Origin: Eledone cirrhosa
Lineage: Eukaryota
Assembly (NCBI GenBank): GCA_964016885.1
Contig: OZ024742.1
Span: 364,188,001 to 364,252,000, forward strand
Length of the DNA stretch: 64,000 nt
Direction: 5' to 3'
The translations under genes and the position numbers were made by a program. Shown here in pieces: positions 1 to 64,000 of the stretch (its first letter is position 1; every line of letters begins with the position of its first letter). Under the pieces are notes generated by a model that saw only the letters and a program-made list of their open reading frames with translations, was not told where the DNA came from and searched no databases.

Positions 1-590
1 CACTAAGTTTAGGATATCAACCAAATCTTATCCTAGCCCGTCAGCATTCATTTCCTCAATGGCCGTATCTTTGTTCCAGTTATTATTTATTTCAGCATTC
101 AGATCATTGTCTGCTTCGGTTGCTTCCTCCGTTCTCTCAACCTCTTCACCTTCATCTCCCACTGGCCCGTTTGCCTGTCATACGCCACTCTCCATTTCCA
201 ATCTAATCTCTCGGCTGAATTCCTCCAGTTCTAGCTCGCTTATCCACCCATTAGTTCTTATTACCCGAGCCTGCCCGGCCAAATTTTGTTCATCTAATTT
301 AAGTAGACCAATCTCGTTCCATATGCTATACATCCGTTTCGTATAGCCATTTTCTTTGGGGTTACTCTTCAGGTAACATTGCATAACAGTTCTATTCAAT
401 TCTTTCGTCCAGTTGGTTCTGGTTCTTTTCCTTCTTCTTCTTACTCCAACACCAGCAGTATTTGGATGACAGCCAGGTCCCTGCTCTTCTGCTGGGCCAG
501 GGAGCTCCTGCTGGGTGAGAGTCTGTCACATGACATTCCAGTCTCCACTTCACCGTTATACGAACTGTTTATGTTCGACATTTAAACACT
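1..590 (-). mobile_element. 5' end (N-terminal domain) of an R4/Dong-type non-LTR retrotransposon, running off the left edge
   Basis: Minus-strand translation RRRKRTRTNWTKELNRTVMQCYLKSNPKENGYTKRMYSIW...EQNLAGQARVIRTNGWISELELE resembles the N-terminal domain of R4/Dong ORFs; frameshifted, ATG near 581. Confidence 0.65.
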
Positions 591-1488
591 CATATCGAGG
601 ATTAGTGAATGTATGGTTACATTACCACCGGTGATTTCATGACCCCCGTTGATTTGATCACCCCCGGTCATTTTAGCGTGACACTATCACGCTGTAGACG
701 AACATAAATAAACAAACAAACAAACAGGTAAAAACCCCCCAAAATAAGCATAAGTTTCATTGTAATGAAATGTTGAATGTCTGACTTAGTTTTTTTGCTT
801 GTCTGTCTATTAGTTTTTCTTTTCTTCTTTCATTTCTTTACGTCCTTTGTTGCTGCTGTGCTGTTTTGATTTTGATTTTTGATTTTTTGATTTTTTGACC
901 GGGTCATCAAATCAGTCTATTTATATCTATTGATGCCTTCCTCATTTAGTGGGAGCACTATGATGCCTGTCTTAGCAGGAGGCAGTGGGAGACAATAGCG
1001 GCGGCAGCGATGATGAGGCAGTTGTGGTGTTGGTGATGTGCTAGTAGTACTTAGCAGGAGGTAGTGGGAGAGAATAGCGGCAGTAGCGATAATGAGGCAG
1101 TGGTGGTGGTGATGTGATCGTAGTACTGTAGTGATGGTGTTGAAGTTGAAGTAAAATAGAAGTTGAGGTTACTTGACTAGAGTTTTTGGCGTGGTAGTGG
1201 TGATGGTGGCGGTGGTGGTGTTGGTGGTGAAATTATTTGCCTGTCTGTCCACTTAACCATTTTACTGTTTTCCGACTATAACATTTCTGATCCAAAATTA
1301 AATATTAAATATTCGGGCCCTATGCCATAATGTGATGCGTTGTCGATTGCTGAGGGTCAACAACTGTAATCTTATATTTCATTTGTAATAATAATTATTC
1401 TATCACAGTTGTTTTAAATAAGTAAAAATCAAAAACTGACGGGAGCGATTCCATAACGATATATATCCACCATTTACGTTTTCTTCCC

Positions 1489-1538
<50 letters not shown>
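1489..1538. repeat. (ATT)n microsatellite at the 3' end of the Dong element
   Basis: Perfect TTA repeats directly adjoining the 3' UTR of the element; Dong-type elements are known to target (TAA)n. Confidence 0.95.
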
Positions 1539-1539
<1 letters not shown>

Positions 1540-4500
1540 AGTTGCATTGATCTTGCTTTATGTTCATACGAGTTATCACCAAGACACAACCAGTGACCTC
1601 AAGAGACAACAAGGTCCGCCATGTTCAAGAAAGAACATACATACTCACACATGCATCTTTAGGTGTTTAGACTTGTGATGTACTTATATTGACAGAATCT
1701 TCCTTAGTATATGGGCAGTTCCCATTAGTACTATCTTTCGTATTTCTCCTTACGCGGGTTTCCTGGGATTTGCGATAAGTAATCATTAGACCCCTTAGGT
1801 ATCATTCCCAGAGCGCCTACAACCACTGGTATTGTTTTAGTTCTCAATTTCCACATTTTTCCAATTTCTATCTCCAGGTCCTTATACTTGCTCAATTTTT
1901 CAAATGTTTTTATAGATACATTCTTGTCTATTGGAACAGACATATCAATTAGCAGGCATACCCTCTTTTTAAAGTCCTTCAATATTATATCAGGTCAATT
2001 TGCATCTATTTTTCGGTCTGTTTGGATAATAAAGTTCCACAAGATTGAGATGTGATCTTTTTCAAGTATGGGAGGTGGTTGATGCTCCCACCAATTCTTT
2101 TGATGGGGCAGGTCAAAATGCTTACACATTATCCAATGTATGTATTGTGCAGCTCTGTCATGCCTGTTTAGGTATTCGGTTGGAGCTATAGGACTGCACA
2201 TTGAAATTATATGGTCAATGGTCTCTGGTTGTTTTTTGCATACACGGCATAATGGGCTGCATCCATTTTTTATTATGTTGGCTTGGTAATTTTTGTTGGC
2301 AGACACTGATCTTGTGCTGATATAATCAGTCCTTCAGTCTCCGATTTCCGTCCAGAGGATGCCAACCACTGATGGGTTAAAGTTTTGTCAACATCAGGAT
2401 TGTTAACTCGCTCTGGGTATTTTCCATACAGAGGCTTTTCTTGCCATTTCTTAGCCAGTTTCTGTAGCAGTTCTTTCTTTGCAGTTACTTTTACCTGCTT
2501 TGCTTTTTCTGTGCTTTCGATTTCAGCAGTAAATGGGACTTCTGAAATTTGTAGTCCATTACTGTATCTTTGTGCATCTTTTGTAATGGAATATGATCTT
2601 TTGATGCTTTCGTGTTTCAAAACGAGTTTGATCATCCAATCATGTGATTCCCTTAGATATGTTGATAATCAAATTGTTGCAGTTTTCAACGCAATGTCTA
2701 ACTGGACTAACCCACGTCCTCGTTCTTTCCTAGGGAGATATATTCTATCTATATCTTCCTTAGGGTGATGCATTCTGTGCATGGTTAAGAATTTTCGAAT
2801 TTTTCTATCCAGCCTACGGATCTCTGTATTTGACCAGTTGATGACATTGTAACTGTAAGTTACTACTGGTATGGCAAGCGTGTTTATGGCATCGATCCTA
2901 TTCCTTGCATTCAATTCCGTTCTTAAGATTGCTCTAACTCTGCGGTAACATTCCTTCCTTATCCTTTCCCTCATTGTCGAGTGCTTGATTCCGTCTCCTT
3001 CACAAACACCTAGATATTTGTAAGTTTTTTCTTGATCAAGTTCTCTTATCACGTTCCCCCGATCAAGATTAATGTCTGAACTCTTCAGCAGCTTTCCTCT
3101 GGTTAACGTTGCTTTGGCGCATTTATCTAGTCCAAACTCCATTTTAATGTCATCACTGAACTGCTCCACAGTGGATAATAGCCCTTGCAATTGTTCATCA
3201 TTTTATTGCAAATAGTTTCAGGTCATCCATGTAGAACAAGTGATTAATGGTTTTGTCATAGACTCTATATCCATGTTTTGTTTCATTGAGCATTTTACTT
3301 AATGGTATAAGTACGATGCGGAATAAAAGCGGTGATAAAGAGTCACCCTGAAAAATTCCACAATTAATATTAACTTCTCCAGCTTCCATTGATTTTGTTT
3401 CACTATTCAAAAGGAGTGTCGTTTTCCATGTCTTCATACTGAATGACAAAAACCTCCTGACAACGGGGGATATTTTGAAAATCTCTAAACATTATTCAAT
3501 CCAACTGTGTGGCAAACTATCGAAAGCATTTTTATAATCTATCCAAGCAATGGATAGATTTTTGTGTCTATTATGACAATCTTCCAGTATCATTTTGTTA
3601 ACCAAAAGCTGATCCTTACAGCCATATGAGCCTCGTTTACACCCTTTCTGCTCAATGGGAAATAGGTCATTTGTTATCAGGTGGTCATATGTATATTCAG
3701 TTAGGACTGATGTTAACATTTTATACATTGTTATCGGTCTGTAATTTTGGGGATTGTTTGTCTCATCATTCTTCGGAAGCAGGAATGTAATGCCGTTAAC
3801 TAGCCATGATGGTATATTTTCTGGCTCCTTAACTATTTCATCGTAAAGTTGGGCTAACAACTCATGAGACTCTGTGAAGGCATTTATCCAAAAATTTTGT
3901 ATTTTGTCTTTTCCTGGGGATTTCCATTTGCTGGTTTTTCTTAGAGCCAAGCGCAACTGTTCAACTGTTATATTTTCCCATATTTGTTCTTCAAGGTGAG
4001 CTGTATCTTTCATTTGTCTGTCTAGCCATGGGGCATGTATGTTATGAACCTTTTCTTCGGCCCAGATCTTTTCCCAGAATTCTTGCACTTCCTCCTTGGG
4101 TGGTATTGATTTAGCAGTTATTGTTGACTTACCAATCTTTCTGTAGAAGTTTCTTTGGTTGTTTTTGAACATATTATTTTCCTTAGAGAATCTAGATAGT
4201 TTTTCAAAGCGCCTTATACGAGCAGCTTTAGCCGACACTTTTTGCTTGATTATTTCTATCAGCATGTCTATTTCACTTGTTGGTTTTATACTGTACTTTC
4301 TTTTCAATTTTCTAAGTTTAGTTTGTTTAACATGTTCACCTACTTTATAGTTTGTTAACATTTCTATGTCAGATCGGAGAAGGTTTATTTGCCGATTGAT
4401 GTTCTCTTGCCAAGTAGATTTCTTGTGGGAATTCCTTTGTTTTTTTATCTTCACTCCACATAAGTGAGTGGTGACTTTAGCCGATGCATAATAGAGAAGA

Positions 4501-4800
4501 TTTAAATCAGTAATGTTTAGTTTGTTTATGATGATAATGTTTTTGAGAATTATGTTAGTCTTGTGTATTATCTTTTGGTTCTGTTTGGAGTTCTGGATCT
4601 TAGGGAGGGTGTCTCGTTGCCCCATGTCAGATTCTTTCATTTTCATCCATTCGATCATAATTTCATCCTTCAAGTTGGCAACTTCATTCTCATTCATTTC
4701 TTTATCATTTACGATCTCATTATTTTCATTTGGAGTTTCATCTTGAGCATGCACTCCCTCCACTTTTTCGATCCTTTCTTTAATTTGTTCTGTTGCCAGT
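1539..4800 (-). mobile_element. R4/Dong-clade non-LTR retrotransposon (RT plus restriction-like endonuclease), 5'-truncated and frameshifted
   Basis: ORF fragments 3492-4763 (KSPGKD, NYRPIT, EQKGCKRG, AWIDYKNAFDS), 3198-3449 (GIFQGDSLSPLLF, HLFYMDDLKL), 2669-3190, 2273-2635, 1995-2306 (CRVCKKQPETIDHIISMC zinc knuckle, RHD), *PDII and 1731-1982 (REL domain); ends GTAHILRKILSI* at 1684. Confidence 0.93.
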
Positions 4801-5659
4801 GATTCCGCCCCAACGCTGGGGTTCGAAGTGTTACAATTTACCTCGTTTGTCGGTGGTGGTGCTGGGGCTTTTTATATTGTTGGTGAGGAAGGGGGGAGCC
4901 AGCAGTGCCATAGTCGATGACGTTTGGCCGGTGGCCAGGTCACTAAGTCAATCTATTTATATATTTTGCTAGCCTCTCCCTTGTCTAGTGATACCGCCAC
5001 GTTCCCCTTTCTTAAGTTAACAGGGGAATAGTGGTGGTAGCAATGAAGGAGTGGTGGCGGCGGTGATGGGATAGTGGTAGCAATGATGGATGGTGTGGTG
5101 GCGGCGGTGGCGTCGGCGTTACTGAGTTTTATTGAATGGACTAGTTTTTTTGATATGTAGTATCTATGCGTTTGTGTCGCGTATGTTTAATATATGTGTT
5201 GAATAGACTAGTTTTGTTTCATCTGTAGTATCTATGCCTTTGTGTCGCGTATGTTTAATATATGCGTTGAGATATTCCCGTAAAATTGGAATTAAACATT
5301 ATGATGCTGGGATTGGTGGTGGTGGTGGTGAAATTGCCGTTATCTGGCTGTTATATTTAGTGTACACAGAAGGGTGATGGGGTAGGTGGTGTATCACGTT
5401 TCTGGTGTTGGTGAAATTGCTGTTATTTGGCTGTTCTATATAGTGTAGACAGAGGGCGTTTTCTTCCATTTATAACCATTTTCTTTTTTGAATATAAAAT
5501 ATATAATACAAAATTGAATATTTGAGCGATATAACAATATATTATGGATCCTAATTTTTATAAGACTTGATTCGGTGATTTATGCATCATTTGTACTAAG
5601 AATTGTTATTTCACAATTGATTTAAATATGTTAAAAATCAAAAACTTACGGGAGCGATT

Positions 5660-10027
<4,368 letters not shown>

Positions 10028-10249
10028 ATATAGACCGAGATCTTTGGCGATACACAGTAATACAGAAGACCCGCCTTGCCTAAGTACAAAGCGAAACCTA
10101 CCGTCAGTAGGCACCTCTAACAAAAATACACTCCTGTCTCACTACCCCCACCCCATCCACACCACCCCTTCAATGTGAAGTTATGTTGGTACCACAACAT
10201 CCAGTCCGAAACAAATGAGGTCGTGTAGGTGTCACGACAAAAAAACACA

Positions 10250-10466
10250 CAGTCCACGCTGTAATGTGGCCGTGTAGGTAACACGGTAAAAACCTCCCAG
10301 TCCACACTGTAAACGTGGTTGGTGTTAGGAAGGGCATCCAGCCGTAGAAAACCCGCCAGACAGTCCTATACGAGCAGGACAACCAATCTTGCCTCAAGTG
10401 GGAAAACTCCCGTCCAAACCCATGCAAGCGTGGAAGATGGACGTTAAACGATGATGATGATGATGA

Positions 10467-10470
<4 letters not shown>
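10250..10470 (+). mobile_element. SINE/LINE-derived 3' region ending in (GAT)n
   Basis: GGTTGGTGTTAGGAAGGGCATCCAGCCGTAGAAA...GGACGTTAAACGATGATGAT tail; related copy at 23148-23407. Confidence 0.7.
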
Positions 10471-10524
<54 letters not shown>

Positions 10525-10528
<4 letters not shown>

Positions 10529-11365
10529 CGAGAGACGGTTTTATTCGTACATCTTCATATTATTATCTAATTCATTATACGAATTTCAAAGATACAAAGG
10601 TAGTTATATAATAATCATTTCACAAGTTTTCTTCAGATGAATTCAGATGTGTTTTTCTATCGATAGATATGCTACTGGTTTAATGTGTCGTTAACCTCTC
10701 TGTTCAGTACTCATATGAATCGATTCCTATTGTTACAGTTCAAGAGTGGGATACATTATTGTTGGTGATTGAAAGCTGGCGGGGGTATCATCTTACCAGA
10801 GATGTCATTTGTTTCTTAGAATGACTTGAACGTACTGTTATCTTTTATTTATTTTTAGACTTAATTTTATATACTTAGATTCCAACTGTAGGTATTAATA
10901 ATTTGACAGTGAGAATGTATCTATATAGTTATGTAGTTGTATCTATATAGTTATGCATAGTCTACTAATTAGTTAATGGTCGGTTTCATATTACTAATGG
11001 AAGTTTTAATTATATATTCTTCGAAAGCATGTATTGAATATGTCGGAGTGTTCAGTAATAATTTAGTGCCTACTATTTATGGTATGTTATGTCTCAGTAG
11101 TACAGGTCACACCCAAGTACTTATAGACCCGTTTATATAAGGAAAAAAATATGAAAGTTTTGCCTAAGAAAGATAGTATTGTACCTGGAGTGGCGATGGT
11201 TATACCATCTTTCATTAAAGCTTGTAGAGGTTGCACCAATATATCTATCTTTTATTATTTGTTTTTACTCTACATTCAGATCAATGTTTCGATCTAAATA
11301 ATTGTTTTGCATAAGCTGTTAGGGAGTCTGCAATTACAATTAGTCTAGTTACTGCTAATTGTTCC
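10525..11365 (-). mobile_element. Highly decayed 3' remnant of a Penelope-like element (GIY-YIG region plus 3' UTR)
   Basis: Frameshifted minus-strand peptides NCNCRLPN, ECRVKTNN and RYIGATSTSFNERWYNHRHS (about 11190-11345) parallel the GIY-YIG domains at 14010 and 20754. Confidence 0.6.
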
Positions 11366-11478
11366 TATATACAGTGAGTCCCCAATTTACGAACGTTCCA
11401 AGAGCGTGCTATTTCGTTGATTTGTTCCTAGGTTAAGCATCTAACACAGTAGGTACCATTAAGACCATATATGTTACA

Positions 11479-12375
11479 CTAGCAGTAAAGCCCGGCGTTG
11501 CTCGGGGTCGCTCAGTAGCTGTGTTAAAGTTACAATGTTAAGTTTCTTTCTTGGCTTAAAAACTGTAGTGTCTACTGTGCAGACTTGCATGTGGTGTTTT
11601 TGATTAATATTCCCTCAACCAACAATATGCCTTATGAAGTTAAGAAAACATAACGATAACCCGAATGTTATAACAAAAGAGGATGCTGGGGATAGAAACT
11701 GCACTGGTTATTTATTAACAAAGATCGAAAATGTAAACACTGCAACGCAGAGAAAAACATTAGCGTAACCAAATTATCAGTTATGTCTGTCTGCACGCCT
11801 ATATCACCTATCTGCACGACTGTCTGTCTGCACGCCTATATCACCTCTCTGCACGACTGTCTGTCTGCACGCCTATATCACCTCTCTGCACGACTGTCTG
11901 TCTGCACGCCTATATCACCTCTCTGCACGACTGTCTGTCTGCACGCCTAACGACGAAATATTTGCTTGTTTTACGTAGTCTTTAAATAGACTTGTTTTCA
12001 AGTAAAAATATTGTTTTAAAATGCTTTTAAATGGAAATGAAGCAAAACGGAAACTTAGTGTTCGAACTGATGAATTTTGCAGGTCAATATTTTGCTGGCT
12101 CGAAAACTGAGAAAGCCAGCGTAATTTTTTACGTAAGACGCTCAATGTAAACAGAACAAAGGGAAATAACTGATAACTTACGCTCAAAAATCGATACATT
12201 ATATTCGATTTCGTCACATAGGGTGGGTCAATTTGAAATTTTTTTTTCCGATGTCTTCGCTAGGGCTCAATGTACAAGTATAGCAATTTTGGTTCAATTC
12301 CGTGAGAGATTCTAAGAGGAGATGTGTGCCAAAAATCGATAGACAGACAGACAACCACAGTTTTATATATATAGA
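11479..12375 (-). mobile_element. Non-autonomous Helitron
   Basis: Minus strand: A|TCTATATATATAAAAC at the 5' end, subterminal hairpin CCCGAGCAACGCCGGG and 3' CTAG|T; insertion between A and T, no TSD. Confidence 0.85.
11785..11949. repeat. 37-bp minisatellite (~4.5 copies) inside the Helitron
   Basis: Unit CTGTCTGTCTGCACGCCTATATCACCTCTCTGCACGA in tandem. Confidence 0.92.
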
Positions 12376-12816
12376 TTGATACTGCATGTTTCTACATGAA
12401 TGATATATATATACAGCATATGGAGGTATATATATAAATAGAGTATATGAAGGTATATATAACATGTAATACAGTGATATATATATATACAATATATGGA
12501 GGTATATATTACATGTAATATAGAGGTATATATAATATATATATAAATATATATATATAAATATATATATATCAAGATAAGCAGAACAAGTAAAATTCAA
12601 CTAATTTTTCAAAATAAATCAAAATTAATATACAATTAAAATTAATCAAAATTAAAAAATATAATATAAATATTTACCTATTCACATATATATATATATA
12701 TAAGTATGTACACGTACTTATATTTAAGTAACAGCCGTACTAAGAGTGGGAAATGAAATATCGTTTCATTTTTTCCGTTTATATATATATATAGAGGTAT
12801 ATATAATATATATATA

Positions 12817-12896
<80 letters not shown>

Positions 12897-12968
12897 TATG
12901 TACACGTACTTATATTTAAGTAACAGCCGTACTAAGAGTGGGAAATGAAATATCGTTTCATTTTTTAC

Positions 12969-13021
<53 letters not shown>

Positions 13022-13029
<8 letters not shown>

Positions 13030-16000
13030 TAACAGATTAAAGTTTAAGCAAAGAATCGCTGCTTTCACCCTTAACAGGATCTTCTGAAACTAACAAAGTC
13101 AATCTGTAAACGCAGAAGTGGATATTTCAAAAAACGTTGCAACGGGAGGAAGACAGGAAGACGATACTTTGGTTCATGGAAACGTTCCCTGGCAAAGAAC
13201 GGGAAAAAACGAATATAATACGTCATTATTTGGAGCGGTGAAAAACAATTACGCGCAAATACGGAACCACGTTTATGGTATAAAAGAGGTCGTATACTAA
13301 TGTTCTCTTAGGTAGTTCATAGAGACGTTCTCTGGCAATGAACGAAAAAAAACGAAGATAATACGTCATATGTGGATCGTGGAGAACAATTGCACGCAAA
13401 GACAAAACCACGTAAATGGTATAGCTGAAGTCGTAGACTAAAATTCTAACTATGAGACCGAATGAATCTCCGTTTCAGAGTTAAGAACAAAGTAGATAAA
13501 TACAATACAGAGGTAATAGGAATTAAATAAATACATACACGTATACAAATACGTACATACACAAGCATACGCGAAAACACTTACCATAGGTATACAAAAC
13601 CGCGCACATATATATATTTGTGTGAGTGTATGCGTGTATACAAATAAATAAATAATTAAATAAACGTATATAAATAAATAAATACGTATATAACAAGCGC
13701 ACACACATGCCTACATGTAACTACACAAATGTTCGGAGACGTAAGTCAACCACAACACCTACATACGTACGAACCTGCAATCTCACACATACGCAAAACA
13801 CCCGTATACACATAACCAAACCATATGTACCAGAAAATATAAAATTATATGCCATAACATATACAATCAAATATACGTACGGGAAGGTATACGTACCTTC
13901 ACAAAACATACAGGTAATATATACTTACCTATGCAAATAAGTAATGGTATAAACAAAACATATACTTAGCTACCACATCAAGACGTAATATATACACGTA
14001 TAGATTGTACTATCCGTTAGGGTATAACGTGGGGCTGTAATACAGGAAAGTTTTGTGCAATTTATATTTACAAGCCGAAATTGCCTCAGATTTTTTGTTT
14101 AAGATGTGATCTGTGGCGTAGAGTATTTCCAGAGCCTCAGCGGCGCAGAGGTCACATGGTCTTTTATTTCCGTTATACGATCTAGCCCTAGCTAGGATCT
14201 CCCAGTGTAACTTATATTGGGTGTGGTTGTCTTTTAGACTCCAGATATAAGCTGAAAGTGACGTCATATTCCTTCTTAGAGGGTATAGAAAAGAATGGGT
14301 ATGCATGTAAAGACGCTGCTTGAATCTATTGGCGGTTAACCCTATGTAGGCCCTACGGGACGTGGGTGTTTCAACCTTACATTTGTAGACAATGTTACTA
14401 GAGAGGCATTTCCCGGATAGGGGCAATCAATCCGATTCCTACAATTACAGTTAGTACTAACTACAGGGTTGCACGTGTTCCTACGGCTAGGTAGTTTAGC
14501 TAAATTTGAAGCTGCGATGTTATGTGCAAAGTTAGGAGTCGTAGAGTAAGACATTTTAATGGTATTTCTATTAAAAATGTTACTATGTTTATGTGTAGGG
14601 GGAAAATGCTTCGTAATAAGGGAAAGAAAGATCTTAGCTAATGGTGTGGCCACCTCCATATTATATGGTGCGTTATACCAACAAATGCGACGGGATCTAT
14701 TTCTTCTAGGTCTATTTTCGTACCCTGCATATGCTACCTTATCGACAAATCCACTCCGAGCAAGAACTTCATTGTAATAAGTGGAATGGTCGTTGAAAAT
14801 ATGCTCGTTAGTAGATAGACGGGAAAGCCTCAACGAAACGTTTCTTACCAGGTTCTTGGTTATGCTGGCAGGATGGTTGGAATGCTTACTTATGTAATTA
14901 AGCGTATCATTCGGCTTTCTATACGGGTAATACAACCCGTTCAATAAATTGAGGGTAACGTCGAGGTAATTAACGACTGAGATATTGGCCTCAACCTGTA
15001 TAGAGAGGCTGAAGCCTTTAAAGAAGGCTGTGAGTTCTTTTCTGAACCTGTCGCAAGCACGAGGTCCGCACTTAGTCATGGTCAAAAGACCATCATCACA
15101 GTATAAACCACCGCCCGCGTTGGGGAATTCGTCCTTGATAGAGAAAAGAAGGAAAGGGCCGATAAGATCAGTAACCTCCGCAGAATCGCTGGCGCCCATA
15201 CTCACGTCGAATGGGGTACTATTGGATTTTTTAATCCAAATAGAGTCGTCGAAATTAATCACCGACTTACGGGCATTGAGGATGACATCAACTTCGAAAT
15301 CCTTAACCACTGTGAGTGTTTTAGCGAAATTAATAGCTCTAAGGAGAAGTGGTAAAGTGATGGAGGAGTAGTAATTGTTGATGTCGAATTGGATAAAGCG
15401 GCAATGTTCCTTGTTACATATGCCGTTGAACAAATCAATCACCGCGAAAGAATTGTTCAATAGTGCAAGAGGGGCCAAACTTCTAATTTCATGTATAATT
15501 CTTTCAAGAATCGTTTTACTAAGTCTACCTAAATCGGACTTCGTAGGGTTAATAAGCCGAATAGAGGGGTTGTTCGGAAAATTGGATTTGTGATCCTTCA
15601 GGGTAAAGTGGGGAGAAATAGGGTCCAGAGATTCGGTCCGGTCCAGGATGTTGAGATCAGATGTGATTTTCAACCCAGCATCGTTGATTTCATTGATGAC
15701 GCACCGATTAGTTTTACGGTAATCCTTAGTTACAGCATTATGTAGTAGCTGATGGTAAGTACTGCGCTCAACTTGATATAGGTTGCCAGTTTTGTCGGAA
15801 TGGACGTGCACGGCATTAGAATCCTGAATAGAACGAATTCTATTCTTCAGGTCCTGCTGGAAGGAATTGTTCCTATTCCGAAATTTGATACTCCGTATGA
15901 GTTCCAAGACATCATTTTCGAAGGGTAGCAATGCTGGGTTACACGGGGGGTTATTATAGGTTTTACCCAAAATGTATCCTGTTTGTTGTCTGCTTTTCGC

Positions 16001-16282
16001 GGATTATCGAAATAAAAGGCACGCCAACGCAACCTTTAAATGAACGCGTCTGTTTTCTGTATCAGGAGTTTTAGGCATGTTTTCCTGCTTGGTACGGGTA
16101 TGTTCTTTGTAGAAATATTCAGATGTTGTTTCTGCATGATGAATATAAGTCAATAGAGTGCTCATTGCTTAAACTTTAATCTGTTATTTTAATAAATATT
16201 TGCTCTACGGTTCTTATATATTTGATATATTTTTATCCTTATCGAGCCCTCTTTGGATTCTAGTCTTCAAATTTATTATTAT

Positions 16283-16290
<8 letters not shown>
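13022..16290 (-). mobile_element. Penelope-like element (RT + C-terminal GIY-YIG), frameshifted, with 3' pLTR and inverted 5' pLTR fragment
   Basis: RT 14342-15970 (QFDINNYYSSI, VSMGASDSAEVTDLIG, GLYCDDGL, YLDVTL), CNCR linker, GIY-YIG 14010-14426 (NIVYKC..YIGLTANRFKQR). Segment 16165-16195 is the inverse of 13022-13050. Possibly the Hydra PLE clade (inference). Confidence 0.9.
13041..13091 (-). ncRNA. Type I hammerhead-like motif in the PLE pLTR, core variant CAGAAGA
   Basis: AGTTT-CAGAAGA-tcct gtta aggg t-GAAA-GCA gcgattctt TGC-TT-AAACT: stems I, II and III pair; U4 is replaced by A. Confidence 0.6.
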
Positions 16291-16324
<34 letters not shown>

Positions 16325-16747
16325 CTCTATATTATACGGCCATTTGCCGCCTCAAAGAAGGAACGATTCCCAGCAATCTCGACTAAAAAACAATGTTTGC
16401 ACTGCTTCTCTTCAAAAACCATGTTTGTAAATAATATTATTTCCTCTTCCCCATTACCTCCATTACGTCCTCTACCATGTTTAACATCACCTTAATTTCT
16501 GTTCTACATTTTGTACAAACACAAATTCCTCTCCCACTCACACAATTTGAAAATGCATAAAATGCTGAAACCGATAATTGTTAATAAATAAATAAATTAA
16601 TTAATTAATGTTATTGTTAATTAATAAATAAATAAATTAATGTTTTGATCCTTCACAGAAAGTAAAATAATTTGTTTTAAACCTTTTCTAATCCCGGAAA
16701 AATAACGGACAGAAAATATTTTTCTTCCTAATAATCGTCCCCCCCCC

Positions 16748-16786
<39 letters not shown>

Positions 16787-17323
16787 CACTATATGGTGAT
16801 ATATATATATAGCATGTAATATAGAAGTATATATATACAGTATATGGAGGTATAATACATAATGTAATAATTGTTTCTACTTTTAGCCAGCAATTATCTC
16901 AGTACATTACTGGTACTTTATTTTATCGACCCCGTAAGGATGAAAGGCAAAGTTAACATGAAGTTAAATACTATCAATCTAAGGACAATAAATACTTAAA
17001 GAAAAAAAGGACTTTTTCAATTCCGCGGAAGCAGAATAGAATCCCATGTAGGTAGGTATTCGGCTTGTTTTTATGCTGCAAATGAAGGAACCCTTTTCTG
17101 CTGTAAACCAAGAAACCCAGGACCAGAGAGAGTTCACAAAAATAAAAAAAAAACGAATTTCAAAATCAGGCAATTGTTTTTTCTTCGTTGGACTGTTCTT
17201 ATCTGCGGAAGTTCGTTCGTAAGTAGGATGCCCGTAAGGTGGGGACTCAGTCTCTCACTCTCTCTCTCTCTCTTTCTCTCTCCCTCTCTCTGGCTCCCCT
17301 CTCTCTGGCTCCTCTCTCTCTCC

Positions 17324-17355
<32 letters not shown>

Positions 17356-19331
17356 CTCTCACACTCCCCCCTCTCTCTCTGTCTATATACATATATATAT
17401 ATATATTTCTGTCTATAACTGTTAAATGTACACTCAAATCTACCCAAACATACATGCATATCTACAATACGTTAGCTATCTCAGTTGACAACAATCAGAA
17501 GTTCGCTTTACCCACCATTTGTCATTGTAAATAGTTATTTCTCCAAAGTTACCCATTCTTATGATCTCATATGTCATTTATACATATATATATATATATA
17601 TATGCTAAACATTAATGTAATTATGTAATTATTTGTTGATTTATTTAATCAATTTAAACGTTCGTATAGAGCTAGTAAGCCATGACAGACCAGAGGAGGT
17701 ATCTACAGTTGAGAAACAAACAAAAACAAATACAAAATAGATACAAGTGAGGATAAAAATAAAAATTAAAATAAGAATTTAAAAGATGAAATATCAACGG
17801 GGGGGGGGGGGATATCCGAGGAATAAATGCTCAAAATATCAATAATATCCTTAATCAGGGCCACGTGTCTATAACTAATATAAACTCTAATGCAAATCAT
17901 TAATTTCTTAAATCCCCAATTTCCAGCAATATTCCCTCCATTATTGACAGCCTGGAACCACTAGTTTATATTATGTATTAGTAGTAATATTGTTGTTATA
18001 GTTAGTATTATCTGTTGTTATGTCTTTCCTTCGTAGGTTTTCGGTTCCCTTACATTTTTCCTTTTTTCAACTCTTGTTCTGGCTCCTCAATTTCCTTTCT
18101 TCTTTTTCCTCCTCCCCCTACTCTTCTTCTTCTTCTTCTTCTTCTTCTTCTTCTTCTTCTTCTTCTTCTTCTTCTACATCATTATGTCTTCATATTTTTC
18201 TACTTACGTTAAAAACTAAAACATTTATTCAGACAATTCTCCCTCTGGTAAAATCAGTGCTAACACATTGATTCTGAAATGACTTCAATGCTTGGAACAA
18301 TAGAAAAGCAGGAAAACTTCTCTAACAATTTAATTCTATTCGCTGATCAATAAGATTATAACATTTGTCTTATTATAATTAGTGTTATTTTCTTTATTAT
18401 TTTTATTAGTCTTTTGATTTCATGTAAAAGATTGTTATAGTTTGTTCCAAGTGGCTTTTTTATGTTATATTTATTTCAAATACCATTGTATTTTAATAAT
18501 AACGTTCGAAATTGTGAAGAAAAATAATAGAAGTTGTTTCGACACCGAATGATCAAAGGTGAGGTTTAATTTACGTTTAACGATTGCCGATTGTTCTTGG
18601 AATATATTAATTTTTGATCAATTATTCGGCGTAATAAAATTGAAAGACCGTTTTAATGAAACTACACTTTCAAATGTAATTACGACGTAATTTTAAATGT
18701 AAATTCAATTTCAATTCAACTTCTAATCTAAAATAAGGTAATTTTAGTCCCCGAAAATTGAGTGAACAGAGACAGTGAAATGTCGCGTTAAATTCATTGC
18801 AATTTTTCGATTTAATAATTTATATTTTGCGATCAATGTCGACCAGAGTTGACTCTAAACATCTTTCCTCCAGAGGGAATGCAATTTTTGTTTAAAAGTT
18901 TGTCACAATCTCAGAGGTTCATTAGCCCAGAGCTGAACCTTGAGTTGTTGACCTTGAGACAGTGAGTGTACATACTGTCCCCTACTTCACAGCCAGCTAG
19001 TGCAGGGTTAACCCACACTGGCTGTTGATACTCATTTGCAGCGGCGATGACTGTTTTGCTCAAGAATTCAACGTGCTACACGGTTGATGAATCGAATTAA
19101 TGATATTACAGTCGCATGTCCAACAACCTAAATACAAGACCTCGTACTAATAAATATAGAACCATTAATATATTGGGCTTGATAACATTGATTACGTTTC
19201 TCCTGTGGAATAGCAGTGTTTTTCCCTAATAAGAATCATATACAAATTGTATATAATTGTACTGTGTTTTTTGACACTGCACGGCCCAGGTTTAATTCCA
19301 ATGAGTTGTATCCTAGGCAAATAAAATTTAC

Positions 19332-19437
19332 CATTGCATCGAAGCGACGCATGTTTTGTGTAAAATAGAATCATTTTTGCTGTTAATTTAACACACCGAC
19401 CGCCAGTAACCGTAGCTGTAGCCGTAGCTGCCGCCAT
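19332..19437 (-). CDS. Candidate first coding exon of a host gene (possible mitochondrial targeting peptide)
   Basis: Locally CpG-rich non-repetitive patch (about 19390-19510); ATG GCG GCA; peptide MAAATATATVTGGRCVKLTAKMILFYTKHASLRCN is basic with no acidic residues; followed by donor G|GTAAAT. No downstream exon identified. Confidence 0.4.
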
Positions 19438-20268
19438 AGCCCGAATGACATCCGGGTTTATTGCTCCATGTTGAGCGTCGCCGCCACGCGACGTTCAGTC
19501 CTGTCGTTTGCTGTTGAGTTCCCCTTACATCACGTTATTTTAACGTAAGCTGTTGAAAATTTGCCGCCTAAAAATATTCAGTTTTCTCCCCAAATAATCA
19601 AAGTATACTACTGTGAGGCCTGAGGTTGCCAGGACTAGTAGTTAGACCATTGTACTCCAAGTGTCGTAAGCTATGAAGATTGATTCTTGGACTACACGGT
19701 ACGTTATGTTCTTGAGCTTGACGTTTTATTTCTCGTTGCAGTTTGTGATAAGACTGACACACTTATCACTAACATACGCAGAATATCCTATGAGATACAA
19801 GCTCATAAGAATCAAATTATACTACATAGGAATGAGTTGAAAATGTGATTTCTTCATTTCATTTTACTGGGTAGTGTGCACCTCGTGTTCACAATCAAAC
19901 TTTTTATATTTTAAAAATCCTCAAACCTCATCATAACGGAATTAAAGTCACAAAACACTATTTCTTCTTCCTTATGTAATATGGAGAAATGTGAATTTGA
20001 AATAAATCGATATTTCACAATACAAATCGTTTCATGACAACTCAAATTGATCTTCCACAGAAGTAAGTCACCAACCCAATTCTATTACACAGTTGTACTC
20101 AATAATGTTGACGCAGATCGTGTGTACCTCCGTGGGTATTATGTTACACAAACTGATGTCATTTTACATCGTCTGTTGGCTATATATATATATATATATT
20201 GTTATATTTGGGAGGGTCATGTTGCCAATTTTTCAGATAAAGAATCTTGCTAAACATATTTAGAAACG

Positions 20269-20320
<52 letters not shown>

Positions 20321-20459
20321 TATATATAAACGGAAAAAATGAAACGAAATTTCCTTTGTCAGTGTTGAACAAATGAGCAACGATGGTTGCTAGACACTGT
20401 ACGGCTTAATTCGTGATGTTTGTTTACAAACACACCGAGCATTATAATAAATTACATAT

Positions 20460-22205
20460 TACATATTACATTGAATGTCTCTATATATTAAATATCCATT
20501 ACTTTATATAATATAATGAAGCTATACTAGTTATACCAAAAGGTGGTTACTTTATGTTTAATTCTAACAGTTATTGCACAGTATAAGGTTAGAGGTACAT
20601 AGGAGTTGTGTAGAGGGAAGAGCTGATCAAATGGTGTGTAGTTGTGGGGGCTGATAAATCCTAGAGGTGAAGTGTTAAATGTGGTGGAGATTTCAAATCT
20701 GACATTGATATATACTAACAGCTAGGTTTAAAGTTATGGAAAGAGTGACGGTATCAGTGTTGGCACGAGGAAAATGTCTCCGAATTTTTATTAAGGATAT
20801 CTGGTTTCGAAAATATTATAGTATTTGTCTCTAGAAGACAGAGGTTAGACAATTTATTCGGTGGTTTATATGATGAGGCCCTACCTACTACTTCCCATTG
20901 CAGTGTAAATGGTCTATTCCTAGTTTTCAGAGAGTGTTCGTAGCTAGATAAAGAAGTGGAGTTGGCTAGATTGTGTTTCTTGAAAGTGTGGAGATGCGAG
21001 TTGTATCTCGTCTTGAAGCTGTTCGAAGTAGAGCCGATATATGCTTTAGAAGAGTTGTTTGCGTTGACGGTGCATGAGTAGATGATGTCTTTGGTTAAGC
21101 AATTATTACCTAAGGGGCAAGTTCTATTAGTTCTATAGTTACATTTATTCTGGGTGTTAGCTTTCATTAGTGCTATTATCATTATTACTATTATTACTAC
21201 TATTGTTTACATTAGTGCTATTATCATTATTACTATTATTACTACTATTGTTTACATTAGTGCTATTATCATTATTACTATTATTACTACTATTGTTTAC
21301 CTCCTGTTGTGTTTTAATTAGTTGGAAATAATTATTAATCTTCCTTTTATTACTACTAGCTATACGTTATGCTATGTAAGGTGTGGCGGAGTACGATATT
21401 TTAATTGTATTTTTATTGATAAGGTTATGGTACTTGTGGCCGGTCGGGAAGTTTTTTTCTAAGATTGAGAAGAAAGCCTTAGGCAAGTTGGTAGAGACGT
21501 TTAGATTGAAAGGGGGATTGAAGAATGTATTAGTTCTCCTATTTTTGTTTTTAGTACTTATTTTTGAGGTATTTGTATCCCTGTTTATATTATTATCGTG
21601 GTTTTTACTTTGGTGCGAGTTAAGTTTGCTATTAACCTTCGTCCTAGAGTTATAGTGGCTAGTGTTTTTACTATTTTTCCACATGACCATATTATGAGAA
21701 ATATTGTTGTAACTATGTGATTTTATAGGTAGGAATTCAATCTCATTCTTATGTCCTGATTTAGCTAAGGCCTCATTATAGTATTGTGAATTATTGTTAA
21801 ATATAGTTTCATTATATGATAAATTAGAGATTCTATTAGATATTCCTTTAGTAATAGAGTTTAATATGGATTTAGGGTGGTTAGAGTTGGTGTTCACATA
21901 AATTAGTTTTTCGTTAGGTTTATGATAGGGTGTGTATATTTTAAGAGTCTAGGCTAAGGGTAGCATCAAGGAAGTTGACGTTTTTAGTGTTTTTATCTAA
22001 GGTGATACTTAATTTGAAGTTTTCGAACATTCTGTGTAACTGTTTCTTAGTTATTTTCTATATTAAATTTGTTATAGTCTACAAGGAGAAGCGCATCATC
22101 GCTGTATAAACAACCGTTGAGGTAGGGAAGGTTCTTATGAATTTCATTAAGTAGGTATAGGCCCACCAAATCTGTGACCTGCACCGAGTCACTAGATCCC
22201 ATATA
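20460..22205 (-). mobile_element. 5'-truncated decayed Penelope-like element (same lineage as 13022-16290)
   Basis: MGSSDSVQVTDLVGLYLL..LYSDDALL near 22090-22203, thumb ORF 21367-21897 (SNHPKSI, FNPPFN, IKISYS), GIY-YIG 20754-21182 (DIIYSC..YIGSTSNSFKTRYNSH); ~43-bp triple tandem repeat at 21167-21300. Confidence 0.85.
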
Positions 22206-22378
22206 ATGTATAATTTATTTATTTTCCTGCTCTGTAAAACAACTGATGTTCATACATTGAGCTATTTCTCTTACTGGTAATAAGGTAATAGGAAATTAGT
22301 GACCTTCCTTTTTATGGTTGTTTATACTATATACATAACTATAAATAGTATAATTATTATATATATATATATACACAG

Positions 22379-22567
22379 GGCGGTGGATTGGCAGTATCGG
22401 TAGAGGGTCGGACGCCATGCTTTCTAGCATAGTTACGTCCCTTTCCAGCCTGAGCTCAAATCCCGCCGAGGTTAACTTTGCCTTTCATCCTTACGGGGTC
22501 GATAAAATCAAGTACCAGTAATGTACTAGGTAATTGCTGGCCTTGTGCCTAAAGTAGAAACAATTAT

Positions 22568-22568
<1 letters not shown>
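22379..22568 (+). mobile_element. tRNA-derived SINE with conserved central domain (Meta-domain-like)
   Basis: B-box-like GAGCTCAAATCCC followed by GCCTTTCATCCTTACGGGGTCGATAAAATCAAGTACCAG; other copies at 16870-16965(-), 41550-41735(-) and 56366-56885(-). Confidence 0.8.
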
Positions 22569-22621
<53 letters not shown>

Positions 22622-22828
22622 TGTGTGTGTGTGTGTGTGTTTATATATATCATATATATCTATGTTTATATATATATCTATGTTTATATATATATGTTTA
22701 TTTTATATATATACGGCTTTATAACACTATCTTTTCATGAAGGACTAATCTATTTATTCCACCTACTGTGTCGTTTGCTTTGTTATTTATGTTTACTTTT
22801 TACACATACACACACACACACGCACACA

Positions 22829-22901
<73 letters not shown>

Positions 22902-23005
22902 TCATATATATATATATATATATTAATTTAGTTACAAGATATTTAAAATGTGGTGTGGTGGCCTTGTCTATGAAAACCCCCCACATATTGGACATTTCGT
23001 AAAAT

Positions 23006-23059
<54 letters not shown>

Positions 23060-23147
23060 TTTCTTCCCATCTCTCTCTCCTTTCTTCGTCTACTCTGTCC
23101 CGCCTCTCCCACCTTCCCTCCCCCGCTCCATATATATATATATATAT

Positions 23148-23407
23148 GTTGTTTCTTTGAGCAAGACACTTTATTTCACATTGCTCCAATTTACTTAGCT
23201 GTAGAAATGAGATGATAGTGACTGTCGTCCCTATCATTCCACTGCAAATTGGACGTGTAGGCGCCATGGAAAAAAAGCACCAAGCACTCACTGTAAATGA
23301 GGTTTGTGTTAGGAAGGGCATCCAGCTGTAGAAATCAAGCCAGAATTAATTCCCGTCCCACCGTTGCAAGCAGAGAAATGTGGATGTAAAATGATGATGA
23401 TGATGAT
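23148..23407 (+). mobile_element. CORE-like SINE with (GAT)n tail
   Basis: CORE-like TTGAGCAAGACACTT plus the same 3' part as 10250-10470; further CORE-like remnants at about 18990-19150(-), 19620-19740(+) and 42013-42110(+). Confidence 0.65.
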
Positions 23408-23657
23408 ATAAACAGAAACATATATATATAATATATATATATGCAGACATATAGATATGTATATATATGCTGACAGCTGGTGCAGTGCACCTTACTGCTG
23501 CATTAGTGCGGCAGAAACTCGAGTCCGGGAACCTTATAGGCACCAATTTTACGTGTGTTGTGTTGAATCAAATAACTTTCTGTATATTCTGGGAATGTAT
23601 CTTACATTTGCCCATGGAGTGCGGTTTTGGCATTGATAAATATGGTGGGTCAACCCT

Positions 23658-23745
<88 letters not shown>

Positions 23746-24039
23746 TAGATTTACATATACATAAACTAGACAGAACCATACATATATATATGTGTCTTTG
23801 GCAAATGATTCTATGGACTTTCTTTCTTATATATATCTATATATATATATAAACATAATCTATAGAATAACTTGCAGTAATAGTTCAGATGGTTTCGTCT
23901 TACAACACCAACATAGTGTGTGATCCCGTATGTTGGGAGATCCCTGCGATATGCATTTCAAGACAGAATCTAGTTATCGTTCGTGTCAGTATTAATCATA
24001 TCAAATACAACACAGGCTGAAGAAGTTCGAAAATGCTGA

Positions 24040-24560
24040 AACAACTACAACAACAACAACAACAACAACAAGCAATATAGGTAATTGCAGCATCAACAAT
24101 AAAAAACAATAATATTATTAATATCATCGACAATAACAACAACACAAACAACAAAGTCTAGAAAACAATGCCATCAGCAACTTCAATACCAACAACCAGA
24201 ACAATAACAACAACAACAACATCGACCACAACAACAGTAACAATATCAACAACAGCACTAACGACCACAACAATAACAACAACAGTAACAACATCAGCAA
24301 CTTCAACACCAACTACCACAACAACAGCAACAATAACAACAAGGCACCAACGACCACAACACAGCAACAATAACAACAATAACAACAACAACACCAACGA
24401 CCACAACATCACCAACAAAAACAGCTACAACACCAACGACCACAACACAGCAACAATAACAACAATAACAACATCAACACCAACGACTATAGCATCAGCA
24501 ACAATAACAACAAAAACACCAAAGTCTACAGTAACAACAACAATAACAATAACAACACAT
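24040..24560. repeat. Degenerate (AAC)n low-complexity tract
   Basis: ACA/AAC-rich repeats; similar tracts at 46740-47400 and 48400-48590. Confidence 0.9.
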
Positions 24561-24907
24561 TATATTACTTTATAAAAATGGCTGACAATGATAGACGGGT
24601 GCTCGACAATGCTATTAGCTAGTTTGGTCTTATATTAAAATCATTTCCTATCAGATTTATATCAAAGGAAGCTTACACACTCACAAGCTTTCCTCTTCCT
24701 TGACAAATATCTCCTCGTTATCTCTCTATACATCACCCTTCCTGCAATATACTATTTCACGTTCCAAGCATATCTACCTTTTCTCAGTCTTACTCTGTTA
24801 CTGACACGCCAGTTCCATTCAATTACATTCTTGTTTTCGTTTGATTTTTTTCTAGAAAAATTACAAATTTTTGTACATTGTATGTTACATACTAAAACAT
24901 TAAAAGC

Positions 24908-25015
<108 letters not shown>

Positions 25016-25034
25016 TATATACGTATATATATAA

Positions 25035-26252
<1,218 letters not shown>

Positions 26253-26428
26253 TATTGTATATATATACTTATATATGTATATATATGTGTGTGTGTGGGT
26301 CTGCGTGTGTGTGCGTGCGTGCGTGTGTGTGAGTGGGTGTGAGTGTGTGTGTGTGTAAGTGTGTGTGAGTGTGTGTGTGTGCATGTGTGTGTGAGTGTGT
26401 GTGCGTGTGAGTGTGTGTATGTGTGTGT

Positions 26429-26541
<113 letters not shown>

Positions 26542-27406
26542 AAGCCTACCTTAACTAGCAATTACACAGCCACCCTATTCTCCATATATTTTATCATGTT
26601 TCGCTGTGGACAGTCTTCTCTCTCCTTCTACCTACCTATTTCGTTACTATCACCTCTTCCCCCTCTTTCTTCCTCTACCGTCCTCCCTCTAACTTTCAGT
26701 CATCCTTTCTACCAGTCTTCTCTCTCCTACCTATTTCGTTACTATCTACTTTTCCACTCTTTCTTTCTCTCGCTTTCTCCCTCTCACTTTCACTCACCCT
26801 CTTTCTGTTAGCCACTTCATTGTTTCCCTCGCCTGACCCTCTAGCAGTCCTTTTCTCACTTACAACTCGTGTCTCGTCGCACACCCACACGCTCTTGAAC
26901 TTAAGTTCTCTTATCGCTGTAGTCTTCGATTTTCTTACCTTAAGTTGCTCGCAGATTGCTCGGATGTTGTTTTTTTTGCTGTTTTTTCTCTTTTCTTACC
27001 ATATTTTTCCTTTTTCCCTTCTATTTTCCTTCCTTCCCTCCTCCGTTTTCCCAATTATTTTCTCAGTTAATGAACGCTCTGGGGGTAGATATATCGGCTT
27101 TAAAGAATTGAAATATCCGAGACCCCCCATTAGACAACTGATGAGGATCCCTCCCCCACCCCCGTTCTTGCTTTGTTCTTATTCTTATTCCTATTTTTAA
27201 GTCTATATATATAAATTGTAAAGCGCCAGGCCTGCATGGTCATATATCATATGAGCCTACTCACGGACCCGCTCCCACATGCCTGTATCTATGGTCTACT
27301 GTCTCAAATATTACTGGTCACCCCGCCTAATCACACTGCAACCATCTTTTCAATGACGCATTGACTTCTGATAATGTTAACAGCCCCACCACTACCACGT
27401 GCAATA

Positions 27407-27453
<47 letters not shown>

Positions 27454-27631
27454 ATACATAAACAGAAAGCCTTAAGACATACTCCGACCAACTCCATCTC
27501 ACTCAACACACATTAGGATATACTTAAGTATTATCCCAATTTAGTGCTTGGGGTGCTTACTGATCATTATTTCGTGGATAATTGGTTGTATTATTTTATA
27601 TGAGACATTATTAAATAAATATCTCATTTCT

Positions 27632-27745
27632 TCCAGACGGCCGTTTCGTTATAAGATTTCTACAATTTGGGATAAATAATTTCCAGGTTATGTAGATAAT
27701 CCATAGTTTTTTACACAAGCGGGCTCTTATAAACTCATCAGTGGA
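27632..27745 (-). ncRNA. Type I hammerhead ribozyme with large stem II insertion
   Basis: TCCA-CTGATGA-GTTTATAAGA..(~70 nt)..TCTTATAAC-GAAA-CGGCCG-TC-TGGA; GUC cleavage triplet, palindromic stem III. Confidence 0.8.
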
Positions 27746-27837
27746 TACCCAATTAATAACGATATAAGAATTAATTATATCGACATTAACAGAATGGTGA
27801 TGGTCTCCCTTAGCGCTAACAAGAGACTGGTAGATTA

Positions 27838-29656
<1,819 letters not shown>

Positions 29657-29849
29657 GAATAGGATTATCCTGGATGCAGTAATGGTTAATTACTACACTG
29701 GATAGAGTTGAGGTACGGTGAGAGGTTACACAACGAGTTATGGAAAAATAGTTGAAGAAACTCAGTTCCTGATCCTTCTGTATTCCGGAGTGTAGATAAA
29801 GAATGAATAATAACAGGTAGACATCATAAAAAGGTAATTTACAAATGTT

Positions 29850-32253
29850 TCAAGATTCTTTATCTGAAATCGTGTGTTGAAACCGATATTGTTATACTTT
29901 GGGTGGGTCATGCTGCTAATAAGAAACACACGCACCAGTTGCTTTCACTTCAGTTTATTATATATTTATAAATTTACAAATTTATAAATTTATAAATTTC
30001 TGGTTGGTTGGTTGGTTCCACAACCAGATAGTTGTTTATATATAGTCATAGTCCTTTCGTCACACACTATGTGACCTCTTCAGTGACTGGGGATTCCTTT
30101 CTTTGTTTCTGTGCCTCTCCTTTGTTCTGTCCTACGCCATTTTGTTTCTGTGTGTGTGTTGTGTGCTCAGTCTGCGCATGCGCCACATCCGGGTATCTGT
30201 GTGTGTTTATGTTCATTTATCTATTTGTTTATTTATTTATTTATTTACATATTACTGGTTGGTTGTTTGTTCTATGTGTGTGTGTGTTTTCATTTTGTCC
30301 TTAATTGTAAGTTGTGATGTTGCTGTTCCACTCATATTTTCTATTTAATTTTGGTTGTAATTCTTTTATGTTTATTGCCTCTGTAATTTGTCTAAACATT
30401 GCGTCTTTTCTGTGTGTAGATTCTACTTTTATTTCTATGTTCTCTAATTTACCCTTGTGTTCTATTTTAGCATGTTGGTAGAGTACAGATGATTCTTTAT
30501 TATCTTGAAGGTCTCGCCAGTGTTCATTTATCCGTTCCCCTATACTACGAGCTGTCTCACCTATGTACACTATATTTTTGTCTCTACATTGTCCTTCAGT
30601 ACATCTTATGCTATACACTACATTTCTAGTTTTACAGTTAATATGGGGGCTTATTTTACAGGTTATACATTGCTTATCTATACATGAGGGTCTTTGAAAA
30701 GGGTATGTCTTGCTAATAAGTGTTTTTACGGAGGTACCTGGTCTTTCTACTATCTTAATATTGAGTTTATGTTTATTTAGGGCCCTTCTAAATTTGTAGG
30801 CTAGTTCGCCTCTAGGGGTTGTATCGATGAACATTACACTCTGGTATTTATTGCTATCATACCATGAGTTTATTCTATTTGCCTTGTTCCTAGTTCTTTC
30901 TATTCTATTCCAAAATTTGCTCCTATACAAGGGGCAGGTCCCATTTATGTCATTATTTCCCATTTTTTCCCATTTGGTTCTGGCTCCTCTATACACTCTG
31001 ATTCTATCTCTCTGATTTTAGCCAGAGAACTGCATACGGTGGATGAAGTGTTGTATGTGTCTCTCTAGTTCTTCGGGGTTGCACATGCGGGACACATTTC
31101 TCATCACCCGTACCAAATCCGCAATCAGTATGTTGATTTTGGTATGGTCCGAAATGGCCGAGTTTCGGTGGATCAGATGTTTGGAAGTCATGTGTTTGGC
31201 ATAATGGGAATGGAGGATTTGTTTTTTGTTGTTAATGGTATCTAACCAGAGCTCTGTGTCTAGTACAGGTAATCGATGGTTGGGGTGTCTACTTGGGTAG
31301 TCTATAGTAACTCTAATGCTCTGGTGGATGGAGTTTGCTATTTGCTGGATGCTTTCCATTGTGTTTTTCTCTAGTTCCTGACTGTTCTCTAGTGGGGGTG
31401 TCTTAACTACGATGTTTATGTCATCTACGTAGCGGGAGTACATTATCAGGGTTAAGGGGTCTTCTAATTGTTCTTTAAGTTTAAGTTTAAGTCTACTGTC
31501 CCACCATACCATGAATAAGTTAGCTATGTCGCCTGCAATGCTAACACCAATGGCTGCTCCTTCCTCTTGGGCATATGTTTTTCCATTAAATTTGAACATA
31601 TGTTCCTTAAGGGTTAGTTTTATGCTGGCCCCTACCGCATGTGCAATCATTTTCTTCAGTTCATCGTGGTTTTCGGGTGTCCGTATGGCTCTGGTCCACC
31701 CGTTCCATCTATCTGTGTGGGTTTTCTCGGCCATTGAGGTAATGGTAGGTGGTCTGCCTCTTGCTGGTCTTGTAGGGCACAGGTTGCTAAGGTCATATGT
31801 GTCTAGTTAACTATTACTATTGGTAAGCTTAAGTAGAAGTCCCAGCTCACTGGTATCAATCTCACGGAACTCAACCTTGCACTCATTGATCATTTCTACG
31901 CATTTCTCCACAGCAAAATCCACGTCAATAGATGGATACAGGGACACAACATCCATACTGCCTATTATGCAGTTTGTTAGGTCCCCAGATCGGTTACTCA
32001 CGCCGATTCTGCTGAGGAGGTCCTCCGTGCTGTCACATACATCTGGGGACATTTCAATGATGGGGAGTATGATCAGGGAGAGGAAGTAGGACAGTCTGTA
32101 GTTACTAGCAATGTTAGCTCCACAGACTGGCCGTGTTGGTGGTCCCGCCACAGGGTCACAGCCCGTTTTATGGTCTTTTCGAAGCCCATACAACGCCGGC
32201 ACGTCATTGTTCCAGGCCTGGAAGTTGTTGGCAGTCCTTTTGTTGGGCTGCAT
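29850..32253 (-). mobile_element. 5'-truncated inverted copy of the PLE at 32328-36560
   Basis: Near-identical reverse complement of the element from ~34190 through its 3' pLTR; ORF fragments 31807-32253, 31018-31734 (YSRYVDDI) and 30301-30996 (GIY-YIG); hammerhead at 30044-30088. Confidence 0.95.
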
Positions 32254-32327
32254 TATACTCGTCCTGCATTATACTCGTCCTGCATTATACTCGTCCTGCA
32301 TTATACTCGTCCTGTTGGGCTGCATTA

Positions 32328-35300
32328 TACAACTATCTGGTTGTGGAACCAACCAACCAACCAGAAATTTATAAATTTATTATATTTGTAAATTTATAAA
32401 TATATAATAAACTGAAGTGAAAGCAACTGGTGCGTGTGTTTCTTATTGACAGTATGACCCTCCCAAAGTATAACAATATCGGTTTCAACACACGATTTCA
32501 GATAAAGAATCTTGCTAAACAAATTCAGAAACGAAATATCGTATGCCTTAGCCAGGCTAACAAGATACTGAAAACCACCATGTTCTGTTGTCTACGAAAA
32601 ACCATAACATCTCGACAACTACACTTCATAAAGCAGTGTGCCTCATCCAGAATCTACACCAACACCATCAATACCGACGTTAGAAGATTACAACTAACCA
32701 AAAAACAAGCAGATAGGCTAAAACGAACATTAATTCTAAACATAAAAAAGAAGATCTATAGAGAATTAAGTCATCAAGAAAAACAAAAGCGTATCCTAAT
32801 ACAAGAAATAGCTAGGATCACCACACCAAGAGAGAAACTAATATTTATAAGCCTTATACGCCCTGAAGAACAGTACATTACTCAAGAATGTGATAAACAC
32901 TTTAACAAGAAACTAAAGTGGCTTAAACAGATAAAGCTAAATCAGGATACTATAGAGAATACCAATAGATATCCCGACAAAATTGACGGTATAAACATGG
33001 CCGACACATCATTAACAGAAGAGTTCAACAACAAAAACACCAATATATATGGTAACGCAAGAATAGATAATGACGAAATGTCTGTGTTATGTTTGTCCCC
33101 GAAATTTGCGACATTCAAGAAGGTAAATATGATTAGTTGTCTGTCAGAAATAGAAAAATCATTTACAAAACTACGCTGGAGCATCAAAAACAAAAACAAA
33201 AACAAAAGCAACAATATACGCACACGCATATACAACACTCATCCCAACAACAACAGACACACAGACACAAACAACAATAGCAACAACACACACATCAACA
33301 ACAACAACAATGACAACATACCCAGAAACAACAACAACAGACACGCAGACACAAACAACAATAACAACACACACAACAACAATAACACACACGGAGACAA
33401 CAACAACACACATCAACAACAGCACACACCAACAACACACACGCATTCAATGCCTCTCACCACCACCACAATCTTAACAAACACACAGACACAGAAAACA
33501 AGTAATGACAGTAGCACAGAAATCACAGAAATAAGGGAAAGTAATAGGATTAAAAGGAGAAAGGAGACGAAGGACAAAGAGAATAACCAAGACGAACACA
33601 CAGACACACAAAATAGGGTAGATAACAACAATGAGCCAGTGGAAAGAGACATGAGTAATTATGAGAGACATAGAAACAACCATGAGGCTGTTGGTGGAAA
33701 TAGAAATAGAAACAACACAACTAACAATAACAATAGCACTAGTACACATAAAGCAGCAGCCTGGAACTCTCCGTTTTATAATCCCTCCGATAAATCATTC
33801 GACCTGCGACGAGTCCACGCCACGACTTTACCATTTAACAAACGCACGCAATTGCCGTCGCAGGTCGATGAACAAACAGAAGCACAATTTAGTATAGCTA
33901 GATCCGAACTTAGAAATATTATAGAACAGTATAGCAAGAAGCATAATAGAATGGATGCCCAGCAACTGGGAGAAAAATCTGCAAATGGCTTGCGTAAGCT
34001 CATGCAGCGCTCACGTAATGGAGAGATAGCATGCTTTCCAACAGACAAGTCTGGCAGAATGTCGGTCGGCAGCCTGCCAAACTACATCCAGGCAATGCAA
34101 CCCCACATCACTAACACAAGAGAGGTAACACCACAGGAGCATGAGGATAGAGAAAAAGCCATCAATGCCCATATGGTGATGTGGACGAATATAATGCAGC
34201 CCAACAAAAGGACTGCCAACAACTTCCAGGCCTGGAACAATGACGTGCCGGCGTTGTATGGGCTTCGAAAAGACCATAAAACGGGCTGTGACCCTGTCGC
34301 GGGACCACCAACACGGCCAGTCTGTGGAGCTAACATTGCTAGTAACTACAGACTGTCCTACTTCCTCTCCCTGATCATACGCCCCATCATTGAAATGTCC
34401 CCAGATGTATGTGACAGCACGGAGGACCTCCTCAGCAGAATCGGCGTGAGTAACCGATCTGGGGACCTAACAAACTGCATAATAGGCAGTATGGATGTTG
34501 TGACCCTGTATCCATCTATTGACGTGGATTTTGCTGTGGAGAAATGCGTAGAAATGATCAGTGAGAGCAAGGTTGAGTTCCGTGGGATTGATACCAGTGA
34601 GCTGGGACTTCTACTTAAGCTTACCTATAGTAATAGTTACCTAGACACATATGACCTTAGCAACCTGTGCCCTACAAGACCAGCAAGAGGCAGACCACCT
34701 ACCATTACCTCAATGGCCAAGAAAACCCACACAGATAGATGGAACAGGTGGACCAGAGCCATACGGACACCCGAAAACCACGATGAACTGAAGAAAATGA
34801 TTTCACATGCGGTAGGGGCCAGCATAAAACTAACCCTTAAGGAACATATGTTCAAATTTAATGGAAAAACATGCCCAAGAGGAAGGAGCAGCCATTGGTG
34901 TTAGCATTGCAGGCGTCATAGCTAACTTATTCATGGTATGGTGGGACAGTAGACTTAAACTTAAACTTAAAGAACAATTAGAAGACCCCTTAACCCTGAT
35001 AATGTACTCCCGCTACGTAGATGACATAAACATCGTAGTTAAAACTCCCCCACTAGAGAACAGTCAGGAACTAGAGAAAAACACAATGGAAAGCATCCAG
35101 CAAATAGCAAACTCCATCCACCAGAGCATTAGAGTTACTATAGACTACCCAAGTATACACCCCAACCATCGATTACCTGTACTAGACACAGAGCTCTGGT
35201 TAGATACCATTAACAACAAAAAACAAATCCTCCATTTCCATTATGCCAAACCCATGACTTCGAAACATCTGATCCACCGAAACTCGGCCATTTCGGACCA

Positions 35301-36560
35301 TACCAAAATCAACATACTGATTGCGGATTTGGTACGGGTGATGAGAAATGTGTCCCGCATGTGCAACCCCGAAGAACTAGAGAGACACATACAACACTTC
35401 ATCCACCGTATGCAGTTCTCTGGCTACAATCAGAGAGATAGAATCAGAGTGTATAGAGGAGCCAGAACCAAATGGGAAAAAATGGTAAATAATGACTTAA
35501 ATGGGACCTGCCCCTTGTATAAGAACAAATTTTGGAATGGAATAGAAAGAACTAGAAACAAGGCTAATAGAATAAACTCATGGTATGATAGCAATAAATA
35601 CCAGAGTGTAATGTTCATCGATACAACCCCTAGAGGCGAACTAGCCTACAAATTTAGAAGGGCCCTAAATAAACATAAACTCAATATTAAGATAGTAGAA
35701 AGACCAGGTACCTCCGTAAAAACACTTATTAGCAAGACATACCCTTTTCAAAGACCCTCATGTATAGATAAGAAATGTATAACCTGTAAAATAAGCCCCC
35801 ATATTAACTGTAAAACTAGAAATGTAGTGTATAGCATAAGATGTACTGAAGGACAATGTAGAGACAAAAATATAGTGTACATAGGTGAGACAGCTCGTAG
35901 TATAGGGGAACGGATAAATGAACACTGGCGAGACCTTCAAGATAATAAAGAATCATCTGTACTCTACCAACATGCTAAGATAGAACACAAGGGTAAATTA
36001 GAGAACATAGAAATAAAAATAGAATCTACACACAGAAAAGATGCAATGTTTAGACAAATTACAGAGGCAATAAACATAAAAGAATTACAACCAAAATTAA
36101 ATAGAAAATATGAGTGGAACAGCAACATCACAACTTACAATTAAGGACAAAATGAAAACACACACACACATAGAACAAACAACCAACCAGTAACATGTAA
36201 ATAAATAAATAAATAAATAAACAAATAAATAAATGAACATAAACACACACAGACACCCGGATGTGGCGCATGCGCAGACTGAGCACACAACACACACACA
36301 GAAACAAAATGGCGTAGGACAGAACAAAGGAGAGGCACAGAAACAAAGAAAGGAATCCCCAGTCACTGAAGAGGTCACAGAGTGTGTGACGAAAGGACTA
36401 TGACTATATATAAACAACTATCTGGTTGTGGAACCAACCAACCAACCAGAAATTTATAAATTTATAAATTTGTAAATTTATAAATATATAATAAACTGAA
36501 GTGAAAGCAACTGGTGCGTGTGTTTCTTATTGGCAGCATGACCCTCCCAAAGTATAACAA
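32328..36560 (+). mobile_element. Full-length Penelope-like element with direct pLTRs; single ORF of ~1230 aa broken by one 2-bp deletion
   Basis: ORFs 32430-34904 and 34861-36144: GSMDVVTLYPSI, QEEGAAIG, YSRYVDDI, LPVLDTELW, C-terminal GIY-YIG NVVYSIRC..YIGETARSIGERINEH..RQITEA; pLTR repeated at about 32330-32478 and 36414-36560. Confidence 0.95.
36361..36405 (+). ncRNA. Minimal type I hammerhead ribozyme in the 3' pLTR
   Basis: AGTCA-CTGAAGA-GGTCAC agagtgt GTGAC-GAAA-GGAC-TA-TGACT. Confidence 0.8.
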
Positions 36561-36695
36561 TATATATATATATATATATATAGGAACGAGTAGGACCCCG
36601 ACGGCTGAACTCAAGCCGTTTCGACGGCTAATTCTGGACAGAAGTAGTGGCACATGTGATGTGAGAAAAACTACACACCCTCCATCTCAACTCTA

Positions 36696-36731
36696 CTTTT
36701 GAAAAGCAGAAGAACTGCGAAACCGGTAAAG
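36696..36731 (+). ncRNA. Minimal hammerhead with U3-A8 variant core (family C)
   Basis: CTT-TTGAAAA-GCAG aagaa CTGC-GAAA-CCGG-TA-AAG; same core in copies at about 45665-45700 and 47944-47979. Confidence 0.6.
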
Positions 36732-36800
36732 GAACCAAATAAATATATATTTTTTTTGAAAATAAGACTCCAGTTGCATTTTCGATTTCATCTGTTTATC

Positions 36801-36939
<139 letters not shown>

Positions 36940-37388
36940 GGAAATCAGTAAAATCGAATCTCTTTGCGGTTTGCAAGTGAATTCGGCCTACTTATATGAA
37001 ATGATGAGTTAGCAAAGCACTCGATAAGATAGGTCCTTATAATAGTAACATACGTTTAAAAAGCTTGACAAATCGAACATTGTGGTAGGCTAAACTTACA
37101 CACAATATGTATACCAGAGCAACGATAGCACTAATCAGGTTGAGAAAAAGTACACCTGGACAAATACGACGAATAGACGTTTAAGACAAATTAGACGAAT
37201 AGACGTTTAAAGTGTTTCTCTGAATCCAAAATCAAATATCCGACTTACTTGTAAGGCAAGCTCCTGGCAATTGATGACCGAACGTTGGATTCAATTTTTC
37301 AACAGGTTTATCGTTCTTCCTGAGATGGAAGTGATAGATAATATGTTGCTGCAATAAGCTGCTAATCGAATCATATATATATATATAT

Positions 37389-37650
37389 CTAAGGCGGGTA
37401 AAATTCCCGAGATCCATGGACGAGTTCTCTCCAGCGGTCTCTGTCCCTCATTATCGCTGCCATGTCCTGCGTCTCCAACAGACCAGTGTCTGTCCTTAGG
37501 GCATCAACATACGTTAACCTTGGTCTTCCTCTTCTAGTGTGTCCATGTAGGGGCTGTCACAGGAGCACTGAGTGCAATGTCAACTCTGGATGTCGGTGAG
37601 CATGTCCAGCTAACCTCAGTCTCCTCTGTGTCACTTTTGAGCTGACCTTT
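37389..37650 (-). mobile_element. 3' fragment of an RTE-clade LINE inserted in (TA)n
   Basis: Minus translation RRLRLAGHAHRHPE..HGHTRRGRPRLTYVDALRTDTG..MRDRDRWRELV, typical of the RTE C-terminus. Confidence 0.8.
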
Positions 37651-37667
37651 GATATATATATATATAG

Positions 37668-38717
37668 TTAGGGAAGCAGAAAATTACTTATTGTGATCCA
37701 GCTCGTGGTTAAGAAAGCCAGTTTCATGGATGGTTTCAACGTACGGTTAAGGGTAAATCCACAAATTTGTAAGAATTCCGTTCAATCTTGGAGTATAAAG
37801 TATAAAAGAGAAAACACAGGTAAGCATTAAGAGAAGGATTTTATCCAGGTATTGTTGAGAAGCTGTCGATTATGTGACCTTGAGCTGTTCCAGATTTTGA
37901 GTTCGAAGAATAAGTTACTCAAAAATAAAATCGAAAGTTCAATTTATTGTAACCATAGACTCAAAGAAAAGTTTTCGCACTACAAGTGCAAATCGAATCC
38001 TTAGCCTCTTACTACCAACTGACAAACTGCATATACTTAGACTTTATACCCTCTTATTGTATCTAAACCCTTTTAATTACCCACAAAAACCAATACCTAT
38101 ATCCCTACCTTCTCCTTCATTCCTCTTCTATTTCTTCGTTTTCTTCCTTCCTTCCCTCCTCTTTTTGGCTATCTTTTCTTTTCTTCTTTCTACCCTCTTC
38201 TTTGCTTTTATTTTGGTCATTATTACCTTCATCTTTATTTTTTATATATATATTTATCTCTTTATATCTCCCCCTCTCTCTATCCGTCCCTCCCACTATG
38301 ATCAATTTAATTCTCTTTAACTCACTACATTCCACGACATGAAGTCCACATATCAAAACTGATCAAGGAATCCTTCCACCTCTACCCCTCCCTCCATCTC
38401 AGTTTGTCACTCTACTTACCAACTCTTCTCCCCCTTCCCCCCGCTCTATACTATTACGTTTGTCCCCTCACCTTCTAATTCCTCTTCCTCTCTCTCTATA
38501 CTAGTAAATACAATTCCAATAAAATGCTTTTCTCTATATATTAAGAACTATTTCAAGAGTAGCTCACTCACTATTTTGAAAATTTGGACGTGAACAACAA
38601 TTATAATTTAGTGGCTGCTATTTGCAGTATAGCAATATAAGGTTGAACTTACCAATGAAACGGTCGTAAATGCCTGGATAAAATCCTTCTCTTAATGCTT
38701 ACCTGTGTTTTCTCTTA
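37668..38717 (+). mobile_element. Severely 5'-truncated PLE (last ~50 codons of the endonuclease plus 3' UTR) with inverted pLTR at the 5' end
   Basis: 37858-38004 reads RSCRLCDLELFQIL..LLKNKIESSIYCNHRLK, like PCDLCAAEALEIL..ILNKKSEAISAC at 14010; 37806-37853 is the inverse of 38668-38717. Confidence 0.65.
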
Positions 38718-38739
38718 TATATATATATATATATATATA

Positions 38740-40116
38740 TATAAGTATGTACACATACATACATATATGTATACAGACGTACAGTAGTATGTATATATAT
38801 ATACATACATGCACACATATATATATGTACGTATGGATTCACCGAACATTTATTATAATGCTTGGTGTGTTTGTAAACAAACATCCCGTATTAAGCCGTA
38901 GTGTCCAGCAACCATCGTTGCTCGTTTGTTCAACACTGACAAAGGAACGCTGTACTAGTTTCAAGCCTATTAGCTATCGTCAGCAACGTATACATTCCTG
39001 CGAGATTGTTGAACGTATATACTTACCCTATGCATATTAACGGCTGAGTAGCCCAATTTGCATATCGAGTGGGTTAATCGGCCGGGTCCACCGAAAACGA
39101 TAAACGGAAAAAATGAAAGGAAATTTCATTTACCACTCTTAGTACGGCTGTTACTTAAATATAAGTATGTACACGTACATACATATATGTATACAGACGT
39201 ACAGTAGTTTGTATATATATATACATACATGCACACATATATATATATGTACGTATGGATTCACCGAACATTTATTATAATGCTCGGTGTGTTTGTAAAC
39301 AAACATCCCGTATTAAGCCGTAGTGTCCAGCAACCATCGTTGCTCGTTTGTTCAACACTAACAAAGGAACGCTGTACTAGTTTCAAGCCTATTAGCTATC
39401 ATCAGCAACGTATACCTTCCTGCCAGATTGTTGAACGTATATAATTACCCTATGCATATTAACGGCTGAGTAGCCCAATTTGCATATCGAGTGGGTTAAT
39501 CGGCCTGGTGCACCGAAAACGATAAACGGAAAAAAATGAAAGGAAATTTCATTTCCCACTCTTAGTACGGTTGTTACTTAAATATAAGTATGTACACGTA
39601 CATACATATATGTATACAGACGTACAGTAGTTTGTATATATATATATATACATACATGCACACATATATATATGTACGTATGGATTCACCGAACATTTAT
39701 TATAATGCTCGGTGTGTTCACAAACATCTCGAATTAAGCCGTACAGTGTCTAGCAACCACCGTTGCAAATTTGTTCAACACTGACAAAGGAACGCTGTAC
39801 TAGTTTCCAGCTTATTAGTTATCGTCAGCAACGTATACCTTCCTGCCAGATGATTGAACCTCTGAAAGTATATACTTTCCTTATGCATATTAACGGCTGA
39901 GCAGCCTAATTTGCATATTGAGTGAGTTAATCGGCCGGGAGCACCGACAACGTTAAACGGAAAAAAATGAAACGAAATTTCATTTACCACTCTTAGTACG
40001 GCGGTTACTTAAATATAAGTAAGTATACGCACATACGTACATATATTTATATATGTGCATGTATGAATATATATATACATACTACTGTACGTCTGTATAC
40101 ATATATGTATGTACGT

Positions 40117-40130
<14 letters not shown>
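38740..40130 (-). mobile_element. Tandem array (3 x ~423 bp plus inverted partial) of a non-coding hammerhead repeat, retrozyme-like (family B)
   Basis: One hammerhead per unit at 38948-38988, 39370-39410 and 39793-39833: CGTTG-CTGA(C/T)GA-tagc taatag gctt-GAAA-CTAG-TA-CAGCG. Confidence 0.85.
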
Positions 40131-40160
<30 letters not shown>

Positions 40161-40902
40161 ATATTTATAGATATGTATGCGTGTATGTCTCTCTCACTCT
40201 CTCACTCTCTCTTTCTCTGTCTCTCTCTTTGTCTCTCTCTCTCTCACTCTCTCTCGCTGTGGCATAAAGCTGAAAGTGAATGAACTTTTCATATTTTGAC
40301 GAGAGGAAATAGAAGTTTGTTGGTGATATCTTGTTTACTGCTGTTGGAAACTGACAAAGAACGAGAAGCAATGTACAAAAATGTCATTTTGAAAACTTAA
40401 TCCAGAAAGGTAAAATACTACCTGAGATTGCTGATATCGTGAGGGGCCTTATGAACATAGGAGAACCTTTGAAATGACGGATAACATGGGAGGGGGTGAT
40501 TACTTGTGTATGTGTGTGTGTGTGTGGGGGGGGGGGTATGTCTGTGTGTGTGCGTGTTGTACAGAAGAAGGGAAAGTGGAAGCGTGTGAAATAAAATGAA
40601 GAGTATTTTGGAGAGAAATATATATATATGTCGAGAGAGAGAGAGAAATAGTAAGAGTGATTCAGCGGGAGGTAGATTACCAGAGTAAACGGCATTCAGA
40701 AATAGAGAGAGAGTGTGTGTGCGTGTGTGTGCGATCGAGATAGATAGAGAGAGGAGAGAGAGGGAGGGGGAGAGAGTGAGAGAGACATGGGGTGGGGAGA
40801 GAGGAAGAGAAGAGGGTTAGAAAATATAAAATGGTTGTCATTGTATATTGGAAGGTTTCATAAAATAACAATATATAATATATATATTTGAAGTAGCAGA
40901 AA

Positions 40903-40941
40903 TCTATATATATAAAACTAAGGATGTCTCTGTGTGTGTGT

Positions 40942-40972
<31 letters not shown>

Positions 40973-41523
40973 AGTTTGAATCCCTAAAACTCGAGAAGTA
41001 CCCAACCGATTTTTTTCAAACTTTACATATGTATTACCTATGTTTCAGGGAGTCTAATTCACATAAAATTATTCAACTTTTTGATACCCTAGGGTCCGCA
41101 TTAGGTGAAAAACTGCGTTTTTTTTCAGCTTTTTAGGGATTTTCTGAGGCGTTACATCAGACCAATTTCCTTGAAATTGTAACTATGTATTAATGAGTCT
41201 CTTCTTTATACCGTGAGCAAAGACCTTTTTTATGGCCTAGGCGAAAAACTTCATTTTTTCAGCTTTTTATGGCTTTTTTGAGGCGTTACGTCTAGCCGAT
41301 TTTTCCCGAAAATTCATTTTCTTGATCCCCTAGGGCCTGCATTAGGAGAAAACCTGAATTTTTCCAGCTTCATAGAGGAAAATCTTAAAGATTATCCAGC
41401 CATCAGAGTATTAGGTTTATTTTCTTTACATATTGTCAGGCATGCAATTTTTACCACGATTAGGTGTTAGCGGCCCGCGTTCAAAAATACCTTATCCCGT
41501 GCAGCGCCGGGTACCACTGCTAG
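40903..41523 (+). mobile_element. Non-autonomous Helitron
   Basis: A|TCTATATATATAAAAC...CCCGTGCAGCGCCGGG hairpin...CTAG|T; (TG)n near the 5' end. Confidence 0.88.
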
Positions 41524-42207
41524 TATATTGTAAAGTGATCCAGCAATGAAATAATTGTTTCTACTTTTGGCACAAGGCCAGCAATTACTCCAGTACATTA
41601 CTGGTACTTCATTTAATCAACCCCGTAAGGATGAAAGACAAAGATAACCTCGGCGGGATTTGAACTCAAAATGGCAAGGACCGTAACTCTATGCGTCAAA
41701 GCATGGCGTCCGACCCTCTACCGATACGTCCAACCCCCAAAGAAATAATACGATGACTGAACATAAGATAAGGATATCAGATATTTTACAACTCTACTGT
41801 CAACAAAACGGTCGGATATATTGAAATATATCATTAATGGATCTAAATGTCGGCTGGAAAGCAACAGAGACACTGCTTATCTACATTCAAATATCAAGTG
41901 TGAATTATCAAATGTAAACTTCACATCAGTGTGTATGTATATTTCTCTGTATACATACATATATATATACTGTATATATATATATTTATATATATATATA
42001 TATACATACATGGGTGAGTATGGATTCGAAATCGTAAGGTTGTGATTTCGATTCCCAGACCGGGTGATGCGTCATGTCCTTGAGCAAGACTCGTTATTTT
42101 ACGGTGCTCCTTCTACCTGGAGTTGCGACCAATAGATAGTATTAGCAATTGGAAAGACCCGTTGAAACACTGTTTCCTCGGTCCGATTTGACGAAAGTCA
42201 ATCGACT

Positions 42208-42404
<197 letters not shown>

Positions 42405-42663
42405 GTAGTCGACCAGCACTCAGTCCAAGGGACGACCTCGGCAGAAGTTAGTTCCACAAGAGTTAATAAACCATTAGAAATGTATATATATGTATATATA
42501 TGTATATAAATACCCCCTCCGCCTCCGTGGTATTTTCTTCGGGCTTATAAGAGGCTTAGCTCTGTTTCTCGACCGTTATATCGCGTGACTATCTCCCCCT
42601 CCGCCTTTTGGGATTCTTTCTCACGTCGTGTGGACGCGTTCTTGAGACTAGTAAAATGAGGTA

Positions 42664-42753
42664 TCCTCTTGATAAGTCGGCAGACCTCGCAAGGACTCTA
42701 TATCTTTATGATATATTGTTTTTGTTTATGCCACGAAACTACGTAGTCGAGGA
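42664..42753 (+). ncRNA. Type I hammerhead with U3-A8 variant core and extended stem II
   Basis: TCCTC-TTGATAA-GTCGGCA..(~45 nt)..TGCCAC-GAAA-CTACGTAG-TC-GAGGA. Confidence 0.72.
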
Positions 42754-42822
42754 ATTTAGGAGCAGTTTAGGTATGATACATTTTATTACTAATTATATCT
42801 AAATGTTTCTTCTCTCTTCATA

Positions 42823-42867
<45 letters not shown>

Positions 42868-42869
<2 letters not shown>

Positions 42870-43060
42870 AAAAAGTATGACCCGGACGTCAGAGCTCAAG
42901 CCGTTTCGACGGCTATTTCTAGTCCAGAAACAGCCGTTGAAATGGTTTGAGCTCTGCCGTCGGGGTCATACTTTTTCCTATTTACCACTCTACTACCCTA
43001 AGTATTGAGTACTCTGGTGCGTTATGGTCCATTTGGTTCCTTGCCACAATTCTTTTGTTA
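42868..43060. mobile_element. Fold-back short element in (TA)n (family A, pLTR-like, half-hammerhead)
   Basis: Palindromic arms around a GAAACGGC..GCCGTC-type helix; family copies at 36583-36640, 45845-46045, 48190-48330, 49355-49545 and 61347-61545. Confidence 0.75.
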
Positions 43061-43070
43061 TACACACACA

Positions 43071-43141
<71 letters not shown>

Positions 43142-43791
43142 AATGTTCAGAGGAAGCGCACGAGTTAGGATATATATATATATATATGAAAACAGGGAGA
43201 AAGAGACGATTACGTGGAAGAAAAATATATTTTTTTCCATTTTTGTTTCTCTCCCTCTCTCTTTTCAGTGTTAGAAAATGATTAAAACGAAATGTTTTAC
43301 TTTGTGTGAAGTGTTAAGGTATTAGTTGATTTATTCATTATTTAACAATGGCATTTATTTAACTGTTTAATTATTATCTATTCCCGGTTTCAGCCTTTAT
43401 ATGCATTATCAAATGATAGTGAAATGTATTAGTGTGGTGTCGCACATGTTAAACAGAAGGTGCAGAAAGAATAATTTTATATACAAACAAGGTTTAAGAA
43501 GTGAAAAAAAAAAGAAAAAGGAAAAAAAGCAACGTGCATAATGTGGAACGTAAAAAGTCAATGTGGAAGAAAAAAAAAAAAATATATATATATATACTGT
43601 TATGTACCTGTTTGAGGTAGGGTCAATAAGAGTTAGAACTCCAGGTAGCAATATGGGGTGATATGCTCCCTATCGATGAGTTACAATATCGATTTATCAT
43701 GATCAATCAATATTTTGAAACGATCGTAAAACAATGAATTAATTAAGTCAATCATCGCCTTTTGTTTCATTTTCATTGTTCAAAACACAGA

Positions 43792-43829
<38 letters not shown>

Positions 43830-43983
43830 CATACACGCGCGCGCGCACACAGACACACATGCACACGCATACATGCATACACACACACACACATATATAT
43901 ATATACGCAAATGCTTATGTATTATTTTGTGTATTTATGTATGCATAAATGAATATTCATATAACTATGGATATATATATTTA

Positions 43984-44037
<54 letters not shown>

Positions 44038-44039
44038 TA

Positions 44040-44075
<36 letters not shown>

Positions 44076-44526
44076 TGTATGAATGTATGTATGTATGTAT
44101 GTATGTATGTATGTATGCATGTATGTACATGTGTGTGTGTGGATACTTGTATATTTATATATTTAATCATACATACTACATCATATTCACGGAACACATT
44201 GGAAATAAATCAGAGCATACAATTAAAAGAAAATATATATAATTTTTTCAACCCGGATATTTTCTACGAATAACAGAACTTAGAAAAGAAATATGTTTCT
44301 ACGTGCAATCAGTGAGACGTAAAAACATATTTTCTATAACTACAATCGATTATATAGACATGGCTGCCGAAAAGCAAGCTAAGATACAGTAAACACTTTC
44401 GAAATGTAATTTACCAGCAAACTCCCCTTAGGGTTAAAATTCTCTTCGCTAAATATAGTTATTTATTTTTCTATAACATCCGATTTTTTTCCTCAGTTTC
44501 CACAAACACCCACACGCATACATTTA

Positions 44527-44558
<32 letters not shown>

Positions 44559-44623
44559 CTTGTGTGTGTGAGTGTGTGTTTATGTATGTATATATATACA
44601 TATAAGTTCATATATATATGTGC

Positions 44624-44716
<93 letters not shown>

Positions 44717-45156
44717 TCATACAGACACTCTCACACACAAAAACACACACGTATATATATATATATGCGAGTGTGTAGTCGGCAGATTGGGGTGTAGTAG
44801 TTAAAATCGACAGGTCACGTCGCTTAATCTGTGTTGCATTGTGTTTCCGAGCAAAATACTTTATTAACGAGGCTCAATCTGACAGGTGTTGTGACCAACA
44901 GACAATACCTGTAATGGAAAGACTGAGTCATTGAACTGTTGATTGATTCTTTTCTGAAGCGAATGATCCTGGTCTTCTTAAATATTGGTAATCTTAGGAA
45001 AGGTAAATATGTAAAATAATGAAAATATATTTCTGGCTGAAAATATGTTACAGTCATGGATGGATTGTTAGTTGAAGTGTGTCGATAATTCTTAATGTTT
45101 AGCGAGCAGATGGGCGAGTACACTAATTTGTATTTGCATACAAGTACATTAAATTT

Positions 45157-45292
45157 CGTGAACAAGTACATTAAATTTCGCGCCCGTATTTTGGAATTGT
45201 TTTTGTAGCCATTTAGAGAATTTTTTGCCAAACACTACTGCTACAAAAACAATTCCAAAATACGGGCGCGAAATTTAATGTACTTGTTCACG
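45157..45292. repeat. Perfect 53-bp inverted repeat with 30-bp spacer
   Basis: CGTGAACAAGTACATTAAATTTCGCGCCCGTATTTTGGAATTGTTTTTGTAGC and its exact reverse complement at 45240-45292; degenerate copies near 45390 and 45510. Confidence 0.9.
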
Positions 45293-46041
45293 TGACAGTC
45301 ATAATTTCATTTATAAACAATCAAATTAGATTTATAAAAAAAAGCCTTCGTGAGCCACCTTTTTTAAAGTAAAAAGAAATTCAAACACAAACTGGCGCGA
45401 AAGCTGATGTGCTTATTCACGTGAGTGCATCAACCGACCAAACATCTCTCATATATGAAAAAACAACGCTTTTTTTGAAGGCAAATGTAATAAGAACTTT
45501 GTAACACGAACTAGCCCGAAATTTATTATACTTATTCACCAACCAACCTAATTACTTCTCTAAAAACCAAGCATTTCGAGCCACTTTTTTCCATATAAGA
45601 CAGAAATAACATTCAAACATCAACCAGATGTGAGAAAAACTACAGACACTCCATCTCAATTCTACTTTTGAAAAGCACAAGAACTGCGAAACCGGTAAAG
45701 GAACCAAATAAATATATATTCTCATAAAAAAAGACTCCAGTTGCATTTTCAATTTCATTTTTACCCTTATATATTCCCTCGTGTAGGACACCTCGTTTTT
45801 TTTTCTTTTTGTAAAAAAACCTCAATTTCTAATATATATATATATAATGAAGAGTGTGTGGCAAGGAATCAGGTGGACGATAACGCACTAGAGTACTCGA
45901 TACTTTGGGTAGTAGAGTGGGTTATAGGAAAAGATTCAGGACCCTGAGGGCTGAGCTCAAGCCGTTTCGCCGGCTATTTATGGAGTCCAGAAACAGCCGT
46001 CGAAACGGCTTGAGCTCAGCCGTCGGCGTCCTGAACATTTT

Positions 46042-46124
<83 letters not shown>

Positions 46125-46453
46125 AAATATATATGTATATATATATATATATCAATATATATAAAGAGAGTGAGGGAGAGAGGGTGTGAAAGAATGTGGG
46201 ACATGCAGGTATCTATACAATAACTGTATAGATCTCTAATGCCGGGTCCAGTGTTTGGGTGTAACAGAATCTTGGCAGGGTATATTTCTATCCTCCCCCA
46301 CTACCTCCACAACATCTCACCTACTTCTATCCCTACTCCCCTCCTCTACTGACATTAACACCACCACACAGTCTACAGTCATGATTTAAATCACAAAAAA
46401 TAAAAACATTTATAAATGGAAAGCAACAACAAACAACCTTGGATAGAGTAAAA

Positions 46454-46454
<1 letters not shown>

Positions 46455-46543
<89 letters not shown>

Positions 46544-46603
46544 AAGAAGAAGAAGAAGAAGAAGAAGAAGAAGAAGAAGAAGAAGAAGAAGAAGAAGAAG
46601 AAG
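46455..46603. repeat. Compound microsatellite (TAC)n(AAG)n
   Basis: Directly visible perfect repeats. Confidence 0.97.
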
Positions 46604-47449
46604 ACGTCATTATAGAGAAGTAATATTAAATAAAATATTTAAGACAGCAATCAGTGTTAGAATATTTTTTCACAGCTAGTTGGGAAGGGGAGCCGACGGC
46701 AAGTAAGACAGAAGCTAATATAGTAAATATATAACAACTAGAACAAACATGGAAGACATGATTACGAAACAGCAACTACAACAACAACATATGGAAAACA
46801 ACAAAAAGAAAAACTGCAAGAATAACAACATTTGCAAGAAAAACAAGAACAAATCAACAACAACTACAACAACAATACAACAACAATACAACAACAATAC
46901 AACAACAATACAGCAACAATACAACAACAACAACACAACAAAAACAATACAGCAACAATACAACAACAATACAACAACAATTAAACAACAACAATACAAC
47001 AACAATACAACAACATTACAGCAACAACAATACAACAACAATACAACAACAATACAACAACAACAATACAACAACAATACAACAACAATACAACAACAAT
47101 AGAACAACAATACAACAACAATACAGCAACAATACAACAACAATACAACAACAATACGACAACAAGAATACAACAACAATACAAACACAATTCAACAACA
47201 ATACAGCAACAATACAACAACAACAATACAACAACAATACAACAACAATACAACAACAATACAACAACAATACAACAACAACAATACAACAACAACAATA
47301 CAACAACAACAATACAACAACAATACAACAACAATACAATAACAACAACAAAACAGTGCCAGCAATAGTAGGAATTGACAACAACAATAACAAACAATTC
47401 TACAGAATTGAATTTAGAGGCAACAAGGGAAGACAGTCAGTTGACATGT

Positions 47450-47480
<31 letters not shown>

Positions 47481-47489
47481 GCATATACA

Positions 47490-47546
<57 letters not shown>

Positions 47547-47551
<5 letters not shown>

Positions 47552-47825
47552 TTAATATAGAAGAGATTCTACAGGACTAGAACTGTTTCTTTCATTAGAA
47601 ATCATCAGGAATCTGGGTATCAAAAAATAAAAATGGTATTTATTATTTTTTGATACCCAAAATAAAAATGGTATTTAATATTTTTTGATACCCAGTTCCT
47701 GATGATTTCTAATGAATGAAACAGTTCTAGTCCTGTAGAATCTCTTCTATATTAAAACTTTTATACTCTGCTATGTATTGAGTACCTTACTTACTGTGGT
47801 TACCTCCGATTCAACCCGGAATAAC

Positions 47826-47828
<3 letters not shown>
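47547..47828. mobile_element. Fold-back element carrying two oppositely oriented hammerheads (family D)
   Basis: Minus arm: AGATTC-CTGATGA-TTTC taat GAAA-GAAA-CAG ttctagtc CTG-TA-GAATCT (about 47563-47614); plus arm core at 47699-47737; second copy at 57394-57615. Confidence 0.82.
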
Positions 47829-47903
<75 letters not shown>

Positions 47904-48109
47904 TATATATGAGAAAAACCACAGACCCTCCATCTCAACTCTACTTTTGAAAAGCAGAAGAACTGCGAAACAGGTAAAGGAACCAAATAAATATATATAT
48001 GTTTTAAAAATAAGACTCCAGTTGTATTTTCGATTTCATCTCTTTTTCTTTATACTTTCACTCGTGTAGGACACCTCGGTTATTTTTCAATTTGTAAAAA
48101 AAACCTCAC

Positions 48110-48194
<85 letters not shown>

Positions 48195-48327
48195 ACGAAG
48201 GAAATGTGGTAAGGAACCAGGTGGACCATAACGCACCAAAGTACTCAATACTTAGGGTAGTAGAGTGGGTAATAAGAACGAGTAGGACCCCGACGGCTGA
48301 GCTCAAGCCGTCGGGGTCCTACTCGTT

Positions 48328-48403
<76 letters not shown>

Positions 48404-49904
48404 ACAACTACAACAACTACGACAATGACTACATTAACTACATTAACAATACCACCAAGGACAGCAGCAACAATAACAATAACAACTTCAACAATAAAAA
48501 CAACTACAACTACGACAATAACTACAACAACAACAACAACAACTACAACTATAACAACATTAACCACAACAACAACAGCAGCAAGAGAAATCCAACAATC
48601 TATAGAGATAACAGAGGATGTAAACACCATAACGACGTTTACGTTTGTTTCATTTAAGGCCTCAGTCGCCATCTTGTTAATATGTCTTCCTCTTTCGTTC
48701 CAACTAATTCTGATTAAAATATTTTTAAAACAGTAAAAAAACGTGACAATTATTACAGCGAAATCTTATCCATTGTAAAATCTACGAATCTCATTTTGTT
48801 TGCAGGTGTAATAATGTAATATTGTATATAGATGGAAAACATATCTGGACAGACACACATACACACACGTACATACGTACACACGTACACCGTGTCCATA
48901 TGTGCTACAGAGTGCTCACTGAGTTACTATTTCAGCGTTTTATATACACATGTATACACAATTCAGTGTATATGTGTGTGTGTGAATGTCTGTGTGTGTT
49001 TTCACACAGGTTTTCACATATAAATGTAGAACCTCCCGCACATATACATAGTCGACACACACTTATATACGTAACATACATACATACAGAACGACACTAC
49101 TAAAAACATATTTTGCCACACTCAGAATTGGCAATGATACATCTAATTTTTTTTTTCTGAATGACAAACATTTAATTTTAACTTTTGCTCTCTCTAATTA
49201 TCTTCCTCAAATGTTTCTGCTTGAGAAACTGGTACTTTAGTCGACACTGCAAAGACAATAGTCATTATTGATATCAACCAAATACACATACATACAATAT
49301 ATAAATCTTCGAATTTTAGTCTTCACATTTATTATTACTATATATATATATATATATAACGAAGGAAATGTGGTAAGAAACCAGGTGGACCATAACGCAC
49401 CAGAGTACTCGATACTTTGGGCACTAGAGTGGGTAATAGGAAAAGAGTCAGGACCCCGACGGCAGAGCTCAAACCGTTTCGACGTCCAGAAATACCCGTC
49501 GAAACGGCTTGAGCCCAGCCGTCGGGGTCCTGACTATTTTCCTGTGTATATATATATATATAGAAGTGGTTACACACCAGTTAGTTCACCATACCGAGAA
49601 CAGTAATCATCACCATCAACATCACTTTTATTATTATTATTGTTGTTGTTGTTAGTGCTGGTAGTCGACATGACATGGTCGTAGTCATAGTCATAGTAGG
49701 AGTAATACCCCATTATTATTGTTCATTTAGCTTGGGTTGGAATTTATTCATAAAATTCTTTTCTTTGATTTTTCTCTTGATTTCACTTGGGTGTGTAATT
49801 TGTAGAATGGAAATATTATAAATACTCTCTGACCACATGTTGATAGATGGTTACTCAGGTGTATCTGACGGACTGTATATAAAGCACAAACTTTACCCAT
49901 CTCA

Positions 49905-52900
49905 TTACAGTTGAAAATTGCAAACTTGACTGTCACCACAGAATGTGAACCTGAAGATTGCGAAAGCAGGAAAGTACTTGTTCAATTAACACTTAACATC
50001 TAATATTCTACCATACTATTTCATTCTAATACCATTATACATTTTAAAGGATTGTAAATAAAACGAGTAAAGCAGACAAAGTTGGAATTCCTTTTATTAA
50101 TATAATCTTCTATACACAATCATACACACCCGTGTATATTTATTTATATATATATATATTTATATTTATATTGTGTATATGCCAACATGTCTGGAAAGCA
50201 ACAAATGGAATAAACAGAATCAGAAAGAATTCTAAAGGAGACATCATCGAAATTATCAACACTTATCATGATGATGGACACACAATCCTCTATTTTAAAG
50301 AAAATAGAAAAACAATCTACAGACGGAAAACTTATAACTGAACATATAAACTCCGAAATTAAGAATTTAGCTGAAATTATACCAACAGTTATCAAAGATA
50401 CAAGAGAAAGCCTACCACAACCACCTTGGATGTCAGAACTAAACGAAAGAAATTTGGAAAACAAAACACATCAAAGAAGAAAAGAAATGTGGAAGACATG
50501 GAAAAAATTTCTTAACATAAGAAAACAAACAAGCATACAAATGCGAAAAATATGTCGAAACACATTCGAAATGGCTCTCTCTAACGGCACCCATACTCCC
50601 TCGTAAATACCTAATTACAGAAACTGTAGGAGAACCAGAAGAAGAAACAAAACTCCGATGGGAACTTACATTGACAAAATTCAGAACCGACATCTCCATT
50701 TCTCAATGTAAACAATGCCGCTACAAAGCCTTTGATGACCAAATTGAAGTCAAAATTTCAAAGCTAACGACTGGTAATATAGCTGAAAAACTACGAGAAC
50801 TATGGATCAGAGATACCTCAAAAGAAGAAAGCAAATCAAGAAAGTTATAGCAGCAGAAACAATTATTTCTCGACGAATATGCTGCAGATTATGGTAAAGA
50901 GAAAAAGCATTAAAAGTGGACAATCTCACCAACACAACATACGACCGAACACGTGGCAACACAAACACTTACATTACCTTGAATCAAAGACGACTACGGT
51001 AAGAACTCTTCGCTTTTTCTACAAAAACACCCTAACGCACACACCATGAACAAAAAGCACAAACACGATAGTTATTCCTTTGACCAGACTACGAGAAGTA
51101 GGAAAACCAGGAGATCATTCTCAAGATCTCAACAGAGACTACCCACAAGGAACGGGGACAAATACTGTAGAATAACCAGATCACTCTCAAGATCTCAACA
51201 GGGATTACCCACAAGAAACTGGGCGAAAAAACGATCTAAACCTGAAAGCAAACCTAGGTCATTTCCCCAGATTGTTAAAAATAATGCTAACAAGAAATGG
51301 AAAAATAATATACATAAAACCAAAAATAGGACAAAAAACATAACGAAACTAAATATAATATCACGACCAAAAGTTCATCAAGCGAACACCAACAGGAATA
51401 TAAATCCTGAACAGAGAAAAATCCATTTTTTAACGTCAGGACAACAAAAACCGGAAAAAGAAAAACTCCAGGAGGAAACATACCCAAAACAACTGTACAC
51501 GTAGATCCTAAAATAATTAATTTATCCAAAAGAGATCTTGACAATGATGAAATGCAAATTCTGTCAAAAGGACTGAAATTCACACCGACTCCAACCGTCA
51601 ACCACCAAGAACTGAAGGAGGATACCCAAGAATTCTGTCGAAAATAACAACTTGTAGAATTCTTCGCTGATAAAAGTAATGAGTGATGAATCATAGTAAA
51701 GAATAAATCAAATTTCACTCCGCCAAAAGGAAGAAATATCTATCTCGACCAATACATTGACATCCTGTCTAAATTTCCTCTTAGACGTAATACTAATGTT
51801 AGGACACACATTAACAAATCAGAAATGTCTGCACTTAAACGTATAGAAAATGATAAAACAATAATAATTCAACAAGCAGATAAAGGGGGTGCAGTTGTTA
51901 TGATGGATGCTGAATACTACAAAGATTTGGTTGAAGAACAACTGAAAGACACAACATTCTATCATGAAATACCGTCAAATATAGACCACAACATCATGAA
52001 GAAGATCAACAACCTGGCTTCAAAATAACACAACTCACTTACTGATAAGGAAAGAGACTACATCACCAATTTTGAGCCAAAACCCAGCAACCTGTATGGC
52101 CTACCGAAAGTTCATAAGTCAAAAGAAATACAACTGGCAGTAAAAGAACAAAACAGTGAGTACATTAAATTACTACACCCAAAAGGCTTAAAACTTAGAC
52201 CTATTATAGCTGGTCCAACATGCCCTACCCACCGTCTAAGCAATTTTGTTGACATTATTGTGAAACCACTATGTATTCACATACCCAGTTTCATCCGGGA
52301 TGATATCGACTTCCTGTCCCATCTTCCCAAAACCACGGAAACGAATTCACTTCTACTTAGTTTTGATGTGGTAAGCCTTTACACCAACATTACACATGAT
52401 TTAGGAATAAAGGCGGTTAAATACTGGGTGGAAAATCATAGAGAAGTGATTCCGACCAGATTCACAGCGCCATTTATATTAGACGCAGTCAAACTTATTC
52501 TGCAAAACAACACTTTCTTCTTCAATGGAAAGAATTACATCCAAATTAGAGGCACAGCGATGGGAACGAAGTTTGCTCCCGTTGTCGCGAACTCTGTAAT
52601 GGGATACTTAGAACAACAACTCTACCAAGAAATAGAGGAAAAATATAGAATTGATTTTAGAAAGTACATTGAAAAATCTTGGAAGAGATACCTTGATGAC
52701 TGTTTCATCATCTGGACAGAATCTCTAGATACTCTGGATGAGTTCAATATCCTCCTGAATAACCTACACCCTTCTCTCCAATTCACACAAGAGATGAGTA
52801 GCACCAAATTACCATTCCTAGATATAATGGTAATCAAAAACGACATAACCATTACCACGGATATATATTATAAACACACAGACACCCAGCAATATCTGAA

Positions 52901-53577
52901 TTTTAAGTCATGCCATCCACCTCATACAACACGCAACATCCCATACTGTCTAGCCAGAAGAATTTGTACCATTATAGAAGATACGAATACCAGGTACAAA
53001 CGCCTAACAGAACTGAGAGAATTTTTGCTCAAACAAAAGTACCCATCTCTACTTATAGAAAATGGCATACAGCGGGCTATAAAAATACCTATACTACAAC
53101 TTAGGACAACCTAAGGAAGAAGAAACCAAGAACTGGTCATACCATTTATAATGACACACAATCCATGTCACCAGAATATCTTCAACACTGCCAAAGCAAA
53201 CCTACCGATTATTATTCAAAGTAATGAATTAAAAGGCTTAATCACAGACCGATCTTTGACTCTTAGTAAAAGACAGCCGAAAAATTTGAAGCAATTACTA
53301 ACAAAAGCAAAGTTTGACCTTAACAACAAAGACCAATCATTCACCGTATCTAAATGCAATGATAGTCGATGTGGCACATTTCAATCCATACACAACCTGA
53401 AGATTGCGAAAGCATGAAAGTACTTGTTCAATTAACGCTTAACATTTAATATTCTACCATACTATTTCATTCTAATACATTTATACATTTTAAAGGATTG
53501 TAAATAAAACGAGTAAATCAGACAAAGTTGAAATACCTTTTATTAATATAATCTTCTATACACAATTATACACACCA

Positions 53578-53582
<5 letters not shown>
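49905..53582 (+). mobile_element. Neptune-like Penelope element, decayed, direct pLTRs, GIY-YIG domain deleted
   Basis: IINLSKR..LSKGLKFTPTP, ADKGGAVV, RT 52260-53114 (SFDVVSLYTNI, GTAMGTKFAP, WKRYLDDCF, LPFLDI, SCHP); Cys linker CNDSRCGT followed directly by pLTR; repeats at 49946-50135 and 53395-53582. Confidence 0.9.
49946..49984 (+). ncRNA. Minimal type I hammerhead in pLTR
   Basis: TGAAC-CTGAAGA-tTGC gaaa GCAg-GAAA-GTAC-TT-GTTCA; copies at about 53395-53430(+) and 63283-63321(-). Confidence 0.82.
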
Positions 53583-53635
<53 letters not shown>

Positions 53636-54106
53636 GCATACAGTATATTGCAAAATACACTATATATACATATAATATATATATAAGTATATATATATAT
53701 AAGATAAAACAATGAAATAAAAATTCAAGTCATTTGAAATATACTTCACTGCTTTACGATCGTTTCTAGGTGATAATAATACATCGTACGCATATTTCGT
53801 TATCGATCTATGTAGGGTTACAAAATATCAGATAAGGAATAGATTTACTACATGTATCATCAGCTGTTGTTCCAAAGCAATGAGAGTTTTATTCAAAATC
53901 AATAGTATTTTGAGTTCTATGAACTTATTTGGAGGTAGCTGAAGAACAAACCAATCAAATTGTTTTTTTCCATATGATGTTAAGATGAAAAATAAGTCAC
54001 TTTATTAGAGTATATATATATATATGTATATATAGTGTATTTTGAAATACACTGTATGCTTAATTATATATATATATATATACTGTGTATGGCAAAATAC
54101 ACTATA

Positions 54107-54146
<40 letters not shown>

Positions 54147-54149
54147 CAT

Positions 54150-54646
54150 ACATATATAAAGTTGTAGTTCCTGTCTATTTGTTTGTTTGTTCACGAACTC
54201 CTCCTATGGTTTTGGAGATAGACACCCCATAACCACATATATTCTGAAACTAAATTGCCTAGAGTTCTAGGATAATTATATTTCATTCTAAGCAAAGTGT
54301 TCCCGGGAGCACAAACCCCCGCTGAAAATGTTTTCCCTTCGATTTATATGAAATTTAAACCATAGGTAAATGACAAGATATTATGCCTATGCACAAAAGT
54401 TTTGAATTGATATTTTCAAAAAAATTATTTACAAGAAACAAAATAAGAATAAGATTTAATAATGTAATCTTGATTTGATATATTGCAAAAAATAATGTTT
54501 TCCAATTTTTCATGCATTATATTTTACGTTGAGTAATATTGAAATGGGGAGTTTTTCTTCATAAATTATATTACTGATTTAAAATCAATCAACACATTCT
54601 TATAAAAAAATGTGTGAAACGCAGCAAGGCGCGGGTACTTCGGCTA

Positions 54647-54647
<1 letters not shown>
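54150..54647 (+). mobile_element. Non-autonomous Helitron (5' end obscured by TA repeat)
   Basis: TATATATAAAGTTGTAG start, (GTTT)n, 3' hairpin CGCAGCAAGGCGCG then CTAG|T at 54644-54647. Confidence 0.7.
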
Positions 54648-54689
<42 letters not shown>

Positions 54690-54861
54690 CATACATACAT
54701 ATAAATCTATTCCTTATCTGATATTTTGTAACTAACCCTACATAGATCGATAACGAAATATGCGTACGATGTATTATTATCACCTAGAAACGATCGTAAA
54801 TCAGTGAAGTATATTTCTAATGACTTGAATTTTTATTTCATTGTTTTAACTTATATATATA

Positions 54862-54917
<56 letters not shown>

Positions 54918-54965
54918 TTGTTTTAACTTATATATATATATATATATATATATTCATTGTTTTAA

Positions 54966-55003
<38 letters not shown>

Positions 55004-55510
55004 AGGCAAACCTAATATATATAGAATATATATATATATATATATATATATTCTATATATATTAGGTTTGCCCATATTTTTCAACTTTCTAAAAGTTTAG
55101 CTCCCACCCCCCTTTCTTGTTTCAATTAATAAAAAAACAAAACAATCTATTCAAAACTTTACCTCAAGCAGATAACTGCAAGTCGTCCCTCATCGACGTG
55201 ACATTTTGAAGTTTTCGCCTGGAAAGTCATTTTTTCAGATAAACATTTTTTACCTCCTGTAATGTACTCTTAAATTAAAAACTTGTTCCGACTTATTCTG
55301 GTATTAGAAAGATAAGTGACAATAAATATAATGGGGAAGGCAACTTGCAATGTTGGGGACAGAGGCCAGGTATAGGGCAAACACCTATCTTTCGGTGTGA
55401 GAGCAGGAACATTTTAATTTTCGGAAAATTACCTATTGGTAAGGGCCACCACAATATACATGTATCAGTATGTGGTTGATAGCTGAGAGAAACAAGTACT
55501 CGGTATTGAG

Positions 55511-55615
<105 letters not shown>

Positions 55616-55694
55616 ATATATATACTCTCCTCACTATCTTTGCTTTCATATTTCTCCTTGCTCCCCTTTTCTCATTGTATTTGTATATAAACAA

Positions 55695-56127
55695 TGAGAA
55701 TTGGAGAACAAGGAGAAAAGTAGAGCAAGCAGAGCAATGACAAAAGGAGAGCAAGGAGAGCAATGTAAAAAGGAGAGCAAGGAGTGCAAGGAGCGCAATG
55801 AGAAAAGGAGAGCAAGTAGAGCAAGTAGAGCAAGGAGAGCAAGGAGAGCAAGGAGAGCAATGAGAAAAGGAGAGCAAGTAGAGCAAGTAGAGCAAGTAGA
55901 GCAAGGAGAGCAATGAGAAAAGGAGAGCAAGTAGAGCAAGTAGAGCAAATAGAGCAAGGAGAGCAGTGTGAAAAGGAGAGCAAGTAGAGCAAGTAGAGCA
56001 AGTAGAGCAAGTAGAGCAAGTAGAGCAAGTAGAGCAAGGAGAGCAATGAGAAAAGGAGAGTAAGGAGAGCAAGGAGAGCACTAGGAAAATGAGAGCAAGG
56101 AGAACAAGGAGAGCAATAAGAAAAGGA
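55695..56127. repeat. 9-bp-based purine minisatellite (AGAGCAAGT/AGAGCAAGG with GAGAAAAGG)
   Basis: Directly visible; explains the spurious CST/LLA ORFs. Confidence 0.93.
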
Positions 56128-56365
56128 GTTTTTGTCTTTTGTAATTCCTGGTACAACATTTTCTTCACGAGGTTTTCTATCAGCACTGATATTCCTGGTT
56201 ACAAAAGAGGACTTAAAATTTTTCAGAAGACAGTTGTTGTGAATGGTGCAGAAAGAGGTGTCAAACTCACTCAGGATTACAAAAGATGAAACTGAGAAAC
56301 AATTTGTTTTACAGATCGTTACTGAAAACATACCCAACTGCCACTAAATCCTCTCTTATGCAAAA

Positions 56366-56885
56366 ATAATTGTTTCTACATTGGCACAAGACCAGCAATT
56401 ATCCAGTACACTACTGGTACTTTTTTTATCGCCCTAGTAAGGATGAAAGGAAAAGTTAACCTCGGCGGGGTTTGAACTCAGATCGTAAAGGGCCGTAACT
56501 CTTTGCTGCAAAGCATGGCGTCCGACCCTTTACCGATACTGTCAATCAAAATAACTATTTCTACTTTTGGCACAAGGCCAGCATTTACCCCAGTATATTA
56601 CTGGTACTTTATTTTATCGACCCCGTAAGGATGAAAGGCAAAGTTAACCTCGGCGGGATTTGAACTCAGATCATAAAGGGGCGTAACTCTGTGCTGATCA
56701 AAATAATTGTTTCTACTTTAGGCACAAGGCCAGCAATTACCCAGTACATTACTGGTACTTTTATTTTATCGACCCCGTAAGGATGAAAGGCAAAGTCAAA
56801 TTCGGCGGGATTTGAACTCAGATCGTAAAGGGACGTAACTATGCTGGAAAGCATGGCGTCCGACCCTCTACCGATACTGCCACAA
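56366..56885 (-). mobile_element. Three tandem copies of the Meta-like SINE
   Basis: Three successive GGATGAAAGG..TCGGCGGG.TTTGAACTCAG units at about 56366, 56552 and 56703. Confidence 0.85.
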
Positions 56886-57338
56886 AATAATGTTCAATAT
56901 TCGGTCGTCAGTGTTTACATTATGTTTTTGATACAATAGAAATTATTTGTAAATAAAAATGCGTTTCTCTAATAGAGGTTGTGTGCTTTGTTAAGAAAAC
57001 CTAATATTTCTTAAGTGTTTCATATTATTTCAGGAATTTTTCAAATTAACTATTGGTAAATTTGATTCAGAACGTTTTTAAACATTTGCTGGGTTTGCCT
57101 GGCTGTGTCCACATAAATTTCTCTAAGAAGAGAAAAGAAAATGGTCGAGATAGGGAACAGTATCCCGCTTTTGAACAGAATTAACCATTGCGTATACTAT
57201 GTTCCAAATTCAAGGCGTTTGAGGGTCGCCTAACAATTGTCCGATTGAGGTGAAATTTTGCACCCCGTATCCTTCAGGATTGGAACATTGTTAGGTTGTG
57301 GGAGCTGCAAAATGTTAACTTTCGGAAAATGACCACCC

Positions 57339-57398
<60 letters not shown>

Positions 57399-57464
57399 TT
57401 AATATAGATGAGATGCTACATGATTAGAACTGTTTCATTCTATAGAAATCATCAGAATCGGGCC

Positions 57465-57515
57465 AGATTCCTGATGATTTCTAAAGAATGAAACAGTTCT
57501 AGTCCTGTAGAATCT
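57465..57515 (+). ncRNA. Type I hammerhead ribozyme (family D)
   Basis: AGATTC-CTGATGA-tttc taaa gaat-GAAA-CAG ttctagtc CTG-TA-GAATCT; inverted partner at about 57411-57459. Confidence 0.8.
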
Positions 57516-57624
57516 CATCTATATTAACACTATATATATATATATATATATATATATGCTATGTATTGAGTACCTTACTTACTGTGGTTACCTCCGATTC
57601 AACCCGGAATAACTTATCTATCTA

Positions 57625-57655
<31 letters not shown>

Positions 57656-57656
57656 G

Positions 57657-57694
<38 letters not shown>

Positions 57695-57731
57695 TATGTA
57701 TATATATAAGAAAAAATATATACATATATAT

Positions 57732-58764
57732 ACCAGATAGAAAAATGCGTACAGCAAAAAAAAGTAAGATTGTTGGAATATAAACCTTTAAAAATACAGG
57801 ACAAGAAACTAAAATAAAACTTTAAAGAATTAGACAAGAAATAAAAAATTTTACAATAATATTAGTGGCAAAATTTTTATTGGTAAAAAATCGAGTTCCA
57901 CATTCATAGGTTCTGGGTACCACATTCAGAGGTCGTCGTCAGACAGGGGGGATCATCTGATCCTGGTTTGAACAGCAATTGGGCCATAACCATACCCCTA
58001 TTTCATCATTCGGCGACACGCCTCATGTGTCATGCATAATGTGAATGGACCCATGGGCCCATGAGCACAGATCTTGAGCAGCAGCGGACGGTCTTGTCGT
58101 CCCGCTCATCCTTGATCTTGACCAACCCGTCCATCTTCTCCTTGCATCTTGTTCTTGAGTTCAAGTCCGGCAGTCCAGATGAATGCGTGCCACATCTTTT
58201 TGGTACAGGAAGGGGGGGGGGGGGCAGGAGGACTGGAGGGATGACGGGACAGAGGGAGGGAGGACCGGTGGTTGAGGGAGGTGCCGTAGTCGGTGGTCAG
58301 AGTCGACATCTTGTCCCGGTCGTCTTCTGCATCTTCGTCTGGTGTTGCGGGACCAGAAGTGCATTCTTGGAGGAGATCTGCAGCTGCATCGGCCAATTTT
58401 TCTTGCAATGGTCATTCTGACGGAGCAGAACTGCTAAGCCAACCAATCCCAACCAGAACCAACCGCTCAGGAGCAACGCACAATGAGAGCATGACAATTA
58501 TTATACACTAATCAAGAAGATACTGGGGCATAGCACAGGAAACGAATAAAAAAAGTTTGCCACTAATATTATTGTAAATTTTTTTATTTCTTGTCCAATT
58601 CTTTAAAGTTTTATCTTAGTTTCCTGTCCTATTCTTTTAAAGTTTTATCTTAGTTTCTTGTCCTATTCTTTTAAAGTTTTATTTTAGTTTCTTGTCCTGT
58701 ATTTTTAAAGGTTTATATTCCAACAATATTACTTTTTTTTGCTGTACGCATTTTTCTATCTGGT
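57732..58764. mobile_element. Non-autonomous TIR element with ~145-bp TIRs and a GC-rich coding-like internal fragment
   Basis: ACCAGATAGAAAAATGCGTACAGC... at 57732-57878 is inverted at 58550-58764 (right TIR has extra ~33-bp tandem copies). Confidence 0.8.
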
Positions 58765-59037
58765 CTACTATTTTTTAAGGCAATGCAAGCAACAACTATC
58801 TAATAATTAAATGATCATAGTGAATTACTGACAAGTGATTGACATTTTAAAGTTCTTTTGAGTATAATTGCAATCTAGTTGAGGCAACTGGCTTAATGAC
58901 AAAGCTAGTAAATCATGAATGCATTTGAGATGATTAGTGCATAATAGTGAATTGGTGAAACTTGTGCATTTCAATGGTGTTACAACAATAGATGTAAGTT
59001 ATATAGTAGTAATACTTTATCATTTTAACTTTTTAGA

Positions 59038-59397
59038 ATGGACAAAAACCCATGCAAAGAAATGACTTTGACTGCAGTGATTCTCTCCAATTTACTTACA
59101 AAGCAAAACGTGGTCAAATACCTTATCATCTCTGATAAAATGCCCATTGAATCACTGAAAATCGGATGCATGGAATTCCTCATAAAATGCACCTATGAAT
59201 CGGAAGCCATCACATATATCAATGGATATAAGGAGTTGTTCACACTGGAAGACCATCACTTCATTTGTGACTTCATCAGTTATCTCCACGATTATCTCAG
59301 ACACCCAATGCCATTGATGAGAGGTGATCCAATGTGTGAGCATGTAACTAATCTTATAGAAGTTGTTATCGACCACCTGGCTTTTAGTGACATTTGA
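59038..59397 (+). CDS. 119-aa protein with BACK/BPM-like helical domain
   Basis: Intact non-repetitive ORF; LSNLLTKQNVVKYLIISDKMPIESLKIGCMEFL..AITYINGYKEL resembles the SPOP-type BACK pattern (by eye); 43-nt GTAAGT..TTTTAG candidate intron at 58994-59036; AATAAA at 59483. Confidence 0.55.
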   Translation: MDKNPCKEMTLTAVILSNLLTKQNVVKYLIISDKMPIESLKIGCMEFLIKCTYESEAITYINGYKELFTLEDHHFICDFISYLHDYLRHPMPLMRGDPMCEHVTNLIEVVIDHLAFSDI

Positions 59398-59577
59398 CTG
59401 ATTTGACTGATAATGATGTATTTTTAAAAAGTATGTGTACATTCTTGTTACTATTTTAAGGCAATGCAAGCAACAACTATTTAATAAAATTTAAATTTAA
59501 AAATGACCATTGTGCATTACTAGTATGATGACATTTTATTAAGTCACAAAATTATTCAGTCAGCCATAGAACAAGGA

Positions 59578-60331
59578 TCAGGTGGCAAAAACATTGGCAA
59601 AAATTTGTGTCAATTTAAGATTTCCAACATTGTTCAAATGAATCATATCTGGTTTGAAGTCAGATTTGTCAAATTTTGACCAATTTTCAATGTTGTGAAG
59701 ATTGGGCAAGTTCAATTTTTGAATCATTTCTTTCATGCAGTAATTAAACTTTTACAAACGAGAATTTCTCTTGCCCAAGTCATTTTTATTTTCAATTACA
59801 CTTTGTGGACGTGGAATGACACCACTGTAGAAAATGGGTGTACAGTGGTGCTTTTCCGCTATTTTCTGTAGCCTTGCAAAGAGACTCTTCCCCTGTTTTT
59901 CCGGTTTTGTGCCTCGAATGGGCACTTTGTCCTTAATTTACAAATAAATGATTAATAAAAAATACTTGGGCAAAAATTATTGTATTACTTTGCACAGCTT
60001 TGTAGTGCCAACGGTGCGACGAGGATTCAGATCATTAGAGCCGACATGAACCACCAATACTTTCACAAAAGGACAACAGATAACAATGTTGGCGATTAAC
60101 ATTACCTGGCCCTGACGGGCCCCAGGTATACAAAATATCTAAGTATTTTTGTTGGTATGATAAGTAAATACATTTGAATTACTATTTTTATACCTTCTGG
60201 TCATTCGATTTCGCCACATTTCTAATTATGGATTTGTAAAAACTGGCATGAATGTGAATTTGATCAGTCCAATTGCCCGATTTTAGTGAAAAGTTTTGAT
60301 TCGAAATGGAAATACTCCATTTCCGTGCCAT
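59578..60331 (-). pseudogene. Three-exon SGNH/GDSL hydrolase gene (~213 aa) with one premature stop
   Basis: Exons 60331-60194, 60138-59989 and 59931-59578; phase-0 GT-AG introns of 55 and 57 nt; spliced product has KSIIRNV (block I), FCIPGAR (II), VVHVGSNDL (III), IFYSGVIPR and DMIHLNNVG (V); TAA at 59754-59752. Confidence 0.8.
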
Positions 60332-60948
60332 AGAAAAAATTAATTAGCCGATCAAAAAGCCGCGAAACATCATTTTTAATTAAGCGAAATTAGTGGATGC
60401 ATATCTCAGAAAATATTGTACACTATTCGCACCTATCGCACTATTCGCACCTATCGGTACAAAAATATAGCGCACTATTCGCACCTATCGGTACAAAAAA
60501 TCGCACGACTGTTAATAATACTAGAAGTGCAAACTATCTGTTGAATACCTGGTATATGAAGAGCAACCAATACGATCGGTCGGCGATCGGTCTTGAAGAA
60601 GAATGAAGAATGAAGTGAAATTTTGGTCTGGTTGTTGTCATCGGTGTTTCGCAGGGATGCCGGCACGAACAAAGGTGTCAGTGACACAAAGTTGTCCGCT
60701 TGAACAAAGGTGTCGGTCCGACAAAGGTGTCAGTCAGACAGACAGTCAGACATTGTCACAGTCGGTGCGACAAAGCGATCAATGCGATTAAAAAAAAATT
60801 TAACTCACATGTTTACCTATATTTTCGCAAACTATTGATAGATTGGTACAAAAAATAGCTTTGATAATAAACATAAATTTTTAACGAAGTATTTAAAAAG
60901 CATTTTAGCAGTGAAAAGTGAAGTAATGTTTCACACTGACGCAAGTAG

Positions 60949-61074
60949 GGCCGTTCAGAAATGACGTAGTCAATTAGGAGGAGGGGATTCGGCGATTTGA
61001 CTACATTTGACTAACGTAATCACAATCACAAGAGTTCCGCCGAAAAAAATTCGTCATTTCTGGATTACCTCCCC
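60949..61074. mobile_element. Small MITE (Zator/Harbinger-like TIRs), possible TAG TSD
   Basis: TAG|GGCCGTTCAGAAATGACG ... CGTCATTTCTGGATTACCTCCCC|TAG. Confidence 0.5.
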
Positions 61075-61543
61075 TAGCGTCACGCTTACTACTCACTCAC
61101 TTGAACACAAGATTTATCAGCAAACTTTGATTATAAACTTTTTCCCGCTGGACCAAATTTCTAGATTTTTAAGCCAAAAGATGCGCAATGAACTACTTTT
61201 CATGCTCATATAAGTTTTATCTCAGTTAAATAAAGTAGAGCCGCGCTGTACTGTCGTAAACAGACGATTGCCAACGAAAACACGACCACAACAATATTAC
61301 TAAACGGACTACCGTCCGTTTAGGATATATATATATATATATATATAGGAACCAGTAAGACCCCGACAGCTGAGCTCAAGCCGTTTCGACGGCTAATTCT
61401 GGACTAGTCCAGAATTAGCCGTCGAAACGGCTTGAGCTCAGCTGTCGGGGTCTTACTGGTTCCTATTACCCACTCTACTACCTCAAGTATTGAGTACTTT
61501 GGTGCGTTATGGTCCACCTGGTTCCTTACCACATTTCCTTCGT

Positions 61544-61574
<31 letters not shown>

Positions 61575-61853
61575 TTTTTCTTTGACCTCGCGTCGGTGTG
61601 GTGAGTGTGTGTGTACTCACTCACACTAACTCTGACCGACTGTAATTCTACAGAATTGATGTTGAGATTAGACCCGTCCAGCGTCTTTTACAGCTATTGA
61701 TAGATAGAGACTTGATAGTTTTATGACCCTAACTGAAGACGATAGCAGTCGGCGTGATTTGGCTGCTTAATCGTCATATGGTGGACAAAACTCTAGTGTG
61801 TAAACATCGTTAAATTTTCTCCCTCATATCAAGGATTTAGAGACAATTCACTT

Positions 61854-61927
61854 TCACCTGATGAGGTCAGTGATAATCGATCGTGGCCACACGATCGATC
61901 TATCTCTTATTGAAACATGTGTCGTGA
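61854..61927 (+). ncRNA. Minimal type I hammerhead with long stem II
   Basis: TCAC-CTGATGA-..ATCGATCGTG gcca CACGATCGAT..-GAAA-CATGTG-TC-GTGA. Confidence 0.72.
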
Positions 61928-63016
61928 TTAAAATGATTGGAAATTTATACCATGCCTTCGGATCGTTATTTTGATATATATGTATATATATATATATATC
62001 TCAATATTTAATTGATTAACTAAACATTTAATCATATTTAAACAATGGTTAAATTTCTCATATTATATTATATATATATATATTCCATTCATGATTATTA
62101 ACATTTCTAATTTTATTTATTCATTTCATCTCAAATGTTAAGATAACTCAACAAGATATGACTTAGAGTTTACATTCTCTCTCCTTTCTATGTCTCCTCT
62201 CTCTCTATCTTTTTCTTTCTGTTGTTCTGCTTTTTCTCTTTCTCTTTCTCCGTAACCCAACGGCTTATTTAAAAATATCCAATACTAACCTACCTAATAA
62301 TATAATTAAAGCTATAACACCACTATCCGGGAGCTTCCAACAGTAATGGTTGCATTCTTTAAGGGTATGTCAATATTTATTTATAAAACTGTTCTATATT
62401 ATATTTTATCTGATGAAAGCACACCATAATTTAACTTGGTGTCTTTGAAATATGTATAATGAAATAAATATGGTTTTATAAATATAGTTTCCATTTGTTA
62501 ATATCGTATTTTTACTGCAAATATTTGTTGACTGCTTTATATCAGTTATACAATTATTTGCTTGTTGTATCCCAACAATTTAAATAGAACTTTTACATAT
62601 ATATGTATATATATATTTTTAAATAACAGATTAAAGTTTAAGCAAAGAATCGCTGCTTTCACCATGAACGTAAGGGTGACAGCAGCGATTCTTTGCTTAA
62701 ATCGAACCCTCTTTGGATTTTAGTCTTGATATTTATTATTATTACTATATATATATATAAATATATGGAAAAAAAAGAAAGGAAATTTCATTTCTCACTC
62801 TTAGTACAGCTGATACTCAAATATAAGTATGTATACGTACATACATATATGTATACAGACGTACAGTAGTATGTATATACATACATACATGCACACATAT
62901 ATATATGTACGTAAGGGTTTACCGAACATTTATTATAATGCTCCTCGGTTTGTTTTAAACAAACAGGCCGAACACTATACCGCTAATAATTTTCGGGCTG
63001 TTTGTTTACAAATGAT

Positions 63017-63083
<67 letters not shown>

Positions 63084-63084
63084 A

Positions 63085-63128
<44 letters not shown>

Positions 63129-63154
63129 CATACGCGGGTGTGTATGATTGTGTA

Positions 63155-63360
63155 TAGAAGATTATATTAATAAAAGGAATTCTAGTTTTGTCTGATTTTC
63201 TCGTTTTGTTTACAATCCTTTAAAACGTATAATGGTATTAGAAAGAAATAGTATGGTAGAATATTAAATGTTAAGTGTTAATTGAACAAGTACTTTCATG
63301 CTTTCGTAATCTTCAGGTTCATATTCTGTGGTGACAGTCAAGTTTGCAATTTTCAACTGA
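63155..63360 (-). mobile_element. Solo pLTR of the 49905-53582 PLE family
   Basis: Reverse complement of about 49908-50120, including the hammerhead. Confidence 0.88.
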
Positions 63361-63729
63361 TAAGGAAATACAAAGTAGTCTAGATGTTAAAGTCCCTTAT
63401 TGATAAGGCCGTCATACAGATTTCGATCACGACAGTCGGCCTGCGATTGTGCATTTCCAAGGCGACGGGCATTTGCTTCAAGAACATCTTGTTTGTTCGT
63501 CCCCTTGTCACTTCAATTTAGGTTTACCGCCTGATTGTAATCTTATTATGTAAGAAGCTGTCAGATGAGATCATGGCCCTGTGTACTACACGGATTTGCG
63601 TGACCACTGTCGACATCGAAATATGTAAATCTAATCTAATTTCTATTTCCTTATTCTAAAAATACTCCGTCATTCCTATGTGGATAAATGTACGTTGAGT
63701 GCTTGAATTGAATTACATCAATATTTACC

Positions 63730-63800
<71 letters not shown>

Positions 63801-63815
63801 TATGTGTGTGTGTAT

Positions 63816-64000
63816 AGTAATAATAATAAATTTGAAGTCTAAAATCCAAAGAGGGCTCGATAAGGATAAATATATATCAAATACATAAGAACCCTAGAGC
63901 AAATATTTATTAAAATAACAGATTAAAGTTTAAGCAAAGAATCGTTGCTTTCACCCTTAACGGGATCTTCTGAAGATCTTGTTAAGGGTGAAAGCAACGA
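63816..64000. mobile_element. Fold-back solo pLTR of the 13022-16290 PLE family
   Basis: Matches 13022-13086 and the inverse of 16165-16290; palindrome centred at CTTC-T-GAAG (63971); another fold-back copy at 62620-62750. Confidence 0.85.

Follow-up and report, generated by a model that had tools for sequence, protein, structure and literature searches.

Extent and identity of the mobile element

The stretch of the Eledone cirrhosa genome analysed here (contig OZ024742.1; 64,000 nucleotides, hereafter the window) contains, at 58766-61323, a compact block that had been described as two convergent genes with very short introns, followed by a terminal hairpin. The question raised by this locus is whether such genes belong to the host or are the cargo of a mobile element and, in the latter case, whether that element is a virus-like element, the end of a large DNA transposon or something else.

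Comparison of the stretch 58766-61340 with its own 3.0-Gb genome gave 741 candidates, and the 40 that were scored produced 41 matches of 96-99% identity (the window copy itself was set aside). The similarity among copies extends leftward to 57733, i.e. about 1 kb past the cassette, and the flanks beyond the element ends differ. The block recognized in the original prediction is real, but it is only part of the element, which spans 3,593 bp (57733-61325, minus strand; 5'-TC ... CTGG-3', referred to as family A) and sits between the A and the T of a (TA)n tract. Both genes and the hairpin travel together in the dispersed copies, which bears out the suggestion of a cargo-bearing mobile element. 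Hundreds of copies were found, both termini could be defined, and the linked transposase proved to be a RepHel. The 5'-terminal 26-mer occurs 317 times in exact form in the genome (control, 0), and 11 copies diverge from the majority sequence by 0.6-1.2%.

The insertion sites were examined at both ends. TC is preceded by A in 29 of 30 family A loci, CTGG is succeeded by T in 54 of 55 copies, and, of 45 copies with both ends, 43 are inserted at A|T. Target duplication is absent from the paralogous empty sites of the five loci with informative flanks (L007, L016, L032, L099 and L117; microsatellite or gapped rows of the table were left out). The breakpoints in contigs from three public runs coincide with these element ends, and a head-to-tail junction of family A ends had no match in the assembly.

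Introns that are short and bounded by GT-AG, together with poly(A)-like signals, might be expected of ordinary host genes, but the view that the two genes are single-copy genes of the host deserves almost no credence: all 150 scored matches of the BACK-like ORF are copies of 96-100% identity, and the copy number, the common ends and the divergence of the flanks outside them contradict a single-copy locus. A virus-like element, the end of a large DDE-type transposon or a 1-kb MITE (57733-58763) lying beside an unrelated cassette is very improbable. SGNH and BTB/BACK-type genes are known from other mobile elements, and the 1-kb unit does have long, MITE-like inverted repeats; however, a solo MITE had to be rejected, as this unit is joined to the rest of the element in 20 of the 20 best-scoring loci. 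The lack of target duplication speaks against all three, and RepHel is the sole large protein between the ends. Since longer copies with the same ends encode RepHel, the 3,593-bp element is a non-autonomous Helitron (a deletion derivative) and not a virus, an identification that we regard as close to certain. In other words, the window contains one of several hundred near-identical, shortened Helitron copies with remnants of two passenger genes.

The hairpin at 61300-61323, originally noted as closing the block next to (TA)n, is a true element end, but one that marks the 5' start of a Helitron on the minus strand. TC is followed there by a perfect hairpin with a 10-bp stem and a 4-nt loop (61300-61325, minus strand; predicted energy -10.2 kcal/mol), which shows a compensatory pair change in subfamily A2; perfect 10-bp, GC-containing hairpins are found in only four places within the window. 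Adjoining it is an asymmetric subterminal inverted repeat of 13 bp, represented here by its 5' half (61289-61301, minus strand; element nt 25-37); the 3' half, with one mismatch in the window copy, is located at 57763-57775. This repeat (13 bp in A and A2, 10 bp in a sister family, B) connects nt 25-38 with a site 30-34 nt from the 3' end; its positions in A and B match and its sequence differs. Family B starts with TC and a different, longer hairpin (661 exact copies), preceded by A in 20 of 20 cases. In locus L110 a family B 5' end starts two bases past a family A 3' end, and doubled or nested 5' ends are present in several copies (L105, L119, L243/L244).

Several other repeats share the window with this element. 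Just past the (TA)n flank there is a perfect, loop-free palindrome whose arms measure 61 bp (61345-61466), which is not part of the element: it is absent beside other copies, and the end of one of its arms recurs in L052. An imperfect palindrome (57400-57526; 56-bp arms, 93%) is a separate repeat that is also found in L009. Reverse transcriptase-like frames occur at 32421-36144 (+), 30301-32268 (-), 14342-16003 (-) and 52029-53114 (+); the first two form an inverted duplicate with a GIY-YIG-like tail and are, judging from their motifs, presumably Penelope-like. A 294-aa frame at 28106-28990 (-) contains motifs that we take to be those of a Merlin/ISXO2-type transposase.

The RepHel parent and its passenger genes

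Twenty stretches around 5' ends were fetched, and long frames were present in L102 and L105. L102 carries two consecutive ORFs (829 aa, then 478 aa), with DUF6570 and Helitron_like_N above the Pfam cut-off, and RepHel lies between the same ends in L102, L125, L129 and L137. A search of the genome with the L102 Rep revealed about 20 copies that are 87-100% identical, as well as a sister set with 56-58% identity. Seven long A/A2 copies combine the 5' end, RepHel, passengers and the 3' end across 9-12 kb. All seven are frame-broken (the longest frames are of 1,904 aa plus 507 aa), and their proteins contain DUF6570, an HUH-type Rep, a PIF1 helicase and a C-terminal ubiquitin hydrolase (UCH) domain above the Pfam cut-off. 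The 3.6-kb family descends from such RepHel copies of about 12 kb. The top PF14214 matches in the genome were rejected, since they are HLE1-type and unrelated to the ends of this element.

The sister family B (58% Rep identity to A) has retained seven stop-free frames of 2,230-2,245 aa; its copies are about 99% identical, and the Rep and helicase motifs are intact in the copy that was read. A tree built from 57 Rep domains places families A, A2 and B inside a UCH-bearing clade (support 100), to the exclusion of endonuclease-bearing proteins and of four proteins of HLE1 type encoded in this genome; the tree is a quick search whose rows do not include published reference sequences. DUF6570 and this tree place the A/A2/B transposase on the HLE2 side. 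Relatives of the RepHel at 30-43% identity include insects and a nematode.

Three further observations concern the transposases. Near the RepHel N-terminus, A and A2 contain the motif GCVELNPGP (L102:1959-4445, L121:2350-8061), which we assume to be a 2A-like motif; it is missing from B, and similar motifs occur in P0043, P0045 and P0046. The closest RepHel-UCH relative (P0001) is labelled as a gammaproteobacterial MAG and is probably animal DNA in the bin. Near-identical HLE1-type Rep copies lie about 80-210 kb apart in two regions of the assembly (G000 C20:3.5-5.2 Mb and C27:13.6-15.5 Mb), nearly all on one strand, possibly forming a very large tandem array.

Codons 1-34 of the RepHel ORF are still recognizable in the window (60230-60331, minus strand), as an identical sequence opens the 829-aa frame of L102. 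At the deletion junction, codon 34 of RepHel is joined to the SGNH gene directly past its GDS. The window family arose through this fusing deletion, and what had been taken for the first SGNH exon is the N-terminus of RepHel. The short tandem repeats that had been noted upstream are present (near 60420 and at 60660-60740, within 60420-60740); in long copies they lie upstream of the RepHel start, and thus belong to the 5' region of the transposase.

Of the spliced SGNH gene that had been predicted on the minus strand, the SGNH-like exons with GT-AG introns stand. The remnant (59578-60229, minus strand, SGNH part only) consists of the pieces 60229-60194, 60138-59989 and 59931-59578, separated by two predicted introns (60193-60139, 55 nt; 59988-59932, 57 nt). 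Besides having a RepHel-derived first exon, the gene is damaged. Block I reads YKS instead of GDS in the 3.6-kb family, and the window frame contains a stop (59754-59752), upstream of the DxxH block, which is private to this copy: the codon is open in 11 of 11 other copies, and position 59754 is C in contigs of the three public runs. The remaining blocks (G, GxND and DxxH) are found as IPG, GSND and DMIH. Block I is GDS, in the context IVGDSIIRNV, in the long copies L075, L076, L123/124 and L127/128. The protein matches Pfam PF14606 below the cut-off (E 0.0037) and groups with GDSL clusters in the ESM Atlas.

In the long copies, three successive exons ahead of GDS match PF08719 (NADAR) at positions 4-67, 81-116 and 118-162. 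Their scores (18.2, 15.7 and 12.9 bits) are each below the cut-off of 35.1, and their sum is above it. As the last of these exons runs in frame into GDS, the prediction for the parent gene is a spliced fusion of NADAR and SGNH, from which the window copy lacks NADAR and the GD of the GDS motif. Homologue searches with the SGNH last exon and with the NADAR/SGNH junction exon returned no match, both being weak negatives. A genome search with PF08719 detected Helitron-borne NADAR only (1 match among 4 candidates), and a spliced host donor could escape such a search. The contigs of the three public runs (one study) contain deletion joints only, with none at the predicted introns. An intact SGNH ORF with PF13472 above the cut-off lies 3 kb upstream of a related RepHel in a metagenome contig (L175:2199-2837, minus strand); it was tried as a relative of the window SGNH and discarded, because the two share no similarity.

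The second passenger is the predicted 119-aa BTB/BACK-like ORF (59038-59397, plus strand, antisense to the element), which is present and open in the window copy. It is full-length and stop-free in 9 of 12 copies (one with a short in-frame deletion is counted among them). In the ESM Atlas it falls into BTB/BACK clusters (0.91-0.92), and nine of its ten best family matches belong to this clan; BACK gave no match in Pfam, the PDB yielded no sequence match, and the single-sequence structure model reached a pLDDT of 39. The introns of 43-57 nt that had been predicted for the two genes exist as GT-AG candidates of 43, 55 and 57 nt, but the shortest (58994-59036, ahead of the BACK-like ORF) joins no coding sequence: it is preceded by an in-frame TAG (58989-58991), so that it could be an intron of the 5' UTR at most. 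Both converging AATAAA signals are also present, at 59483 (+) and 59535-59540 (-); with an AATAAA density of 2.4 per kb in the window, two such signals are weak on their own.

One or both passenger genes are missing from many derivatives, and A2 and B carry neither the SGNH nor the BACK-like gene. Since the passengers differ between families and are so frequently dropped, they are likely to be hitch-hikers.

The 3' fold-back and its possible role in termination

The most unusual part of the element, its 3' end, lies beyond the coordinates of the original prediction. In family A it has the form of an inverted repeat of 140-210 bp with a loop of about 0.7 kb. In the window, the outer arm (57733-57871, minus strand) has 139 nt instead of the usual 207 or so and ends with CTGG. 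It is followed by a GC-rich loop of 685 nt with broken frames only (57872-58556) and by an inner arm of 207 nt (58557-58763, plus strand), which comprises four 34-bp units and is an inverted copy of the 3' end, followed by T. The sequence flanking the inner arm (58764-58806) is conserved across A, A2 and B, and 34 nt of it recur at 59454-59487. A short hairpin 10-12 nt before the end is absent, only a 3-bp stem being found there. In A, A2 and B the best fold of the last 70 nt has a predicted energy of -2.7 to -4.9 kcal/mol, and the inner arm is the predicted pairing partner of 196-199 of the last 200 nt; the energy predicted for the last 1,150 nt is about -300 kcal/mol.

Among family A copies with both ends (1.4-12 kb), 46 of 48 retain the inner arm, as do 36 of 37 copies of family B, in which several distinct deletions are represented (35 of 37 family B copies end with CTAG|T). 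The deletions reach 11 kb and have several breakpoints, yet they stop short of the inner arm. Arm motifs are found 754 times in the genome, compared with 317 5' ends. The two arms are alike within a family (174/175 in A2, about 99% in B) and different between families, and the loops are unrelated. The inner arm was not detected, with a correct 3' end, in L106 and L108 (family A) and in L265 and L131 (family B); that of L108 may only be mutated. As each of these four is a single copy, loss of the arm before insertion cannot be separated from loss after it. Three copies (L005, L083 and L091) end at the loop-side edge of the inner arm, as if the loop and the outer arm had been excised together. 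The A2 loop contains an open frame of 205 codons (L122:1471-2085) with no match in Pfam and with a Cys/His pattern that we presume to be PHD-like.

In studies of Helraiser, the 5' end was essential, the 3' hairpin acted as a terminator and the 3' end was not essential (PMC4778049); its donors are double-stranded circles with joined ends (PMC4778049, PMC5876387). On the simplest interpretation, the long fold-back probably serves as the termination signal in place of the missing short hairpin. In a scheme modelled on Helraiser, a RepHel provided in trans would nick the A|TC junction next to the 5' hairpin and displace one strand. Once displaced, the outer arm would zip onto the inner arm, so that the edge of the duplex would coincide with CTRR; cleavage of the strand at this point, its joining to the 5' end and its insertion at another A|T site would follow. 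The whole reading, i.e. a non-autonomous derivative that depends on RepHel from longer copies and carries a terminating fold-back, seems likely to us.

The fold-back might instead mainly prime the second strand, with the released 3' end folded onto the inner arm and extended by host polymerase, as in parvovirus hairpins; this role, which we consider unlikely as the principal one, and that of a terminator are not mutually exclusive. When the arms of A, A2 or B pair, the terminal base of the element lies right at the edge of the inner arm, which would form a primer-template junction, and Helraiser donors must be double-stranded (PMC5876387). Moreover, among the 24 of 55 family A copies whose arms are equal in length, there are three variants private to a copy that occur in both of its arms (shuffle mean 0.34; 43 of 10,000). 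On the other hand, 39 of 43 inner-arm variants in family A are unshared, and the single shared variant of family B is not significant (608 of 10,000). If hairpins were transferred, roughly every second copy should have an inverted loop, whereas 0 of 55 family A copies and 1 of 34 family B copies have it flipped; a rolling-hairpin flip-flop was rejected as a rule on this count (1 loop in 89). The family B copy with the inverted loop is L271. Finally, a 3' end consumed by end-joining cannot also act as a primer.

A third explanation sees in the fold-back the neutral remnant of an ancient self-insertion in inverted orientation, its arms kept similar by occasional gene conversion, with the asymmetric repeat of 10-13 bp alone terminating as proposed for Helitron2. 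It would account for the resemblance of the inner arm to an integrated 3' end (CTRR, then T) and for the copies from which this arm is missing, and inverted self-insertion has been proposed for Fusarium Helitrons (PMC5148889); the matching positions of the short repeat in A and B, despite its different sequence, also fit. Nevertheless, many independent deletions spare the inner arm, and the repeat together with its flank persists between families at 58% Rep identity while the loop has been replaced. We therefore find the relic improbable, even more so than a mainly priming role, and retain termination as the preferred function.

Related transposases were also found in metagenome contigs (80 loci, 43 of them over 6 kb). 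In 2 of these 43 a long inverted repeat lies 3.6-5.1 kb past the RepHel-type frame (L170, 211 bp, 100%; L175, 304 bp, 99.3%); its arms are alike in the two loci and do not resemble those of A or B. In nine loci (L172 being a duplicate of L175) there are similar stretches past the transposase, and six of these loci end no more than 615 nt from the arm; in L148 such a stretch is followed by 1 kb with no partner. Most of the other contigs end too soon past the frame to reveal a fold-back. The ends of these elements are not obviously CTRR, and they are single copies from which ends are not definable. These comparisons support, and do not prove, the generality of the fold-back in the UCH-bearing clade.

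Relationship to known Helitrons

By domain content, the present lineage resembles HLE2 subgroups c and d of HELIANO, with which it shares DUF6570 (an HLE2 marker), Rep, PIF1 and UCH (found in these two subgroups); their terminal structure is not described in the portion of the paper examined, the supplement of which lists five HLE2 insertions in Octopus sinensis (PMC11417382). HELIANO assumes inverted repeats of 11-18 nt and T|T targets for HLE2 (PMC11417382, as far as its text was available), and our lineage departs from both. Like HLE2 (Helitron2/Helentron) elements, it has short asymmetric inverted repeats and a 5' hairpin, but the 5' half of the repeat, at nt 0-2 in the Helitron2 description consulted (PMC3627910), is shifted inward to nt 25-38, and the short 3' hairpin and the T|T (or T|C) target are lacking. 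An apurinic endonuclease domain, characteristic of Helentrons, is absent after the helicase in the long-copy proteins, which have UCH in its place.

The nearest known counterparts are the proto-Helentron of Phytophthora (PMC4067079) and the HLE2-reverse elements FoHeli3-5 of Fusarium (PMC5148889). As presented in the sections consulted, they resemble the present elements in having an HLE2-type RepHel with DUF6570 and no endonuclease, and a 5' stem-loop ahead of a short inverted repeat (see also PMC11417382). FoHeli3-5 likewise lack a 3' hairpin (PMC5148889), and the CTAG end and A|T target of the proto-Helentron (PMC4067079) both occur here, CTAG in family B. The differences are an animal host, a start with TC rather than TT or TG, the C-terminal UCH and the fold-back of 140-300 bp, which goes unmentioned in the sections seen; these elements were compared by description. 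With canonical Helitrons (HLE1; Helraiser) the lineage shares 5'-TC, CTRR-3' and A|T insertion with no duplication, as well as passenger gene fragments and many short derivatives (PMC4778049, PMC5876387, in the parts consulted). It differs from HLE1 in its transposase, which is of another clade and has DUF6570, in the position of the short hairpin at its 5' terminus, and in the long fold-back that replaces the 3' hairpin.

An SGNH gene on a Helitron is already known: the texim genes of fish are intron-containing SGNH genes linked to a Helitron, as here, although in our long copies SGNH follows NADAR and lies downstream of RepHel (compared by description with the accessible text of PMC4021074). 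NADAR domains have been reported, in the part of the source consulted, from Ectocarpus Gypsy and oyster Tx1 ORF1 (PMC12477816). Those are retrotransposons, whereas the putative NADAR described here belongs to a predicted spliced passenger of a rolling-circle element and to a predicted SGNH fusion. A literature search for NADAR together with SGNH returned no relevant paper, and one for a long Helitron 3' fold-back returned no description; an earlier record is possible in Repbase, Dfam, subscription journals and most supplementary figures, which were outside its scope. No such fold-back is described in the consulted portions of papers on octopus repeats (PMC13282606) and on Paramecium (PMC13085455).

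To conclude, the genes of the window itself are broken passengers and of little importance in themselves, while the NADAR-SGNH passenger adds predicted ADP-ribose-processing cargo to Helitrons. The literature consulted leaves unsettled how HLE2-type Helitrons end copying and how any Helitron strand becomes double-stranded, and its cell assays rest on one reconstructed HLE1 element. The lineage described here provides sharply defined ends for the UCH-bearing clade, with an end structure that would be mis-called by annotation tools relying on short repeats and T|T targets. With the seven open frames of family B and its copies of about 99% identity, the role of the fold-back is directly testable.
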